IMG/VR virus record: IMGVR_UViG_3300023179_000029
Span: 63,399 to 127,398 of that record
Reading direction: 5' to 3' (one strand)
DNA length: 64,000 nt
DNA from: a virus
Each line of letters starts with the position of its first letter. Positions within the stretch are counted from its first letter, which is position 1. Under the pieces are notes generated by a model that had not been told where the DNA came from, made no database searches, and was given only the letters and a program-made list of their open reading frames with translations. Shown here one piece after another: positions 1 to 64,000 of this stretch. The position numbers and the translations under genes are program-made.

Positions 1-197
1 ATTATAAGCACAAAGAAATATGGCATAAGCCCGGTTATTGGCAAGACGAATGGAAGGCTTTTTGTCTTGGCATGCCTTCAGTTTACACTGAAGCCAAGAG
101 CTTGCCAGCACCTTGGCGCGGCCCGACCATGAGTTCAATCAATCCATCTATTTATTACAAGGGTACCGAACAAGAGATTCGCTCATGGCGCGAAAAT

Positions 198-560
198 CTA
201 CTTAATGACGCCCTCCCTCTTTAATTCAGCAAGCAGCTTATTAACATCGTCCTCTGTTTCAGGGACAACGGCATCAATTTCAAAATCGCCTTCTTCGACA
301 TCGGCTTCATTAAATAGAGCGCCATACAAATCAGGGTTAGAAATAAAGATGCTATTTTTTAACTCAGCTTCTTTTTGCTGAAGCGCATTTTTGGAATCTA
401 CGGAAATTTTGTATATAAGAAGCCTGCGTTGAACAGCATTTAATCCTGTTCTTCGGCCTCCAACATGTTCATAATTTCCGATACTGTTGATGAATCGGCC
501 TTCGGCATCGAAGAGTCTGGCGAGGCCGTAAAGGTACTCAGACTCTCTTGTGATAAATTT
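198..560 (-). CDS. -1 frameshift extension of tail assembly chaperone (GT-like)
   Basis: A AAT TTA heptamer at 560-554; -1 frame open for 121 codons (KFITRESEY...LKREGVIK*) with no own ATG. Confidence 0.7.
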   Translation of the reverse strand, partial: KFITRESEYLYGLARLFDAEGRFINSIGNYEHVGGRRTGLNAVQRRLLIYKISVDSKNALQQKEAELKNSIFISNPDLYGALFNEADVEEGDFEIDAVVPETEDDVNKLLAELKREGVIK

Positions 561-973
561 TCCATTTCCTCCAAAACGTTCGCCTGTCTTTCAAGTAATT
601 GCAAATAAGCGTTATAAATATGAACAATGGTTGGTTCATACCAATTACTGATTAAATAATTAAAGCGACCTCGGGCGTTGTCTTTTTTATTAAACCCGGC
701 TTTTGGACAAAATTCTTCTTCGCCATCAACTGAAACTAATGCCAAGGCAACTTGAGCAGCTACCCAAGCTTTACCTTGACCAACTGTTTCATTGTATTCT
801 TTAATTAATAAAGAACATAATAGCTGTTCTTCTAAACGTAGAGTTCTAATTACAAATTCATGACCGCAATAATCAACAACGTCTTCAAGATATCCTAGCC
901 AAAGAAGGCCATTCACATCTTCTAAAACGTCGTCAGGGAACTCGTCTTTAACTTCAAAATTACTTTCCATCAT
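440..973 (-). CDS. Tail assembly chaperone (G-like)
   Basis: Directly downstream of tail tube gene; SD AGAAAGG before ATG at 973; contains slippery heptamer. Confidence 0.7.
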   Translation of the reverse strand: MMESNFEVKDEFPDDVLEDVNGLLWLGYLEDVVDYCGHEFVIRTLRLEEQLLCSLLIKEYNETVGQGKAWVAAQVALALVSVDGEEEFCPKAGFNKKDNARGRFNYLISNWYEPTIVHIYNAYLQLLERQANVLEEMENLSQESLSTFTASPDSSMPKADSSTVSEIMNMLEAEEQD

Positions 974-1019
974 AACCTTTCTTTTAACCCCCAAAAGGGG
1001 ACTTTAAACTTTTTATAAA

Positions 1020-1667
1020 TTAACCGAATGTGGTGGTGGTAGAGTCATAAGGAGTGACTCCACCAAGGTTCGTAGACCGGCGCTGAAGCATTGGATTGCG
1101 ACCACCGCGAGTCATGAACGTATAATTTACAAGTACGTTTTTAACAATTTCAAGTTTGCCAATTTCAATTTGCTCGCCATCTTCAACATTAGAAATGACG
1201 CAATTGTGATACTCTTCGGTATAAGGTTTCATTGTCTTGCCGCGAATTTGAGGCGGCTTAATGTATTTAACAATGCGGATTGGTCGTGGAGAGTTTGACA
1301 CTGCATTAAAAATACCGACAATATCGACCGGACCATGCCCTTTACCAAGAATTGAATCTTTAGAAACTTGTGAAGTGCCTGCTGCGTCTCCGCCTAGGTA
1401 ACTTGCAAGTCGTTCCCAAACTTGAGAACCATAAAGTTCAAAAAGCTGAAGTGTAATTGCGCCCATGCCCGCTGCCTGAGAGGTAACAAGCTCTACTGGA
1501 TATGGCTCATCAAGGGGGTGAATTTCTTTAGTTGGGGTAACAGGAGTCGGAGAAGTATGATCGATCTCCTTAGCGAAAAGAATGGGCTTATCGTCCCATG
1601 TAAAAACTGTGAAACCCGAACCAGCAATTCTGATTCTATTTTTTGCGCCAATGAGGTCACTAGCCAT
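1020..1667 (-). CDS. Tail tube protein
   Basis: 215 aa, immediately after sheath; tube-like beta-rich sequence (ITLQLFELY, EYHNCVIS). Confidence 0.7.
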   Translation of the reverse strand: MASDLIGAKNRIRIAGSGFTVFTWDDKPILFAKEIDHTSPTPVTPTKEIHPLDEPYPVELVTSQAAGMGAITLQLFELYGSQVWERLASYLGGDAAGTSQVSKDSILGKGHGPVDIVGIFNAVSNSPRPIRIVKYIKPPQIRGKTMKPYTEEYHNCVISNVEDGEQIEIGKLEIVKNVLVNYTFMTRGGRNPMLQRRSTNLGGVTPYDSTTTTFG

Positions 1668-3714
1668 TTGTCACTCCTGAGTTATTTGTATTAGTTAGTG
1701 TTAATGATCCTGATGTAAGGTCTACTGCAAATGAAACATTTACATAGTTTACTGGGAATGATGGGCGGTAACTAAACGTTACATTAATAATAGTTGGGTT
1801 AAGATCTTTGAATGTTGCGACAACATCTCCGTAACCAACAATGTCGCCGTCTGTAACAAGCGTTTGTAGCACTCCGCGAATTGCACTTTCAACAACAAGC
1901 GGAGCATTGTTGTCGGCAACAACGGTTCCAATAATCTGATTATCAATAGTTTGTAGGACTGAAAGTACCATTTTCTGTTTTGCTCTAACAACCGAAAGTT
2001 CTGATTTAGCAACAGTTTCAGTATTAACTGTTAAAGCATGTCTTACTTGAATGACCCCGTTACTATTTGTTTCAATAACAAATAGTCCATTTTGCGCATC
2101 TAGGTTCTTGTCGTCTTTACTGCGTGGATCAACATAAGTAAGACCAAGAAGGCTCTTACGAGTTAAAGTTTGTGAAGGCGCAAATCCAACCATGCGGCCT
2201 GCAATCGCGGCTGCGGCGTACTGACCGCCGATATCCACAGAGGCTCCTTTTGGAGACACAGTTTGGAATTTCGTAGGAGAAATGAGTACTGCCTGCTGGT
2301 CATCGTCTAAAGTAGAAGCATGGCCTCGTAATGTATTTGGAAGGCCGTAATTTGGACTAGATACCCCATCTTCGCCTGCAATTAAAATTACATAATTTTG
2401 GTTAGAAGTTCTTTGAGATACGGTATATTTTTGACATTCTTTGATAATTCCAATTTGCGTATCATCTGTTAAATTAACATTGCTTCCTTGATATTGACCA
2501 ATTACAGGAACAATAACTCCAAGATTTTCCAAACTTTGTAATTTCTGTAAAGTAGGGTTCCATGTTGTAGTGGCATTGGCTATTTCAACGTCACTGGGCT
2601 GTACGGCAACGTCATTAACTAATTTAAATAATGGTTGAATCCAAATGCGAGTCGCGCCGTTTAAGAAAGCAAGCGAGGCGGCTAAAGTGATGGGTTGGTT
2701 AATAGTTTTTTGATCAGGTTCAACAAAAGCGGGGCCAAATTTATTAATAATGTCTGACATATTAGTATATAATTTGGCGGTAAAATGATCGCTTGGAGTA
2801 TATTTCCAAATGACTGCAACATAAATACCATCTGGGATTTGAGTTGCTCCAGTCGTGTCAGAAGCGGGGACATACACACTAATAGTACCCGGAGTCAGGA
2901 CCGTACCGTAAGTAGTCGGCGTACCGGTTGTACTGTTTGCAACGGTAAAAGTATATCCATTGATGGCGGTTACTGTAAACGTGCCATTGTATCCGTCATG
3001 GGCTGAATCAAATCCACTAATAATGACGGTATTACCAACAGAATAACCATGAGTAGTAGTACCCGTTGTATAAGTTACTCCACCCGTGCCACTTCCTCCG
3101 CCTACAGCGGTTGTGGCTACAGCGCTAATAGTTGTGGCGGTTCCGTGTGATGTAGGAACATTATCAACGGTGTTCCTTGTTACTCCGGTTAACGTTACCG
3201 TGCCGGTTCCTGATTTACCAGTGTAAGTGATTGCGTCATCTTCAATAAGAATTGTCTGAGGATTGCTACTAGAAGCAGCGGGAAGTAGTGTCGCACCGGT
3301 GGTTACAGTAATTTTAATATCATCTGTTGATGTCGCAGATGAAATTGCTTTACTAAGAGTAGCACTAAAAGCGCTTGAGGCAGCCTTTGTCCTACGAATA
3401 TATTTAAGATTGTTTTCTGTTACAATCTCGTATTGAGTTCCTTGTGTATAGCCAACTGCGCTGTTATAAGCGCTGCCGCCCTTTAGAGGGTTGACAGCTG
3501 CAACGGATTGGATTGCAAATGTACTTGATGCATTTGCTGGAACGCCTAATCTTACTTTGTTTAATCCACTTAGCTTAATTGGATTGGTGCTTACGCTTTC
3601 GTATTCTGGAACGTAGCCAATAAGACAAATGTCGTCTGGCGTAGCAATGAGTGGCGCCACGCTAGGCTGCGTGGTTTCTTGAATTGAGACGCCGGGTGCT
3701 TGATAAGTTGCCAT
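1660..3714 (-). CDS. Contractile tail sheath protein
   Basis: N-terminal YQAPGVSIQE, C-terminal ELSVVRA...INVTFSYRPSFPVNYV typical of sheath proteins. Confidence 0.9.
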   Translation of the reverse strand: MATYQAPGVSIQETTQPSVAPLIATPDDICLIGYVPEYESVSTNPIKLSGLNKVRLGVPANASSTFAIQSVAAVNPLKGGSAYNSAVGYTQGTQYEIVTENNLKYIRRTKAASSAFSATLSKAISSATSTDDIKITVTTGATLLPAASSSNPQTILIEDDAITYTGKSGTGTVTLTGVTRNTVDNVPTSHGTATTISAVATTAVGGGSGTGGVTYTTGTTTHGYSVGNTVIISGFDSAHDGYNGTFTVTAINGYTFTVANSTTGTPTTYGTVLTPGTISVYVPASDTTGATQIPDGIYVAVIWKYTPSDHFTAKLYTNMSDIINKFGPAFVEPDQKTINQPITLAASLAFLNGATRIWIQPLFKLVNDVAVQPSDVEIANATTTWNPTLQKLQSLENLGVIVPVIGQYQGSNVNLTDDTQIGIIKECQKYTVSQRTSNQNYVILIAGEDGVSSPNYGLPNTLRGHASTLDDDQQAVLISPTKFQTVSPKGASVDIGGQYAAAAIAGRMVGFAPSQTLTRKSLLGLTYVDPRSKDDKNLDAQNGLFVIETNSNGVIQVRHALTVNTETVAKSELSVVRAKQKMVLSVLQTIDNQIIGTVVADNNAPLVVESAIRGVLQTLVTDGDIVGYGDVVATFKDLNPTIINVTFSYRPSFPVNYVNVSFAVDLTSGSLTLTNTNNSGVTNG

Positions 3715-3770
3715 TAATTAAATCCTTCGGTTATTAGGTGGGAGTGCAAGTCAATAAAGAAAGGTGCGAA

Positions 3771-4427
3771 TTAATCAATTTTTGGTACTGGTTCGACTCC
3801 ATCAACATATGGATAAAGGAAAACCTTTGAAACATATTCGAATGGCATATCTGAAGGGAGGCTGTAAAACTCTCCTAAAACATTAACTCGATAAGAAGTT
3901 GTATAAACTAGGTCATCTTCAGAATTCCATGGAACTTTATTAGTTGTTTCATTAAATCCGTTAATTTTATCTGAATTAATATTGATATAATGCCCAGCCG
4001 AATCTGGAATTAATTCAGGCTTAGGCGGATAAATCCGATTGAAAAAATTGTTTGTGTAATCTGATAGATCCCCCATAGCAATAGTTTGGACAATGGTATC
4101 TGCAATTAAGTCTCTATCAAGAGAAGATAGGGTATTAATTGAAAATTCAATATCTCCGTTATACATATAATGTTTAAATTTCCAAATTTTTCCATCTTCG
4201 CTTTGAAATATTTCTTCGTGCCCAACTCCGACATTTTTAATTTCAGTTTCATAAAATTGAATAACAACCGCTGGAAATTTCTGCCTTTCTTTAGGAAACT
4301 CAATGGTGACATTGGTTTCTTGTAATTTATTATCTACATGATTGGCAAAAACTGGTTTGAGTGATTCTACTAAAGCAGTTTTAATATAAGTCTTATATCG
4401 AACTGTTTTTTCAGGCAAATAATTCAT
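3771..4427 (-). CDS. Tail completion/terminator-like protein
   Basis: Position between neck genes and sheath; FPAVVIQF...IEFSINTLS pattern. Confidence 0.55.
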   Translation of the reverse strand: MNYLPEKTVRYKTYIKTALVESLKPVFANHVDNKLQETNVTIEFPKERQKFPAVVIQFYETEIKNVGVGHEEIFQSEDGKIWKFKHYMYNGDIEFSINTLSSLDRDLIADTIVQTIAMGDLSDYTNNFFNRIYPPKPELIPDSAGHYININSDKINGFNETTNKVPWNSEDDLVYTTSYRVNVLGEFYSLPSDMPFEYVSKVFLYPYVDGVEPVPKID

Positions 4428-5266
4428 CGATCTATCTCAACGTTCATAAGTATATGATTACTAGGCAATAAAGTAATTTCGTAATTTTGATTAACCATAT
4501 GCCTGTTTCCTAAATCGCCAGAATATTCCCTTCGACCTTTACGATCTAATCCTCTTATAGTCACGGGATTAGTTAATTTTGCTTGATATCTACGAGTTGA
4601 ATTTGCAAAAAATCCATTTTCATCTAATTCAATATTAATAATTAAATCATTATCGTTAACTTTGGGAAACCACCCCATTGTAACTTGGGCAGTCTGCACT
4701 TGTATCATTGCACCAGTTGGAGTTAAAGTGAAAAAATCTTGGGCGGAATCAGGTTGAATCAAATAAGTGACAATTCCCGGCCCATATCCTCTGTATTTAG
4801 GAGCTTGAATCCAAGAGGAATCCGGGGCTTCATCAGCCCTTATTATATTGCCATTTGATGGATCAATCCATTCATCTTCCGATTTTTCTTTTGATACAAA
4901 ACCAGATCCCCAAGAAAAATGATCATTATTTCGGGTTTGACCATAAATGTTGTCAAAATTTGGCGAACGTTCGGCAATATTATTTTCAACGTCATCAATT
5001 GTAAACATTTTTTTAATGATGACTGGTTGACCCATTCTGCGCATTAAATCATAAACTTGTCGCCGTAAGCGTTTAATATCTTGAGGTGCGGATTCTTCAC
5101 CAACGTATTTAGATAAATATAAAAGCTGATCATGAATTTTACTTTTAATGCCAAAATCCATAGCCAAAGAAGACGTAGCGTTGATTAAAGTTTCAACCGA
5201 TACGCCAGCATTTAAATTACCTTCAGTTTGAAGGATTTTTGCTGTATTATCTATATAATTAGTCAT
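4424..5266 (-). CDS. Neck/head-closure protein
   Basis: Position in neck module; FPKVNDNDLII motif reminiscent of stopper proteins. Confidence 0.5.
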   Translation of the reverse strand: MTNYIDNTAKILQTEGNLNAGVSVETLINATSSLAMDFGIKSKIHDQLLYLSKYVGEESAPQDIKRLRRQVYDLMRRMGQPVIIKKMFTIDDVENNIAERSPNFDNIYGQTRNNDHFSWGSGFVSKEKSEDEWIDPSNGNIIRADEAPDSSWIQAPKYRGYGPGIVTYLIQPDSAQDFFTLTPTGAMIQVQTAQVTMGWFPKVNDNDLIINIELDENGFFANSTRRYQAKLTNPVTIRGLDRKGRREYSGDLGNRHMVNQNYEITLLPSNHILMNVEIDR

Positions 5267-5274
5267 TAGACCCC

Positions 5275-5754
5275 TTAAGTTAGGGTAATGACCAAACTAC
5301 CGGCGCTAATATCAAATGTGTCTCCACTGGCCATAGTTACCGGAGCAGACAAGTCGCCAAACCAAAGAAGGTTTCCGCTTGTTAATGCATCCCAAATACC
5401 CATAGCGACAATTGGCACTGAGGCAGTTGCACCGGAAGTTCCAGCCCAATACCCGCTAGCCGAAAATGATATTTTTCCGTTAGTCACTGGAGTCGATCCG
5501 GTATTTGATACAATTCCAGTTGTTGTATCAATGGTCCAATAAGGATTACCGCCAGCAGAAGTTGTATAGACTTGAGGGCGGCTATAGCCGCTTCCTTGAA
5601 CTTCAACACCATTGGTCATAGTACCATCGCTATTAATAATAGGACTAGTAACAAATAATCCTACGTAGGTTGCTGTATGCCAAGATGGAGTTGGAGCAAC
5701 TCCTAGACTTTGTTGAACTAGTCTATTTCTAAGATATGGTGTAATGTTTGCCAT
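5275..5754 (-). CDS. Virion structural protein
   Basis: GYSR...GIWDALTSGNLLWFGDL...GDTF.I.AGSL motif common in phage virion proteins. Confidence 0.65.
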   Translation of the reverse strand: MANITPYLRNRLVQQSLGVAPTPSWHTATYVGLFVTSPIINSDGTMTNGVEVQGSGYSRPQVYTTSAGGNPYWTIDTTTGIVSNTGSTPVTNGKISFSASGYWAGTSGATASVPIVAMGIWDALTSGNLLWFGDLSAPVTMASGDTFDISAGSLVITLT

Positions 5755-5787
5755 CGTATATTAAGGTGTCGTAATTTATGATTAATA

Positions 5788-6687
5788 CTACCAATAACCG
5801 CGTCCAACAGACCTTGCACGCATTGGCGCAGGAATAAGACGACCGGCTTTTGCAGAAACAAGAAGCTTGCTGTGGCCAAGTTGAAGAAACCCGCGTTTAT
5901 AAAGAGCTACCCAACGGTCATATTGAGCTTTTTCAAGAGTATGCATTGTCTCCCAGCGTTGAAGATAATCGCGACGATCTTGAAAGGCAACTTGCGCACC
6001 AGTGGGCATGGGTTGTTCAACGTATGAACGCATAATGTGACGAAGGGCTTGAATAAATACCCCTTGCACAAGAAGAGGATAATTATTTGTTACCGTGTAA
6101 GTCGCAGGAGTCGCCCCGTCAGAATGAACGAAATCTGCAATTCCAAGATTGGTTGGAGGATTTTGATAATTAATATCAAAAAGAGCATCGTTAATAAACT
6201 TTTCCATTTTTTCTTCACGGAAAAAATTCATTGTTACATCTTGTAACCAAGGCCCTTCATGCTCGGCATCAAAACAATCTTCTAATTTAGTCCAAACGCC
6301 ATCAGCCACAACCCGAACGGGGGAATCAACAATTTCAAATGGATCAAAAATTTCAAAATCCACTCTAGTTGATTTCGAAGTTCCGTCTATTAATTCAAAT
6401 GTTGCTACACCAATATGGTGCCCTAATTGCGGAACCTCGGTAATCCCATTAGTTTGATAATCACTGGGTTCAAAAATTAATAAACCGGTCCCATTTTCAA
6501 GCACCTCTCCTTGAATTGGATTTCCATTATTAGACCTTGTTTTATCCGGATATTGAATAACAAATGAAACGGAGCCAAGGTCTTCGTAAGAATGAGGTTG
6601 GTCATTCTCGTCATAAGGACGAGCGATAAGGCGAACGGAATCGCCTAAAGCAACAATTTTTAATTGACTGTCAAATCCAAGGCTCAT
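5788..6687 (-). CDS. Head-to-tail adaptor protein
   Basis: INDALFDINYQNPPT and DRRDYLQRW motifs; position downstream of capsid; start reassigned to ATG 6687. Confidence 0.6.
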   Translation of the reverse strand: MSLGFDSQLKIVALGDSVRLIARPYDENDQPHSYEDLGSVSFVIQYPDKTRSNNGNPIQGEVLENGTGLLIFEPSDYQTNGITEVPQLGHHIGVATFELIDGTSKSTRVDFEIFDPFEIVDSPVRVVADGVWTKLEDCFDAEHEGPWLQDVTMNFFREEKMEKFINDALFDINYQNPPTNLGIADFVHSDGATPATYTVTNNYPLLVQGVFIQALRHIMRSYVEQPMPTGAQVAFQDRRDYLQRWETMHTLEKAQYDRWVALYKRGFLQLGHSKLLVSAKAGRLIPAPMRARSVGRGYW

Positions 6688-6726
6688 GCATTTATTAACT
6701 GTTGGCAATAAATGATCTTAAAATAA

Positions 6727-6748
6727 AAGGGCCGCACAAGGCGGCCCT
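6727..6748 (-). terminator. Intrinsic terminator
   Basis: AGGGCCGC/GCGGCCCT stem followed by T-run on the minus strand. Confidence 0.7.
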
Positions 6749-6770
6749 AATACTTTAAATTCAAATAAAA

Positions 6771-7088
6771 TTACTTATCTGAATCGTCAGCAGCAGGCTC
6801 GTCAGCGGGGGCCTCTTCGGCCTTAGCGGCGGCTTTCTTTGTTGACTTCTTGGGAGCGGCCTTCTTGACCTCTTCCTTAACGGTTTCAACAACTTCTTCA
6901 GTCTTGTCAACAACGGTTTCAACGGCTGACTGCGCAACCTCTACCGAATCAGTTGCAAGACTCTTAAGAGCCTCAACGACTTCCTGAAGTTCCGCCTCTG
7001 CTTTTGCAAGGCTGGACTTGAAATGTGCAATAGTGGATGTAAGAGTCCACTCGCGTAGCTCTAGATCCCTTTGATTATTTTCGCTCAT
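6771..7088 (-). CDS. Hypothetical coiled-coil protein, Lys/Ala-rich tail
   Basis: ORF with SD AAGGA. Confidence 0.7.
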   Translation of the reverse strand: MSENNQRDLELREWTLTSTIAHFKSSLAKAEAELQEVVEALKSLATDSVEVAQSAVETVVDKTEEVVETVKEEVKKAAPKKSTKKAAAKAEEAPADEPAADDSDK

Positions 7089-7101
7089 ATTTTTCCTTTA
7101 T

Positions 7102-7710
7102 TTATTCGCGCTCGCTGATTGGAGGCAGCGGAGCGATAGAAATGGGCTTCCCATATTCATCTAGCGAACTACCCGGAACATTAGCCCTTGCTGGCTGAAC
7201 GCTGCGAGTAACTTCGATAGACTTTTCTTCATTGTTTCTACCAGAAACTTCGTTTAGCTGACCAATGGTGATACTAATATCTTCATTGGACGGAGTAAGT
7301 CCGGTGAACTCTCCTTTATTACCAAGAGGATCAGTAAGAATATCCTCTGGGCGAGGCGTTGCAAGCGATGATGCATTAGTCATCTGCTTCTCACGGATCT
7401 TGGTTGCGTCAGCTGCGGAAATGACCTCATAAAGAGTTCCAAGGTTATCAAGGAAAATTGGGTCATCCAATTCTTCTTTACTGATAGCGGCCATATCATT
7501 TCTTTGACCGCGAGCGTTTAACTGAATTCTGCGACCAGAATCGAATGTTACGCGAACGTCAACGCCGCGAACATTACGAACATACTTGGTAGTAGATGTG
7601 GACTTCTTTGGTGCAGGCTTAGCCTTGGTCGCTGTGCGCTTAGCGGGAATCGCCTTTGCGCCAGCAGGCTCTGCACCCTGTCCATTAGGGGTTAACTTCT
7701 TAGGTGGCAT
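7102..7710 (-). CDS. Hypothetical head-associated protein
   Basis: 202 aa ORF in the head module, basic N-terminus. Confidence 0.6.
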   Translation of the reverse strand: MPPKKLTPNGQGAEPAGAKAIPAKRTATKAKPAPKKSTSTTKYVRNVRGVDVRVTFDSGRRIQLNARGQRNDMAAISKEELDDPIFLDNLGTLYEVISAADATKIREKQMTNASSLATPRPEDILTDPLGNKGEFTGLTPSNEDISITIGQLNEVSGRNNEEKSIEVTRSVQPARANVPGSSLDEYGKPISIAPLPPISERE

Positions 7711-7822
7711 AATAAATTCTCTCTTTCTATAACAATATAATACTTAACTTGATACTACAAACGAGACTTGCCACTGATTAACGATGGGAATCGAACATGT
7801 AAATAGTAAGCCGAAAGGACGC

Positions 7823-7851
7823 TTGATAAACAGGATACTGTCTGGTATAGT
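7823..7851 (+). promoter_or_regulatory. Sigma70-type promoter of NlpC/P60 gene
   Basis: TTGATA-N17-TATAGT with TG extension. Confidence 0.6.
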
Positions 7852-7994
7852 ATCTGCACAAGCCGACGTTCGGCTTTTTATTTATAAACGAACAAAGGAG
7901 AATATTCCACTGGTCTCACTCAGCCCGTTAAGTAGTTAAGTATTGGGCTTGCGAAGTCAATGTAGGACAAATGAGTGTGTTCCAAGGAAATTTT

Positions 7995-8648
7995 ATGTTT
8001 AATAACAAAATGCTCATATTAGTTGCATTTATTGCGACTATGGCACTTATTGCCATTTGTCCATCAAATGCAAATGCGGAAATTTCGCAACCAAACAAAA
8101 ACGTTATTCAATTGTTTGACAATAATGGCGGAGTTATTCCAGAACAAAAACCGCCAACTCCAATTGAAAAATGGACTGGCAAAGTAAAAATTGCCGGGAT
8201 TACCAAGAAAGTAAACACAGACAATGCTTCTAAACCCATTGTAGAGGGTTCTAAGGCAATTGTTTATAATGGCATGGCATATGCTCCCAAAACCGCTCCT
8301 AAAATTGTACAAGCGGTTATTTGGGCCGGAAATCAAATTCGTAACCTTCCTTATTTATGGGGAGGCGGTCATGCATCATTCAAAGCATCAGGATACGATT
8401 GCTCTGGATCTGTTTCATATGCTCTTTATGGCGCTAAATTAATTAAATCGCCAATGGCATCAGGTGGGTATTATTCATGGGGCGAATCTGGTCCCGGAAA
8501 ATGGATTACTATCTATACAAATAGTGGCCACATGTATATGCATATAGCTGGAATTAGATTTGATACATCAGGAGCCAATCCTTCAAGATGGCAATCTGAT
8601 TTAAGGCCTAGCTCTTCATATGCGCTTAGGCATCCAAAGAACTTGTAA
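7995..8648 (+). CDS. Secreted NlpC/P60-like cell wall peptidase
   Basis: Signal peptide; PYLWGGGH, GYDCSGSVS (catalytic Cys), GHMYM (His); SD AAGGA before ATG 7995. Confidence 0.85.
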   Translation: MFNNKMLILVAFIATMALIAICPSNANAEISQPNKNVIQLFDNNGGVIPEQKPPTPIEKWTGKVKIAGITKKVNTDNASKPIVEGSKAIVYNGMAYAPKTAPKIVQAVIWAGNQIRNLPYLWGGGHASFKASGYDCSGSVSYALYGAKLIKSPMASGGYYSWGESGPGKWITIYTNSGHMYMHIAGIRFDTSGANPSRWQSDLRPSSSYALRHPKNL

Positions 8649-8670
8649 AGTTTGCATTAAATTAAGCAAA

Positions 8671-8701
8671 TAAAAAGGCCCCCATTGCTGGGGGCCTTTT
8701 C
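8671..8701. terminator. Bidirectional intrinsic terminator
   Basis: AAAAAGGCCCCCA-TTGC-TGGGGGCCTTTT between convergent NlpC/P60 and capsid genes. Confidence 0.85.
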
Positions 8702-8723
8702 TTTACCCAAAGGTAAGCTAGGA

Positions 8724-9794
8724 TCAGGCAAGGCCTGAGATGTCGAGCTTGGTTGGGGTGAATGGTACAGAACCATTCTTGACGATTCGTGAGAGGCCAC
8801 GGGCGTTAAGGATAAGCATACCAACAAGCTCGTCCATGACCCATCCCTTCCAGAATGTCTCAACGGAGTGGTTCTCCTCAACGTCAAGTGAGTACATGAC
8901 GGGGAATACACCGACGTAATCAGGCTCAGCGGTAAGGAAGATCTCGCCCTGTGGGACGATGATCGAACGCTGGATCTGGAATTCACCGAATGTGGTGATC
9001 TTCTCTCCACCGAATACCTTATCCTTGAACTCAAAGCCAGTTACGTTGAGATCCCAGTTGTAGAAGTCACGGGCGTCCGCAGGGTGAATGAGGATGCGAC
9101 GTGCCTCTAGCTGGTTGGTCTCAATCTGTGCGACAGCGTTGTAGAAGTCGCTAGGCTCTAGTGGGTTGCCAGAACCGATGACAACAGTCTGCTCCTTGTT
9201 AGAAGCGGCCTGTGCGGCGTCACCAGCGGTCTGAACACCACCAGTTGGGGCGGTACCAACGGTACCATTTGTACGAGCGGTTGCAAGCTCCGAAATAGCA
9301 GCCTCAAGAAGAAGGATAAGACGGGCGTCTTCCTGCTTCTGGATGGCCTGACGGCTCTCGTCCTGAGCGTACTCTACCGCGTTTACACGGAGGTAGTATA
9401 GATCTTCCTTACGGATACGAGGGAACGTAGCGATACGGAAGAGCTGAGGGAAGGCCTGCTTGCCCTCAAATGGGGTGATCTTAACTTCCGAGTCGGTCTG
9501 GTTAAGGATATAAGCCCTACCCAGATCGTCAAGGATGTCGTAAGGCATGAGGGGACCGCGCTCTAGAGTGTCCTCAATAAGAACATTACGAGTAATGCCC
9601 TCATAACGAAGACGAATCTGGATTGGACCAATCATACCCTGACCGATGCGGCGCATAGCGTTAGAAGAATCCTTAAGGATCGACTGTAGCTTCTGAGCCT
9701 TGGCCTCCTTACTGAGCTTAGGATCGTCAGCAAGCTTTGCTTCGTAGTCGGCTGATGAAATAGCCTTGCGTGATGTTAGTTCCATATTAATCAT
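8724..9794 (-). CDS. Major capsid protein (Bxz1-like myovirus type)
   Basis: GQGMIGPIQIRLRYEGI, ITPFEGK, LFRIATFP.I.KEDLYYLR recognised as Bxz1-like capsid motifs; SD AGAAAGGA. Confidence 0.9.
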   Translation of the reverse strand: MINMELTSRKAISSADYEAKLADDPKLSKEAKAQKLQSILKDSSNAMRRIGQGMIGPIQIRLRYEGITRNVLIEDTLERGPLMPYDILDDLGRAYILNQTDSEVKITPFEGKQAFPQLFRIATFPRIRKEDLYYLRVNAVEYAQDESRQAIQKQEDARLILLLEAAISELATARTNGTVGTAPTGGVQTAGDAAQAASNKEQTVVIGSGNPLEPSDFYNAVAQIETNQLEARRILIHPADARDFYNWDLNVTGFEFKDKVFGGEKITTFGEFQIQRSIIVPQGEIFLTAEPDYVGVFPVMYSLDVEENHSVETFWKGWVMDELVGMLILNARGLSRIVKNGSVPFTPTKLDISGLA

Positions 9795-9804
9795 GTTCCT
9801 TTCT

Positions 9805-10410
9805 TTATACCAGTAGGTCCACGACAATACGTGAGGCACTAACGCGCTCAACTAGACGGGCAACGGGCTTTTTGTTTGATGGCGCTGATGAAAGCGCAAC
9901 AAGGCGACCATCAGGACCACCATAAAGCAGAACATCCGTACCCGGAGCGGTCGCTGCTGTAATGGCGGCAGTTAGTGACTGAGCGCCTGTAATTGAGCTA
10001 CCATCTAATAGCGTTCCGGCGTCGTTAAACGCAGGGGCGAGGATCTCAAATACGGAGTCAGGACCGCGCCAAACGCCGACTTCATTCTGTAGTGAATCGC
10101 CAGAAAAACCTTCATCAAGGTCTCCGCCAACAAAGTTAGCAAGAAGGCCAAATGCTGGTTCAGTAGCTACATCTGAGTTAGCAGCAGTAGCAGTTACAGC
10201 GACTTGTTCCGTACCCTTAAGGCGAGTTACCACCATGCCGGGCATAAGTCCATTCTGAAGTTTCGCTGCCGCACTGGGCAATGAAAGAACACCAGATGAA
10301 CGATAAGAGTCAGAAAGCTTAGCAGCATACGGCGTAGCCTGAGTATTGGCATATAAAGGCCGACAAGTGCGCTTCTGATACTTATTAGCTAGATTCTTTA
10401 GTCTTAGCAT
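9805..10410 (-). CDS. Capsid decoration/cement protein
   Basis: Directly upstream of MCP; RPLYANTQATP, PGMV, PAFGL motifs. Confidence 0.7.
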   Translation of the reverse strand: MLRLKNLANKYQKRTCRPLYANTQATPYAAKLSDSYRSSGVLSLPSAAAKLQNGLMPGMVVTRLKGTEQVAVTATAANSDVATEPAFGLLANFVGGDLDEGFSGDSLQNEVGVWRGPDSVFEILAPAFNDAGTLLDGSSITGAQSLTAAITAATAPGTDVLLYGGPDGRLVALSSAPSNKKPVARLVERVSASRIVVDLLV

Positions 10411-10522
10411 ATTAGTTTCCTATTTTTGTCTTTTGATTTAGTTTCACGCCTTGTGGGCGCTACGCCGTTTCAATTGTTTTTTGACGGCGGATTGTAAAAA
10501 TAAAGTAATATTCTCTTATTTT

Positions 10523-13500
10523 TTACATAAACAGAGCAGAATCATCAGAATCTGCCTGAGTTGTTGCGGGAGCAGTACTTGCCTCCCTAACTAGAGACGG
10601 GAGTCTCTTAGCTGTCCGCGCCGACTTCTTGAGGCCCGCTGTCTTAACGCGATTAGCGTAAGCTAGCGAAGCTTCAACAACTGAAGGCGCTGCCTTTTCA
10701 AGCTCAGCAACTCTTGCATACTTCTGTGAAGCGTCAAGAATGCCTAGCTCAATCTCAGTGTCAGCAAGTTTAAATGCTGTCATAAGATGCGAGGACTTGT
10801 CACCAAAGGCGTAATCCTTATCAGATACGTCAGTTGGATGATTTTCCTTACTGTTCTGATGCTCGTAGAAAGCTTCATTTTTTGGATCTACGGGATCAGC
10901 TTGACGAGTAACACCATTACCCTCGGTGCCAGTCCAAGTCTTAGTTGGGCCGGAATCCTCAGTGGTCTTGGTATGAGCATCGCCATGTGAGACTTCGATA
11001 CGCTCGTCGGGGTTACCAACGGGATCGGCAGGACGAGTACCCTTAACATCAGAGACAACCCAAGTCGAAGACTTAGTTGCGGGTAGTTCGTGATGTTTAA
11101 TAGGGGTAAAACTATCTGAATTAAATACCTGATAGGTACTTACGTCAGTTACAGGATCCTGCTGACCAAGTGAATCGCCCTCATTGCCATGCCAAGTATC
11201 CGTATGGATAGCTTCGATGTTCTTTGAATGCTCATCACCTTGCGTAACTTCTACTGTCTTTTCATCGCCAGTACCAACGCCAGATACGCCACCGATATCG
11301 GTAAGGTTAACCTGAGCGTCAGCCTTGGATGCCCCTGCATTAGAGGCTTCACCAACGCCACCTACACCCTCAACATCGGTATGATGATCGGGCTTGGCAA
11401 CTGCTGGTGCGCTTGTTTCTGCGTCAGCGATATGTGTTTCCATGTTGTTCCTTTTTCTGTTACCAGCAGCCGCAAGGAAATCCGATGCGGTGCGAACTGA
11501 TGATGTGACGGGTTCCTTTTGGTCCTTCACAACATAGTCTTTCGGTTCATTCGACGCTGGTGGCGTCTGGACCGGAAGTATTGGTTTTTCAATTTTGTTG
11601 ATTTGTGCAGTCTTTTCGTTGGAAATAGTCCAGCCGGTATCTGTTACATGAGCGACTGTATTTAAATTATTAGTATCAACATCAATATTTGATAGAGCTT
11701 CTTCGGGAGCGCTTTCCTGTTCCTCTAATTTATCGTGCTCCTTAGCAGCGGTCAGATCTGGATCACCAAAGCCCTTAGGCTCTTTTTCGTATCCACAAAC
11801 ATCGCACTGAGGACCGTCCATAATTTCACCACAAATGTCGCAAACTTCATCTTCGCGTAGCGTATCTACTTCTTCAGGTGCGCGAGTTTTAGTAAATTGC
11901 GGCTTATCGACATCGCCAGCTTCTTTTTTATTCTTTTTCTTGTTCATAGTGGCGTAAAAGACTTCCTTGCCCTTTTCTTCGCCATACTGATCAATCATTG
12001 AGTCGTAAGCCTTCTTAGCAGCACCTGTGCCGCCAAAATATTTGTCATACTCGCTGATTGGAGCAAATTTATTCATAGCAGTAACTGCGTTTTGTCCACT
12101 TTGTCGAAAATAATTAATTAATTCAGAAGGTTCTTGTAAGTATTGTTGAACAACTTTTCTAACCTGACCAGATTGTGCATACTCTGGCGGATAATATTCT
12201 AAATACTTTTGTGCTAATTGAGGAACAATTTGTTCCAAATTTTGAGTTTGACCTTGAAGCTGGGATTGAATAAATTCGATCAAACCTTTAGTGATATTAC
12301 CTTCATATTCTGTGCCGCCACCAATTGCAGGGCTGACTCTGTCAATACTATTATGTTGCGTAGAAGCTTCCTTTGCTGTGCTTGTATTTGGTTGAACAAA
12401 AGTTCCCTGATCTTGCGCTTGTTGATTTTGATTGCTTTGAATATAGTCAGACCAAACCTTGGCACCTTCATTGGCAAGATTTTGAAGTTCTTGATCGTAT
12501 CCACCTGCAAAATATTGATTAGGTTGAGTCATCTTTTTGTAATCCAAAATCCATTCTGGCAAATTTGGAAACTCATTTTTAATTAAATCACTAAGGATAT
12601 ATGGGAAATTTTCTTGCTGAGGTTGATACGTAGCAGGCATTTGCATTTTTTCAGCAGCCAACTGGACGACTCTTTCATAAAATTTGTTTCTTTGCACTCC
12701 TAAATCTTTATAACGCTGTTGCATTTCATATGGATCATTGCTTGGATCGGTGATCGTGCTAACATCGGCAGTTTTATTCATAGAAGCTTCCTTTACATTA
12801 GAGCGTACTTCGCGGATAAGAGCGGTCTCATCGGCGGGATCAAATACTGCTGAAATCTCAAAGAACTTAATGCCGTAGCAATCCTCATATGACTTCTTTG
12901 AAGTCTTGTGGCCATTCTCATCGATGTAATCAAAATAAGCCCCCTTCATTTTGACATGATTACAAAACTCGTCAGGAGTAGTAGCAGAGTTCTTGCAAAT
13001 ATTGCAAACAGAGCGCTCTACGTCGCAGCCCATTGAGAATCCATCAATGCCATTCTTTGCATTACGAGAACCATCGATAATGGCTTTTGCAAGCTTGGGG
13101 AATGACTTGGCATCAACTTCAAGAAGAAGCTCAACCCAAGTTGGAGGAGTGTGATTAGCTGGAGCATCACGATAATAAGAATCTTTTTGAGCAGCAGTCT
13201 TGTGATCGTCAACATGAAGCTTGGCGTCGACAATAACCCCACGCGCACGGGAAGGATCAGAGTTATGATGATCTACGAAAATTGGCTTGCCAAGAAAAGT
13301 AGAGAAACCATACTCTGCATCTTTAGAAGCTTCAACAGTAAAACCACCTGTGCTAGAAGTGTGGTGATCAAAGATATCTTGGCTGCCCGCAAGTTCTACA
13401 GAGGGCCAGCCATCGTGATTTTTGTTTACACGGGAAGAGATGGCACGAATACGAGCATAAAGATAACCGTCTTGTGTACGGTAATCTTCAAAAGAGCTAA

Positions 13501-13594
13501 TCTTAGCAAGAGATGCAGAGGTGTCTCGCTCTGGCGAACCCTTAACGTCTAAGATTTTGCTAACCTCTAAAGAGGCGTATTTTGTAAATGCCAT
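10523..13594 (-). CDS. Prohead (capsid maturation) protease fused to scaffold
   Basis: AISSRVNKNHDGW, IFVDHH, GFSMGC, FFEISAVFDPAD; long acidic C-terminus; upstream of decoration/MCP. Confidence 0.8.
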   Translation of the reverse strand: MAFTKYASLEVSKILDVKGSPERDTSASLAKISSFEDYRTQDGYLYARIRAISSRVNKNHDGWPSVELAGSQDIFDHHTSSTGGFTVEASKDAEYGFSTFLGKPIFVDHHNSDPSRARGVIVDAKLHVDDHKTAAQKDSYYRDAPANHTPPTWVELLLEVDAKSFPKLAKAIIDGSRNAKNGIDGFSMGCDVERSVCNICKNSATTPDEFCNHVKMKGAYFDYIDENGHKTSKKSYEDCYGIKFFEISAVFDPADETALIREVRSNVKEASMNKTADVSTITDPSNDPYEMQQRYKDLGVQRNKFYERVVQLAAEKMQMPATYQPQQENFPYILSDLIKNEFPNLPEWILDYKKMTQPNQYFAGGYDQELQNLANEGAKVWSDYIQSNQNQQAQDQGTFVQPNTSTAKEASTQHNSIDRVSPAIGGGTEYEGNITKGLIEFIQSQLQGQTQNLEQIVPQLAQKYLEYYPPEYAQSGQVRKVVQQYLQEPSELINYFRQSGQNAVTAMNKFAPISEYDKYFGGTGAAKKAYDSMIDQYGEEKGKEVFYATMNKKKNKKEAGDVDKPQFTKTRAPEEVDTLREDEVCDICGEIMDGPQCDVCGYEKEPKGFGDPDLTAAKEHDKLEEQESAPEEALSNIDVDTNNLNTVAHVTDTGWTISNEKTAQINKIEKPILPVQTPPASNEPKDYVVKDQKEPVTSSVRTASDFLAAAGNRKRNNMETHIADAETSAPAVAKPDHHTDVEGVGGVGEASNAGASKADAQVNLTDIGGVSGVGTGDEKTVEVTQGDEHSKNIEAIHTDTWHGNEGDSLGQQDPVTDVSTYQVFNSDSFTPIKHHELPATKSSTWVVSDVKGTRPADPVGNPDERIEVSHGDAHTKTTEDSGPTKTWTGTEGNGVTRQADPVDPKNEAFYEHQNSKENHPTDVSDKDYAFGDKSSHLMTAFKLADTEIELGILDASQKYARVAELEKAAPSVVEASLAYANRVKTAGLKKSARTAKRLPSLVREASTAPATTQADSDDSALFM

Positions 13595-13623
13595 ATCGCC
13601 TCTTAAGTGTGGGATAAACTAAA

Positions 13624-13794
13624 TTATTTAGTTAAAATGTCCCGAATTGACTTTTCAGCGTCATAAGTTAGCGATTTAAAAGTGGCTTTGCAACCCTTTT
13701 CTTGACGCTCGGGAAGACCCCAAGATTCAATTAAACCTAGAACTCTGCCACGAAGAGTATTAAACTCTTTGATAATAATTTCTTCGTCGCCCAT
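13624..13794 (-). CDS. Hypothetical 56-aa protein
   Basis: MGDEEIIIKEFNTLRGRVLGLIESWG...DILTK*, fills the gap between flanking genes; below the ORF-track cutoff. Confidence 0.65.
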   Translation of the reverse strand: MGDEEIIIKEFNTLRGRVLGLIESWGLPERQEKGCKATFKSLTYDAEKSIRDILTK

Positions 13795-13797
13795 TTA

Positions 13798-14973
13798 TCA
13801 TGCAAAGGGGTCGTTAGGATCGCTGGGAGCAGCATTCGATCCAGTTGAAGCGCCGCAAGAGCATGACCCCCTCGCTGGGTATTGGCCACCGCATTTTGAA
13901 CAATTCCACTCAATTGGCTTAAACGCATCATTGATCATTTTTTCGCGTCGCTCGCGAAGGTGCTTGGGATAAGCAATTTCTTTTTTGGTCTCATTGAAAG
14001 CATCTTTTACAGCATCCCAGCGAGGACCGGCTTCGCGCTCCATGCGAGCATGAATGGTATCGCCTGCGCGCTTGATGCGAGCAACACGGAAACCTTCAAA
14101 CTCATTCTCAAGCTGAGCTTTGGCCATTCTGATGCTTGTGCTGCGATCAGCATCAACCTTAGAAGCTGTGAAAGAAGTTACAGCATTTGCGGGAGTTGAA
14201 GTTGATGGAGACGCCGCATTTGCATTTGCTCCGCATACGCATGGGGTTTGACCGCATTGACAACCAGCGGCTGGATTAGATTCAGTTGTGCCAACAGGGG
14301 CACCAGCACCAGTTGGAGGCATTGACATATCAGCAGTTTTAACTGAAGCAAATGAAGGCGCGCCTACAGGCGTAACGCCGGGCTTGTTAGGAACCTCGCC
14401 GGGCTTAAGCTTAGCGCCAGATCCGGGGGGAAGAGGCTCAGATTTCTTGGGACCCTCAGCAGGACCACCTTTAGGTGCAGGAGCAGCAGGAAGGTCAGCA
14501 GAAGGACCCTCAGGCTTAACATCAGGACTCTCACCCTTTTCGCTGATTCCAAGGGCATCTAAAAGCAGGTCAATTTTCTTTTCAAGTTCCTTGATTTTCT
14601 TTTCTTCTGACTGCTCATGCTTTTCTTCATGCTCTTCGTGTGCATGCTCTTCCATTTCTTCAAGAGGAGATTCGCTCTTTTCGTGCTTGTCCTCATGAAG
14701 ATCGGCAGGTGACTCATCAATGTCTTCAAAAGCACCAGCGGCAGTCTTCTTGCAATGCTGACAACCCTTATCCTCGCAATGCTCACAAGGCTCAACGTCT
14801 TCGCCAGCGGTCTTGGGAACCATAAGCTTGGCGACCCAATGACCGGCCTGATTGTGAATGCTGGCAATCTTAGTGCCGGGCTTGAAGTTGCGATTATTCT
14901 GAAGCGCTAGAAGGGCTTCGTGCTGAGTGAGGCCGGGGGCCGACTTTGCAATTTGAGTTGTATAGTGCATCAC
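13798..14973 (-). CDS. Putative internal head protein with CxxC motifs
   Basis: 391 aa, His/Glu-rich and Pro-rich segments, KTA motifs. Confidence 0.6.
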   Translation of the reverse strand: MMHYTTQIAKSAPGLTQHEALLALQNNRNFKPGTKIASIHNQAGHWVAKLMVPKTAGEDVEPCEHCEDKGCQHCKKTAAGAFEDIDESPADLHEDKHEKSESPLEEMEEHAHEEHEEKHEQSEEKKIKELEKKIDLLLDALGISEKGESPDVKPEGPSADLPAAPAPKGGPAEGPKKSEPLPPGSGAKLKPGEVPNKPGVTPVGAPSFASVKTADMSMPPTGAGAPVGTTESNPAAGCQCGQTPCVCGANANAASPSTSTPANAVTSFTASKVDADRSTSIRMAKAQLENEFEGFRVARIKRAGDTIHARMEREAGPRWDAVKDAFNETKKEIAYPKHLRERREKMINDAFKPIEWNCSKCGGQYPARGSCSCGASTGSNAAPSDPNDPFA

Positions 14974-15006
14974 TATTTATCCTTTGGGTTTAAGTTATTT
15001 TGAAGG

Positions 15007-18000
15007 TCAGCAACCGAAAAGAAAATAATCAGGATCCGATTCGGCGTAATGAGTGCCTTCTAAATTAAGTTTGTCTGCGTTGCGAGCCTCGCCGTACTCA
15101 TCAATAAGTTCGCGCTGCTCCATTGGGGTATAATGCTTACCAGCTACATGGGTGAATGATTGTAAATCGGCACGGGCTGCATCCTGCATTCTTTTTTCAC
15201 TATAAATTTTTTGCATTAGTTCTTCAGAAGCCTTTACTAATGGAACATCGTGATAAGGGCATGTGCCGGGTTCAGTATCGCCACCCTGAATATTAAATTG
15301 GCAATTAGGCTGTGGGCAAGCCCAGAAATCGACATTTGCCTCTTTAGTAGAGCTACCAATTTGAATGTGCGGAGTAGAAAGATCTGAATCTTGACCGGGA
15401 GCCGTCACATTCTTGGTATCAAGGTTCTCTTCAATGCCAGCAGGATTATCCTCTGATCCGCCAGAAGTTGGGGCAAAACGATAACCATTAAGATCTGCCT
15501 CTTGGCGATCAATTTCGATTGTAGTCCTTAGACCGCCATCTGATTCAATTTCATAAACAACAGCATCAGGTTTAATTTCCTTGACTCGTCCAACATCAGG
15601 AATCTCATAATCATGAGCATAAATTTCATATTCCTGACCCTCTTCAAGTGGCTCGCCGTTCTCATCTGTCCAAGTATGAGAAGAGTCATCAATTTCTGAC
15701 TCTTCCTCAGGCTCGCTAAAAGAATCGACAGGGTTAGGCATAACTACCTCTGGCCCTTTATCAAGATTTAAAGCCTGATAAAAGCTAGCCGTGGTGCTAG
15801 AATTACTTGAATCGCCATCGGCTTTTTCATAAGTTTCATCCTTCCATTGATGACCACAGCTATGACATCTTGATTTACCGTCCTGCTGGACCATTTTAGT
15901 AGTGTGACCATCACATTTAGGACACTTGCCAGCAACATTATCGGCGCCATATTTAAATGCGGCATGAAGCATTGAGGCCATAACTGGGGGCTGCATAGCG
16001 CCGGGACCAGCAGGATTTAAATCAGCGGGAGTAGGAGCGCCCATATCAGGGATACCGGGGGCTGCACCGGGAGGTCCGGGAGGCATACCGGGCATTCCGC
16101 CATCCATACCGGGCATGCCAGCAGGTCCGCCGGGAGCGCCCATGCCCTGCATTTGTTCTTGCGGAGACATGCCTATATCTTCCGGGTCTTCTCCAAGCAT
16201 TGGATCCTTATTTTGAATTTCTGCAAGTTCGTTGTCGTAGTCAGCGGGGTTTTCAAGCATATTTGGAATTTCATCCTCGCGACCCTGTTCAATGAGCATT
16301 TCTGCAACAGCGGCTTGCTGTTCATCTGTGTGAGGGCCTTGAGTATCAGATGCCGTGCGGCCAACAACATTTAATTCAGGTGTAAGCGTAATATTTGGCC
16401 TTTGAGCCGGAGCATATGCTTTAGCTGTGTCTGGGCTACATTGCTGACAGATTTGATCTGGACCCATTTCATTACCGCATTTAGGGCAAATGCCGCTAAC
16501 TCCGATAGATGGAATTTGTTGATTTACTTGAGGTTGGACGGTTGTAGCAGATGATTTTTTGTTCATGTGTTCATCAATGGTAAGTAAAATTTTATTTTGG
16601 CCTTCAGTTGTAGCTAAATCTAAATATCCGGGGTGCTCTGATTCTAAATTTTCGTGAATCAATTTAATTGTTGGATGGTTTAAACCAGATTTTTCTGAAT
16701 AGAAAAACTCCATAATTAAGGGTAAGAAGTTTAAAAATTGTTCGATAGCATTTGAAAATTCTTTAGAATCTTCGTTTTTTCCTTCAACGATTTTACGTTT
16801 AAGATTATGTTTCTCGTAATCATCTCCGCGTATATCTCTTGATTGGCCAATTTCATTAACATCTAGCATGTCATAAGCCCAATCATCGTTGCTTTCATCT
16901 GTGCGTTGATGAGGATCAATACCTCCATTAATAGGATCCTCTATCCTGCGAGTGATCGAACTAGGGTGCTCGTATTGATCTCCATAAGAAGATCGCCTTG
17001 GGCCAGCAAAATAATCCTCACCTCTTACTGGCAATTCCCACGGTTTAGTTTGCAAAGCTTTGTTTGGATTGTTAAATAGCCAATTATATATGCCGGGGAT
17101 TGCGCCCATTCCATAGCCAAGCCATTTACCTCTACCGTCCTGTCCTCCTGCCGGGGCTTGAGGTTGAGGTTGTTGAGGTTGTTGAGGATTTTGAGTTTGA
17201 GGTGCGGGCTGCGTTTGTGGTTGTGACTGTGGCTGCTGAACTTGTTGCTGAGGTTCCTCTTGACCATAGCCTTCAACTTCCCAACTCATAGGTGCATCTA
17301 CGCCAACAACTTCTTCGCCAGTAGTCGGATCTATTGGCATTTTTAATTTTGGTAACATAAACCTACCGGGCACGTCGGTTGTGCCGGTTCCCGGAATTTG
17401 AGGCTGACGCCTCTCCGTTGGCTCTATACCCTTCCACTTTGGACCAGTAGATACACCAGTTCCGTGACCGGTTTCCTGTGCGCGTTGAATACTTCTCTCT
17501 TGTCTTTCAATAATTTCAGATTCTGGAATTTTGCGTTCTTGCTTTGATTTTGCCAATTCTGCTGGAGTCATGACATCATGAATCTCCGGTACATAGCGAT
17601 AACGATCTGCTATTTTTTGACGCATAGCCGCCAATATTTGATTGCGCCAATTTACGTAAGCGGTTTTGGCGTAATAAGACTCATCATGAATACCTGACGG
17701 AGCTTGTTGCTGCGTAGCACCCGGGCCGCTTCCCCATCCAGTAAAATCTTTAAAGATCTCCTTTCCTGTACTTTTCGCTAATTCTTTAGTTAAATCTTTT
17801 TTGCCCAATGCTCCGCGCATTAGATTACCTACGCCACTTAAAAGTTCTCCTCCTGCTGTTTCAGCCCCAGCTGCTCCTGCCGCCTCTGCCACGGCGGCTC
17901 CGCCCGCTGCGGCTTCTCCAGCTAAGGCGGCGCCCTCAAGTGGTAAAGCAATTTCTGGAGCAAGAATTGTCCCTGCCGCAATGGCTGCGGGCATAATCCA

Positions 18001-18924
18001 ATCTGTCCATTCACTAATTTTATTTAAATGACTAGTTTTGTCTAATGCTGACAAATTATCAGTTCTGGCAACATCATTGATGATGTCCGCCATATGAGGA
18101 TTTTCAACGCCGATTTGGATTGAAGAAGCGCTGCTTACCTTGGGACGAATGACAGACCAGTAATCCTTGTAAGGGCGAAGCTTGCCGTTTTCATCAGGGT
18201 TTTCGACCCAAGCATTAAGTTTAATTAAAGCTTCATGTAAATTATCGGTAATTCCCTTAGGAAGAGGCATGGAATATTTATTAGCGGCCTCTATGTGCTC
18301 CTTAGAGGGTTCTACGACATCAACGATATCCCACCCAAGATGCTCAACAGGAATATTTGAATCCAGTCCATCGTTTTTAAGCCATGAGGCGGCAGCGATT
18401 TTCTCTGTGGGATCCTCAACTTCTCCGCCTTTAGCATGCTCAAAATCTTCAACTACTTTGTCCCAAAGTTCATCCTCTGATTTTTCTTCGTCGCTTGATC
18501 GACGTACAGAACCAACCATTTCATCGCGACCCATAGAGCGATCAGAAATTTCTCCTGATTTCCAAGCGTTATCTTTAATCGGATTCACTGTACCAAGGCC
18601 TTTGGGTTCGGTAGCTTCATCAATTTCTTCAAGACTTTCTTCATCATCTTTTTTAAGATTAGCAAAAATTCCTTCTTGAAGAGGATTACCGCCCCTGTCT
18701 TCGCTTGATCCGTCAAGCGGAGTATTACGTTCAGTCATTTCCGAATTAATCTCGGACGGTTGGCCACGATAAGGGCGCCCGCCCGTGTTTGAGCGTAAAT
18801 CATAGCCGCACTCGGGGCAGTTATTATGAACGGTCTCAGGTTGAAGTTCGCCCTGCTGAAAGAATGACCCGCACTCGGGGCATTCAATTTCGTTATAATG
18901 GTGTTCAGGACCTCTATGATCCAT
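15007..18924 (-). CDS. Large putative internal virion protein with several Zn-ribbons
   Basis: 1305 aa; CPECG, CPKCG, CPKCD motifs; hydrophobic Ala/Gly segment; Gln/Pro linkers. Confidence 0.6.
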   Translation of the reverse strand: MDHRGPEHHYNEIECPECGSFFQQGELQPETVHNNCPECGYDLRSNTGGRPYRGQPSEINSEMTERNTPLDGSSEDRGGNPLQEGIFANLKKDDEESLEEIDEATEPKGLGTVNPIKDNAWKSGEISDRSMGRDEMVGSVRRSSDEEKSEDELWDKVVEDFEHAKGGEVEDPTEKIAAASWLKNDGLDSNIPVEHLGWDIVDVVEPSKEHIEAANKYSMPLPKGITDNLHEALIKLNAWVENPDENGKLRPYKDYWSVIRPKVSSASSIQIGVENPHMADIINDVARTDNLSALDKTSHLNKISEWTDWIMPAAIAAGTILAPEIALPLEGAALAGEAAAGGAAVAEAAGAAGAETAGGELLSGVGNLMRGALGKKDLTKELAKSTGKEIFKDFTGWGSGPGATQQQAPSGIHDESYYAKTAYVNWRNQILAAMRQKIADRYRYVPEIHDVMTPAELAKSKQERKIPESEIIERQERSIQRAQETGHGTGVSTGPKWKGIEPTERRQPQIPGTGTTDVPGRFMLPKLKMPIDPTTGEEVVGVDAPMSWEVEGYGQEEPQQQVQQPQSQPQTQPAPQTQNPQQPQQPQPQAPAGGQDGRGKWLGYGMGAIPGIYNWLFNNPNKALQTKPWELPVRGEDYFAGPRRSSYGDQYEHPSSITRRIEDPINGGIDPHQRTDESNDDWAYDMLDVNEIGQSRDIRGDDYEKHNLKRKIVEGKNEDSKEFSNAIEQFLNFLPLIMEFFYSEKSGLNHPTIKLIHENLESEHPGYLDLATTEGQNKILLTIDEHMNKKSSATTVQPQVNQQIPSIGVSGICPKCGNEMGPDQICQQCSPDTAKAYAPAQRPNITLTPELNVVGRTASDTQGPHTDEQQAAVAEMLIEQGREDEIPNMLENPADYDNELAEIQNKDPMLGEDPEDIGMSPQEQMQGMGAPGGPAGMPGMDGGMPGMPPGPPGAAPGIPDMGAPTPADLNPAGPGAMQPPVMASMLHAAFKYGADNVAGKCPKCDGHTTKMVQQDGKSRCHSCGHQWKDETYEKADGDSSNSSTTASFYQALNLDKGPEVVMPNPVDSFSEPEEESEIDDSSHTWTDENGEPLEEGQEYEIYAHDYEIPDVGRVKEIKPDAVVYEIESDGGLRTTIEIDRQEADLNGYRFAPTSGGSEDNPAGIEENLDTKNVTAPGQDSDLSTPHIQIGSSTKEANVDFWACPQPNCQFNIQGGDTEPGTCPYHDVPLVKASEELMQKIYSEKRMQDAARADLQSFTHVAGKHYTPMEQRELIDEYGEARNADKLNLEGTHYAESDPDYFLFGC

Positions 18925-18931
18925 GATTCAC

Positions 18932-19321
18932 CTAATACTTGACACCAGAATCAGCAGTGCGGGCGTGAATTGAAAAAGTAGTTGGAGTGCCAGTGCCACT
19001 ACCACGAACAAATCTGATTCTCCAATAAGGAAGAATAATTTGTTCAGCAAATCCTTTAGCCACATTAGCGGTAATGGAAATGGCTGCATTAGTATTACTT
19101 GATGCGCTATAATTAGTAATAGCTCCGCTTGCAATTGGGGTTGCAGTTGTAGAAATGCCCCAATTTATTCCATCTTGACTTTGATCGATATAAAAAGAAC
19201 CGCCAACGTTACTAATAATTGAACCAGTAATTAAATCGTGAGTTTCTGTTTTTAGCCACCTTGAAGTGAAGGTATCAGTTCCACCAAAATCTGCGCTTGT
19301 GTCTGCTCCTAAAAATGCCAT
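18932..19321 (-). CDS. Virion structural protein
   Basis: IDQSQDGINW...PYWRIRF beta-sandwich-like motif. Confidence 0.55.
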   Translation of the reverse strand: MAFLGADTSADFGGTDTFTSRWLKTETHDLITGSIISNVGGSFYIDQSQDGINWGISTTATPIASGAITNYSASSNTNAAISITANVAKGFAEQIILPYWRIRFVRGSGTGTPTTFSIHARTADSGVKY

Positions 19322-19329
19322 TCTAATAC

Positions 19330-19557
19330 TTACTCTTGCGTATCGTCGGTTTTAGTAGCCTCATCAATTACTTCACCAGATACAACCTCGTCAATAACGG
19401 TTTCTGATTCCTGAGAAATAAGCTCAGAGAGCATATTTACACGACCAAGGCGTTGAAGGCGTTCAGACTCAAGTTCCTCAAGCTTGGCCCTAACATCCTG
19501 AATCTCTTTAACAACATTGTTATGAGCTTCAATTTCTGCATTTAACTTATCTTGCAT
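19330..19557 (-). CDS. Small coiled-coil protein (possible fibre chaperone)
   Basis: SD AAAGGA; heptad pattern. Confidence 0.6.
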   Translation of the reverse strand: MQDKLNAEIEAHNNVVKEIQDVRAKLEELESERLQRLGRVNMLSELISQESETVIDEVVSGEVIDEATKTDDTQE

Positions 19558-19652
19558 ATTAAACTATCCTTTTCTTGCCTTATTGGGGCATTTAATGCTA
19601 ATATTTAATCTTGCGTATCAGGTTATTTAGTAGGCTAAATGCAATGGAAATT

Positions 19653-21011
19653 TTAATAAATCAATATCCATGGAACGGGCATTGCGACATTTGTCGAATA
19701 GCTTCCGATAGTATATTTGTTAATTGTTGCCGCAGCACTTGTTGCCAATGTCACACCGGTTGAAGATGACAGCGTTTGACTTGTAGTAGTTGCTGAATTA
19801 TAAGTAAACGTGATGTTATTAGCTGCTGGGATGCCGGTTGAAGAAATATAATAAGTTGTGCCATTTGTCAATCCAGTTGTGTTACTAAGGGTGATATTTG
19901 TAGAGCCAAGAGTGGAACTTACGTTTAAACCGGTAACTACGGCGTACCCGTTATTATATCGTGCGAACACGGGCGCTAATACATTAAGGCCAAGAGTGTT
20001 AGCAAAATAAGTGGGTACAGTAAAACCTTTAATAGTTGGAGCAGATGAATAAGTCAATCCCCATCCAAGCCAATAATATGTTCCGGTAGTAAGTGAGACT
20101 GAGGCAGGAAATGCTCCAGACGTAATAGACGTTGTACTAATTGATGTTATATCAGATGTTTGCGCGACAAGGGTTCCCGGCTGACCGCTGTTATCCGTCC
20201 AAATACTTAATCTAGAACTAGTTACTGTGCCCGCAGCCGTACCAGCAATCATCGCGCCAGTGGCATTTGCAAATGCAGCATTAGTGCATAAAACTTTTAC
20301 AAAATAAGTATCACCGCTTGCTAATGGAGATATTGATCCATTAGCAGTCATACGGTCCATAGTTTCCATTCTAGCCGCAGTTTTTGTAACTTGAGCATTA
20401 AATGGAAGAGAGTAGGCATCAACAATTTTATTAGAAGAACTTATCGGATATGCGGAACCATAAAGAGATGTTGACGCGCTAATAAGTTTGTCTGACGAAA
20501 TGGCGGTTGCGCTAGTAGTATTTGAATCAATATAATTTTTAGTTGCTGCGTCTTGAGCGGCAGTTGGATCTGTAACTGATACTATTTTATTATTAGCAGT
20601 AATTGTAGAGCCGGAGTTAACGGTAAGATTTGATACAGTTGTAGTACCGGTTAATGTTGGAGACGCTAAAGTTTTATTTGTTAAAGTTTGAATGTCAGTT
20701 AAAGTCGTTGCCACACTTGTATCAATAGCAACAGTAACTCCGGTGGTACCTCCATTGAACGTAAAATTGCTGATGCCCGAACCGTTGGTTAAGGAATAGG
20801 TAGTAGTTCCGCCACCCGAACCACTTGACGCAGCAGTAACAATTCCTTTATTATTAACTGTAATACTTGCGTTAGTATAAGAACCAGAAGGATTTGGACT
20901 GAGTGTTTTTAATTTTGTTGTTTGATCAATGGCCGCACTAGTAGCAATGTCTGCGTCTACTATAGTACCATCAACAATGTCTGTAGAAGTTGTATTAGGA
21001 TTATAAGTCAT
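19653..21011 (-). CDS. Tail fibre-like protein
   Basis: Thr/Ser-rich; GSYTNASITVNNKG, QTLTNKTL, DPTAAQDAATKNY fibre motifs. Confidence 0.75.
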   Translation of the reverse strand: MTYNPNTTSTDIVDGTIVDADIATSAAIDQTTKLKTLSPNPSGSYTNASITVNNKGIVTAASSGSGGGTTTYSLTNGSGISNFTFNGGTTGVTVAIDTSVATTLTDIQTLTNKTLASPTLTGTTTVSNLTVNSGSTITANNKIVSVTDPTAAQDAATKNYIDSNTTSATAISSDKLISASTSLYGSAYPISSSNKIVDAYSLPFNAQVTKTAARMETMDRMTANGSISPLASGDTYFVKVLCTNAAFANATGAMIAGTAAGTVTSSRLSIWTDNSGQPGTLVAQTSDITSISTTSITSGAFPASVSLTTGTYYWLGWGLTYSSAPTIKGFTVPTYFANTLGLNVLAPVFARYNNGYAVVTGLNVSSTLGSTNITLSNTTGLTNGTTYYISSTGIPAANNITFTYNSATTTSQTLSSSTGVTLATSAAATINKYTIGSYSTNVAMPVPWILIY

Positions 21012-21421
21012 TAGATAATTATCCAGTTTGATCCGTTTGATTGAACAGTTATTGATTGATATTGTTTAGAAATAGAATAAGTGGTCGCGTTATCAATATA
21101 TTGCTGAGATGGAGACGTTGCCGCTACAACTGTTATTGTACCGGCGCCACTATTTTTAATATTATACACCCTGCCTGTTACTCCCACAGCCGTCGGCAAA
21201 GTAACAGCAAATGTATTAGCCGTGCAATCAACCGTATGATCGGTTCCATCAAGAGTCCTTGCTGAAGTAATAGCTCGATACGGTTTATTAATTGCCCCGC
21301 CAAAAGAAATGTAACCGGCGTTTCCGGGAAGTAGTTGGATGGTAGTAACAAGAGAGGTACCTGAATCGCCAATGATAATATCAGCTGGTCCTCCTACGGA
21401 GGGCAAATAAGCCCTCATCAT
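21011..21421 (-). CDS. Tail fibre-associated protein
   Basis: VTLPTAVGVTGRVYNIKN...QSNGSNW motif. Confidence 0.65.
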   Translation of the reverse strand: MMRAYLPSVGGPADIIIGDSGTSLVTTIQLLPGNAGYISFGGAINKPYRAITSARTLDGTDHTVDCTANTFAVTLPTAVGVTGRVYNIKNSGAGTITVVAATSPSQQYIDNATTYSISKQYQSITVQSNGSNWIII

Positions 21422-24195
21422 ATAACGTTGAGTGGATCCGTTACTAATTGAATAGAGGAAGTTTTGGGATAGGCACTTGTATCCGTGGTCGGATCTAAAA
21501 CAATTGCTTGTCCAGTTCTTCCTCCATCCGGGCTTGATGTAGCGGCTGAAAATCTTGCTCCCCCGGCAATATACCCGGCATTATTGATACTTAAAGGCGT
21601 GTAAACAATCGAATACGAAGAATTAGAGAATGTTGCAGAGGTATTAATGGTTATACTTGTTGCAGATGTCCAAGCCGTAATAGTATAAGTATTTGCGCCA
21701 ACAGTTAAAGTGCCACCAACCATTGCTGTTGTAAATGTTGTGCCCGATCCTGTAACTGTTGTAGTTCCAGATGCGGACACATTGCCAGTATTATAAATAA
21801 TCTGCCATTCTTGAAGATTCGCAGTTTGAGAAGCCGCTGCTTTAACAATAACTCCCTTATGAGCGGCGCTTTGAATAACTATGCCCATCCCGTTTGTATC
21901 ATAATTTGGTTTTAGATAAGTAAGTCCGCTCGTTGTTGAAGCGAATGAGTTTGAGGTTCTTATTGCTCCAGTGGCATTAATGTCAGCCAATACGCCTCCG
22001 TTGGAATCTTGCCACTCTTGAAGACTCACGCTTTGACCATAAGCCCCTCTAGCGGTAATCGGAACGCTAGTTGTAAGCGTTGTTTCAAAATAAGCGCGAC
22101 CTGATACTCCACTAATGCTAGAAGTATTTACTTGAATACCTCCGGAGCTATTTATGTAAGACGTAGCGGTACCAGAACTATTTTGCCACTCCTGAAGATT
22201 CGCAGTTTGTCCAGAAGCCCCTCTAGCGGTAATCGGAACAGCGGCGGCGCTACTAGTAATAAATAATCCTCGACCATTTGCATTACTAATAATGGTTCCG
22301 GAACCAAAAGCAAGAGTTCCACTGCTACTAAAATATGAAAGGGTTCCGCTAGCTGCATCTTGAAATTCTAATAAGTTTGCAGTTTGTCCAGAAGAAGCTT
22401 TAACAACAATACCCTTAACATCAGTAGCCGGGGAAATAGTTTGAGGACCAGTAGTAAAAGTATTGGCAGCATTAATTTGCGCGGCATTGGTAATACGAGA
22501 ATCATTACCCGCTGCGATAGTTCCGGCTGTTGTTCCAACATTAATTGACGCCGTTGTAACATTAGTAACGCGACCGTAACTGTCACTTGCAATCGATTGA
22601 ACAAATGAAGTTCCGGCAGATCCCGTTGGCGTGGTTTTAGTAACGGTGGCAAGGTCAATGTTGTCAGCATTAACCACAATATTGCCTGAATTGGCAGTAT
22701 TAACATCGATTGTATTACCGGTTTTTGTAAGGCCAAGACCGGCAACAAGAGTAGAGGTACCGGTAAATTGGGTAAATATGATGTCGTCACCACCGGCAGT
22801 ATTAACTTTAATAATGAGGCTTTTATCAGGATTTGAACCTACGCCAGTTTGAATAAAACCTTGATTACCATTCACAGTTGTTGATGGATTAGATGTAATA
22901 AATACTGCATCTCCGGCCTTAACTTGTCCGGCAACACTGTTATCTGTGTCCGTGGCGCGAATCAACTTCCATAAAGATGAACCTGATCCAGCAGAAGATA
23001 CGGTATAGATACCATTTTGTTTTTTTGCGTTTTCCTGATCTTTAACAAGAACTCTTTGCCCAACTGTCCAAGTTGTATTGCTATCAATTGACAAAGTTCC
23101 ATTAGTTGTTGCCTGAAGATAAGCGCCAACCCCTAGGCCGTTAGATGCATCTGCGGTACCATCGGTGTAAACAGGCGAGTTTGGAAGTACCGTAGTAGTA
23201 GCATAATCACAAGCATCATGCCAATTCATTCCGGCAGAAATAGAATCGGCATAAGACTTAGTTACCACATCAGCAGCATCAGTAGGCGTTCCGCTAATAG
23301 TGATTTGATTTGCTGCAATCCTGCCACTTGAATCGCGGGCTACAATTGTGTTTGCCGTATTTGCAGAAGTTGCGGTAGTGGCAGAATTAGAAACTTTGCC
23401 AGATGTAGAAATTGTGTTTAATTTAGAATCAGGAATCGACCCTGCTAAAGTTGGGTTAGGGTAAGTTCCTGAAAGGTCTCCGCCCGCTGACCCTGTAGGA
23501 GTTCTAGAATTGGAGAGACGGGAATCGGTTGTAATAACGGCGGTACCAGTAATTTTAGAAGGAGATAATCCCGCACTTGTAATTGAAGCGTCTACAACCG
23601 ATCCTGCTGTTGGAGTACGAGTATCGCTCAATCTTGAATCAGTTGTGATAACAGCAGTGCCGGTTACTTGTGATGGACCAATAGAAATTAATGATTGATT
23701 AATACCAATATTTGCGCTTGTAGAAGTACCGGTATTGGTGATTGGAGAAGTAACTGAAACGACTCCGGATGGACCCGGAGATCCGGTTTCACCAGTGTCA
23801 CCACGGGGAATTGTAAGGTTAAGAGTTTGATTAGGAGCAGTTCCTGTAATAGATGCCGATGCCGAAGTGCCCGCCGTAACAGTTCCAATAGTTAAAGTAT
23901 TAGCGGGTCCTGTCGCACCAGCAACTCCTGCCGCCCCAGCATCGCCCTTACTAGCTAATAAATTCCAATTGTCTGTATCAAGATTTGGATATGTAGATGT
24001 ATTTACACCAGTCGTATTAACATAAGAGCTACCATTGTAAAACACAACATCGTAAATTCTGTAAGTAGTTGGATCAGCAGACCAAGCGCCCTTCCAAATA
24101 AAAGTTTGCAATTCAACATAAGTCAAATTAGGATCTTGAGCCAGTGTAAGGTTGACTGGAATAATTGGACTTTCAAGTTTAATATTGTTCGACAT
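21418..24195 (-). CDS. Tail fibre protein with collagen-like and QTANLQEWQ repeats
   Basis: GxY triplets, GGDLSGTYPNP, RVLVKDQ..QNGIY, four QTANL.EWQ-type repeats. Confidence 0.8.
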   Translation of the reverse strand: MSNNIKLESPIIPVNLTLAQDPNLTYVELQTFIWKGAWSADPTTYRIYDVVFYNGSSYVNTTGVNTSTYPNLDTDNWNLLASKGDAGAAGVAGATGPANTLTIGTVTAGTSASASITGTAPNQTLNLTIPRGDTGETGSPGPSGVVSVTSPITNTGTSTSANIGINQSLISIGPSQVTGTAVITTDSRLSDTRTPTAGSVVDASITSAGLSPSKITGTAVITTDSRLSNSRTPTGSAGGDLSGTYPNPTLAGSIPDSKLNTISTSGKVSNSATTATSANTANTIVARDSSGRIAANQITISGTPTDAADVVTKSYADSISAGMNWHDACDYATTTVLPNSPVYTDGTADASNGLGVGAYLQATTNGTLSIDSNTTWTVGQRVLVKDQENAKKQNGIYTVSSAGSGSSLWKLIRATDTDNSVAGQVKAGDAVFITSNPSTTVNGNQGFIQTGVGSNPDKSLIIKVNTAGGDDIIFTQFTGTSTLVAGLGLTKTGNTIDVNTANSGNIVVNADNIDLATVTKTTPTGSAGTSFVQSIASDSYGRVTNVTTASINVGTTAGTIAAGNDSRITNAAQINAANTFTTGPQTISPATDVKGIVVKASSGQTANLLEFQDAASGTLSYFSSSGTLAFGSGTIISNANGRGLFITSSAAAVPITARGASGQTANLQEWQNSSGTATSYINSSGGIQVNTSSISGVSGRAYFETTLTTSVPITARGAYGQSVSLQEWQDSNGGVLADINATGAIRTSNSFASTTSGLTYLKPNYDTNGMGIVIQSAAHKGVIVKAAASQTANLQEWQIIYNTGNVSASGTTTVTGSGTTFTTAMVGGTLTVGANTYTITAWTSATSITINTSATFSNSSYSIVYTPLSINNAGYIAGGARFSAATSSPDGGRTGQAIVLDPTTDTSAYPKTSSIQLVTDPLNVI

Positions 24196-24212
24196 CGTAT
24201 ATTAAATGTTGG

Positions 24213-27200
24213 CTAACCCATAGAAACAATCGGGTTACCTTTTCGAGCTAAAGTTTCTTTCATTTTAACTTCTAAATACACTGTATTAATATTAAAATTA
24301 GACACATTAAAAGTTGTATAAGATTTAGTATGGGTTGTTTGACTAGACGAATTTATCGGTTTATTGATGATAATAAACATGCTATCCAAAGTGTCTTGAT
24401 AAAATTGCCCAGTATTCTGTTGTCCTAATCCATTATCAGCTTGCACCCATCCATTTGTATTATTTTTAAACGAAATTTTAGCATTGGGTTCAGCAGTAGC
24501 AAAAATATCTGTATACAAATTCATTGTTCCAAGAGTGGCATCAACGGCATCAATATTGCCATCGGTAAACTGATCTGCATAGACGGCCGCAATTGATATG
24601 TATTTAGTTGAAGGGCGCGTATAAGTACTTGGAGTGGTATTAATTGCACTAACTCTTAAGTTTGATGGATCAAAATATGAATTGTTTGAAATTTGCTCCC
24701 CGGTGTTTACGTCTTTCCAAATACCGGTCGCACTATCTTTATAAAGAGAAATTTTAATCCAAACAAAATCAGTTGGGTTCGTGTCACAAGTTCCTATTAA
24801 TTGCCAATATGAATTTGTATCATATGGATAAGTTGTATTAATACTGTAATAATTATTGTTTTGTAAACTTCTATATACTCTGTATATGCCATCATCTTGT
24901 TTGTAAGAAATTAAATCGCCAAGTGAGTAAGTAATTCGTGGATAGTCTGGGCCGGGAGGATTAGTGGCCCCAGTTTTAAGACCCTGCCTACCAGCAGAAT
25001 CAGTTCCAAGAATATCTGGATTAAACCAATTGCCTTTATAGTTAATTGTTTTATAATTGGAAGACCTTGTAGAATCATAAAGTTTAATGGTGGCTGTTAA
25101 AGGCGCATTAGTTGCATTAATGTAAGCGCCGGTGTGAATATTAGATGCGGGTTTCCAAACAGTGGTTCCATCCTTGGTCATCGTCAATGTATTGTTAGAT
25201 TTACTTAAAACATAAACCCCCCGGTCGATCACTCCGGAATCGTCGGCCAAAAATGCTCCGACTCCAAAGTTGGCAATTGTTGAACTATTTGCAAAAGTTA
25301 AAACGCCACTAGTAGTAAGGGTAGCGGCCGAGGTTTGTTGGCGGGTCGCCTTATCAGAATACCCAGTAAATAAGCAAACCCATACATCGATTTGATAAAC
25401 ACTTTTACCACTTGGAAGTGATGAAGGAGTTGATAACGTCCAATCCATAAATTCAGTAGAAGAATTCGATACAGAGTTTCTAACTATGGTCGTTGCGAGA
25501 GGTGTAATGCCTCTGACTGTAGCTCCGGCGTTATGAGTTGTTGGAATAGTATTACTATAACCTCGTCCAGTTGATGGAACAGTTAAAACATTGCCAGATT
25601 TTGTGTATTTAATATATTCTTCATCAATAAGTACAACCCCAGATGCGGCGAACGCGCTTGCGCTTGCTACGGTAAACGAAATCGACCCTGCTGTGCTAGT
25701 AATTGCCGTTGACAAGGTTGTGGTTCCCGTGCCATTAACGGCGGCGACAAAATCAGATCCCGATGGATATATCGACCATCTAGTACCGCTTTGAGTGGCA
25801 ACCGAAGGCCTTTGATTTCTAAACACCATGGCATTGGTGTTATGATTAAAATTTGCAACCGGTTTAATATAAAGAATGTCTTGATTACTACTTTTGTAAA
25901 AACTATTAAAGTACATTGCAAGAGCGCCATCTGAATCAATTGAATTAAGGTATATAGTAGAATTTTGAGGAAGGGCGGATCCACTTTTTGTTAATTGGGT
26001 TTGAGCAGTATAAGATCCATCAATTGTGATGGTTGGTTCGTTAGTAGGAGACAATGAATCAGATTTTAAGAAACTAAATCCAGAAGAACCTTCAATGTCC
26101 CCTTCGGGAATCATGTACCTATTACCAATAATTTCCGGTTTATTTACATTTTGATCCGAAAAATTAGAAGGGCCATCATACGCTGAATGAATTGTAGAAC
26201 TTTCAGGGTTATCAATTGGGGCATCATTTATAAATGGGTTTAACGAATCATAAATATACTGACTTTTATAAATATCACTAGTCCATGGATACCAACGAGA
26301 AGACCCTAAATAAGTAAATTTATAATAACCTTGATAGCTATTTAAACCGCCAGCAAGATATCTTTTGCTGTTTAAAATATAATTAGTTGTTTGACGAACC
26401 GTAGTATTAAGTGGGAATGCGCCTTCTTCTAATATTGTCGGTTTATTATAATCTTTAAATATCGATAAATTAACTGCCAAATCAGTTGGAGCTTTGTATG
26501 AAATTGGATATTGATGAGGTGAAAAAATATTGACTAAATCATTAATATTAGCCGGGCCAAAACCGTTTGTAAATTCACTAGATTTGCCATAAAAACTTGT
26601 GCTTGGAATGGTGATTGGTGTATACTGGTCTCCTCCAGTATTACGAATTGCATCTTTCATTTTTATAATCCAATTGCGAACAACAGTTTTACTATTGACA
26701 CCTCTGGGCATAAGTGACAAATAAGGAATATAATGCCTATCTGAATTAAAAAAGGACTGTCCAACCCATTGAGTATCATTAGTAATAGTGCAGGATTCAG
26801 GCAATGAAGAAGACACTACGCCATTAGAATTTGACAATGTGACGGTATAAAGACCATTTGAATCAACAATTGTGTCGCCAGTAGTAAATGATATTCTGCC
26901 ATCTTTCGGAATTGTTTCACCATAAATGCGATAAGTCGTATTTGGCTTCAATTGTTGGCGCGAATAGGTCGCATTTTCAATTGATGGGGTGCTAGATGGC
27001 ACAGGTCCAATAACGGTAAAAATATTTGGAGAGAGAACGGTTTTAACGGTATAACTTCCATTGACGTTTGATGGTGTCGCCCCAGAAATTGTAACCTTAT
27101 CGCCAATTTTTAAATAATGCGGACTACCCGTGGTATATGTATATGTGTATATTGATCCTGACGACGATACCGTGACGCCATAATCCGGCAATAGTGCATC

Positions 27201-29636
27201 GTTTTTAATAATTTTTTTATAAGTATTTAATATTTTTGTATGACCAGATGCATTCAAATTATTATTTGAATCATAATCAGAAGCTAAAATTAAATTTGTT
27301 TCTTTTGATGAATTTACATCTATGAAATAAATATTTCTATCGAAGAATTCGGCTTGTATTAATTTAGTAATCTTTTGATTCCATTTTATCATTGGTTTCA
27401 AACCGTCTTGTGCTAATGGCACGATTGAAGTTGGAATATTATTATCAATAGAGTTTAGGAATATGGGGCGCGGATCGGACGATTCGATTTGCCAGTAATC
27501 TAAACAGGCCGTCCCGTTTGTTACATTTAAAGTGATTGTAATGGTATTTTCACCCGCAGGTAATGCGTTCAATCTTTTGACCACTGGTAATGCAAAATAG
27601 TTTGAGTCGTTTGTGCTTGGTTTATAAACATCCGTTCCAGATGTTAGACCTTGTGTATAAGTATTGCCATTAACTGAGATTGTAGCGCTAGCAGTAGATC
27701 CATATTCCACCATGAATCCAATAGCCAGTGTTTCACCAGCAATAAAATTTAATGGTGTAGTAATTGTTACCGTAGTACTTCCGGATCCGCCAACCGGTTG
27801 ATATCGCTGATAACTTCCTCCAGATGCGCTGTATGCGGCAGTGTTAACCGTTGAATCAACTGTTGTAAATCCACTCAAATTTGAAAATTCTGTAACATAA
27901 CCGAATTTAGTAGACAATCTACTTAAAATAACTTTTAAAGATTGCGTAAAAAATCCGTCATTGTAACCTTGGCTTATTCCATATAATTTAAAGTCTTCTT
28001 TGCCAAAATTAATAGAATTAAATTTGAAATCGTTTCCATTAGGATAATTTTTTAATACCTGCCCATAACCAGTGGGAACGCCGCTGCTATGATTGTTGGA
28101 AGACAATATTGCGTTAGACGCTCCAAAATTTTGCTCAGTTAGCAAAGGACTTAAACTACTCGCAAGTTGGCTAGAATACCTTTGAGAAATCGGCGTAGTC
28201 AATCCTGTACCGACGATTACAGAATCTCCTACAAAACCAAAGGTGTCGATATCAGAACTGGATTGAGGTTTAAATGCCGTAGCATTAGATAAAAGGTCAA
28301 TAATCGCGGTTGTACTACCTTCTGTTGTTTGAACCAGTTTTAAATCATCAATATCTTTTTCTTTATAAATTAAAGATACATACGAACCAACGATTTCTTC
28401 TTCTGACAATTGCGGATATGAACCGTAAGCTAGGCGCTCAAATCCATTGATATTAATTGTATTACCAGAAAACGTTAAGCTTTGGTAATAAAGAAGTTCA
28501 ACTTTGTTTCCGGTCGTATCCGTCAACAGCGCAAACCCGGCGCCGTTTAATTTATCGGAAGGAAATCCGGTTCCTGACTGATTTGTTCCATAGGCATTAT
28601 ATGTTCCATCGTCATTTTGTACATAATATGTGATAACAGCGTCATCAAATTGTTCAACTGGTTCGTTAATTAAACTATACCAAGCAACTGCCGGGTGAGT
28701 TTTCACAGCGTTGGCAACACTGGCCCAGAAACTAGCTTGTGCGGTCCATCTGTCGGCATCATTGGCCCAAGATAACCAATCAGGTTGGTTTCCTGCAATC
28801 CACGAATTTACGCCGTTAATAATGACGTAAAGATCATATTTTGCAGCTAAATCACAAAAAGCATATAGGGCGTCAAGTTGACCTTGGTCAACGGCAAAAG
28901 GATTTGTATTTACAGTCGTTGATACAATATCTGTGCCCGTACCCGTTACGGCTACATCCTCTGTATCAGTGGGGTCTATTTGACCTCCATTGGATGCATC
29001 GATGGCTGATTGATAACCTTGGTCATCAAGCATAAATTGGTCCATTTGAAGACAAATGCGAATAATTCGTGATTTAGCAATATTTTTCATAATTGCTAAA
29101 TCAAGTTCTATCGAACCCAAGCCTACTAAACATATATTGGTAATTGAAATGCCAGAAGTATTATTATTAACAAAATTTGAAAATTGTTGTTGGAACGTAA
29201 TTGTATTATTAACTGTGTTAATATTAGAAATAGCTTGACGGTTATTGGCCGCATCTGTTGCAGCGCCTTCAATACTAAAAATAATTGACGCCCCATTGAT
29301 AGGGCTTGTACTAGTCAAAGATGGACTTCCAGCAATAGTAACCTTATCTGTCCCAACAGTAAAAGTATCCGAGGTAAGCGGTTCATTTAATGTCAAAGTG
29401 ACGTTGTAAGTAAAAGTTGGCCCATTTCCAGAAACATATGACCAAGCTATTTTATTAACAGTAAAAACGCCGCCTTTAGCATACAGATTATCGTTCCAAA
29501 CATTTTCTATGATTTCTCCATATGCGCCGATATCTAAAATATTTAAATTGTCATAATTATGTCCCCAAGCAGGAAACAAAGAACCGTCTTGCTTAACAAT
29601 ATTGGCTCCGTCTATTTTAAGCCTTTGCGTAATCAT
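24213..29636 (-). CDS. Large tail-associated protein with GH5-like glycoside hydrolase and inserted SGNH-like domain
   Basis: WYSLINEP (acid/base), SPHQYP and PTILEE (nucleophile), FVGDS (SGNH block I). Confidence 0.7.
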   Translation of the reverse strand: MITQRLKIDGANIVKQDGSLFPAWGHNYDNLNILDIGAYGEIIENVWNDNLYAKGGVFTVNKIAWSYVSGNGPTFTYNVTLTLNEPLTSDTFTVGTDKVTIAGSPSLTSTSPINGASIIFSIEGAATDAANNRQAISNINTVNNTITFQQQFSNFVNNNTSGISITNICLVGLGSIELDLAIMKNIAKSRIIRICLQMDQFMLDDQGYQSAIDASNGGQIDPTDTEDVAVTGTGTDIVSTTVNTNPFAVDQGQLDALYAFCDLAAKYDLYVIINGVNSWIAGNQPDWLSWANDADRWTAQASFWASVANAVKTHPAVAWYSLINEPVEQFDDAVITYYVQNDDGTYNAYGTNQSGTGFPSDKLNGAGFALLTDTTGNKVELLYYQSLTFSGNTININGFERLAYGSYPQLSEEEIVGSYVSLIYKEKDIDDLKLVQTTEGSTTAIIDLLSNATAFKPQSSSDIDTFGFVGDSVIVGTGLTTPISQRYSSQLASSLSPLLTEQNFGASNAILSSNNHSSGVPTGYGQVLKNYPNGNDFKFNSINFGKEDFKLYGISQGYNDGFFTQSLKVILSRLSTKFGYVTEFSNLSGFTTVDSTVNTAAYSASGGSYQRYQPVGGSGSTTVTITTPLNFIAGETLAIGFMVEYGSTASATISVNGNTYTQGLTSGTDVYKPSTNDSNYFALPVVKRLNALPAGENTITITLNVTNGTACLDYWQIESSDPRPIFLNSIDNNIPTSIVPLAQDGLKPMIKWNQKITKLIQAEFFDRNIYFIDVNSSKETNLILASDYDSNNNLNASGHTKILNTYKKIIKNDALLPDYGVTVSSSGSIYTYTYTTGSPHYLKIGDKVTISGATPSNVNGSYTVKTVLSPNIFTVIGPVPSSTPSIENATYSRQQLKPNTTYRIYGETIPKDGRISFTTGDTIVDSNGLYTVTLSNSNGVVSSSLPESCTITNDTQWVGQSFFNSDRHYIPYLSLMPRGVNSKTVVRNWIIKMKDAIRNTGGDQYTPITIPSTSFYGKSSEFTNGFGPANINDLVNIFSPHQYPISYKAPTDLAVNLSIFKDYNKPTILEEGAFPLNTTVRQTTNYILNSKRYLAGGLNSYQGYYKFTYLGSSRWYPWTSDIYKSQYIYDSLNPFINDAPIDNPESSTIHSAYDGPSNFSDQNVNKPEIIGNRYMIPEGDIEGSSGFSFLKSDSLSPTNEPTITIDGSYTAQTQLTKSGSALPQNSTIYLNSIDSDGALAMYFNSFYKSSNQDILYIKPVANFNHNTNAMVFRNQRPSVATQSGTRWSIYPSGSDFVAAVNGTGTTTLSTAITSTAGSISFTVASASAFAASGVVLIDEEYIKYTKSGNVLTVPSTGRGYSNTIPTTHNAGATVRGITPLATTIVRNSVSNSSTEFMDWTLSTPSSLPSGKSVYQIDVWVCLFTGYSDKATRQQTSAATLTTSGVLTFANSSTIANFGVGAFLADDSGVIDRGVYVLSKSNNTLTMTKDGTTVWKPASNIHTGAYINATNAPLTATIKLYDSTRSSNYKTINYKGNWFNPDILGTDSAGRQGLKTGATNPPGPDYPRITYSLGDLISYKQDDGIYRVYRSLQNNNYYSINTTYPYDTNSYWQLIGTCDTNPTDFVWIKISLYKDSATGIWKDVNTGEQISNNSYFDPSNLRVSAINTTPSTYTRPSTKYISIAAVYADQFTDGNIDAVDATLGTMNLYTDIFATAEPNAKISFKNNTNGWVQADNGLGQQNTGQFYQDTLDSMFIIINKPINSSSQTTHTKSYTTFNVSNFNINTVYLEVKMKETLARKGNPIVSMG

Positions 29637-29640
29637 TTAA

Positions 29641-31182
29641 TTAATTAAGTCTATGTTCAAAGACAAGAGTGACTGTAAGATTTTGAGGAGCGGTACCAGA
29701 GCTAATGCCAGTAATGTATAAACCAATTCTATTTCTATCAGTAATAGAAATTGGAGTAAAATCATTACTATCTAAATGACTAGCGGTTGATGTAGCAGTT
29801 TTTCTAGTCGTTCCACTAGCGTCACTACCAAGCGTAACGCCTCCAGTGGGCAAAATAACGCTGGTATTTGATCCAGTGTTAATTGGATTATTATCATTAA
29901 TTTGATAAATTTGAAAATTAACGGCTCCACTAGAAGTTGCATAATGAACTTCAACCAATTTCATGGATGTGTCCCCTTGGGTTAATCCAGTACTTCCAGT
30001 TGGTGTAGCTGGCCACCCATGAATTGCAAAAAATTGAGGAATTGCCAAAGCGCCACTGGTGACAATATTTCCTTGAATCATAAAATTATGAGAAGTCCTA
30101 AATACATGAGGGTGCACTCCAGCAGCAACTTGATCAGATCCTGTTCCGACATTTTTAACTGCCGAGTTTCCAAGGCCAAGATTGGTAATAGCCGCAGGTT
30201 TATTAGTTAAATCGCTTAAATTGGAAGATATTTGAGCGGCTCCAACAATTCTTGAATCATCGCCAGCGGCAACGGTTCCAGATGTTCGGCCGATATTTTT
30301 AGAAGCTGAATTACCAGCATCGGTAATTTGACTAATAGTATGAGTATGAGAAGTTGGAGCGGCGCCTAAATCAGAATAAGACAGGTAAATATTAGATCCA
30401 ACTTTTGGAGTGCCGACTGGAACAGTAATTTGAGAAATACCGCTTGCTGCTTCTGGAAACCAGTCCGAATAATTATTATTTGTGGTTTGAAATTTAACAT
30501 AAGTTCCGGGATTAGTTCCACCAGTTTTAATGATTTTGTCACCGATGTACCAAGCATGGCCATTATACGGTGAAATTGCAGCGGTATTAAATGCGGTATC
30601 ACTAGATACCGATTCGTACTGGATCGGGGTTTGAACAGGTAAATAAGACGCATCGATTTTACTACTAGAATTTAATCCAACATAACCGTTGGCCTGATTT
30701 TTCTCCGACGTATTTTGTTTACCAGTCAAAGTCGATGAAAGACTGGTAATGTCTGTAATGGCGTGAGTGTGAACTAACGGAGCCTTACCGCTTACATTAG
30801 TGGCAATAGTTGATAAATCTGAAGTTAAATTAGTAATTTTTGATTGGCTCAAAGTGCCATTAATTTTTGCATCTGTTACAGATGCGTCACTTGGAGTGCG
30901 ATCATTACTTAATCTAGTATCACTACCTAAAACGAGTTGCAGATCTCCAGTGCCAGTATCGGCACTTATTGTTCTAGTGTTACTATTGTATATAATAGGA
31001 GCATTGGCATTAACAATGCCGACCTCGCCCATATCCCCCTTTTCTCCCTGTGGGCCTTGAGGGCCTTGAACGTATATGCCGCCAATCGCAACAGAAACTT
31101 TTTGATTTTCGGTATTTAAAGTTAAACCCTGAGAATCTTCAACAAGAAGTATCTTTTTAGTGCCATCTATTTCCAGATTCAT
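29641..31182 (-). CDS. Tail fibre protein
   Basis: GPQGPQGEKGD collagen-like, HTHAITDIT, GTVAAGDDSRI motifs; start overlaps upstream stop (ATGA). Confidence 0.75.
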   Translation of the reverse strand: MNLEIDGTKKILLVEDSQGLTLNTENQKVSVAIGGIYVQGPQGPQGEKGDMGEVGIVNANAPIIYNSNTRTISADTGTGDLQLVLGSDTRLSNDRTPSDASVTDAKINGTLSQSKITNLTSDLSTIATNVSGKAPLVHTHAITDITSLSSTLTGKQNTSEKNQANGYVGLNSSSKIDASYLPVQTPIQYESVSSDTAFNTAAISPYNGHAWYIGDKIIKTGGTNPGTYVKFQTTNNNYSDWFPEAASGISQITVPVGTPKVGSNIYLSYSDLGAAPTSHTHTISQITDAGNSASKNIGRTSGTVAAGDDSRIVGAAQISSNLSDLTNKPAAITNLGLGNSAVKNVGTGSDQVAAGVHPHVFRTSHNFMIQGNIVTSGALAIPQFFAIHGWPATPTGSTGLTQGDTSMKLVEVHYATSSGAVNFQIYQINDNNPINTGSNTSVILPTGGVTLGSDASGTTRKTATSTASHLDSNDFTPISITDRNRIGLYITGISSGTAPQNLTVTLVFEHRLN

Positions 31183-31568
31183 ACGCCGACAACCTTGATT
31201 CCCCCGTAAAGCAGCGCATCCGTGATGCCATTGTGAGTTATGGTTAAATCGTAGACGCCGGATTTCCAAGTACTTGGCTTGCCAAGATTTTTTGTCACAG
31301 TGTCCGCAATCTGCAATTTAATTTGACCTTGGTTGCTGGTAGTAGTTCCAAGTGAGATCGTACAATCGGCATCCCGATTGGCGTTTTCTAATGTTGCCAA
31401 AGTTAATAATGCTCTGCCATTTGGTTTGTCTCTAATAACCATTTCCGCAGTGTAACCAGCTAAATTACGCGGGGACGTTTTATCCATTGTTTCATACAAT
31501 GTTAAAACTTCAAAAAAAGTCGCGCCTTGCCAAATAGTAAAAGTATGTTTATCAGGTATCATAGTCAT
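31179..31568 (-). CDS. Virion structural protein (baseplate upper protein-like N-domain)
   Basis: IWQGATF...NLAGYTAEM.IR...GVYDL..LLYG motif. Confidence 0.6.
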   Translation of the reverse strand: MTMIPDKHTFTIWQGATFFEVLTLYETMDKTSPRNLAGYTAEMVIRDKPNGRALLTLATLENANRDADCTISLGTTTSNQGQIKLQIADTVTKNLGKPSTWKSGVYDLTITHNGITDALLYGGIKVVGV

Positions 31569-31649
31569 GCTATAAATTATTGTCCGCTTAAGCTATAAAT
31601 CTACAGCCCAATGTCTTCAGGTTCAATAATAATATCTTGAATATCCCAA

Positions 31650-34001
31650 TCAATCTCCATCGGCAGCCTCCTTTCCTATATCATCAAGGTCCAGCGTCCA
31701 AATTTCAGGAGTAGTTAATGGCTGGTCCCCAAGCATAAGAGACTCAATAATGTGTTGCATGTAAGTTTGACCCGGGCGGCCAATAACCTTTTTCTTTGTA
31801 TCTGGATGATTGTAAAATGGGGTAAGCAGTGTTGAAAATCCTGCATCAGCCTTTTTCTTAAAAGGAATCGCCCCCTTAGGATGATTGACTGCCTCTGCTT
31901 TATCCCAATCTTTTGCCACTTGCTTACGAGCGGGTTTAGTGTCATTAAACCAACTAGGAGTCTTTGGCTTATCTGACTTTTTATCTCTTTTATCCCATGC
32001 CACATGCTCATGCGGAGTTGGCTTGAGCGCATGCAAATGATCTTTAGAAGGATGATGGCCGGGTAAATGCAATGTGACATTCTTTAAACCTTTGGAAAAT
32101 TGCGCTAGGGGCATGTGACCATATCCGGAGGCATCTCTAGCAGCCTGCAATTCTCGCTCGGCTTTGAAATAATCACGAAGATTAAGATCATCCTTTTTAC
32201 GACCAAGAATCCCTAATATCTCTGGGGTAATCATTCCAAGTTGACTAGTTTCGGGAGCAAGATAGAACCAAGCTTCATCGATTTGGTGAGGGTCCATATC
32301 TCTAGTGAAATATTGCTTCATTAGAGAAGATCTGAAATGGTGACCCCTGCCGCCTTTTTCGATATCTTCAAGCGCGGCCTTAGTGACCCCCTTGATATTT
32401 TTGGAAATATCAGAAATTGGTTTTACATGATAAGCGAGCGGCTGTGGGTAGATGGCTGAATCGGGGTGCTTAGATTCAAAAAACATTCTATTGTCACCAA
32501 AATCATAATCTTCATGCACCTTGGCATTTGTAGCCCTTTTGAGACGCTTAATAAGGCGCTTGGTGGCCTCTCTGTGAATATCTTCAGAGGTTGCCTCAGG
32601 ACCAAGCTTGCGTTTTGCCTCGCGCTCTTCTTCCGCCCTCATATTGAGAAGGTGATGATTGGCAAGATCATTAATTTCATGATGACTAATATCAGGAGAG
32701 ATGTTTTGAATGTGCCTCTTTAACGGCATCATGAATGGATCAAGTTCTTTATTTGCCTGTAAATATCCACGGGCATTGTTATGTGAATCACGGGCATGGC
32801 TAAGTGCGTCCCAATAACGCATTGAATCATCTACCGAACCGGGGAGATGATGAAGGGCTTGATAATGCTGGGCGTGTCCCTGTTCGTGCTTGTGAGGCTT
32901 CAGAAAAGCGTTTCTAAAAGCGTTTGCTACAGCTTGCTCTTGACTGGCTTCATCTAATTGATGCCAATTAGATTTAATGCCATTGACAACATCGGCAAGA
33001 CCACGGCTATTTAATGGATCGACCATTTGACCGTCTGCATTACGAACCCTGTGCCAATTAAAAGCGTTATTATCTAATGGCAAAATACCAGTTTCATATC
33101 CATCATTAGGATCAGCCAATTCATCTAATGATGCGGTCTTATCAAGGGTCGCATCATAAGGAATTTTAGCCATTGGCCCCGGAACAACGGTTTGAGACGG
33201 ATGAACCGGATGGTGATAAGGTTCGGGCGATTCGGGATTATCAAAAATCTTTAAGAAAGCGACCTTTTGCTGAGCGTAAGATCCATAATAAGAATTAAAT
33301 GCGCCCTTGCCAATGACTTCAGTAAACAGTGCCTTTTGTGCAGTGTAAGTGAGTAGTGGAGCGTGGGCCTGAAATGCTCTGTTGATGCCAAACCAAGACC
33401 AATCTCCGCCAGAAGCAACATGGCCCAAAATGTCATGGGCAATACGAAAATCTATAACCTGATTGATGTTCCAAACGGGATGAGAGGCATTTGCTCTAGA
33501 AACAACAAAGTGTCCCTTTTGAGTAATGTCTTCCGCTAATTCAGAAAAACTCTTGTAAGGTAATGGATTGTCAGTAATTTCAATTTCAATTTCGCCCTGA
33601 ATAATCTCTACACGACGACGACAATCCTCGGCAAGTTCCATCCAAGCAGAGGCGGCCTTTTTATCATAAGATTTAAGATCGCCGTACTCATGGGCAATTT
33701 CTTCTTGTAAATTAACATAATCATCATCCCAAGCGGCAACGCGGGCATTCATAGGCATTCTCATACTTTGAAAACGCTGAATTTGATGCAGCAAATTACC
33801 GGCAGCGGTCTGCTCTGTATTACCAGTAGCCTCTAACTTTTCTCCATGTTCACTAGTTGCCTTAACGACATACCCATCTTTTTTAAAACCAATATTATTA
33901 ATTTCCCACCCAAGGCTCTGGATTTGACCCAGAATCTCGGGCAGGGGCGTAGTAATACCAACAAAGGCCGAAGTAATATCAATGACCTTTGGCTCTTCCA
34001 T
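31650..34001 (-). CDS. Multidomain polyvalent-type protein
   Basis: FRIAHDILGH...ALFTE domain plus degenerate glycosylase-like C-terminus. Confidence 0.55.
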   Translation of the reverse strand: MEEPKVIDITSAFVGITTPLPEILGQIQSLGWEINNIGFKKDGYVVKATSEHGEKLEATGNTEQTAAGNLLHQIQRFQSMRMPMNARVAAWDDDYVNLQEEIAHEYGDLKSYDKKAASAWMELAEDCRRRVEIIQGEIEIEITDNPLPYKSFSELAEDITQKGHFVVSRANASHPVWNINQVIDFRIAHDILGHVASGGDWSWFGINRAFQAHAPLLTYTAQKALFTEVIGKGAFNSYYGSYAQQKVAFLKIFDNPESPEPYHHPVHPSQTVVPGPMAKIPYDATLDKTASLDELADPNDGYETGILPLDNNAFNWHRVRNADGQMVDPLNSRGLADVVNGIKSNWHQLDEASQEQAVANAFRNAFLKPHKHEQGHAQHYQALHHLPGSVDDSMRYWDALSHARDSHNNARGYLQANKELDPFMMPLKRHIQNISPDISHHEINDLANHHLLNMRAEEEREAKRKLGPEATSEDIHREATKRLIKRLKRATNAKVHEDYDFGDNRMFFESKHPDSAIYPQPLAYHVKPISDISKNIKGVTKAALEDIEKGGRGHHFRSSLMKQYFTRDMDPHQIDEAWFYLAPETSQLGMITPEILGILGRKKDDLNLRDYFKAERELQAARDASGYGHMPLAQFSKGLKNVTLHLPGHHPSKDHLHALKPTPHEHVAWDKRDKKSDKPKTPSWFNDTKPARKQVAKDWDKAEAVNHPKGAIPFKKKADAGFSTLLTPFYNHPDTKKKVIGRPGQTYMQHIIESLMLGDQPLTTPEIWTLDLDDIGKEAADGD

Positions 34002-34369
34002 CAGTACCTTTTACCGTGCCTGTGGGGGCGCTTCTTGTTTTTCTTGATCTTATTGGTAATTGAATTACCAATATCAAGGCCAAGTCCACCAGCAAGATCT
34101 AGAGTACGAATAACAATATCAGCTAGCTCTTCAGTGAATTCCTGTTCCTGCTCTGCTGTCATGTAATTGAGCTTAGCGCTTTCTACACCTTCATACTCAT
34201 CACGATGAACCTTAAGTGCTTCGCTGACCTCATCTCCGATGAGAGCTAGCTTGATAGGAACAATGGCAAAATCGCTGACATCTTCAATGCTCCAAAAGCC
34301 CTTGTCTTCTGAAATTTCATAGATCTTATCTGCAAGATCATTAATCTTATTACCTAACTTTGACATCAA
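34001..34369 (-). CDS. MazG-like nucleotide pyrophosphohydrolase
   Basis: ALIGDEVSEAL...EELADIVIRTLD, C-terminal RPHRHGK. Confidence 0.85.
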   Translation of the reverse strand: MMSKLGNKINDLADKIYEISEDKGFWSIEDVSDFAIVPIKLALIGDEVSEALKVHRDEYEGVESAKLNYMTAEQEQEFTEELADIVIRTLDLAGGLGLDIGNSITNKIKKNKKRPHRHGKRY

Positions 34370-34656
34370 ATTCCTTTCATGGGCAAAGGCTGCCCATAAT
34401 GTAGTTTTTCGAAATTATAATCGTTAGGAGACTCAGCCACAGGGTTATTACCCCGTAGCTGCTCCATTACTTTTCTTACAATATAAGGATCATCAACTGC
34501 ATCATGATCCCTGTTTGTTAAACGCCAGCCGCCATCAATGCGATAAACATATCCGTCATGCTCGCGTGTTTTATCATCGATATAAGCTTCATCGATATTA
34601 GGATCGTAGCTCCAGCTACGATACATTCTATGTGCCTCAGGAATTTCCTTCATCAC
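34366..34656 (-). CDS. Hypothetical protein
   Basis: ORF track; translationally coupled to MazG-like gene. Confidence 0.65.
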   Translation of the reverse strand: MMKEIPEAHRMYRSWSYDPNIDEAYIDDKTREHDGYVYRIDGGWRLTNRDHDAVDDPYIVRKVMEQLRGNNPVAESPNDYNFEKLHYGQPLPMKGI

Positions 34657-34680
34657 TAATTATGGGCAAGTTTGCCCGTC

Positions 34681-35040
34681 TTATACTTCTTCTGGAGCAG
34701 GATCCTCAGGCGCAGGCTCAGAAGCGGGAAGATTATCGATAGCATCAATAATTTCTTGTGCTTCCTTAGAAAACTTAGTCCTAGCCTCTGCTACCCGACG
34801 AATAAAATCGACCTGAGTTTCAGTAGAAGATTCTACTGATCCGCTATTAGGATCAGAAAGTTCAGCAACTTGCTGCTCAAGTTCGACAATTCTTCGTTCA
34901 AGATTAGCAACATTTTGATTAGATTCCGCTTCCTGTTGTTCAAAATCGGCAATGCGCTGATTGGCAATTAAAATATTTTGATTTTTAGATTCATTATAAA
35001 TTTCTAATGATCTAAAAATAGATTGAAGCTGATCATCCAT
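34681..35040 (-). CDS. Hypothetical coiled-coil protein
   Basis: Start MDDQLQ at 35040. Confidence 0.65.
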   Translation of the reverse strand: MDDQLQSIFRSLEIYNESKNQNILIANQRIADFEQQEAESNQNVANLERRIVELEQQVAELSDPNSGSVESSTETQVDFIRRVAEARTKFSKEAQEIIDAIDNLPASEPAPEDPAPEEV

Positions 35041-35350
35041 TACTCTTAATTCCCTCAATGACATTTGCCACTTGATCGACCTCTTCTTGATTAGCTGGTA
35101 CTACAATATTAGAACCCTCTGGTAGATTCTTGGCAGCATCAAGCGCCTTTTCAAAATACTCAATGGCCTGACTACGAGTAAGCTGGAAACGGTAGCTGCC
35201 ACTAGGCACCCGAAGGGGATTGTCATCTGGACCCTTAACTGGGAAAGTTAGACCTGAAACAAAAATAAGTTCCAGTACGCCTTCTTTGCCGGGTTCTACA
35301 TCGATTGTGCCGACTGAAGCGCCGACAAGTTCTACTGTTGTATCAAACAT
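35033..35350 (-). CDS. Hypothetical protein
   Basis: SD AAGGA; promoter upstream. Confidence 0.7.
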   Translation of the reverse strand: MFDTTVELVGASVGTIDVEPGKEGVLELIFVSGLTFPVKGPDDNPLRVPSGSYRFQLTRSQAIEYFEKALDAAKNLPEGSNIVVPANQEEVDQVANVIEGIKSNG

Positions 35351-35390
35351 TGCTTTCCTTTTGTTAGTTTATACTCGACTGAGTGGTGAT

Positions 35391-35441
35391 AATATAGCAG
35401 ACGATACACAGATTTGCAAATTGGGCAAAAGTGTGTATACT
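35391..35441. promoter_or_regulatory. Divergent sigma70 promoters sharing palindromic -35 TTGCAA
   Basis: Minus: TTGCAA-N17-TATATT (TG ext.); plus: TTGCAA-N16-TATACT. Confidence 0.55.
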
Positions 35442-35487
35442 GTCTATTGGCCAAAAGGCCGTTGCACATATTATAGAAAGGAATAAC

Positions 35488-35700
35488 ATGGGAAGAAAGC
35501 CTAGTAAGGGACATCGCGGTGGCGGAAAGTCAAACATTCCGGCAGAGAAAGACGATGGCAGCCGTTGGGTGGTAATTGGCGAAAATGGTCGTCAGGTATA
35601 CCCCGGCTCTGGCATTAAGAAGAAGGACGCACAACGTCTTGCTGTTGGACTTGTTCAGTCTGCTACCATTGAGATGGTCGTACCACCTACAGAGGAGTAA
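35488..35700 (+). CDS. Hypothetical basic protein
   Basis: SD AGAAAGGA, ATG 35488 (MGRKPSKGHRGGG). Confidence 0.65.
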   Translation: MGRKPSKGHRGGGKSNIPAEKDDGSRWVVIGENGRQVYPGSGIKKKDAQRLAVGLVQSATIEMVVPPTEE

Positions 35701-35701
35701 C

Positions 35702-36121
35702 ATGCAAACATTTGTACCATACGATGACTTTGAACTTTGCGCCATGACGCTTGACAACAAGCGACTTAACAAGCAGCGTATTGAGTCATTTCAAATCCTA
35801 CGCGCTATCACTGACGATACTTATGGCTGGCAGTCACATCCTGCCGTACATATGTGGCGTGGTTATGTTGGCGGACTTGTTTCATACAGTCTTGCTATGT
35901 GCCGCGAGTGGCGCTTGCGTGACGGTGCTGACAGGACCGACCTTGAAGGTCGCATTGCAGCCTTTGGTGCAGATGATAATCTACCGGCATGGTGGGGCGA
36001 TGAGCGCGTTCATGAATCTCATCGCTCCAACTTGTTTCATAAGGAACCAGAATGGTATAACCAATTTTGGACTAATTTGCCAGAGCTTCCATACTTCTGG
36101 CCGACTAAGGAAGGGTATTGA
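35702..36121 (+). CDS. MSMEG_6728-family / pyrimidine dimer DNA glycosylase-like protein
   Basis: MQTFVPY...LDNKRLNKQRIE...HPAVHMWRGY...HESHRSNL..K.P. Confidence 0.85.
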   Translation: MQTFVPYDDFELCAMTLDNKRLNKQRIESFQILRAITDDTYGWQSHPAVHMWRGYVGGLVSYSLAMCREWRLRDGADRTDLEGRIAAFGADDNLPAWWGDERVHESHRSNLFHKEPEWYNQFWTNLPELPYFWPTKEGY

Positions 36122-36576
36122 TGGAATTTAATGATGATACACCTTTGGGTGAAGCGATTGATTTTACTGTTGATGCTGCGATGAATGGCGGAGCAATTTG
36201 TCCATGCTGTTCTCAATTTGTAAAAGTATATAAACGTAAAATTAATAGCGCAATGGCAAAAGCGCTCGTTGATTTGTATAAAGAGGGCAAAACATTTAAA
36301 TTTGTTCACGGCCCTACGGTTACCACCTGTAGAGAGGTAAGCAAGCTGAGTTGGTGGGGACTTGTCGTTGAAGAGTCTACATTAAGACCGGATGGTGGGC
36401 GTTCTGGGTATTGGCGCGTCACGGAAAAAGGCGAACAATTTATTAAAAAGCAAATCAAGTGTCAAAAATATGCCCATGTTTTTGATGGCAAAATTCTAAA
36501 TCATGATGGCGATTTTATAAATATTGAAGATGCTTTTGGCAGTCCATTTCATTATCGTGAATTAATGGATGCTTAG
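36121..36576 (+). CDS. Hypothetical protein (CPCC Zn ribbon plus possible winged helix)
   Basis: CPCCSQ; WRVTEKGEQF wing-like motif. Confidence 0.65.
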   Translation: MEFNDDTPLGEAIDFTVDAAMNGGAICPCCSQFVKVYKRKINSAMAKALVDLYKEGKTFKFVHGPTVTTCREVSKLSWWGLVVEESTLRPDGGRSGYWRVTEKGEQFIKKQIKCQKYAHVFDGKILNHDGDFINIEDAFGSPFHYRELMDA

Positions 36577-39461
36577 CCAGCCCAATCAGTAGGGAATGTA
36601 GTTGTACCCGGATCATCGGGTTTTTCTAAATTACAAACAGGGCACCAAGGGTATGCCTCTGCTTGAGCTTCAGCTAATTCGGAAGCAGAATACTCGGTCA
36701 TATAATCGCTAATAAGCAAATCATGTTTGCCTTCTTCATGGGCATAACGCTCTGATTCTTTGATATCTTCGCCAATGGAATTATAAATTTCATTCCAATT
36801 AACTTTTGATTCATCAATAATTTGAGCGGTTTCATCTGATCTTGGATCCATGTCAAAGATTTCATCGAAGCTTTCAATAAGGGCTTGGCCGCCCTCGCTA
36901 ATATCTTCTCGTCCTGTTGGGCGCTCGTCATATGGAATCTCGTTCCATTCTTGGGCGTCTGCTAGGGCCTGCTGATTATGAGGGGCAATGACGGTTTCTG
37001 TTGCCCACATTACAAATTGATCAATTGGAGTAAAGTTTTGCACAAGCTGCCTTGATTGCATGTAAGGCTCATAATCATTATCAATCATAAGTTTGGTATT
37101 CCAAGTTTCCCAATTAGTCCAACCTTGGTAATCTGCCGTCTTGGCAGTAAAGGTATTTGGCCATATTACTTGATCAGTATTAGAATCAATAATTGTTGTA
37201 TTACCGGCTGCATCAGTTGCAGGATATGCTAAACCTTGACTGATCGCTTGGGTAATTTCTGGTGGCAATTGAGACGCAATATCCTGTGGTAATTCAGTTT
37301 CAGTCAACGGTACAATTTGTTCGTTTGGTTGAGCAAAATCCCATTGCGGAGCAACTAAATCAGTTTGAGGTTCAACAATTGAACCGGTGTCAACTGGAGG
37401 AATGATGCCCTGCTCTGGTGAAGGCGCAGCCGATTCGCCTAATTGTTGATTTTGTGCTTCAATTTGTTTTTCTTGTAAAATTTGATTAATAAAATTATAA
37501 GCTATTGGCTCACCGGTATTTGGGTCAACAGCATCAAAGTCGATTCCCAATCTTTCGCCTAAAGATTCATCACCTAATCCCAAATATCCAGTTTCCAATA
37601 CATCTCGTACTTCCTCTGCATTATCAAAATTGCCAAATTTAATTAAGCTAGTTAAATCTTCTTCAGTCAACACTTCATCAAGTTGGTCTAAATGCCCCCC
37701 ATTTTCAATAATTTTTTCAATTATTAATTTATAAAAATCAAAATCTAAGTGGCTCGCGACTTTTGTTTTTGAAGAATCAACGCTTATTGTTTCTGTATAA
37801 TTTGTTAAAATATTACTAGGAGTTAATCCTAATGAGTTCCATAGCTGGTTAATATATCTTTCAATCCATGAGGCAATATATGGGTTGTCCAGCGCCTTGT
37901 AATAAAATTGATTATTTTGACCGGCAGCAGCGAATTCATTTAAAAGATCCATGCTATCTTTCAACCATTCATTTAATTTTGTTTTGTCGTCAAATTGTTC
38001 CCATTTTTTAGGATCTTTACGAAGAAATCTTGGTTGCAACAAAACATTTTTATCTGGCATTTCAGAAATGGGCTGCAAACCCCTTTCTAATAATTCTTCG
38101 TTACTCGGTTCGTAACTTTCAAAATTTTCCCATTTTTCAATGTCTTTTTCTACAGGCGTTGGATTTGGGTCGAATCGAACTCTATTTTTATCACCAATAA
38201 TTCTAGAGGTGCCTTGCTGTCTTATATTATTTAAATATTCTTCTATACGCTTTGGCATATCATTTGCAATACCAATTTTGATTTCTGTTCCTAGTTGGAA
38301 TAAATAAACAATATCTTCAGGATCGCTAGATTTAAAACTTTGAGGAATGATACCCTCTTTTTGCATTTTTCGTACTTTAGATCTGACTGCCGCCGGAGTA
38401 AGTGATTGACCTGTAAGTTCTGTAAATTTTTTAACTATTTGAGTAGGAGAATAATTTTCGCCAGATTTAACGGCTTTTTGTATTAAATCAAGTACAATTT
38501 GATTATGTTCTTCGTTTAGCGCTTGATATTTTTCAGATTTTTTAGCAGCTTCAGGATGACAAATTGGACAGGGGCCAATATTTGTCGCGTCTTTAGTAGT
38601 AACTAGTCCCGGCCTAACATCTCTTTTTATAGTTCCACATGTGTTACATATTAAATTATATGGGGTTTTTCCTCGATGAGACGTTAGAGGTGGCGTTTTA
38701 GGATCCCAATGATATCCAAGTTCGGCTGCGGCATCATGCCTTTCTTGAATTAAACAATTTTTACAAGATCGACCATTAAATTTTAAAGACGGCGTTGGTT
38801 CTAATCTCAGCGCGTCTGCGGGTTTTACATCTCTCACCTTTTCATTACATTTTTGACACATCAAGGGATATTTAGTTAAAGCAACTTCAGGAGTTTGACC
38901 CCAATAATAACCCCTTTCATTAACAAAATCTTCGCGTTCTTTTATATAACAGGCTTTGCACTGCGGAGTTCTCCTCATTACATCTCTCGGTCTAACAGGG
39001 CCAATAATATGCTGGTTTTTACATTTTAAATAATAACCTTCACTCCGATTTTTTGGTTTGATTTTTTCTCCTTTTTTATTTACCCAAATAAACCCGATTT
39101 CTTTTGCTCTATTTATTACATCTTGAATTGTATATTTCGATTTTGGTGCAGAAAGTTTCCAAGAAGCAGCCCTAATGCCAGCCTTATCATCCCTAAATGG
39201 ATCAAGTGGGAAGTTCTCAACAGGAACGGATCGATTCTGTGGACCCCAATCACAGCGCAAGCAAGAGCCATCAATAAGCTGATCCTTGCACTTATTGCAA
39301 AACGCATCAGTCTTCTCTCCCCTGCCCTCGGGATAGCCGCCTCCGGGGCGAACTACATTAGGGAAATGGTCTGGTTGAGCGGGCCTACCGGAAGCAGGAT
39401 CGTCGGCTGTTTGCTCAATGTCTTTTTCTTTGCTAAAATGCCAAAGCTGTCTCTTGTCCAT
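36573..39461 (-). CDS. Large multidomain protein: Zn-ribbon repeats, GIY-YIG/T5orf172-like domain, YQGWTNWETW domain
   Basis: Repeated CxxC units; VYLFQLGTEIKIGIA...KR. Confidence 0.6.
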   Translation of the reverse strand: MDKRQLWHFSKEKDIEQTADDPASGRPAQPDHFPNVVRPGGGYPEGRGEKTDAFCNKCKDQLIDGSCLRCDWGPQNRSVPVENFPLDPFRDDKAGIRAASWKLSAPKSKYTIQDVINRAKEIGFIWVNKKGEKIKPKNRSEGYYLKCKNQHIIGPVRPRDVMRRTPQCKACYIKEREDFVNERGYYWGQTPEVALTKYPLMCQKCNEKVRDVKPADALRLEPTPSLKFNGRSCKNCLIQERHDAAAELGYHWDPKTPPLTSHRGKTPYNLICNTCGTIKRDVRPGLVTTKDATNIGPCPICHPEAAKKSEKYQALNEEHNQIVLDLIQKAVKSGENYSPTQIVKKFTELTGQSLTPAAVRSKVRKMQKEGIIPQSFKSSDPEDIVYLFQLGTEIKIGIANDMPKRIEEYLNNIRQQGTSRIIGDKNRVRFDPNPTPVEKDIEKWENFESYEPSNEELLERGLQPISEMPDKNVLLQPRFLRKDPKKWEQFDDKTKLNEWLKDSMDLLNEFAAAGQNNQFYYKALDNPYIASWIERYINQLWNSLGLTPSNILTNYTETISVDSSKTKVASHLDFDFYKLIIEKIIENGGHLDQLDEVLTEEDLTSLIKFGNFDNAEEVRDVLETGYLGLGDESLGERLGIDFDAVDPNTGEPIAYNFINQILQEKQIEAQNQQLGESAAPSPEQGIIPPVDTGSIVEPQTDLVAPQWDFAQPNEQIVPLTETELPQDIASQLPPEITQAISQGLAYPATDAAGNTTIIDSNTDQVIWPNTFTAKTADYQGWTNWETWNTKLMIDNDYEPYMQSRQLVQNFTPIDQFVMWATETVIAPHNQQALADAQEWNEIPYDERPTGREDISEGGQALIESFDEIFDMDPRSDETAQIIDESKVNWNEIYNSIGEDIKESERYAHEEGKHDLLISDYMTEYSASELAEAQAEAYPWCPVCNLEKPDDPGTTTFPTDWAG

Positions 39462-39479
39462 ACAAATTAAGGGTCGGGA

Positions 39480-39508
39480 TTGAAGCGTTCGATAGGATGT
39501 GCTATCAT
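39480..39508 (+). promoter_or_regulatory. Sigma70-type promoter
   Basis: TTGAAG-N17-TATCAT with TG extension. Confidence 0.5.
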
Positions 39509-39535
39509 GATTGGCACACCAACAGAAAGGATCGC

Positions 39536-39799
39536 ATGTTTAAGCGAATCAAGGACTATATTGAAAACAAGGGGCTTTGCTTTACAATGCGTTCAAAGTC
39601 CAAGAAGATCACTGTCAGCATTTGTAATGATCTAGACGCTGCCCGAATCAAGACTCCGTATACCGATGAGCTAGTATGGATGAATGACATTCTATCGGGT
39701 CTATCTACAGCGTATCGCGCAGCACAGGATGCAGAAGATCAAAAGGTAGCAGATGAGCTTCACGACATCCGGCATACGATTTCAAAGGTATATGCTTGA
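39536..39799 (+). CDS. Hypothetical protein
   Basis: SD AGAAAGGA, ATG 39536. Confidence 0.65.
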   Translation: MFKRIKDYIENKGLCFTMRSKSKKITVSICNDLDAARIKTPYTDELVWMNDILSGLSTAYRAAQDAEDQKVADELHDIRHTISKVYA

Positions 39800-40482
39800 T
39801 GGCAGATATTATCAAAGTATTTCCCCCGCACGGGTGGGTGGACCTAGAGGATTACAGCGGATCTGATCTTGATGTAGTTAATGCTGCCAAGGTGTCGTTT
39901 GCCAAGCAGTCAGATGGATTTGAAACTGCGGAAAGCAGGATCCTTCATTTCCTTCTTAGAGAAAGGCATGGCAGTCCATTTGAGCATAACTTTTTCAAGT
40001 TTCATGTACGCGCTCCCATTTTTGTCGTAAGAGAATGGCAGCGGCATCGCATTGGATTTTCATACAATGAAGAATCTGGTCGCTATGTAGAACTAAGGCC
40101 GGACTTCTATGTTCCAGAGGAAGCCCGTATTCAGGAGGGCAAGCCCGGATCATATGTATTCGAAGATGGCGATGAGTTTCAAACAGAGCAGCTTAGGACT
40201 TCTGTTATGCTACACTCTAAAAATGCCTACAAGCATTATCAGGAGCTACTTGAATCTGGTATTGCAAAGGAACAAGCAAGGATAGTTCTACCACTTAATA
40301 CATACACTGAGTTTTATTTCACCTGCAACGCCAGAAGTCTTATGAACTTTCTGGAGTTGCGAATGTCATCTCATGCAATGTATGAGATTAGAAAATACGC
40401 AGAAGCCATGTATAAGCTATGGGCAGATGTTATGCCCTATACAGCAGATGCATTTGAGCATTATGGTTTCGTTGCACCTTAA
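39799..40482 (+). CDS. thyX: Flavin-dependent thymidylate synthase
   Basis: HGSPFEH, RHRIGFSYNEESGRY (RHRX7S), KEQARIVLP, NARSLMNFL. Confidence 0.97.
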   Translation: MADIIKVFPPHGWVDLEDYSGSDLDVVNAAKVSFAKQSDGFETAESRILHFLLRERHGSPFEHNFFKFHVRAPIFVVREWQRHRIGFSYNEESGRYVELRPDFYVPEEARIQEGKPGSYVFEDGDEFQTEQLRTSVMLHSKNAYKHYQELLESGIAKEQARIVLPLNTYTEFYFTCNARSLMNFLELRMSSHAMYEIRKYAEAMYKLWADVMPYTADAFEHYGFVAP

Positions 40483-40491
40483 GGAGTAATA

Positions 40492-40773
40492 ATGGAAATT
40501 AGAAAAATCAACCCGTCAGAATTAGATGGATTTGCGGAGCTTATAAAACCCGCTGATCGCTCACAAAATACTTGCATTTGCAGCGGAATTATGTCAAATC
40601 CTGCCGCTCAGTCAAAAATCCTACAGGCTTTGGCGACTGATGCGCATCGGCATTCTCAACTAGCCGTTGAAACAGGAGATGAGTTTTACATTAATCACGC
40701 GCAAGCAATCAGGGAGCTTTGGAAAGAGCTTCGAATTGAATTTGGAATCGAGGATAATAATGAAGAAAATTGA
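40492..40773 (+). CDS. Hypothetical protein
   Basis: SD AAGGAG. Confidence 0.65.
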   Translation: MEIRKINPSELDGFAELIKPADRSQNTCICSGIMSNPAAQSKILQALATDAHRHSQLAVETGDEFYINHAQAIRELWKELRIEFGIEDNNEEN

Positions 40774-41077
40774 AACAAATAATGGCAGTGTCTATGTAGT
40801 TGATTCGCCCTATTGGGCTGGTGAGCATACATTTACGCATTATTCAACTGTAACTTCTAATGATAAGATGGATTTCACTGACCTTTGGGCCGTTGATGTT
40901 TACAAGCGTTCAGGACTTAATCCGCTAGAGCATTATGATCGCCGCTACATTTGGGCCAGTGATGATGCCGAGCATGCCGCTCATATCGCAGATATATTTA
41001 TCGATGATGGGACCAAGGTAATGATTACCCATATTGTTCCTCTTAATGATCGTCTTCGGGAGCCTACTACATTTTAA
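40760..41077 (+). CDS. Hypothetical protein
   Basis: SD GAGGA, ATG 40760. Confidence 0.6.
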   Translation: MKKIETNNGSVYVVDSPYWAGEHTFTHYSTVTSNDKMDFTDLWAVDVYKRSGLNPLEHYDRRYIWASDDAEHAAHIADIFIDDGTKVMITHIVPLNDRLREPTTF

Positions 41078-41175
41078 TCAATTGAGCTTGGTTAATTGAT
41101 GTAAATAGCGCACCGGAATAACCGTCTGGGGATAGCCCTTCGCAGGCCGGTGGCAAAACAAAAGGAAAATAAATT

Positions 41176-41757
41176 ATGGCTACATGGCTCCCCGTTAGAG
41201 CATTTAACCGCACCCAAGAGATCCGTATTGGTAAGCAGAAGGTAACTTCAGTTGATTCTGTTGGCGCCCTTGCTAACCACGTTTACATTGATCTTGAAGA
41301 TAAGGTTTCTCGTAAAGAGCTTGCTTATCACACTTCAATCGGTGGCGTTTATGCCGCAGGTACTGAGATTGAAGTTGTCGCTGGTACTGCCGTTGGACAT
41401 GGCGCTAGGGTCACCGTTACCACTCTTAATGGTGGATCAACTGACCCCGCCGCTGTAATCTACGTCACTAACACAGCAGTTCTTGGTGTATCTGGTGTCA
41501 CTCCAGTTTACACTGTTGATGGTTCTTACAATGTTACTAAGCCAAGCGGTACTTGGACAACCGGTTATTACGCCGACATCCTTGTTCAGATTCATAGCAC
41601 CACTGGCGTTGTTTCAACAAAGACTGGTACCGCTGTTAACACTGGTACTCAGGTAACCCCATCAGTTGATGCAAGCAACCTTGCTGTTGCTAAGTTTACG
41701 CTTACTTATGGCGCATCAAACCATACCGCATCAGCCGTTACAAACCTCAAGTACTAA
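41176..41757 (+). CDS. Putative virion structural protein
   Basis: Thr/Val-rich, strong SD, biased codons, own terminator. Confidence 0.6.
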   Translation: MATWLPVRAFNRTQEIRIGKQKVTSVDSVGALANHVYIDLEDKVSRKELAYHTSIGGVYAAGTEIEVVAGTAVGHGARVTVTTLNGGSTDPAAVIYVTNTAVLGVSGVTPVYTVDGSYNVTKPSGTWTTGYYADILVQIHSTTGVVSTKTGTAVNTGTQVTPSVDASNLAVAKFTLTYGASNHTASAVTNLKY

Positions 41758-41777
41758 ATTTAATTAGCACTTGAACG

Positions 41778-41803
41778 AATAAGGCCGCGAAAGCGGCCTT
41801 ATT
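41778..41803. terminator. Bidirectional intrinsic terminator
   Basis: AATAAGGCCGC-GAAA-GCGGCCTTATT. Confidence 0.85.
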
Positions 41804-41949
41804 TATTTCTTATATACATGCCATCTAGAGCATTTGCGGCATTTGAAAAAATCCCAATAGCCAAATCTACTAAATGCTTCGCTAGCGGCGCTGTACGCTG
41901 AATTATACTTAAAGTATTTATCGCACTTACGAGACTTAAACAGTTTCAT
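41803..41949 (-). CDS. Small Zn-finger protein
   Basis: MKLFKSRKC...FKCRKCSRWH. Confidence 0.5.
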   Translation of the reverse strand: MKLFKSRKCDKYFKYNSAYSAASEAFSRFGYWDFFKCRKCSRWHVYKK

Positions 41950-43222
41950 TTTCGTCTGATACTTGACTTTCAATACTTGGATGGTGACCATTCCTAAATG
42001 TCCAAGCCCCACCCATATCTTCTACAAGAGTAAGAGGAACTGGGCGATTAAAACTTTTAGTGCGCTGAATGATTTGCGCCCAATCTCCGGGTTGAGGATC
42101 GCGCTGACCACCAGAAGGTTGAATTGCAACTAACCAGCGTCCATCTGCGCCTTTAACAAATCTACCTGATGTATAAAGTTCTTGATTATCAAAATCTTCT
42201 AATTGATTTTCAGCGTATCGACTGTATCTATCTTTAGCTTCCCAAAAATAGATACCATTCTGTTGTCCGCCCCAATGACTTGGAATGTTTTCTTCTGAAA
42301 TTAAATTAGTTAAAACCATTGGTTTTGCCGTACTACTGCCGCTTCTTACGTTAATTGTATCTCCAGACTGCGGGGGTTCCTGACCCTCGCCGACTTCAAC
42401 TTGAACTAACCATTTATTATCAAATTTCTGCCAAGTTCCATAAATATCTGATCTTTCAGATCCTGTATGCGGTCCAAGGGGATGCTCTGCGGAAGGTAAA
42501 TTAAATTGTTGCTCAAGTGGGTCTTGCCTAGTTTCTTCCCTGCCTGCGGGAGTAGCAGGCGGTGGAACGCCCGGCTGATTAGCCGCATTGTTCCAACCGC
42601 AACTATTGCAATGCATGCTGCCGTCTTCTTCAAGATAAACAGAATTATCATTAAAACATTCGGGGCAAGCGTTATCTTCGTCCCATCCACAATTTTCGCA
42701 TTGTCTGACGGCAGGATCAACAGCATCTACTCCACACTGCGGGCAATTACCCTTTAGCGGCTCTTCGCCGGGGTTGGTATTCATTGTTGGAATGTTCTCA
42801 AGACCCGCACCTGATGATGGTTCTTGAATAGCCTTCATAAGAGCATCCTCGGCTTCAAAAATATCTACCGGATGGAGGTCTTCATGTTCCCCACCTTCAT
42901 CGAATTCATCCTCCATGGCAATTTCATCAAATTGGTGATACATATCACGAAGGGCCATAAATTCGTCACCATTAAGTCTTACCGTATATAGCTGCCGCTC
43001 ATTAGGGCCGCCATTATAAGTTTGATCAAGATGTTCTAAAATACTTTGATATTGAGAAGGATCAGTTATTCCGGTCCTATTTGCCCAAGTAATAATATCA
43101 AAAAGGCCCATAAGGCCACTCATATCTACATTAATAGTAAAATAAAGATTAGAATCGCCTAAATCAGAAACCTTTTTAATAGGTTCCTCATCTGGATTAT
43201 CAAATAAGGAAAAGTGTCTCAT
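41936..43222 (-). CDS. Hypothetical acidic protein with double Zn ribbon and duplicated C-terminal domain
   Basis: CPQCG/CENCG/CPECF/CNSCG; two repeats G.(W/F).K....WLV....G...PQ.GD. Confidence 0.65.
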   Translation of the reverse strand: MRHFSLFDNPDEEPIKKVSDLGDSNLYFTINVDMSGLMGLFDIITWANRTGITDPSQYQSILEHLDQTYNGGPNERQLYTVRLNGDEFMALRDMYHQFDEIAMEDEFDEGGEHEDLHPVDIFEAEDALMKAIQEPSSGAGLENIPTMNTNPGEEPLKGNCPQCGVDAVDPAVRQCENCGWDEDNACPECFNDNSVYLEEDGSMHCNSCGWNNAANQPGVPPPATPAGREETRQDPLEQQFNLPSAEHPLGPHTGSERSDIYGTWQKFDNKWLVQVEVGEGQEPPQSGDTINVRSGSSTAKPMVLTNLISEENIPSHWGGQQNGIYFWEAKDRYSRYAENQLEDFDNQELYTSGRFVKGADGRWLVAIQPSGGQRDPQPGDWAQIIQRTKSFNRPVPLTLVEDMGGAWTFRNGHHPSIESQVSDENETV

Positions 43223-44157
43223 TATTCAGGAAGGGTGGGAATGTCTTCAAGGCCAGATTGTGATCCTGCTACATCATACTCTGCTGTATCAAGGGCGGAT
43301 AGCGCATCAAGCACTTTAGCGGCCTCTGGATTACTTTCGCCAATCATATTGAGAAATACCCTAAGTGCGCCTTTAATATTTGCTAGCTGGTCTGCATTGA
43401 GCCTGAGAGTGTAATAAGCACTTTGCAGCGGATCGCCAGCAAGATGAGCATTAAGTTGATCAGGGGTCATCGCCGCAATAATATGATCATCGGGCATGCT
43501 TGAGCGCAAAGGTTCCTGATTACTTGCAGCAGCCTGATTTACAATATCGGTTACTTCAGCCATAATTTGCTCCTCTGATGCGCCAGCGGCCCGCATTTCC
43601 CTAATAATTCTCACAACAGCCTGATTTACTTCAGGGGAAAGACTAGCATAGTCTTCATCAGTAAGATTGCTCTTTTTAAGTCGTTGGTCCATAGCTTCCT
43701 CTATATCATTAATGCTGGGTTGTACTTCATCTTCAGGTACTCCGCCTTCAATCATTTGCTCCCTAAGAACAGAATCAAGATTTGGGTCAAGCTTATACCC
43801 AACATGCGCAGTGTTTTGATTTGAATTGCCAAAGACTTCATTTACCATATCTTGTACCATTTTTTGATACGTAGGCGCATCAGATAATATTTTGTAATGT
43901 GCATACATATTCATTGGTTGGCCAAAGTTTTGTGATTGAACAGCATTAGTGATGCGTTGCAAAAAGTAATTAAACCAATTATATGATACAAATTCGGGCT
44001 TTTGAGGACATGAATGCATCATATCTAAAGTGCCCTCTTTTGCATTTTCAATAACAATATCAAACATTTCCTGCGCTTCAGGATCTTGATCGTATTTTGC
44101 AATCCAAAAATCGGCTTGATCGGCAGTAAAATTGAATTGAAGGGGATTGAATTCCAT
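43222..44157 (-). CDS. Hypothetical acidic protein
   Basis: 311-aa ORF, no SD (probably leaderless). Confidence 0.65.
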   Translation of the reverse strand: MEFNPLQFNFTADQADFWIAKYDQDPEAQEMFDIVIENAKEGTLDMMHSCPQKPEFVSYNWFNYFLQRITNAVQSQNFGQPMNMYAHYKILSDAPTYQKMVQDMVNEVFGNSNQNTAHVGYKLDPNLDSVLREQMIEGGVPEDEVQPSINDIEEAMDQRLKKSNLTDEDYASLSPEVNQAVVRIIREMRAAGASEEQIMAEVTDIVNQAAASNQEPLRSSMPDDHIIAAMTPDQLNAHLAGDPLQSAYYTLRLNADQLANIKGALRVFLNMIGESNPEAAKVLDALSALDTAEYDVAGSQSGLEDIPTLPE

Positions 44158-44476
44158 ATAAGTTACTAGTCGCCCATTCCCAGCTTTAAGTGGCGCAGCC
44201 TTTCAGAAAAAACAACCCCTCCCGCGCAAACATCGGCTTTTTCAGATTCGACTTTATAGGCTTTATATTTAATAATTAAATATAAATTAAAATAAGGCGT
44301 TCTAAGCTTTGCTTTATTCAATCCGGGTAAATACTCAAATGATTTAATTCAATCCGGGAGAATGCGTTTATGGGCCTGCTGAGAGGATGCTAAGAAGGCA
44401 ATCCGAGGAAGCTTGCAAGCAAGCCGAGAGGATTGGGCGCGACTATATTATATCTTTTTTCTTATGTTTAATGTTT

Positions 44477-44716
44477 ATGAAGCACAATAGCTCACATGAA
44501 GCACTCAAGAACAAGCCTTTTGAACTCTTAGCTTACAATCAAGACGTTTTTCGTCGGCAGTGGGAGAAGCGAGCAATGGAGGCGGCAGAAGCAGACGGTG
44601 GGCAATTCGGCGCAGCCTGTCAAGCGCTCATGGATGAAGCGGAGGATGCATGGGAAGAGAACCAGTACGAGCACCCAGCAGACATTATAATGTACTACTG
44701 GCGAAACAACTATTAA
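44477..44716 (+). CDS. Hypothetical protein
   Basis: MKHNSSHEALK...; start uncertain; followed by terminator. Confidence 0.55.
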   Translation: MKHNSSHEALKNKPFELLAYNQDVFRRQWEKRAMEAAEADGGQFGAACQALMDEAEDAWEENQYEHPADIIMYYWRNNY

Positions 44717-44735
44717 ACAATAATCGCTTTTCTTG

Positions 44736-44761
44736 AAAAGGTCCCTCAATGGGACCTTTTT
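44736..44761. terminator. Bidirectional intrinsic terminator
   Basis: AAAAGGTCCC-TCAAT-GGGACCTTTTT. Confidence 0.8.
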
Positions 44762-44876
44762 ATTTGGGTGTATGGCCCTTCTGCTTACCCTTGTCGCGAA
44801 GCTTCTGCTTATACGACTTGAACTTAGCGCTATAGCTACCCGTGTTCGATGATTTATTATTATTTTCTTTCTTCAT
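44760..44876 (-). CDS. Small basic 38-aa protein
   Basis: MKKENNNKSS...KQKGHTPK*; late-type upstream motif; ends at terminator. Confidence 0.5.
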   Translation of the reverse strand: MKKENNNKSSNTGSYSAKFKSYKQKLRDKGKQKGHTPK

Positions 44877-44978
44877 ATAAATTAATTGCCGGTTAAGGCC
44901 AAAATATGACCTATAAATATGACCTATATTTACCTTAACCTGATATAGTATTAGGTATAGACCAAAGAAAGGCCAACC

Positions 44979-45053
44979 ATGACCATCACATTATTTTTAT
45001 TTTTATTTTTCACTGTAAACATCACCATCGTAAACAATCGGGTACCCAAATAA
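44979..45053 (+). CDS. 24-aa hydrophobic peptide
   Basis: SD AGAAAGG; MTITLFLFLFFTVNITIVNNRVPK*. Confidence 0.4.
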   Translation: MTITLFLFLFFTVNITIVNNRVPK

Positions 45054-45124
45054 GGGACCCGATTTATTTTTTATATATGGGACCCAATTATTTTTTATAT
45101 TAGGTACCATCAAAAAGGGACCCG
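45040..45124. repeat. GGGACCC/GGTACC repeats in AT-rich tract
   Basis: GGGACCC x3, GGTACC x2, two copies of GGGACCCnATT(T)ATTTTTTATAT. Confidence 0.6.
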
Positions 45125-45300
45125 TCTTCGATACTCATTTCCTAAGCAAACAGCCCCGTCCATAGGGGCAAAAAGAAGACTGGGGGTTACCCTATCCCAA
45201 GCTACAATAGGGACTCCTAAAGATCCTCAGCCTTTACCATACCTTTACTATTGGTGTGATAGGAGGGAGGGGATGTCTTTCCCCTCCCTTTACTATCTCT

Positions 45301-45582
45301 TTACTCTGCGTCTACCTTGATGCTGAGGTTGTGAGCCGTGGTCAGGTGGGCGATGGCATCGTGCAGCTTGATGTAGCCTGCGTCCATGCTGTCCCACCTC
45401 AGATCCCTGTTGATGCTGATGGGGTGCCACTCCACCATGTTTGCGTCAGGGATGAAGTCCCTAGCGTTGCTTGCTTCGATGCAGGCGTTGATCTCCATCT
45501 CCATTTCGTGCAACTCCTCCACGATGTTGTAGAGGCGGTCAGTGATGGATACTACGGTTGAGGTACTTCCTGTGTTGTTCAT
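45301..45582 (-). CDS. Hypothetical protein (leaderless)
   Basis: ATG 7 nt after -10 of direct-repeat promoter. Confidence 0.65.
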   Translation of the reverse strand: MNNTGSTSTVVSITDRLYNIVEELHEMEMEINACIEASNARDFIPDANMVEWHPISINRDLRWDSMDAGYIKLHDAIAHLTTAHNLSIKVDAE

Positions 45583-45589
45583 GCTATGC

Positions 45590-45623
45590 ATGTTAGCAGG
45601 TCGTGGGTAAAGAGCAGGCTAAA
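45590..45623 (-). promoter_or_regulatory. Direct-repeat promoter 1
   Basis: TTAGCC-N5-TTTACC-N10-TAACAT. Confidence 0.75.
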
Positions 45624-45855
45624 CCTTAGCCTGCTGCTCTCCCTTGTCGAACCTCTGGCTGACTCCCTGCGCCATTTCGAGGATCTCCAGCGCCTTCTCC
45701 AGAGGAGCGGTAGCGTCTTCGATCAGGTGGAAGCGGCGGTCGTCAAGGTCATTGACTGCCTCAGTCTCTACGAGTTCCATGTAGAGATCGTTAGCGCCCT
45801 TCAGTGCTTCCTCTGTCGCGCTGATGATCTCTTCGATCTTGTCTGTGGTGGTCAT
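45619..45855 (-). CDS. Hypothetical acidic protein
   Basis: SD GAAGGA. Confidence 0.7.
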   Translation of the reverse strand: MTTTDKIEEIISATEEALKGANDLYMELVETEAVNDLDDRRFHLIEDATAPLEKALEILEMAQGVSQRFDKGEQQAKV

Positions 45856-45886
45856 GGCGTCCTTCCGGTTGATTGACTGTAGGTGA

Positions 45887-45920
45887 ACCTTAGCAGCCTG
45901 ATGGTAAAGGGCGAGTAAAG
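45887..45920 (-). promoter_or_regulatory. Direct-repeat promoter 2
   Basis: TTTACT-N5-TTTACC-N10-TAAGGT. Confidence 0.8.
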
Positions 45921-45982
45921 CTTTGTTTCATGTTGCGCAACCTGCAACGGCGGCGGCCCTTGTTCCTTCCCGCCCTCCCTGC

Positions 45983-46016
45983 ATGATAGCGAGGACAGGG
46001 TAAAGAAAAGGCAAAG
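45983..46016 (-). promoter_or_regulatory. Direct-repeat promoter 3 (no ORF downstream)
   Basis: TTTGCC-N5-TTTACC-N10-TATCAT. Confidence 0.75.
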
Positions 46017-46018
46017 CT

Positions 46019-46195
46019 TTATTCAAAGTATGACTCTGGAAGCTCTGCTGCATAGATGTATTCAGGCTCTGCATCCTCTGGGATCCATGTGGCGGCGGCC
46101 TTTGCTGTGCGGATTACCTCTGCATTAGTGGCGTCCGTGGGGTTCTCATTGTGGGCTTTCACTGCGGCCCTGTATGCTTCTCTCAGTTCGTTCAT
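46019..46195 (-). CDS. Hypothetical protein (leaderless)
   Basis: MNELREAYRAAV..., ATG 6 nt after -10. Confidence 0.65.
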   Translation of the reverse strand: MNELREAYRAAVKAHNENPTDATNAEVIRTAKAAATWIPEDAEPEYIYAAELPESYFE

Positions 46196-46201
46196 GCTTT
46201 C

Positions 46202-46235
46202 AGCATAGCAGGTTGATTGTAAAGACAAGGTAAAA
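46202..46235 (-). promoter_or_regulatory. Direct-repeat promoter 4
   Basis: TTTACC-N5-TTTACA-N10-TATGCT. Confidence 0.8.
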
Positions 46236-46279
46236 CATACGGCGGCGGCTAACTACTATTTCCTTCCCGCCCTCCCTGC

Positions 46280-46313
46280 ATTATAGCGCCCCTTCGGTAA
46301 AGAGAGGGTAAAG
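46280..46313 (-). promoter_or_regulatory. Direct-repeat promoter 5 (no ORF downstream)
   Basis: TTTACC-N5-TTTACC-N10-TATAAT. Confidence 0.8.
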
Positions 46314-46355
46314 GATTGGAGGGGGTGATTGGCCCACCCCCTCCGTTCCCTTCTG

Positions 46356-46631
46356 CTAGCTGGCCTTCGCGGCGAGCTTGCGGCCCTTGTCGGTGAGGCC
46401 GTAGGTGTGGGCAGGGCGTCCGCGCTGCGGCTTCATCACCTTGCCGGTCACCTTGACCAGACCCTGAGCGACCATCCGGGTCATGAGCGACGGCTGCTGC
46501 TCCAGCGAAACAGCGGTGGCCTTGCCCTTGCTCTCCTTGATCTCCTTGAGGATCTGAGCGGCCTTGACCTCGTAAGCAGCGGTACGGTGGTGCTTCTCGG
46601 TCTTGGTGGTCTTGTCGGTCTTGGTAGCCAT
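46356..46631 (-). CDS. Winged helix-turn-helix DNA-binding protein
   Basis: Basic 91 aa; GLVKV...RGRPAHTYGLTDKGR wing motif; SD AAGGAG. Confidence 0.7.
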   Translation of the reverse strand: MATKTDKTTKTEKHHRTAAYEVKAAQILKEIKESKGKATAVSLEQQPSLMTRMVAQGLVKVTGKVMKPQRGRPAHTYGLTDKGRKLAAKAS

Positions 46632-46684
46632 GTGGCTCTCCTTTGGTTGAGTGGTAATCACCATTTGATTACCTTGTGCAATGC

Positions 46685-46740
46685 ACTATAGCGGGTTGAT
46701 AGTAAAGAGAAAGGAAAGACAAGGCAAAAGTTAGGTAAAG
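46685..46740 (-). promoter_or_regulatory. Direct-repeat promoter 6 with four boxes
   Basis: TTTACC, TTTGCC, TTTCCT, TTTACT at 11-bp period, then N10-TATAGT. Confidence 0.8.
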
Positions 46741-46776
46741 CTTTGTTTGCCACCCTTTCTCCGACCCGCCCTCCCT

Positions 46777-46810
46777 ATTTTATCATTGAGCAGGTAAAGA
46801 ACGGGTAAAG
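46777..46810 (-). promoter_or_regulatory. Direct-repeat promoter 7 (no ORF directly downstream)
   Basis: TTTACC-N5-TTTACC-N10-TAAAAT. Confidence 0.8.
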
Positions 46811-46829
46811 CCGGGGCTTTCGCCCCGGC
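46810..46829 (-). terminator. Terminator-like hairpin
   Basis: GCCGGGGC-GAAA-GCCCCGGC then TTT; identical hairpin within 48147-48168. Confidence 0.7.
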
Positions 46830-46859
46830 TCACCTGCGCCGCTCAACCAAACGGCAAAC

Positions 46860-47078
46860 TTAGTCTGCGAGTGCGTAATCTTCGTTGAGGCTGTCGAAGT
46901 AGCCTGTGATAGCCTCAGTGATACGGCTACCAAGCTCTGCCTCATCCAGATCGGCTTCTGCCGGTGTGAACGGAGTCTTGGGAACTGCGACAAGGATCAG
47001 ACAATCCTCATGTGCCTCTGCCTCCTGAGCAAGCTCGTAGAAAGACTTATTTTTGTTACGACGGTTGAAGATACCCAT
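46860..47078 (-). CDS. Hypothetical protein
   Basis: SD GAAAGGA. Confidence 0.7.
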   Translation of the reverse strand: MGIFNRRNKNKSFYELAQEAEAHEDCLILVAVPKTPFTPAEADLDEAELGSRITEAITGYFDSLNEDYALAD

Positions 47079-47112
47079 TTGGGTTCCTTTCGGTTGATTT
47101 ACTGTGTCCTAC

Positions 47113-47146
47113 ACTCTAGCAGATGCTAGGTAAAAAGAGAGTAAAG
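47113..47146 (-). promoter_or_regulatory. Direct-repeat promoter 8
   Basis: TTTACT-N5-TTTACC-N10-TAGAGT. Confidence 0.8.
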
Positions 47147-47218
47147 CTACGACACGGGCTGCCTATAATGAGGTCTTACGCAAATATCATCTGGCCGTAA
47201 GCCTTACTCTCATTTACT

Positions 47219-47252
47219 ACATTAGCAGGTCAATGGTAAAGACCTTGCTAAA
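47219..47252 (-). promoter_or_regulatory. Direct-repeat promoter 9 (drives hairpin unit)
   Basis: TTAGCA-N5-TTTACC-N10-TAATGT. Confidence 0.7.
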
Positions 47253-47314
47253 CTTTGTATCCCGCTCCACTCGCTAATGCGAGAGGGAGGGGATCGCACC
47301 CCCTCCCTTTGCTA

Positions 47315-47572
47315 CTAGTTTGCCGTAACAGCGCCCAGCATCTTCTCCATCTCGGTCATGTTTTGGGCTGCTGCCAGCAGTGCCTCATTGCGAAGCTCAG
47401 TCCCGCCGATAGTCTCGGCCAGATCAGCAAGGCTATCCAGAAAATTCTCGCCCGTCATTCTGACCAGAAACCCCGGTACTTCCTGCTCGTTCGGGGTCTG
47501 CCCCATAGTGGCACACACTGCCATCATCTCGCTCAGGATCTTGGTGGCTTCTGCCTTCTGCTGCTCGTTCAT
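47315..47572 (-). CDS. Hypothetical protein
   Basis: SD GGAGG. Confidence 0.7.
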   Translation of the reverse strand: MNEQQKAEATKILSEMMAVCATMGQTPNEQEVPGFLVRMTGENFLDSLADLAETIGGTELRNEALLAAAQNMTEMEKMLGAVTAN

Positions 47573-47607
47573 TTCTACCTCCCGGTAGTGGTTGATTTGT
47601 GTTTACT

Positions 47608-47641
47608 ACCTTAGCAGGTCTTAGGTAAAGACTTTGCTAAT
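47608..47641 (-). promoter_or_regulatory. Direct-repeat promoter 10
   Basis: TTAGCA-N5-TTTACC-N10-TAAGGT. Confidence 0.75.
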
Positions 47642-47804
47642 CTTCTGGATTGTGCTTTTTATCACAATCGTTACAAAGCCATCCACCCGGCGGCATAGGC
47701 TCTGATGACATTACAATGCCGGTATGGAGGGCGCTATGCTTCCACGGTACAGTGAATACCACTCCGCAATCGAAGCACACCTCCCAAACCTCATGCGTTT
47801 GCAT
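47637..47804 (-). CDS. Small Zn-ribbon protein
   Basis: MQTHEVWEVCFDCG...CNDC; SD AAGGAG. Confidence 0.6.
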   Translation of the reverse strand: MQTHEVWEVCFDCGVVFTVPWKHSALHTGIVMSSEPMPPGGWLCNDCDKKHNPED

Positions 47805-47829
47805 AATAACTCCTTTGGTTGATGCAATC

Positions 47830-47863
47830 ACCTTAGCAGGCTATTAGTAAAGAGATCGCAAAG
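47830..47863 (-). promoter_or_regulatory. Direct-repeat promoter 11
   Basis: TTTGCG-N5-TTTACT-N10-TAAGGT. Confidence 0.75.
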
Positions 47864-47996
47864 CCTGCTTACTGCTCTTTCGATCCTTCTTATTCTTTTG
47901 TTTCTTTGAAGGATCATGGCTGCCTGCACTGTTCCTCATGTGAGCAGCGACGGCGACCAAGTTTCTAGTTTTGGGTTGAGTGATCTTTTTCATCAT
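47844..47996 (-). CDS. Small basic 50-aa protein (leaderless)
   Basis: MMKKITQPKTRNLVAVAAHMRNSAGSHDPSKK...; RNxVA...AGxH motif seen in small phage proteins. Confidence 0.6.
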   Translation of the reverse strand: MMKKITQPKTRNLVAVAAHMRNSAGSHDPSKKQKNKKDRKSSKQALRSLY

Positions 47997-48001
47997 TAGT
48001 T

Positions 48002-48035
48002 ACGTTAGCAGGTGGATGGTAAAGAGAGTGTAAAA
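48002..48035 (-). promoter_or_regulatory. Direct-repeat promoter 12
   Basis: TTTACA-N5-TTTACC-N10-TAACGT. Confidence 0.8.
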
Positions 48036-48113
48036 CATCCTACTAGTAGATTTGTCAGCTTCCTACTAGTAGTTTGGTCAGGTGTTTGTCTGGTCCGTCC
48101 CGCCCACCCTGTC

Positions 48114-48147
48114 ATTGTAGCGCAAAGCGGGTAAAGAAAGAGTAAAG
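48114..48147 (-). promoter_or_regulatory. Direct-repeat promoter 13 (no ORF directly downstream)
   Basis: TTTACT-N5-TTTACC-N10-TACAAT. Confidence 0.8.
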
Positions 48148-48457
48148 GCCGGGGCTTTCGCCCCGGCCCTCCCTTCGCATATGCTGGCTAATTTTTACAT
48201 CAGTTAGGCTTGCCTATTTTCCTAACCCAGATGGGACAAACGCTACTTTGTTATCCGAAACATGACTGCCGTAAGGTGGATCAGTCTACCGCACACGCAC
48301 CTATCTTAGCGTTGCGAACCTATAAGGACTGTTTAGCGAGATTTAGTCCACTCTCGGTAGCTCTCTGATAAGGCTAGCATAATCTATTATTTACCCTATA
48401 AAGGGAACGGATTACATTATCTAGCTACTTGGTTGTTGTTGCGCGCTTCATCAACAG
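48145..48457 (-). ncRNA. Candidate structured ncRNA (~310 nt)
   Basis: Bounded by promoter 14 and GAAA-loop hairpin; no ORF; multiple helices and potential pseudoknots. Confidence 0.6.
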
Positions 48458-48462
48458 GAACT

Positions 48463-48496
48463 ACTATAGCAGTCCAAGAGTAAAGACTAGGTAAAA
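48463..48496 (-). promoter_or_regulatory. Direct-repeat promoter 14
   Basis: TTTACC-N5-TTTACT-N10-TATAGT. Confidence 0.8.
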
Positions 48497-48539
48497 CATC
48501 TAATGTGTATTACCTCTGTCCCACCCGCCATACCCTACA

Positions 48540-48568
48540 AGTGTATCAACAAAATAATCGCTTGTCAA
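48540..48568 (-). promoter_or_regulatory. Consensus sigma70 promoter
   Basis: TTGACA-N17-TACACT with TG extension. Confidence 0.7.
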
Positions 48569-49147
48569 GTATCAAATAATCATAATACTTTTTATAGTAT
48601 ATTTCACTAGGGAAATTTCAATACTTTTCCCTGTAAATAAAGGCTTTTTATTTTTTGACAAATGAGGTATATTTATCAGAATATAATACAATAAATTGAT
48701 TGTATCATATATTTTTCATTTGTCAAGGGCAAATATTACTTTATTTATGCCTTAGCTGCGCAGAATACCATCACGGCACCTGTAACTACAAATAATACGG
48801 TCATAATACCTTTCAGATTGAATATTTTACTTATAGTAACGAATATATTACTTTCACCTATTATATACGCGCACGAGGGAGGGAGGCTGTTGAGGGGGGT
48901 GGATAGGTTGATCACACATAAAATGAATATGTGTCAGTCTCTTGGATCCCACAAATAAATGAATAAGTAGGATGCTGCCCCTACTGCTGCCCCCACGCAT
49001 ATCTTATTTATTAGATCAGGGGGAGCGATTGCCATAAATGTTATTCCTATGAGAATAGCTGAGACTATTCTTTTCTTTAGTATTGTTGTCATGTTTATTC
49101 TTTTATGTTATTCATTGTATTGTTATCTGGAGGAATGTGGGCGACTA

Positions 49148-49387
49148 TCAGTATAGCCAACTGTCGTGAGTCTTGGCATCTAGCTCGTCCCACTTTTCTT
49201 TTTCTTTTAGGTCTGTGGAATAGATTTCAAAACCAAATAGACCGACTCTCACACGAATATACTTTTCATGTGAATTAGTTGCTTGGCGGTATATGCCAAA
49301 TGAACCTTTCAGTGAACGGATGCGGCTCACCCGAAGAATCTTGATTTCTTTATTCTTTGTCTTGTATATTGTTTTATGTATTTCCAT
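49148..49387 (-). CDS. Hypothetical protein
   Basis: SD AAGGA. Confidence 0.6.
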   Translation of the reverse strand: MEIHKTIYKTKNKEIKILRVSRIRSLKGSFGIYRQATNSHEKYIRVRVGLFGFEIYSTDLKEKEKWDELDAKTHDSWLY

Positions 49388-49429
49388 TGTATTTCCTTTT
49401 ATTATTCTGGGGATGATTGTGGGCGACTA

Positions 49430-49987
49430 TTACTTTGCCCATTCGGGCGGATTGGGATTATCTTTGTAATGCTCCTGCCAATATTCTTTTCTTTGCTCTG
49501 CCCAATAATCCTTATCATTTATTTTCTTTGAATAATCAATAAATTCATCGTACCCTTCAGGAAGGCCAGCGACCACATTATTGATTTCTTGATTCCAGAG
49601 CTTATCGCGTTCATGCAAATACTTTTTCTCAAGCCATAGGTAAAGCCTGAACGCATAGTTGCTCAGGGATTTATATATCTTTCTTTTGCTCATTTTCTTT
49701 TCTTTCTTGTGAGCGACCATCTCTGTCGAAACGCCAAATACATCAGTAATATTATCTACTGAAAGCTGGTCCTTTATTTCTTTGCTCCAAGATTCTGGGA
49801 CAAGTGGGCGATTTTCTTTATTTGATTGAACAGGAAAATTGACCTCAGTAAATAATCCGTCCAATTCGTCGGGGACTGTCTCGCAGTCACGGCAAACAGG
49901 ATCAGCGTCCTCCCAGAGCATGGCAGCATCCTCAAAGAGCTTGCCGCACTTACTACAATCGAACCATTCAATAGACCTACCGCCCAT
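49430..49987 (-). CDS. Hypothetical protein with N-terminal Zn ribbon (possibly an internal start at MSKRK)
   Basis: CSKCG/CRDC. Confidence 0.55.
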   Translation of the reverse strand: MGGRSIEWFDCSKCGKLFEDAAMLWEDADPVCRDCETVPDELDGLFTEVNFPVQSNKENRPLVPESWSKEIKDQLSVDNITDVFGVSTEMVAHKKEKKMSKRKIYKSLSNYAFRLYLWLEKKYLHERDKLWNQEINNVVAGLPEGYDEFIDYSKKINDKDYWAEQRKEYWQEHYKDNPNPPEWAK

Positions 49988-50198
49988 AATTAGTTACTCC
50001 AATCTTGAATACATACTTCCACAGGTTTATTGACAAAGTATAATAAATGGGCGAAGGCGGAAGCAGCGTGGGCGCGATCCCGGTCATGCGAGTAAAACTA
50101 ATACCAAGTATCCTATGGTGAGTGTAATGATAAGTTGCCTGAACACCAAACTCTGTATTGCCAATTTTAGTTTTCTTTATCATAAAAACTCGATCCAT
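49977..50198 (-). CDS. Hypothetical protein
   Basis: ORF track; overlapping neighbours. Confidence 0.5.
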   Translation of the reverse strand: MDRVFMIKKTKIGNTEFGVQATYHYTHHRILGISFTRMTGIAPTLLPPSPIYYTLSINLWKYVFKIGVTNYGR

Positions 50199-50388
50199 AT
50201 TGTTTTTGTAGCTCGTCCCGATGCTCAGGCATATTCACATAAATATTACAAGCCTTTAGACTTGTAGCGCCATAAGAAAGACTAAGGCGGCTATCAACAC
50301 CATAAACGGGATCAAAAATAACATTATCGTCCTCGTCCACAACAATCCAACGATTGTCAGGGTATTTATTTCCTGTAACTACTCTCAT
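50167..50388 (-). CDS. Hypothetical protein
   Basis: SD GGAG. Confidence 0.6.
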   Translation of the reverse strand: MRVVTGNKYPDNRWIVVDEDDNVIFDPVYGVDSRLSLSYGATSLKACNIYVNMPEHRDELQKQYGSSFYDKEN

Positions 50389-50470
50389 TTGTTTCTCCGG
50401 TAAATTTCAGTAAGACCAATTATACATATCATACAAATAGATAACGATGCGGCCTCAAATATTTGGTTCG

Positions 50471-50698
50471 TCATTTATCTTTTGCGACAGCGACCCTAAT
50501 CCAAGAAAACGGCAGGTTAGTGTCAAGGTTGAACCACGCTGGAGAGGTGTAAGGCTCTCCGTTGTCCCTCTGATAAGTCTTAGCCCTGCCAGCGCCCCAC
50601 TCAACCGATCCTAGCCCGATCACATGATGCGTCAAAGCCCCCTCAACATGAATATTCAGGGGGCCAATCTTCATTTTCTTATCAAAATACTTGTTCAT
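50471..50698 (-). CDS. Hypothetical protein
   Basis: SD GGAG. Confidence 0.6.
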   Translation of the reverse strand: MNKYFDKKMKIGPLNIHVEGALTHHVIGLGSVEWGAGRAKTYQRDNGEPYTSPAWFNLDTNLPFSWIRVAVAKDK

Positions 50699-50849
50699 GG
50701 TTTCTCCATTATATCACATATTTGATTTTTGATTACTTTTGTTTACATCTAGCGGGCGATTCCCTTATATTTATTGGAAACCGCCCGCTCACTTCTTTTT
50801 TATCTTATGTGATCACTTCTTGTATCATGTAACATTTGTTACATGAAAG

Positions 50850-51620
50850 TTAGTACCCGCTTACAGGCTCAATAAATTCGATATGACCGTCACCGTCAGG
50901 TGCAAAAAATGCCTGAGCATCCTCGTCCCACTTCAAGTCACCGAAATAGTCTAGCAGAGGATTGTCGCCCTCTTTTTTATCCCAACGGTAGCCGTAACCG
51001 ATGTACGCTCCGTCAGCGTCAGACACATCACCCTCACGGAAATCAAGGCGCACAGGTTCGCCCTTGCGATCATCAGCAGACTGAATAATGTAACTATTCC
51101 AGTCATATGAAATAATACCGGCCTCGCCATACTCACGGAAAATCTTTGGTGCCGTGTAGCCGCCACGAACATCGCAGCCGCCATGAATTTGTAGCATGAG
51201 ATAAATCTCACCCTCATACTCAAAGTAATGACCTTGAATAGTTTGCGAGAGCAGACAATCGTAGTTGTAAGAATTGAATCCACGAAGCCAATTGGTGGGA
51301 TACTTTTCACACCACTCGTCCATCAAAGTATACCAATCAGTCTTCTGATTTTCTTCCATATTACAAAAATCATCGAACTCGGATTGAATTTCTGGCATGA
51401 ACTCGATACGCTCGCGCAAATAATGAAATAGGTCAAGGCTGATGCCGTATTCTGTAACATTTACAGCGGGCGCGTCAATAAATGACTGAACATCCCTGCC
51501 TTTATTTCTTTCCCAATTGCGGCCATACGCGCCACCAGAGTCAAGCATATGACTCCCGGTATTTTCTGTCAGCATACCGGCAAGGATCTCGTCGGTCAGG
51601 GTAATGTTTTGATTAGTCAT
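50850..51620 (-). CDS. Conserved phage hypothetical protein
   Basis: MLTENTGSHMLDSGGAYGRNW and LQIHGGCDVRGGYT motifs; SD AAGGAG. Confidence 0.75.
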   Translation of the reverse strand: MTNQNITLTDEILAGMLTENTGSHMLDSGGAYGRNWERNKGRDVQSFIDAPAVNVTEYGISLDLFHYLRERIEFMPEIQSEFDDFCNMEENQKTDWYTLMDEWCEKYPTNWLRGFNSYNYDCLLSQTIQGHYFEYEGEIYLMLQIHGGCDVRGGYTAPKIFREYGEAGIISYDWNSYIIQSADDRKGEPVRLDFREGDVSDADGAYIGYGYRWDKKEGDNPLLDYFGDLKWDEDAQAFFAPDGDGHIEFIEPVSGY

Positions 51621-51635
51621 GTTGTCTCCTTTTTA

Positions 51636-51815
51636 TTATCCTACAAATGATACCAACAGGGCGGTAGCCGCCAATGACCATACTATAGCAACCGTAACCC
51701 GGTGCCATGTATGCTTACAGAAACCGCGAGCGTAGTAACCGCCTACAGCAGCTAGACCCTCAAATCCAAGATGGAAGAAATAATCTGATAGTGTGAAATG
51801 AAATGAAAAGTGCAT
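51636..51815 (-). CDS. Small membrane protein (59 aa)
   Basis: MHFSFHFTLSDY...VAIVWSLAATALLVSFVG*. Confidence 0.5.
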   Translation of the reverse strand: MHFSFHFTLSDYFFHLGFEGLAAVGGYYARGFCKHTWHRVTVAIVWSLAATALLVSFVG

Positions 51816-51821
51816 TTCTTT

Positions 51822-52085
51822 TTACTTACTGAGAGCGTCCCAGAACTCGTCGTGATTATTTCTTGCCTGACGGAGCTTCCAATGCCACGGATTGTAAGAA
51901 TAATCACCCTCAATACCGTGGTAGTAAACGCCAACATAAAGACCGGGCTGTTCGTCCAGCCTTCTAAACAATGATCCGTCACCTTCAAACAAACCACCAA
52001 TGTAGGCGGCCTGCTCAGGCGTGATCCTGCCATCCTCAGTCGGCATATCCGCAATAGCGCGGACTACTTCTCGTTCACTAGCCAT
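51822..52085 (-). CDS. Hypothetical protein with LAGLIDADG-like motif
   Basis: AYIGGLFEGDGS; only 87 aa; SD AGGAGG. Confidence 0.6.
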   Translation of the reverse strand: MASEREVVRAIADMPTEDGRITPEQAAYIGGLFEGDGSLFRRLDEQPGLYVGVYYHGIEGDYSYNPWHWKLRQARNNHDEFWDALSK

Positions 52086-52114
52086 TTGTTTCCTCCTAGT
52101 TGATTGCTGAATAC

Positions 52115-52148
52115 AGTATAGACGATGCCGGGTAAAGAGTTGGTAAAA
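52115..52148 (-). promoter_or_regulatory. Direct-repeat promoter 15
   Basis: TTTACC-N5-TTTACC-N10-TATACT. Confidence 0.8.
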
Positions 52149-52149
52149 C

Positions 52150-52389
52150 TTAGATTGTTTTATCTATGGCCTCGTTGAAGGCCTTTGTGTATTCCTTCAT
52201 GTATTCATCATTCTTCATTCTTTCCTCATGCTTACGCTTATGTAAAGATTTGACTTCCTCCCAATGCTTCCAAGATTTATCAAATGGATTTCTTACGATA
52301 AAACAAAAGGCCTTATCGTAATCCCTATCTCCAAATTGGGTTGAAGTATACCCAATATACCAAAATCTATTATCAAACAGTTTGCGCAT
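52150..52389 (-). CDS. Hypothetical protein
   Basis: MRKLFDNRFW; SD GGAG. Confidence 0.55.
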   Translation of the reverse strand: MRKLFDNRFWYIGYTSTQFGDRDYDKAFCFIVRNPFDKSWKHWEEVKSLHKRKHEERMKNDEYMKEYTKAFNEAIDKTI

Positions 52390-52585
52390 TATTCTCCAGA
52401 ATCCAATCGCCGTAATAATCAACCTTCATCATTCTATAAGCATCTTCCAACTCTTTATTTTGCTCAATAAGATTATTTCTTGCAGAACCCTTCGGCAACT
52501 GCTCAATATGATAATCATTACGACCGACTTGACGCATGAGCAAGCTCGTAACCTTTAGATATGTTTCATTACTAAGTTTTGACAT
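52373..52585 (-). CDS. Hypothetical protein
   Basis: SD AAGGAG; coupled to upstream stop. Confidence 0.6.
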   Translation of the reverse strand: MSKLSNETYLKVTSLLMRQVGRNDYHIEQLPKGSARNNLIEQNKELEDAYRMMKVDYYGDWILENNAQTV

Positions 52586-52821
52586 CAGTTCTCCTTTGAT
52601 TCGATTGCATCAGCCCATTCTAGCACCTTCTGAGCTACTTCACGGGCCATCTTAGGCGTCATAGTCATAGCCGCGCTGCGTAGGTACTCATTGCTGTAAT
52701 CAGTCACATGCAGCCCGATTCTAGTCGCATCCTCACGGGCATAATCGGGATCATCTGACTCGCTAGTGCGACCGTAGACCTCAATCAACCCATGATTATT
52801 TTTGTATGTTATTTCTTTCAT
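52585..52821 (-). CDS. Hypothetical protein
   Basis: MKEITYKNNH...; start uncertain. Confidence 0.6.
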   Translation of the reverse strand: MKEITYKNNHGLIEVYGRTSESDDPDYAREDATRIGLHVTDYSNEYLRSAAMTMTPKMAREVAQKVLEWADAIESKEN

Positions 52822-52872
52822 AAATGAGGGTTCGTAATTTTTATTACAAAACAATATATCGCTGCAATTATT

Positions 52873-53025
52873 TTACTTATCATTAGACTTAATTTGATCA
52901 GCAATAACAGACCCAGCAAAAATACCCAACATGGTTGCGTAAGCTGTCTGAGGACTTACCCAACCCAAAATAGAAACCAAAGACAGAGCGGTTCCAATTC
53001 CTGTTCCATAAATAAAAGGCTTCAT
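52873..53025 (-). CDS. Small membrane protein (50 aa)
   Basis: MKPFIYGTGIGTALSLVSILGW...; SD AAGGAG. Confidence 0.55.
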   Translation of the reverse strand: MKPFIYGTGIGTALSLVSILGWVSPQTAYATMLGIFAGSVIADQIKSNDK

Positions 53026-53132
53026 TCGTCATCTCCTTCATCATCCTTGTTTACAGCAATCAAAACCAGAGTCAGCATCGCAACATAAAATATGGTTAGA
53101 CCTGCTGCGATTGTTGGCGCACTAATGCTCAT
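53022..53132 (-). CDS. Small membrane peptide (36 aa)
   Basis: MSISAPTIAAGLTIFYVAMLTLVLIAV + acidic tail; ATGA coupling at both ends. Confidence 0.55.
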   Translation of the reverse strand: MSISAPTIAAGLTIFYVAMLTLVLIAVNKDDEGDDE

Positions 53133-53386
53133 TTAATATCCTTTCTATTCCAAAAAACACTCTTGGAGTATTCATTCTTACAATCACGGGCTTGTACCGT
53201 TGTGTAAGTAATTTCAATATCTATTACATTGTCCTCTGCAACCATACCAATAACAATTTCGCTCTTTAGATCACGGGCGGCGCTCAGGAAATTCTCAAAC
53301 TTATACTCGCCGTAAGTTCCATCATCATTTAGAACAAATGCCGTGACAGGGAACGAACGATTATCATTATCATTAAGAATACTCAT
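53129..53386 (-). CDS. Hypothetical protein
   Basis: ORF track, ATGA coupling. Confidence 0.6.
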   Translation of the reverse strand: MSILNDNDNRSFPVTAFVLNDDGTYGEYKFENFLSAARDLKSEIVIGMVAEDNVIDIEITYTTVQARDCKNEYSKSVFWNRKDIK

Positions 53387-53601
53387 GCTTCACCATTCTT
53401 ACAATGAGCGCACCACGGGCGATCACAGTCAGCAATTCTTATTGTATTACCATTTGTGCGCAGCGGGCTAATCCACCAATCAACATCGGATTCAAGCTCC
53501 CACACGCTCAGGGCATCATCTGTGGTCGCATACGGACCATACACGGTAATTCCATTTAGAGGATCACCCACTACGACCACGACTCCGTTAGTATCAGTCA
53601 T
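53383..53601 (-). CDS. Hypothetical protein
   Basis: VVVGDPLNGITVYGPY motif; coupled. Confidence 0.6.
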   Translation of the reverse strand: MTDTNGVVVVVGDPLNGITVYGPYATTDDALSVWELESDVDWWISPLRTNGNTIRIADCDRPWCAHCKNGEA

Positions 53602-53821
53602 TTTTTATCATTCCTTCAAGTGTATCAATAATTGGCACAAAGTCAATTTTGTTTACTTGCTCCTGCGCGTTAGTCAAAAAAGTTAGCGCCTCTGTCTGTG
53701 ACAGGTGGGCTTTAGCCAACCTAATATTATCTTGTATAGTAGAAATCCTAAATTCGATCTTTTGGATTACTGTTTCAATATCATTTAGAACTTCGTTTAT
53801 TTCTTTTTGTCTTTCTGTCAA
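53594..53821 (-). CDS. Hypothetical coiled-coil protein
   Basis: SD AAGGA; TTG start. Confidence 0.55.
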   Translation of the reverse strand: MTERQKEINEVLNDIETVIQKIEFRISTIQDNIRLAKAHLSQTEALTFLTNAQEQVNKIDFVPIIDTLEGMIKND

Positions 53822-53908
53822 TTTTTTCCTTTAACTTTTCGGGTGTCCAATTTTTGTATTCAAAGAGCGCCTGAATACGCTCGTTTTCTTTTTGCTGCTT
53901 CTTGTTCA

Positions 53909-54547
53909 TTAAAGCGTCACTACATCCCTAGCGGCCCAATACGCCCGCTCAGAATCCTCTTTAGCCTTACGCTCACGGTAGCAGCCAAGTTCAAACTCAA
54001 AAGCCTCCTCAGCGGCTTCCTCAGCGTACCTGTAACCGATTAGACCGCCACAACCGTCACCCTCACCATCAGGGCAATCAATTGTGTAGTAATAAACATC
54101 ACCACTAGCCCAATCAGAATACTCGTCAATTTCTCCGTTGAGCCATTTCTTGATAGTAGCCTCGTCACGCTCTGCAATACCAAGATAATCCATGCGCTCT
54201 TCTGTAGTGAAAATAACTCCGCACAGGGAGCTATCCCATTGGCAAGTGTAAGGATTAGACTCGCCCATCGAATAACTTACGCTTGAATGGTCATACATCC
54301 ACACAGGGTAAATATGAATAGCGCCGTGATTTTCTTTCAGATAATCAATAGCCTCGTCAAGAGAATCAAAATCCTCAAACTTAAAACCCTTGACCTCTTG
54401 TGGAAGATAATAGCTGCGATGCTCTCGACAAACAAAGATGCCAAGATTGTCGTTGTCGCGGGGATCGTACATATCGCCGCTGTAATCTACATAAAGATTA
54501 CACTTAACGCCGTCCTGCTCCCAAGTCTCTACGGGATCGTTATACAT
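53909..54547 (-). CDS. Conserved acidic phage protein
   Basis: YDHS...C.WDS..CG.I...Y..W..GDVYYY motif; start MYNDPV. Confidence 0.7.
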   Translation of the reverse strand: MYNDPVETWEQDGVKCNLYVDYSGDMYDPRDNDNLGIFVCREHRSYYLPQEVKGFKFEDFDSLDEAIDYLKENHGAIHIYPVWMYDHSSVSYSMGESNPYTCQWDSSLCGVIFTTEERMDYLGIAERDEATIKKWLNGEIDEYSDWASGDVYYYTIDCPDGEGDGCGGLIGYRYAEEAAEEAFEFELGCYRERKAKEDSERAYWAARDVVTL

Positions 54548-54555
54548 AATGCCCC

Positions 54556-54780
54556 CTATGCCCTGTCCCAAGCAGGCCACTCGTTATTTTCTGCGATATC
54601 AAAAGCCTGCTCCCTGATATCTTCGTCAATGATTGGATTCCAACTATGGTCCACATCATAAACATCAGCAAAGTCAGGCAGGAAAATGTTTTCGTTTTCC
54701 TGTAGAACGCGCTCCACTTCCTTAGTCTCAGTGTCAATAAAGACCGTAGCGGGGATCAAATATGTTACTGCTACCTTCAT
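54556..54780 (-). CDS. Hypothetical acidic protein
   Basis: SD AGGAGG. Confidence 0.7.
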   Translation of the reverse strand: MKVAVTYLIPATVFIDTETKEVERVLQENENIFLPDFADVYDVDHSWNPIIDEDIREQAFDIAENNEWPAWDRA

Positions 54781-54809
54781 AACTGCCTCCTTGATTGGTT
54801 GCTGTTACC

Positions 54810-54843
54810 AGCATATCAACTACAGGGTAAAGAGAGAGTAAAA
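54810..54843 (-). promoter_or_regulatory. Direct-repeat promoter 16
   Basis: TTTACT-N5-TTTACC-N10-TATGCT. Confidence 0.8.
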
Positions 54844-55089
54844 TCAGTCCTCGTCCCACGGTGAACAATGCGTAGGCTCATTGGTAATCAAATCAGCCCG
54901 GTACTTATCTACCTCAATCTCGATATCCCGAGCAAGACGGTAAATAAATTCCTCGTATGCCTCGTCCCATTCAAGACCGGCATCATCAGCCTGAGTCTTG
55001 TAGATATCAATAAGTTCATAAAAAATGAACTCGCACTCTTCGTCTACCTTGACTTCCTTGTTATTTACAACGATAGTGCGGTCACGCAT
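54844..55089 (-). CDS. Acidic protein, YxxxAxDxG(L/I/V)EW family copy 1
   Basis: SD AGGAGG. Confidence 0.7.
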   Translation of the reverse strand: MRDRTIVVNNKEVKVDEECEFIFYELIDIYKTQADDAGLEWDEAYEEFIYRLARDIEIEVDKYRADLITNEPTHCSPWDED

Positions 55090-55118
55090 AACGCCTCCTT
55101 AGTTGAATCGTGCTACAC

Positions 55119-55152
55119 ACGGTAGCAGCCCCGTGGTAAAGGGATGGTAAAA
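55119..55152 (-). promoter_or_regulatory. Direct-repeat promoter 17
   Basis: TTTACC-N5-TTTACC-N10-TACCGT. Confidence 0.8.
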
Positions 55153-55153
55153 C

Positions 55154-55423
55154 CTAGCCTTCTAGCTTGTGAAGCTCAGTCAGGCGCTCAGTAATACTTT
55201 CAAGATCCTGTGGATCCTCCTCAATCGGATGGTACGGATCCTCGTTATCAATAATTTTTAGAATGAGCTTTTCTTCATCGGTTGCGGTATCAACAACAAA
55301 ACTCGCGGTCTTGCCCTGAATAAATACCTCACCCGGCTCATTTACCTTAGACTCGTATGGCGTGAACATATTAATATATCCTGACACCATATTGTCTACT
55401 GCTCGCTGTGTAGCCTCGTCCAT
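55154..55423 (-). CDS. Hypothetical acidic protein
   Basis: SD AAGGAG; MDEATQ. Confidence 0.65.
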   Translation of the reverse strand: MDEATQRAVDNMVSGYINMFTPYESKVNEPGEVFIQGKTASFVVDTATDEEKLILKIIDNEDPYHPIEEDPQDLESITERLTELHKLEG

Positions 55424-55433
55424 TTTTATCTCC

Positions 55434-55850
55434 TTAGAGGGCATGACGCCCGTTGTATGATCTATACAGTCTATCAAAAAGCCTAGCGGCATAAAACGCA
55501 TCGTGCCGTAGATCGCCGGTGGCGGGACCAATCAGCCCAAAATGATTCCAAGCCCGCCCTGCGCCGCTCTCAGCGACCCAGACGCCCAACAGAAGCCTCC
55601 ACGGTACCCGGTACTTGACTGCGGCCTCTAGGACAATCCCGCGATTCTTTCCGTGAGGGGCATACCTGTAATAACTATTAATTCGTCCAATGTTGTAACT
55701 TCTGCCTGTATAAGTATTTACAGGACCACTCCAATCCAAACTAACGGGCGCATTTCTTACTTTATGCTCTAAGGTTTCCTTTTTTGCTGCCTGAGCAACA
55801 GCGGGAAGCGAAGCAATCAGTGTAATAATAATAGTCAAAATACTTTTCAT
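55434..55850 (-). CDS. Secreted lysozyme-fold/lytic transglycosylase-like protein
   Basis: Signal peptide; AAVKYRVPWRLLLGVWVAES...NHFG; SD AAGGAG. Confidence 0.65.
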   Translation of the reverse strand: MKSILTIIITLIASLPAVAQAAKKETLEHKVRNAPVSLDWSGPVNTYTGRSYNIGRINSYYRYAPHGKNRGIVLEAAVKYRVPWRLLLGVWVAESGAGRAWNHFGLIGPATGDLRHDAFYAARLFDRLYRSYNGRHAL

Positions 55851-55873
55851 AATAACTCCTTGTGTAAGATTAT

Positions 55874-56013
55874 GGGGAGGGGGCCAACGACAACCCCCTC
55901 CCCGTTTGCGCAAGTTTTATCTTGCGACCTGAGTTCTCGGTACTCAGGGCTTTTATTGCCGAAGTGACCAGCTTCGGCGGGTGAGGGAGTGAAGGAGGAA
56001 AATCTCCCTCACC
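55874..56013 (-). ncRNA. Candidate five-hairpin sRNA/leader with anti-SD loop
   Basis: Five abutting stems; TTGAAT-N16-TAAGAT promoter at 56020-56047. Confidence 0.5.
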
Positions 56014-56043
56014 ACCTTGATCTTAGCATAAATTTACTAAGAT

Positions 56044-56277
56044 TCAAGACTCATCAACGTATCCGATCATATCAACGGCAAAATTAAGTAGTAGCTTAGA
56101 CGCTTTAATTTGACTTTGCGCCTCTTTAAGCTCTAGCTCCGCCATATCAAGATCGACCAGCATCATGCTGCGAGCAAATTCATTTTTTTCAATTGCCCGA
56201 CGATTGATTTCTTTTGTTACAATGTTTATTGCAGAAACAATCTGGTCAATCGTGTTATCTGTTTCAACAATAATCAT
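56044..56277 (-). CDS. Hypothetical coiled-coil protein
   Basis: ORF track, coupled. Confidence 0.6.
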   Translation of the reverse strand: MIIVETDNTIDQIVSAINIVTKEINRRAIEKNEFARSMMLVDLDMAELELKEAQSQIKASKLLLNFAVDMIGYVDES

Positions 56278-56456
56278 GCTTTGTCACGTTCGGGATCATG
56301 CTTCGGCGGCTTAGTTCCCATAAATGCCGGGTGCATGGTGCGGGCGACCGGGAAAGGCTTATCAAGCATATGATTCTGCTTGTAAATCGTGACAGGCTGG
56401 CCCGTCTGCTGTGCCTCTGCGATTGCTGCATCCCACTTCTTTAGAAAATTACTCAT
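56274..56456 (-). CDS. Hypothetical protein
   Basis: MSNFLKKWDAA; SD AAGGAG. Confidence 0.6.
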   Translation of the reverse strand: MSNFLKKWDAAIAEAQQTGQPVTIYKQNHMLDKPFPVARTMHPAFMGTKPPKHDPERDKA

Positions 56457-56473
56457 TTGTTTCTCCTTGTTAT

Positions 56474-56836
56474 TTAGTACCTGAAAAGGTATGTTGTGCC
56501 TTGCCACTCAACTTCTGAGAAGTCCATCTTAAGTTCCTCAGCCGCAGCATCCCAATCAATATGACTTATCGGCCAATCGTAGCTGCTCACAGTGACAGCG
56601 CCAATATCGCTAGCGAACTCCTCAGCATACTGAGTAAAATCATCCTCTGCGATAAAATAAATTAGGTTTTTTGCAGCAGATTCTAGATCCATTCCAAGCT
56701 CGCTTTCAAGCTCATTAATTTCATCAAGCTCGTATTGAGCCTCCTTTTGCTCGTCTACAGAATATTGCTCGTCCTCGTCATTAAGGATTTCTACAAGCTC
56801 GTTCCTGCGCTCCAATACTTCATCAATGTCTAGCAT
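56474..56836 (-). CDS. ArdA-like acidic antirestriction (DNA-mimic) protein
   Basis: Very acidic; FTQYAEE...IDWDAAAEEL..DF.....G..YLFR resembles ArdA C-terminus. Confidence 0.6.
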   Translation of the reverse strand: MLDIDEVLERRNELVEILNDEDEQYSVDEQKEAQYELDEINELESELGMDLESAAKNLIYFIAEDDFTQYAEEFASDIGAVTVSSYDWPISHIDWDAAAEELKMDFSEVEWQGTTYLFRY

Positions 56837-56872
56837 AGTTAATTCCTTTGGTCGTATTTAACTGCTGCGTAC

Positions 56873-56906
56873 AGCATAACAGATCAAGAGTAAGGGTTTG
56901 GTAAAA
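56873..56906 (-). promoter_or_regulatory. Direct-repeat promoter 18
   Basis: TTTACC-N5-CTTACT-N10-TATGCT. Confidence 0.7.
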
Positions 56907-56907
56907 C

Positions 56908-57123
56908 CTACTCGTCCTCGCTAAAGGTTGGCAGCGGCTCTGCAAAATGACTCATGTACATATCCACTGCCTGAATTACTTGATTGTAAAGGCTGGCAGC
57001 ATGAGGCTCAATAAACTCATTATGCTCCTGAGTCCATTCGATGCCTTCATCCTCTGCCTGCTGCTTGTAACTATCCCTGAGATAATTGTCAATAGCCTCA
57101 TAGATTAAATTCTTGTCACTCAT
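56908..57123 (-). CDS. Acidic protein, YxxxAxDxG(L/I/V)EW family copy 2
   Basis: SD GAGGAGG. Confidence 0.65.
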   Translation of the reverse strand: MSDKNLIYEAIDNYLRDSYKQQAEDEGIEWTQEHNEFIEPHAASLYNQVIQAVDMYMSHFAEPLPTFSEDE

Positions 57124-57340
57124 TCTCGTCCTCCTCAATTGCTTCGGCAAGGCCCGGAAGCTCTGGTGCCTCTATATTATACCAATTGCTTTTACTGTCC
57201 TCAAGATAACTGCAAAGGTCGCTTGCCGCATCTTCTACAAACTTGTCATGCTCGGCAGTCCACTCTACACCATAATCTACTGCTTCGGCGTGATAGTGAC
57301 CATAAACCTCGTCAAAGATATACTGATATCTAATTGCCAT
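57116..57340 (-). CDS. Acidic protein, YxxxAxDxG(L/I/V)EW family copy 3
   Basis: SD AAGGAG. Confidence 0.65.
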   Translation of the reverse strand: MAIRYQYIFDEVYGHYHAEAVDYGVEWTAEHDKFVEDAASDLCSYLEDSKSNWYNIEAPELPGLAEAIEEDENE

Positions 57341-57471
57341 CGTCGTCCATCTCCTTGTCGTAATCAACAATTACACACCCACAGTCCATGCACTCTACCG
57401 CAACATTAACGGGTTTATCTGTGCCATAGGTCACACACTCCAAATCGTGACCCACATGATTAATGAGATCC

Positions 57472-57708
57472 TCAAAATGATTTACCATCATATTCCTTAT
57501 AGTTCACATCAAGAAGCTTGTCATTTGCTTCCAGATAATCATATGCCGTCTGTACCATTAGCTCGTCCGGCACCTCGCGCTGCCAATATACCAGATTGGG
57601 AAGCGGGCCGCCATGCGCCTTGATTTCTGTCACGATGCCCCTGTCACGGTCAGCCCGTGACAGGAAACACCAATCGCCGTTGTCGCTGCTAAAGCCGTAA
57701 ACGATCAT
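57472..57708 (-). CDS. Hypothetical protein
   Basis: ATGA coupling. Confidence 0.6.
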   Translation of the reverse strand: MIVYGFSSDNGDWCFLSRADRDRGIVTEIKAHGGPLPNLVYWQREVPDELMVQTAYDYLEANDKLLDVNYKEYDGKSF

Positions 57709-58307
57709 GTGTGAACATCCACAGACAGGATAGCAAGCCCGTAGTCCTCGCCGTCCGTCAGGTCAAAGGTGCGAGCCGTGTAAGGCGTCACATCCCAAGC
57801 GTTGAAGAACGGGGGATTGAAATACTTATCCAGAAACCGCTCATAAGTCTCAGCAAGCCACGGACGAGTGTAGGACAGCTTCCAATCCTCAAAACCATCA
57901 TCGGTGCCAGCATAACTATTTGCAAGCGCCTCACGGATGGCACCAGCGGCATCCTCAATTGACTCAAACTCGCGGAAATTGTCGCGGGGCGTATCAGTAA
58001 GAATGTTGATCCTGTTATTGATATCCCAATACAAAGACTTGTATGCGGCATCAACAGCGGCATCAAAATTCCAGCTATCCCTATCGTCAATCCAAGCGTC
58101 CACACCACCGCGATAATTGTCAGAGCTAAATTCGGCAGGGTGGCCGTCCTTGTAAGTCAAAGCCAGCGGTGTGTACCAATTGTTGTCATCAAACTTATGA
58201 TCAACATAGTCAGCAAACTGCTCATGCTCTGTGGCAAAAATCTTGCCGTCTTGATAAATCATATCATCTTCATCAAGATTGATTAGGAAATGATTAAGTG
58301 AATGCAT
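57705..58307 (-). CDS. Hypothetical acidic protein
   Basis: SD AAGGAG; DDNNWY and C-terminal VDVHT motifs. Confidence 0.7.
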   Translation of the reverse strand: MHSLNHFLINLDEDDMIYQDGKIFATEHEQFADYVDHKFDDNNWYTPLALTYKDGHPAEFSSDNYRGGVDAWIDDRDSWNFDAAVDAAYKSLYWDINNRINILTDTPRDNFREFESIEDAAGAIREALANSYAGTDDGFEDWKLSYTRPWLAETYERFLDKYFNPPFFNAWDVTPYTARTFDLTDGEDYGLAILSVDVHT

Positions 58308-58337
58308 TTAATTCTCCTTAGTGGTTGTCGTGCTTAC

Positions 58338-58370
58338 ACGGTAGCAGGTCGTAGGTAAAGGGTTGGCAAA
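58338..58370 (-). promoter_or_regulatory. Direct-repeat promoter 19
   Basis: TTTGCC-N5-TTTACC-N10-TACCGT. Confidence 0.8.
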
Positions 58371-58565
58371 TCAGCCAACCCCTACCTTTGCGAGCTTCCG
58401 TTCGATGTAAGAAACAATCGAATCCGCATTAGCAATATCGCCTTCGATGTACCTGATTGCTTCATCTGTGTTCTGCTGAGTTTCCAGAACATTATGAAGC
58501 TCCTCCGCGTAACTATTTGCGATGCGGATAATTTCTACTGCAACATCAATATCTACTTCAATCAT
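58371..58565 (-). CDS. Hypothetical protein
   Basis: SD AGGAGG. Confidence 0.65.
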   Translation of the reverse strand: MIEVDIDVAVEIIRIANSYAEELHNVLETQQNTDEAIRYIEGDIANADSIVSYIERKLAKVGVG

Positions 58566-58794
58566 TATTTACCTCCTGAATCATCCAGTCAAGAAAATGA
58601 CCGTCGCCTCGTTCACACTCTTCAAGCAAATTATGCAGGTATTCGTCCATCACATGAGAGTATTCAAGCCTGCCCTCAATACGCTCACCCTCGTAATCAA
58701 TTACCTCGCGGACGGCATCGGCCTCAGTCGGTGCCTCAACCTCAACCGTCTGGTAATGAATTTCTGGTACTTGAATATGATACTTCGGCATCAA
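58558..58794 (-). CDS. Hypothetical protein
   Basis: VEVEAPTEADA motif; coupled. Confidence 0.6.
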   Translation of the reverse strand: MMPKYHIQVPEIHYQTVEVEAPTEADAVREVIDYEGERIEGRLEYSHVMDEYLHNLLEECERGDGHFLDWMIQEVNND

Positions 58795-59204
58795 AGATCC
58801 TCCTCGTCACAATTGCAGTAGTCGTAGCTCAGGTCTGTGCCGCACTCAGGGCAAAGATCATCCTCGTTCACGGGATCAAAATCAATTGTGAGCGTCTTGA
58901 TCCTGCCGTTGCGGTCAAGCTCTGCGTACACGGGGTACAGACCATCGCCGTATGCGGTGCGGGAAGCAATTGCGAGCTTCTGGCCGTATGCGTTTCTGAG
59001 AGCGCCATAGCCTTCCTTGCTCAGAGTTGCGTTACAGCACCCATCGTAATTCATTTCGTATGAATCCTGCGTGGGCGCGTCGTCAAACTCGCCAAGCTGA
59101 CCCGGATCGAATTCCTTGACGAAATCAGTGTTGATGTAGCAGGGATCAATAATCATTACCTGCCCGCTATCAACGGCGATCTCACCAATCTTTGTCTTTG
59201 TCAT
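58791..59204 (-). CDS. DUF4241-like protein
   Basis: IAVDSGQVMIIDPCY...TAYGDGLYPVY. Confidence 0.65.
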   Translation of the reverse strand: MTKTKIGEIAVDSGQVMIIDPCYINTDFVKEFDPGQLGEFDDAPTQDSYEMNYDGCCNATLSKEGYGALRNAYGQKLAIASRTAYGDGLYPVYAELDRNGRIKTLTIDFDPVNEDDLCPECGTDLSYDYCNCDEEDL

Positions 59205-59458
59205 GCTACTTCTCCTTTCACAACATCCTGAGATGTGTAATTGTCGTAGTTGTCAATGGCGGCTTGAATCCAAGCCTGCCGGTTGTATGTATTGCGGTCC
59301 TCAACGATATCACAGTCGCCACAGACAAGGGTACCATATCCCTGAGCCTCACCGGGGGCAATAAGCTCAATGGTTCCATCATCAAATACAGCGCGAACCT
59401 CAACATCCATGCTAAGAAATACCGCGTCACTGGTACAGCTAGGGCATACTGCTTTCAT
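59201..59458 (-). CDS. Zn-ribbon protein
   Basis: CPSC...CGDC; SD AAGGAG. Confidence 0.65.
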   Translation of the reverse strand: MKAVCPSCTSDAVFLSMDVEVRAVFDDGTIELIAPGEAQGYGTLVCGDCDIVEDRNTYNRQAWIQAAIDNYDNYTSQDVVKGEVA

Positions 59459-59493
59459 TTGTTACTCCTTTGTCGTATTGAATAACTGAATAC

Positions 59494-59527
59494 AAGGTAT
59501 CAGGTTGCGGGTAAAGACTTAGTAAAG
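59494..59527 (-). promoter_or_regulatory. Direct-repeat promoter 20
   Basis: TTTACT-N5-TTTACC-N10-TACCTT. Confidence 0.8.
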
Positions 59528-59926
59528 GTGTCCCGTACTCGAAAACGGGTTCTCCATAATCTTTGCCCGAATCTTCTCCAGATCAGCAAGCTCATGCTGT
59601 GGCCTGTCCCTGCGATTGGTAAGCTGATCTTGAATGTATCGGAGCTTACTTACCGTGTTTGGGCGGGCATCAGTCGAATGACGGTCGGGGCTATTCACCT
59701 GCATACGCGGATCATTAATTACCGCTTCAACCTTCTCAGCCCAAATCTTTTCTTCTGCTGACTTCTTGCTTGCCCTTGCGGCATGGGCGGCCTCCAAGCC
59801 ACTCAGCCCGCTGCTCACGGCCTTTGGTTCGCTATGCTCAGGGCAATTAATAGGAATGCGACCGCGCTGTGACGGGCGCTCCCAAGTGTGATTGCCAGCT
59901 TCACAATGCAGCGTTCTCATAGTCAT
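59519..59926 (-). CDS. Hypothetical protein with C-H-C-H / RGRxP motif
   Basis: CEAGNHTWERPSQRGRIPINCPEH; SD AAGGAG. Confidence 0.7.
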   Translation of the reverse strand: MTMRTLHCEAGNHTWERPSQRGRIPINCPEHSEPKAVSSGLSGLEAAHAARASKKSAEEKIWAEKVEAVINDPRMQVNSPDRHSTDARPNTVSKLRYIQDQLTNRRDRPQHELADLEKIRAKIMENPFSSTGHLY

Positions 59927-59955
59927 AATGATCTCCTTGATCGTTGGTTAGAACC

Positions 59956-59989
59956 ATCGTAGCACATCTTCTGTAAAGACTTGGTAAAG
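59956..59989 (-). promoter_or_regulatory. Direct-repeat promoter 21
   Basis: TTTACC-N5-TTTACA-N10-TACGAT. Confidence 0.8.
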
Positions 59990-60072
59990 AGAGGACGCCG
60001 CGAGGGGGAGTATGGTCTTTTATATCCTGAGCTAACGGGGAGGGGGCGTTAGCTGGAATCCTCATTTATTAC

Positions 60073-61059
60073 TTAAGCGTTCAGGACGAGTTCAAAGCCC
60101 CGCTGCTTAATTGCATTATCATCAAATGACCGGGCGACCTGATTGCCACGCTTAGTCATTTTGCGACCGAAATCGGCGTACTCTGCGATTGCGTTGGCCG
60201 CACACCACTTGGTACCCGGAGCGTTGCCGGTAGTGTCACCACGGACGCCTTCGCCACGATAAATCGTCATAATGGCGTTCTTGGCAACTTCACGATTAGT
60301 TACAGCACGATCACCCATGCTGCCCTCAACCGGGTACAGAGCATCAAGCACACCGTTCATCTGGCGCTCAGAAAACTTTGTAAGAGCCATAGTGTCACCA
60401 AGCTGCTTGAACTGCTTGTAGTAATCAATAGTAATGCCCATTACATTACGAGCCTCATGGAGCTTACTATTAACATTACCTGTGTGCCTGACTGTATAGC
60501 TGCGCTGACCAGCCTTAGCCCTGCTGACTGCCCACCCAAGAGTATTCGCGCAAACAATGCGAACCGGGCTGACTGAAACAAGGCAAGCGGACTTGCCATC
60601 ATGGGCGTTGGCAATAAATACATACTGACCAACATTGTCACCCGCTACCTCAATGTATTCGGGCAGACGACACAGCACCCATACCTTCTTGCCCCCGTGA
60701 AGGGAACCGGCGGTTTCATAATGCATCTGCGAACCAATAAGATTATCCATGAAAGAAAACGCCTCATGGTTCTGAATCGGCTTGTAACGCTCAGTAACTA
60801 CACCAAGCGGCTCATTGGTATCCTCACGAACATTCAGCCAAAAGTTATCTGCCTGAGCGTATGTGGTGATTTCGTGACCGCTAACATCGGTAATCACAGG
60901 GTAGTGAACAGGGCGCTGGATAATATTCCAATCAAGACCAGAAAGCTCAAGTGCCTCCTTGATAGAACCGGGGTACTGATCGAGAACCTGTCCCAGACCA
61001 TGCCACGGCATTTCGCGGACGCTAAACATAGTGTCCTTGTCGGTGATTCCATGTGCCAT
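60073..61059 (-). CDS. DUF932 / phage-plasmid LGT family protein
   Basis: PWHGLG, YKPIQN.EAF, ETAGSL.GG, NAHDG, RIVCANT, RHT, GTKW..ANAIAEY. Confidence 0.9.
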   Translation of the reverse strand: MAHGITDKDTMFSVREMPWHGLGQVLDQYPGSIKEALELSGLDWNIIQRPVHYPVITDVSGHEITTYAQADNFWLNVREDTNEPLGVVTERYKPIQNHEAFSFMDNLIGSQMHYETAGSLHGGKKVWVLCRLPEYIEVAGDNVGQYVFIANAHDGKSACLVSVSPVRIVCANTLGWAVSRAKAGQRSYTVRHTGNVNSKLHEARNVMGITIDYYKQFKQLGDTMALTKFSERQMNGVLDALYPVEGSMGDRAVTNREVAKNAIMTIYRGEGVRGDTTGNAPGTKWCAANAIAEYADFGRKMTKRGNQVARSFDDNAIKQRGFELVLNA

Positions 61060-61100
61060 TTGTTGCTCCTTTGTTTAGTTTGTAATCAACTGCTGGATAC

Positions 61101-61128
61101 AGCATAGCAGGTTTGTATTCAATTGCAA
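61101..61128 (-). promoter_or_regulatory. Sigma70-type promoter of DUF932 gene
   Basis: TTGCAA-N16-TATGCT with TG extension. Confidence 0.55.
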
Positions 61129-61244
61129 GATGTCTTGTAATTCCCTGTATTTGCAGGTCATTTTGACTATCTAATCAAAATTTTGTATGAATCTAGTTTG
61201 ATAGCCTTATATATTTTTATCTAACAATAATGTAATAATTGATC

Positions 61245-61400
61245 ATGAGTTTATTGAGAATTGACAACCAACTAAACAGGGTCTGGATTCTCAATAAAAG
61301 AATTCATCATGGAGCCGTAGGATTTGTTTCTACAGTCGTAGGAATCGCCCTGATGAAGCATGATTGGAAAGATTTTCCGTGGCTTCGTGATAATGATTAG
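61245..61400 (+). CDS. Small membrane protein (51 aa)
   Basis: MSLLRIDNQ...RIHHGAVGFVSTVVGIALMKHDW. Confidence 0.55.
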   Translation: MSLLRIDNQLNRVWILNKRIHHGAVGFVSTVVGIALMKHDWKDFPWLRDND

Positions 61401-61428
61401 GATTACGAACAGTAAATAGTAGATACCT

Positions 61429-61857
61429 ATGTTATTAGCATCGTTTTCAAACTTTATGGGACAGCCACTTCCCCTTGTTATCTTTGAATTGATTGGTTCA
61501 AGCTTAGCCGCTTACGGTCTTTTTTCTTACATTAAAAATGTTAATGTTAAATCACAATTAACTGCAAAAGATACAATTATTGAAACAAATCAGCAGACAA
61601 TCGCATCATTCGGAGAGCGACTAGATTCACTTGAGGCTCAAGTTAAAGCTCTTGAGGAAGAAAACACTGTTCTTAAAGCTGAATTAACTAATTGGGAAGA
61701 GAAATATAAATCTCTTGAAAACTTTGCTGCTCCGCAATTAGGTGAAAAACTAATTGCAATGTTCCAACAACAGGAGGATCTGTTAAGTAAAATGGTGAGT
61801 GCATTAGAAGGAATCCAAGCTAAACTCGATTCCTTTGATGAACAGCAGAGTGAGTAA
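61429..61857 (+). CDS. Membrane-anchored coiled-coil protein (possible holin-associated)
   Basis: One N-terminal TM segment then heptad repeats. Confidence 0.6.
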   Translation: MLLASFSNFMGQPLPLVIFELIGSSLAAYGLFSYIKNVNVKSQLTAKDTIIETNQQTIASFGERLDSLEAQVKALEEENTVLKAELTNWEEKYKSLENFAAPQLGEKLIAMFQQQEDLLSKMVSALEGIQAKLDSFDEQQSE

Positions 61858-64000
61858 TGTGGGACTTTTCTTTTCAAAAAGAATCTACTAATAACCACCA
61901 TTGGAGGCCGGGAAGCCTCGGTGCTGGTTATATCACCGCGCCAACAAATACGCCAGATTCTTTTGATTTATTACAAATGGATGTGACCACTTGGGTCATT
62001 GGTCCAGATCAAACGCAGGATGTTCACCGCGAATATATGCGCAGTCGTCCTGTTACTCCTATCCTATTTCAATTTTATATCAGTCCTACGGGCGGAATAC
62101 ATGATGGCGGCAAGGGATTTAAAAACCGCACAGGTAAGCCTGTAAAGGCCGTCATTAATTATTTACATCGTCTTGACAACCGTTTATACAACGGTCATGA
62201 TGAGATTAAAGTTAATCGTTTAAGTAATGCAGAGATAGACTCTGCTCTTCACTTTAATACTAAAACAGGCGAGCCATGTTATTGCGGATTTGGTCAAAGC
62301 AGAAAAACTAAATCTTTGATGAGAGAAGCCAACCTTAAGTATAAGGATCTTAAACGCGGGGAAGTTCCAAAATGGATGGACGAAGATGAAGCACAACAAT
62401 TACAAAAGTTTTTAACTGCCATTGTTGAAGGCGGCACCGGATACAGGGCCACACCCGGAATCAAAAAGATTGTTCCATGGCTTATTCAGCAATTAAAAAC
62501 TGGATCTTTAAAATTCAATAATGGAAAAAATGAGGACGAGCGTTTTTCACGCGATCCATATTTTGTAATCATGGAAGAAGGTCCAAATCAAGCCAAAAGG
62601 TTAGGTTTTGATCAATTAGAAGCTATTAGCAATTTGTTTAATGCTGAGGATTCTCCTTATCGTTTAAAAATTGACACTTGTGAAACTTGTAATGGCAGTG
62701 GATCATATACACGTAAAGGCGATCAAGTGCCTTCAATGTGTGAAAAATGTCAAGGTTGGGGTACTCGTCCAAGTGGTAATGAAAAGGCTGATTTAAATCA
62801 ATTGGGACCAAATGATATTTGGAAAAGAACTCAACGTCATGGCGAATGGGTAGAAGAAAGAAAAGAAATTGCCGAAAACAAAGAACGAGTAAAAAGTCAA
62901 GAGATTACACATAAATTTGATAATGGTTGGTATGTAACCAAACTTAATCCAAGCGCCGAAGAAGCAGAGTGGGAGGGTATTGCTCAAGGTAATTGTTTTC
63001 AAAGCGATGCACAACCTTACCAAAGTGCTGTGGCAGATGGCAGGCTTACTGTTTATGTATTAAGAGATAAAGATGGGCGCGGCCATGCTTTATGGGCATA
63101 TGACCTTAATGGAAACATTGCCGTCATGGAAGACTCTAGTAAAATGTATAACACGGAAGGATTCAATTGGGCGGGTTATCGAATTAATAATCAGTGGATT
63201 CGGGATATGGTTAGTAATGCAAATCACGCGATGGGTCTTGATGACACTTATAACGGTTACAACCATGATTTTGAAGAGTTAGAAGAGGAGTACGAAACGG
63301 ACTATCAATTACATCGGGTTGACACCATTGGAGAATTATTTGAACAATACGAAGAAAATGCAGATTTATTTAATTTGGCGTTAAATCAAATAGACAACGA
63401 TAACAACGATGTAAATATTAATGGATTGACCATAATTCATGTAGGCGACATTAATTGGCAAAGCGTGGCGTATGATTTCTTTGGCGAATCCGGGTGGCCC
63501 GTTGCTGAAAGACTTATTGAGTTAAATATAATAACCGCCATTGCAGCGAAGCATCCTGAAATTTTCTTTGACGATTTTGTTACAGCTTTTGACCAAGAGG
63601 CTCAGGGTTTTGAAGCGACTGCACAAGCAAATGGAGAAGAGGATAAAGAAGTAGAAGCTTGGAAACAATGGAAAGAATTACACGCCAATCCATTTACTGG
63701 AGAAATTGAATCTCCCCGAGATGCTTTTGAATATGGTTATCCACACAGGACTCCTGAACCATTAACGAACACAGGATGGGAGTTTGAATATCCAACAGCG
63801 GAACAAGTAACACAATGGCGTGGCGTAATGCCCGCAAGCGTTGATCCCCTACTGCTACGCGGAGAACCAGTCAAAGAAATGATTAAATGTATATATTGTG
63901 ATGGCACCGGAGAATCAAACCTTCGGGACGGGCCATGTAATATGTGCCTAGGCGAGGGGGTAATGGAAGCTGGAGTAAGTTTTCCGAGTATTGAAAAGCG
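61857..64000 (+). CDS. Large multidomain protein, truncated by window edge (DnaJ-type Zn fingers, PcfJ-like domain)
   Basis: Starts MWDFSFQKES; CETCNGSG/CEKCQGWG; EWEGIAQGNCF...VYVLRDKDGRGH; CYICDGTG/CNMCLGEG; absent from ORF track because no stop in window. Confidence 0.75.
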   Translation, partial: MWDFSFQKESTNNHHWRPGSLGAGYITAPTNTPDSFDLLQMDVTTWVIGPDQTQDVHREYMRSRPVTPILFQFYISPTGGIHDGGKGFKNRTGKPVKAVINYLHRLDNRLYNGHDEIKVNRLSNAEIDSALHFNTKTGEPCYCGFGQSRKTKSLMREANLKYKDLKRGEVPKWMDEDEAQQLQKFLTAIVEGGTGYRATPGIKKIVPWLIQQLKTGSLKFNNGKNEDERFSRDPYFVIMEEGPNQAKRLGFDQLEAISNLFNAEDSPYRLKIDTCETCNGSGSYTRKGDQVPSMCEKCQGWGTRPSGNEKADLNQLGPNDIWKRTQRHGEWVEERKEIAENKERVKSQEITHKFDNGWYVTKLNPSAEEAEWEGIAQGNCFQSDAQPYQSAVADGRLTVYVLRDKDGRGHALWAYDLNGNIAVMEDSSKMYNTEGFNWAGYRINNQWIRDMVSNANHAMGLDDTYNGYNHDFEELEEEYETDYQLHRVDTIGELFEQYEENADLFNLALNQIDNDNNDVNINGLTIIHVGDINWQSVAYDFFGESGWPVAERLIELNIITAIAAKHPEIFFDDFVTAFDQEAQGFEATAQANGEEDKEVEAWKQWKELHANPFTGEIESPRDAFEYGYPHRTPEPLTNTGWEFEYPTAEQVTQWRGVMPASVDPLLLRGEPVKEMIKCIYCDGTGESNLRDGPCNMCLGEGVMEAGVSFPSIEK

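What the first reader, a model, noticed from the sequence alone, without database searches (positions are those of the whole stretch)
48145..48457. ~310-nt ORF-free, pseudoknot-rich candidate ncRNA with its own promoter and terminator
Seen: the unit lies between promoter 14 and a GCCGGGGC-GAAA-GCCCCGGC hairpin and has no substantial ORF. Helices on the minus strand are a 5' hairpin UGUUG/CAACA; a long stem 48373-48425 capped by CCCU/AGGG; an interleaved H-type pseudoknot CGAGA/UCUCG with GGACU/AGUCC (48326-48356); a CGCAACGC/GCGUGUGCG stem whose loop region (AGGUG) is complementary to the CACCU loop of the GACUG/CAGUC hairpin (kissing loop); a GGAUAAC/GUUUGUCC hairpin whose loop GUAGC matches GCUAC at 48357-48361; GGUUAGG/CCUAACU; and long-range AUCAG/CUGAU. 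Most G-U wobbles work only on the minus strand. It lacks tmRNA, RNase P and tRNA signatures. Inference: a possibly undescribed large structured phage RNA (ribozyme, scaffold, decoy or anti-defence RNA) expressed early.
Basis: partly seen in the sequence, partly recalled or inferred. Interest (0 to 1): 0.82.

Follow-up and report, generated by a model that had tools for sequence, protein, structure and literature searches.

The report
New folded RNA gene, lake phage
An uncultured freshwater phage carries a stand-alone gene for a roughly 310-base RNA whose knotted fold is kept by matching mutations in its relatives and which fits no catalogued RNA family; its job is unknown.

Summary
The unit at 48144-48457 (minus strand) is real. 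It has no ORF in W, a promoter-like site with a -10 placed the same way in all relatives, and a hairpin terminator. Rfam 15 and ARAGORN find nothing. I found three further full variants in lake-metagenome contigs (L004, L006, L009). A covariance model built from those three alone finds the window copy at 89.5 bits, E 3e-28, once per genome.

Seven core helices, including the H-type pseudoknot, plus an eighth in the 3' domain, show compensatory changes. That is 12 of 47-48 core pairs with changes on both sides, 94% of cells paired, and 0 of 500 shuffles as good. An alignment not fitted to the structure gives 8 of 29.

The long stem is a variable insert.

The function is inferred: a stable trans-acting early RNA, probably binding a protein or ligand. 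The tip of P1 keeps a six-letter self-complementary word while changing its letters, which hints at dimers. No expression data exist, and only about two lineages are known.

The parts
48540..48568 (-). Upstream sigma-70-type promoter-like site (TTGACA, 17 nt, TACACT, with TG). No terminator lies between it and the RNA, so read-through could add a leader of about 75 nt.
   Evidence: 10 of 12 matches; sequence
48497..48536 (-). G-rich mini-unit between the two promoters. A similar one precedes the RNA gene in L004, L006 and L009.
48463..48496 (-). The RNA's own promoter-like site: TTTAC boxes at 48495-48491 and 48484-48480 (11 bp apart), then TGC and TATAGT at 48471-48463. The -10 lies 6 nt before the conserved UGUUGAUG in all four variants.
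   Evidence: repeat families D1/D2, copy 48462-48496
48144..48457 (-). The whole predicted RNA, about 314 nt from the predicted start to the end of the terminator hairpin. Both ends are predicted, not measured.
48234..48457 (-). Conserved core, P1 to P7. It is 224 nt here and 185-187 nt in the relatives.
   Evidence: model R1, built without this sequence, matches at 89.5 bits, E 3.4e-28, model positions 1-187 of 187
48432..48455 (-). P1, the 5' hairpin (48455-48448 with 48439-48432). Its loop at 48447-48440 holds the six-letter self-complementary word GCGCGC; the relatives have GCUAGC there.
   Evidence: 8 pairs, 93.8% of cells paired, two U-G to U-A changes
48358..48427 (-). P2 (48427-48423 with 48362-48358). 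It encloses a variable hairpin of about 50 nt here and 14-16 nt in the relatives, followed by a conserved unpaired AGAG.
   Evidence: P2: 5 pairs, 2 with changes on both sides, 100% paired
48326..48357 (-). H-type pseudoknot. P3 is 48356-48352 with 48341-48337. P4 is 48349-48345 with 48330-48326. The third loop is A-rich.
   Evidence: P3: 2 of 6 pairs changed on both sides, in L009; P4: 4-5 bp in every variant with different letters
48290..48316 (-). P5 (48316-48309 with 48298-48290). Its 10-nt loop UAAGAUAGGU is nearly the same in the four full variants.
   Evidence: (48297 G>A on the plus strand turns G-C into G-U)
48264..48286 (-). P6 hairpin (48286-48282 with 48268-48264).
   Evidence: 2 of 5 pairs changed on both sides, 100% paired; the same double exchange in W-like contigs of runs X3, X4, X5
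48234..48256 (-). P7 hairpin (48256-48250 with 48241-48234), with a conserved loop AAAGUAG and a UG bulge.
   Evidence: 2 of 6 pairs changed on both sides, 100% paired
48172..48233 (-). Variable 3' domain. P8 (48227-48221 with 48208-48202) carries the loop AAAAUAGGCAAG, which shares AA-R-AUAGG-Y with the P5 loop. The eight-letter palindrome GCAUAUGC lies at 48184-48177. The domain is largely deleted in L004 and partly replaced in L009.
   Evidence: P8: 3 of 6 pairs changed on both sides; 21 of 500 shuffles as good
48144..48171 (-). Intrinsic-terminator-like hairpin plus T-rich tail. The tail overlaps the TTTAC boxes of the next promoter-like site. All four variants end in a G+C-rich hairpin with different letters.
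   Evidence: a near-copy of the hairpin lies at 46807-46834

Best explanation
This is a genuine stand-alone gene for a structured non-coding RNA of about 310 nt, on the minus strand, 48457 to 48144. It belongs to a small clade of uncultured freshwater myoviruses that are distantly related to large actinobacterial phages.

Shown here:
- It has no conserved reading frame.
- It has a promoter-like site whose -10 keeps a fixed distance to the first helix in all variants.
- It ends in a hairpin terminator in all variants.
- It has a conserved core of seven helices (P1-P7, including an H-type pseudoknot P3/P4) kept by compensatory changes.
- Around that core sit a variable inserted hairpin and an exchangeable 3' domain.
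- It occurs once per genome.
- It sits in a block of small cassette-like early-type genes, and a close relative has a protein gene in the same slot.

Inferred:
- It is made early, by host RNA polymerase, as a discrete stable transcript.
- It acts in trans through its three-dimensional fold, most likely by binding and holding a protein or small ligand during host take-over, as a decoy or sponge. My estimate for this sub-claim is about 0.35.
- It may act as a homodimer joined through the self-complementary P1 loop.

The confidence given is for 'real structured non-coding RNA gene of no catalogued family', not for the function.
For: No ORF. The six frames of the four variants each carry 2-12 stops.

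Signals. The -10 lies 6 nt before UGUUGAUG in W, L004, L006 and L009. In L004 and L006 the same -10 is preceded by TTGACT at 17 nt.

No known family: Rfam at gathering scores over the whole window gave 0 matches. At E up to 10, the only hits inside the unit fall on its terminator hairpin. There are no hits within the RNA homologues of L006 and L009. ARAGORN found 0 genes.

Homology: model R1 was built from L004, L006 and L009 only. It finds the window copy at 89.5 bits, E 3.4e-28, full length. It finds one copy each in 3 of the 4 records searched.

Covariation:
- Model-fitted alignment A5: 12 of 47 pairs changed on both sides, 94.1% of cells paired, 0 of 500 shuffles as good, slid controls 0-2.
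- MAFFT alignment A3, not fitted, helices P3-P7: 8 of 29 pairs, 0 of 500 shuffles, slid controls 0-1.
- Model-fitted alignment A10, with the pseudoknot helix modelled: 12 of 48 pairs.
- P8: 3 of 6 pairs.

Other samples: a W-like contig of run X3 covers 48161-48344 and differs at 8 letters. Four of them make two compensatory exchanges in P6, one turns G-C into G-U in P5, and three lie in the P5 loop.

Context: the relative L003 has an ORF that I read as about 60 codons in the same slot.
Against: No expression data. No RNA run was listed, so the transcript, its ends and its timing are all predicted.

Only four full variants exist, and three of them are 96% alike in the core. Most covariation therefore comes from one deep split (W against the rest) plus a few changes in L009. 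With so few related sequences the shuffle counts are not probabilities.

Two of the four pair counts use alignments fitted to the model.

Folding energy is not significant, and the plus strand folds as well.

The register of P4 in W depends on the alignment. P1 has a competing long-range alternative that I could not exclude. That alternative is 5 of 5 paired in the three close variants and 2 of 5 in W on alignment A5.

L004, L006 and L009 have a sense-strand ORF of 34-36 codons inside the core. It is not open in W.

Nothing found here points to a particular partner or target.
Confidence: 0.8

Rival explanations
1. It is a cis-acting leader that controls read-through of its own terminator into the downstream genes: a riboswitch, attenuator or processive antiterminator RNA.
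For: It lies in a same-strand series of genes and ends in a terminator-like hairpin. It has a compact pseudoknotted fold with conserved unpaired nucleotides, as aptamers do. Antiterminator RNAs of phage HK022 and the EAR element are precedents (recalled, not checked here).
Against: The DNA downstream differs in W, L004, L006 and L009, and in each case it starts with its own promoter-like site. The segment between the core and the terminator is deleted in L004 and replaced in L009, so no conserved switching element links the fold to the terminator. No Rfam riboswitch or leader family matches at E up to 10.
Confidence: 0.06
2. It is a base-pairing small RNA, or a type I antitoxin, that acts by antisense pairing with a host or phage message. 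One candidate target is the message of the 19-codon hydrophobic ORF just upstream.
For: Its size and its promoter-plus-terminator layout fit bacterial and phage small RNAs. A conserved tiny hydrophobic ORF (48804-48745) is its constant upstream neighbour.
Against: A short-word blastn of the RNA against the whole 127-kb genome found no antisense match longer than 11 perfect bases (E 7.7), which is chance level. L003 keeps the small ORF without the RNA. A seven-helix pseudoknotted core with conserved junctions is far more than a seed region needs. The host is unknown, so host targets could not be tested.
Confidence: 0.1
3. It is a ribozyme, or a free aptamer that soaks up a small molecule, for example a nucleotide signal of a host defence system.
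For: It has a compact multi-helix fold with a pseudoknot and conserved unpaired junction nucleotides: AGAG, AAAC, the P5 loop and the P7 loop. It is an accessory early cassette among genes of the host take-over type.
Against: No match to any ribozyme or riboswitch family in Rfam at E up to 10. No cleavage-site signature or ligand clue was found. This rests on analogy alone.
Confidence: 0.1
4. It is not a functional RNA. It could be a decayed protein gene, a spacer, or a DNA-level element such as an origin or a protein-binding site, whose inverted repeats merely look like RNA helices.
For: Folding energy is not better than shuffles, and the plus strand folds as well. The unit is missing from one relative. 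Contigs in other runs skip or replace parts of it (joints).
Against: Compensatory exchanges occur in eight separate helices, two of which form a pseudoknot. DNA cruciforms do not need that. G-U pairs would be C-A mismatches on the other strand. The promoter and terminator both point the same way. Indels between W and the relatives are not multiples of three, and stops fill all frames in W.
Confidence: 0.05

Closest known systems
ROOL and GOLLD RNAs (large ornate RNAs of phages and prophages) and OLE RNA
   Same: They are phage-borne or bacterial stand-alone structured RNAs with several pseudoknots, no known function and no known protein partner. According to passages of PMC12286853, they assemble into RNA-only homo-oligomers. 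In OLE and GOLLD, symmetric kissing loops covary by switching between palindromes. The P1 loop here shows the same pattern (GCGCGC against GCUAGC).
   Different: They are much larger: the passages say many GOLLD members exceed 800 nt, and the ROOL and OLE sizes are recalled. ROOL and GOLLD often sit near tRNA islands, whereas this window has no tRNA. Their Rfam models do not match here. Multimerisation of this RNA is untested.
Abundant early non-coding RNAs of mycobacteriophages L5, D29 and StarStuff, made from the Pleft promoter
   Same: They lie in an ORF-free region behind a strong early promoter and give abundant, stable transcripts of unknown function that are toxic to the host (passages of PMC5712189). 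This phage's tail sheath is nearest to those of large actinobacterial phages.
   Different: blastn of the region against 50,697 phage records found no match. Those RNAs lie at the extreme right genome end of temperate siphoviruses, and the passages I read report no conserved fold for them.
Phage T4 small stable RNAs, species 1 and 2 (rnaC, rnaD)
   Same: They are stand-alone stable phage RNAs of unknown function (recalled; also named as closest known in earlier notes of this scan).
   Different: They lie in the T4 tRNA cluster and are about 120-140 nt (recalled). No similarity was tested or seen here.
HIV-1 dimerisation initiation site (kissing-loop hairpin)
   Same: It is a hairpin whose apical loop shows a six-letter G+C-rich self-complementary word flanked by purines (recalled). 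It is a working analogy for the P1 loop only.
   Different: It belongs to an unrelated molecule and organism and serves genome dimerisation. There is no homology.
Candidate structured RNAs predicted from IMG/VR (Fremin, Bhatt and Kyrpides 2023, PMC10690425)
   Same: That screen covered intergenic regions of IMG/VR contigs for covarying structures (section 2.1 read). A sub-motif of this RNA could be in its list.
   Different: Its candidates are 29-151 nt and needed at least three unique IMG/VR regions. The list is in supplements that were closed, so I could not check.

Membership tests
tmRNA | A tRNA-like domain formed by the 5' and 3' ends, plus a tag reading frame; detectable by ARAGORN and Rfam | tested here: not met
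   ARAGORN found 0 genes in the window. No tmRNA family matched at E up to 10.
tRNA or tRNA-like RNA | Cloverleaf with a T-arm and anticodon arm | tested here: not met
   The UUCGGA segment is split between a junction and helix P7, and P7 covaries.
RNase P RNA, 6S RNA, SRP RNA, Y/YrlA RNA, C4 antisense RNA | A match to the curated Rfam covariance model | tested here: not met
   0 matches at gathering scores, and none of these families at E up to 10.
ROOL / GOLLD / OLE / HEARO / raiA large RNAs | A match to the curated Rfam covariance model | tested here: not met
   I assume these families are in Rfam 15 (recalled). The tool reports only matches.
ROOL / GOLLD / OLE-like homo-oligomeric RNA (works like) | A symmetric intermolecular kissing loop whose palindrome covaries | tested here: inconclusive
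   The P1 loop reads GCGCGC in W and GCUAGC in L004, L006 and L009. This is one exchange between two lineages, with a chance level I estimate at roughly 0.05. Six-letter palindromes are not enriched overall: 2-6 seen against 4-6 expected.
Riboswitch or cis-regulatory leader | Sits in the 5' leader of a conserved regulated gene, with an expression platform coupled to the aptamer | tested here: not met
   The downstream DNA differs in all four variants and begins with its own promoter-like site. The 3' linker domain is deleted or replaced.
Type III antitoxin RNA (ToxI-like) | Tandem direct repeats of about 34-36 nt next to an endoribonuclease toxin gene (feature recalled) | tested here: not met
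   No direct-repeat family lies inside 48172-48457. No toxin family appeared among the ORFs scanned.
Retron or reverse-transcriptase-associated non-coding RNA | An adjacent reverse-transcriptase gene | tested here: not met
   Pfam scans of 53 + 65 + 4 + 7 ORFs of the 127-kb record show no reverse transcriptase. The record is estimated 79% complete.
Actinophage early non-coding RNA (L5/D29 Pleft RNA) | Sequence similarity to the Cluster A right-end region; abundant early transcript | tested here: not met
   blastn against phage records found no match. Transcript abundance cannot be tested here.

The most novel reading that the evidence does not exclude
The RNA is a self-assembling early phage RNA. 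Two copies, or more, would join through the self-complementary P1 loop, and perhaps through the palindromes in the exchangeable 3' domain. The resulting RNA-only complex would capture a host factor such as a defence or RNA-binding protein. That would make it a small actinophage-type counterpart of the ROOL, GOLLD and OLE homo-oligomers, and the first with an anti-host role.
Probability: 0.15. Interest if true: 0.8.

Novelty: new variant of a known kind. Interest (0 to 1): 0.58.

Why it matters
Complex-fold RNAs with many helices, a pseudoknot and conserved junctions are rare. Almost all those whose function is known are ribozymes, riboswitch aptamers or the cores of ribonucleoproteins. Phage-borne ones such as ROOL and GOLLD still have no function.

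This one is compact: the core is about 190-225 nt. It has clear compensatory support. It sits in the early accessory block, where phages keep host take-over and counter-defence genes, and a close relative has a protein gene in the same slot. That makes it a tractable candidate for an RNA-based anti-host factor, and for testing whether palindromic-loop dimerisation extends beyond the giant RNAs.

Against that, it is known from only about two lineages of one uncultured phage clade. It has no host, no expression data and no partner. For now it is a well-supported orphan RNA family, not a new mechanism.

Tried and rejected
Known families. Rfam gave nothing at gathering scores on the whole window. 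At E up to 10 on 47900-48800, four of the five hits lie on the terminator hairpin and one on upstream AT-rich DNA. The same search on L006 and L009 gave nothing inside the RNA. ARAGORN found nothing.

Public phage records. blastn of 47900-48800 found no match. tblastn of the 1807-aa protein found no match. Only the tail sheath gave distant hits.

More homologues.
- Protein-anchored scans of IMG/VR gave three contigs in all.
- DNA pattern scans gave the same contigs, apparent duplicates (L005, L007, L008, L010, L011) and one new variant (L009).
- L012, L013, L014 and L015 matched only the pattern itself, inside what reads as coding DNA. I dropped them as chance hits.
- I dropped no other rows before the pair counts.

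Expression. No RNA holder was listed. Contigs of runs X2-X5 left 48360-48431 uncovered. I treat that gap as no evidence.

Tertiary contacts.
- The W-type kissing loop pairs 5 of 5 in W and 3 of 5 in the others.
- A relatives-type loop pairing (AUAG/CUAU) pairs 4 of 4 in the three relatives and 2 of 4 in W.
- An alternative to P1 (CCCAU/AUGGG) pairs 5 of 5 in the three and 2 of 5 in W.
None is settled.

Antisense targets in the phage genome are at chance level only. The shared loop word AA-R-AUAGG-Y is not a repeated operator: six hits in 127 kb, two of them in this RNA.

Partner proteins. Pfam tallies over 129 ORFs show no RNA-specific family. PHROGs gave nothing for nine of the ten neighbouring small ORFs tested and one unknown-function family for the 256-aa ORF at 50850-51620.

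Global palindrome enrichment: none. A T-loop or tRNA-like reading of UUCGGA is rejected, because P7 covaries.

Literature. Four full-text searches turned up no description of this RNA. Supplements of PMC10690425 were not viewable.
Full report
WHAT IS THERE. The window is the last 64 kb of a 127,398-bp IMG/VR virus record, estimated 79% complete. On the minus strand, no ORF of 25 aa or more lies between 48116 and 48571. The three minus frames of 48100-48540 carry 12, 11 and 10 stops, of all three kinds. The only plus-strand ORF there is a 52-codon TTG frame.

Directly upstream lies one copy (48462-48496) of a repeat that occurs at least 7 times between 46684 and 48496. It consists of two TTTAC boxes 11 bp apart, followed after 10-11 nt by TGC and a TAnnGT hexamer. 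A consensus sigma-70-type site (TTGACA, 17 nt, TACACT) lies a further 70 nt upstream. The unit ends in the strongest terminator-like site of the region, with 12 pairs, 9 of them G-C, and a GAAA loop.

KNOWN FAMILIES. Rfam 15 gives nothing at gathering scores. At E up to 10, four of its five weak hits fall on the terminator hairpin. ARAGORN finds no tRNA or tmRNA. blastn finds no phage record in GenBank that resembles the region.

RELATIVES. Two protein-anchored scans of IMG/VR gave L003 and L004.
- L003 is a 31-kb fragment whose neighbour protein is 78% identical. The conserved small upstream ORF and the promoters are there, but the slot holds an ORF that I read as about 60 codons, and no RNA.
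- L004 holds a homologue about 68% identical.
- Pattern scans with the most conserved stretch added L006 from a 136-kb contig and, from JGI metagenomes, L009.
- The other hits were apparent duplicates or chance matches in coding DNA, and I dropped them.

This leaves four distinct full variants: W, L004, L006 and L009. The last three are 96% alike in the core.

Runs from 12 studies, mostly lake and other freshwater metagenomes, hold pieces of the stretch. Contigs laid from four of those runs show further W-like variants.

STRUCTURE. I wrote down a structure on the three close variants and built model R1 from them. The window sequence was not used. R1 matches it over the full length at 89.5 bits, E 3.4e-28. 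It matches once in each of the three larger records.

| Alignment | Helices counted | Pairs changed on both sides | Cells paired | Shuffles as good | Slid controls |
|---|---|---|---|---|---|
| A5, fitted to the model | P1-P7 with P2a | 12 of 47 | 94.1% | 0 of 500 | 0-2 |
| A3, plain MAFFT, not fitted | P3-P7 | 8 of 29 | 94.0% | 0 of 500 | 0-1 |
| A10, from model R2 with P4 nested | P1-P7 with P2a | 12 of 48 | 94.2% | 0 of 500 | 0-2 |
| A9, MAFFT of the 3' domain | P8 | 3 of 6 | 88.9% | 21 of 500 | 0 |

Helix by helix:
- P2: UAGUC/GACUA against UAGCU/AGCUA.
- P3: CGAGA/UCUCG, becoming CAACA/UGUUG in L009.
- P4: CGGU/ACCG, CGGUC/GACCG or GGACU/AGUCC.
- P5: the closing pair is U-A against C-G.
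- P6: GAUAG/CUAUC against GACUG/CAGUC.
- P7: CUC/GAG against AAC/GUU.
- P1 changes only on one side (U-G to U-A).

Support from another sample: a 185-nt contig of run X3 differs from W at 8 letters between 48161 and 48344. Four of them exchange two P6 pairs, one makes a G-U pair in P5, and three lie in the P5 loop. That P6 form equals the one in the relatives, so recombination could explain it instead of new mutation.

Limits. There are effectively two lineages. The shuffle counts are not probabilities. The register of P4 in W shifts by one column between alignments.

- Supported: the 5' hairpin, the pseudoknot, the CGCAACGC stem, GACUG/CAGUC, GGAUAAC/GUUUGUCC and GGUUAGG/CCUAACU.
- Not conserved: the long stem 48373-48425. 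It is a lineage-specific insert in the place where the relatives have GACCG-GCGA-CGGUC or GUGAG-UAGCU-CUCAC.
- Not supported: AGGUG/CACCU (3 of 5 paired in the relatives); GUAGC/GCUAC, whose partner strand is occupied by P2; and AUCAG/CUGAU.

Folding energy alone would not have shown the RNA: z is -1.71 on the minus strand and -2.48 on the plus strand.

CODING AND DNA-LEVEL ALTERNATIVES. Each of the six frames in each variant has 2-12 stops. The three close variants share a sense ORF of 34-36 codons that is closed in W. Indels between W and the others are single bases. A pseudoknot, G-U pairs, and the shared direction of promoter and terminator all speak for an RNA of the minus strand.

CONTEXT.
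- The tail sheath is nearest, at 27-29% identity, to Rhodococcus, Gordonia and Mycobacterium myoviruses. This agrees with note e1-6156041. An actinobacterial host is an inference.
- Pfam over 129 ORFs shows DNA polymerase III alpha, class II ribonucleotide reductase, RecA, DnaB, primase, RuvC, a sigma-70 region 4 protein, MerR, ThyX and an SNF2 helicase. It shows no reverse transcriptase, Ro, RtcB, RNA ligase or Cas protein.
- The RNA lies among small genes, each with its own promoter. Earlier notes on relatives of this phage read such units as shufflable cassettes. They read the boxes as sites for an OmpR/PhoB-type regulator (e1-5934969, e1-5934981). I had first thought of T4 middle promoters (recalled). 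I tested neither reading.
- In L004 and L006 the same -10 has a TTGACT at 17 nt, so host RNA polymerase alone could probably start there.

HOW IT MOST LIKELY WORKS. Shown: a conserved compact fold, exchangeable periphery, one copy per genome, accessory status, and no antisense target in the phage beyond chance. Inferred: an abundant, stable early RNA that acts in trans through its shape. The conserved unpaired stretches look like contact surfaces. They are AGAG, the A-rich third loop of the pseudoknot, the P5 loop, the P7 loop, and the AA-R-AUAGG-Y word shared by the P5 and P8 loops. I put about 0.35 on binding and holding a protein as a decoy or sponge. I put about 0.1 each on an aptamer or ribozyme role and on base-pairing with host messages. 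I put about 0.06 on a cis-acting role.

One extra clue concerns the P1 loop. It shows GCGCGC in W and GCUAGC in the other three. The two central letters changed together, so the word stays self-complementary. Passages of PMC12286853 use this same kind of change as evidence for intermolecular kissing loops in OLE and GOLLD. Here it is a single event, with a chance level I estimate at roughly 0.05. Palindromes are not enriched overall.

COMPARISON AND NOVELTY. The RFAM-catalogued families I considered failed their tests (see the membership table). In kind it resembles other orphan phage RNAs: ROOL and GOLLD, T4 rnaC and rnaD (recalled), and the abundant early non-coding RNAs of mycobacteriophages L5, D29 and StarStuff (passages of PMC5712189). 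It shares no sequence with the last group. A 2023 screen of IMG/VR lists 8,495 candidates of 29-151 nt (section 2.1 of PMC10690425). Its lists were not viewable, so a sub-motif may already be catalogued there. Four literature searches found no description of this RNA. This scan has noted other uncatalogued lake-phage RNAs with self-complementary loops (e1-5696708). A sequence look-up found no look-alike of this one outside its own genome.

VERDICT. This is a real, apparently uncatalogued structured RNA gene with good but shallow comparative support. Its function is unknown, and its interest is moderate.

Noticed in passing
window 48497-48536, 48082-48112; L004 1225-1250 and 1630-1655; L003 12090-12115; L009 about 220-245: Short G-rich units (runs of GGG separated by single bases) follow several promoter-like sites and run into the next promoter with no ORF. 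One precedes the RNA gene in all four variants. They may be G-quadruplex or R-loop forming.
   Followed up: partly
window 48745-48804 (-): A 19-codon hydrophobic ORF (MTVLFVVTGAVMVFCAAKA) with a ribosome-binding-site-like GAAAGG. It is conserved in L004 and L003, with synonymous changes visible in L004. It looks like a real tiny membrane peptide, of the size of a type I toxin. It is present whether or not the RNA is.
   Followed up: partly
window 48038-48081 (+ coordinates): Two tandem 21-bp copies containing the palindrome CTACTAGTAG (repeat family D10). One copy also lies just upstream of the RNA's promoter in L009. This could be an operator for a DNA-binding protein.
   Followed up: no
window 46807-46834 and 48145-48172: The same G+C-rich hairpin (89% identical over 28 nt) occurs twice. 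Each time it is followed by the two TTTAC boxes of the next promoter-like site, so terminator and promoter are fused into one module.
   Followed up: partly
L003 12150-12355: In the relative that lacks the RNA, the same slot holds an ORF I read as about 60 codons, of unknown function, behind the same kind of promoter. This is cassette exchange between an RNA gene and a protein gene.
   Followed up: partly
window 48600-48660 (-); L004 1020-1060: A conserved hairpin (AGGGAAA ... UUUCCCU) sits in the AT-rich stretch between the two sigma-70-type promoters, downstream of the site at 48699-48726. It may be another small transcript or a terminator.
   Followed up: no
joints at 48190/48502 and 48356/48502: Contigs from other freshwater runs join the flanks while skipping or replacing the whole RNA (311 nt) or its 5' third (145 nt replaced by 129 other letters). 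This suggests mosaic exchange at module borders. The match threshold was low (80%) and each joint rests on a single contig.
   Followed up: no
G000:C1:1-63398 (outside the window): The phage encodes a sigma-70 region 4 protein and a MerR-type regulator (Pfam tallies). Either could belong to the control of the box-type promoters.
   Followed up: no
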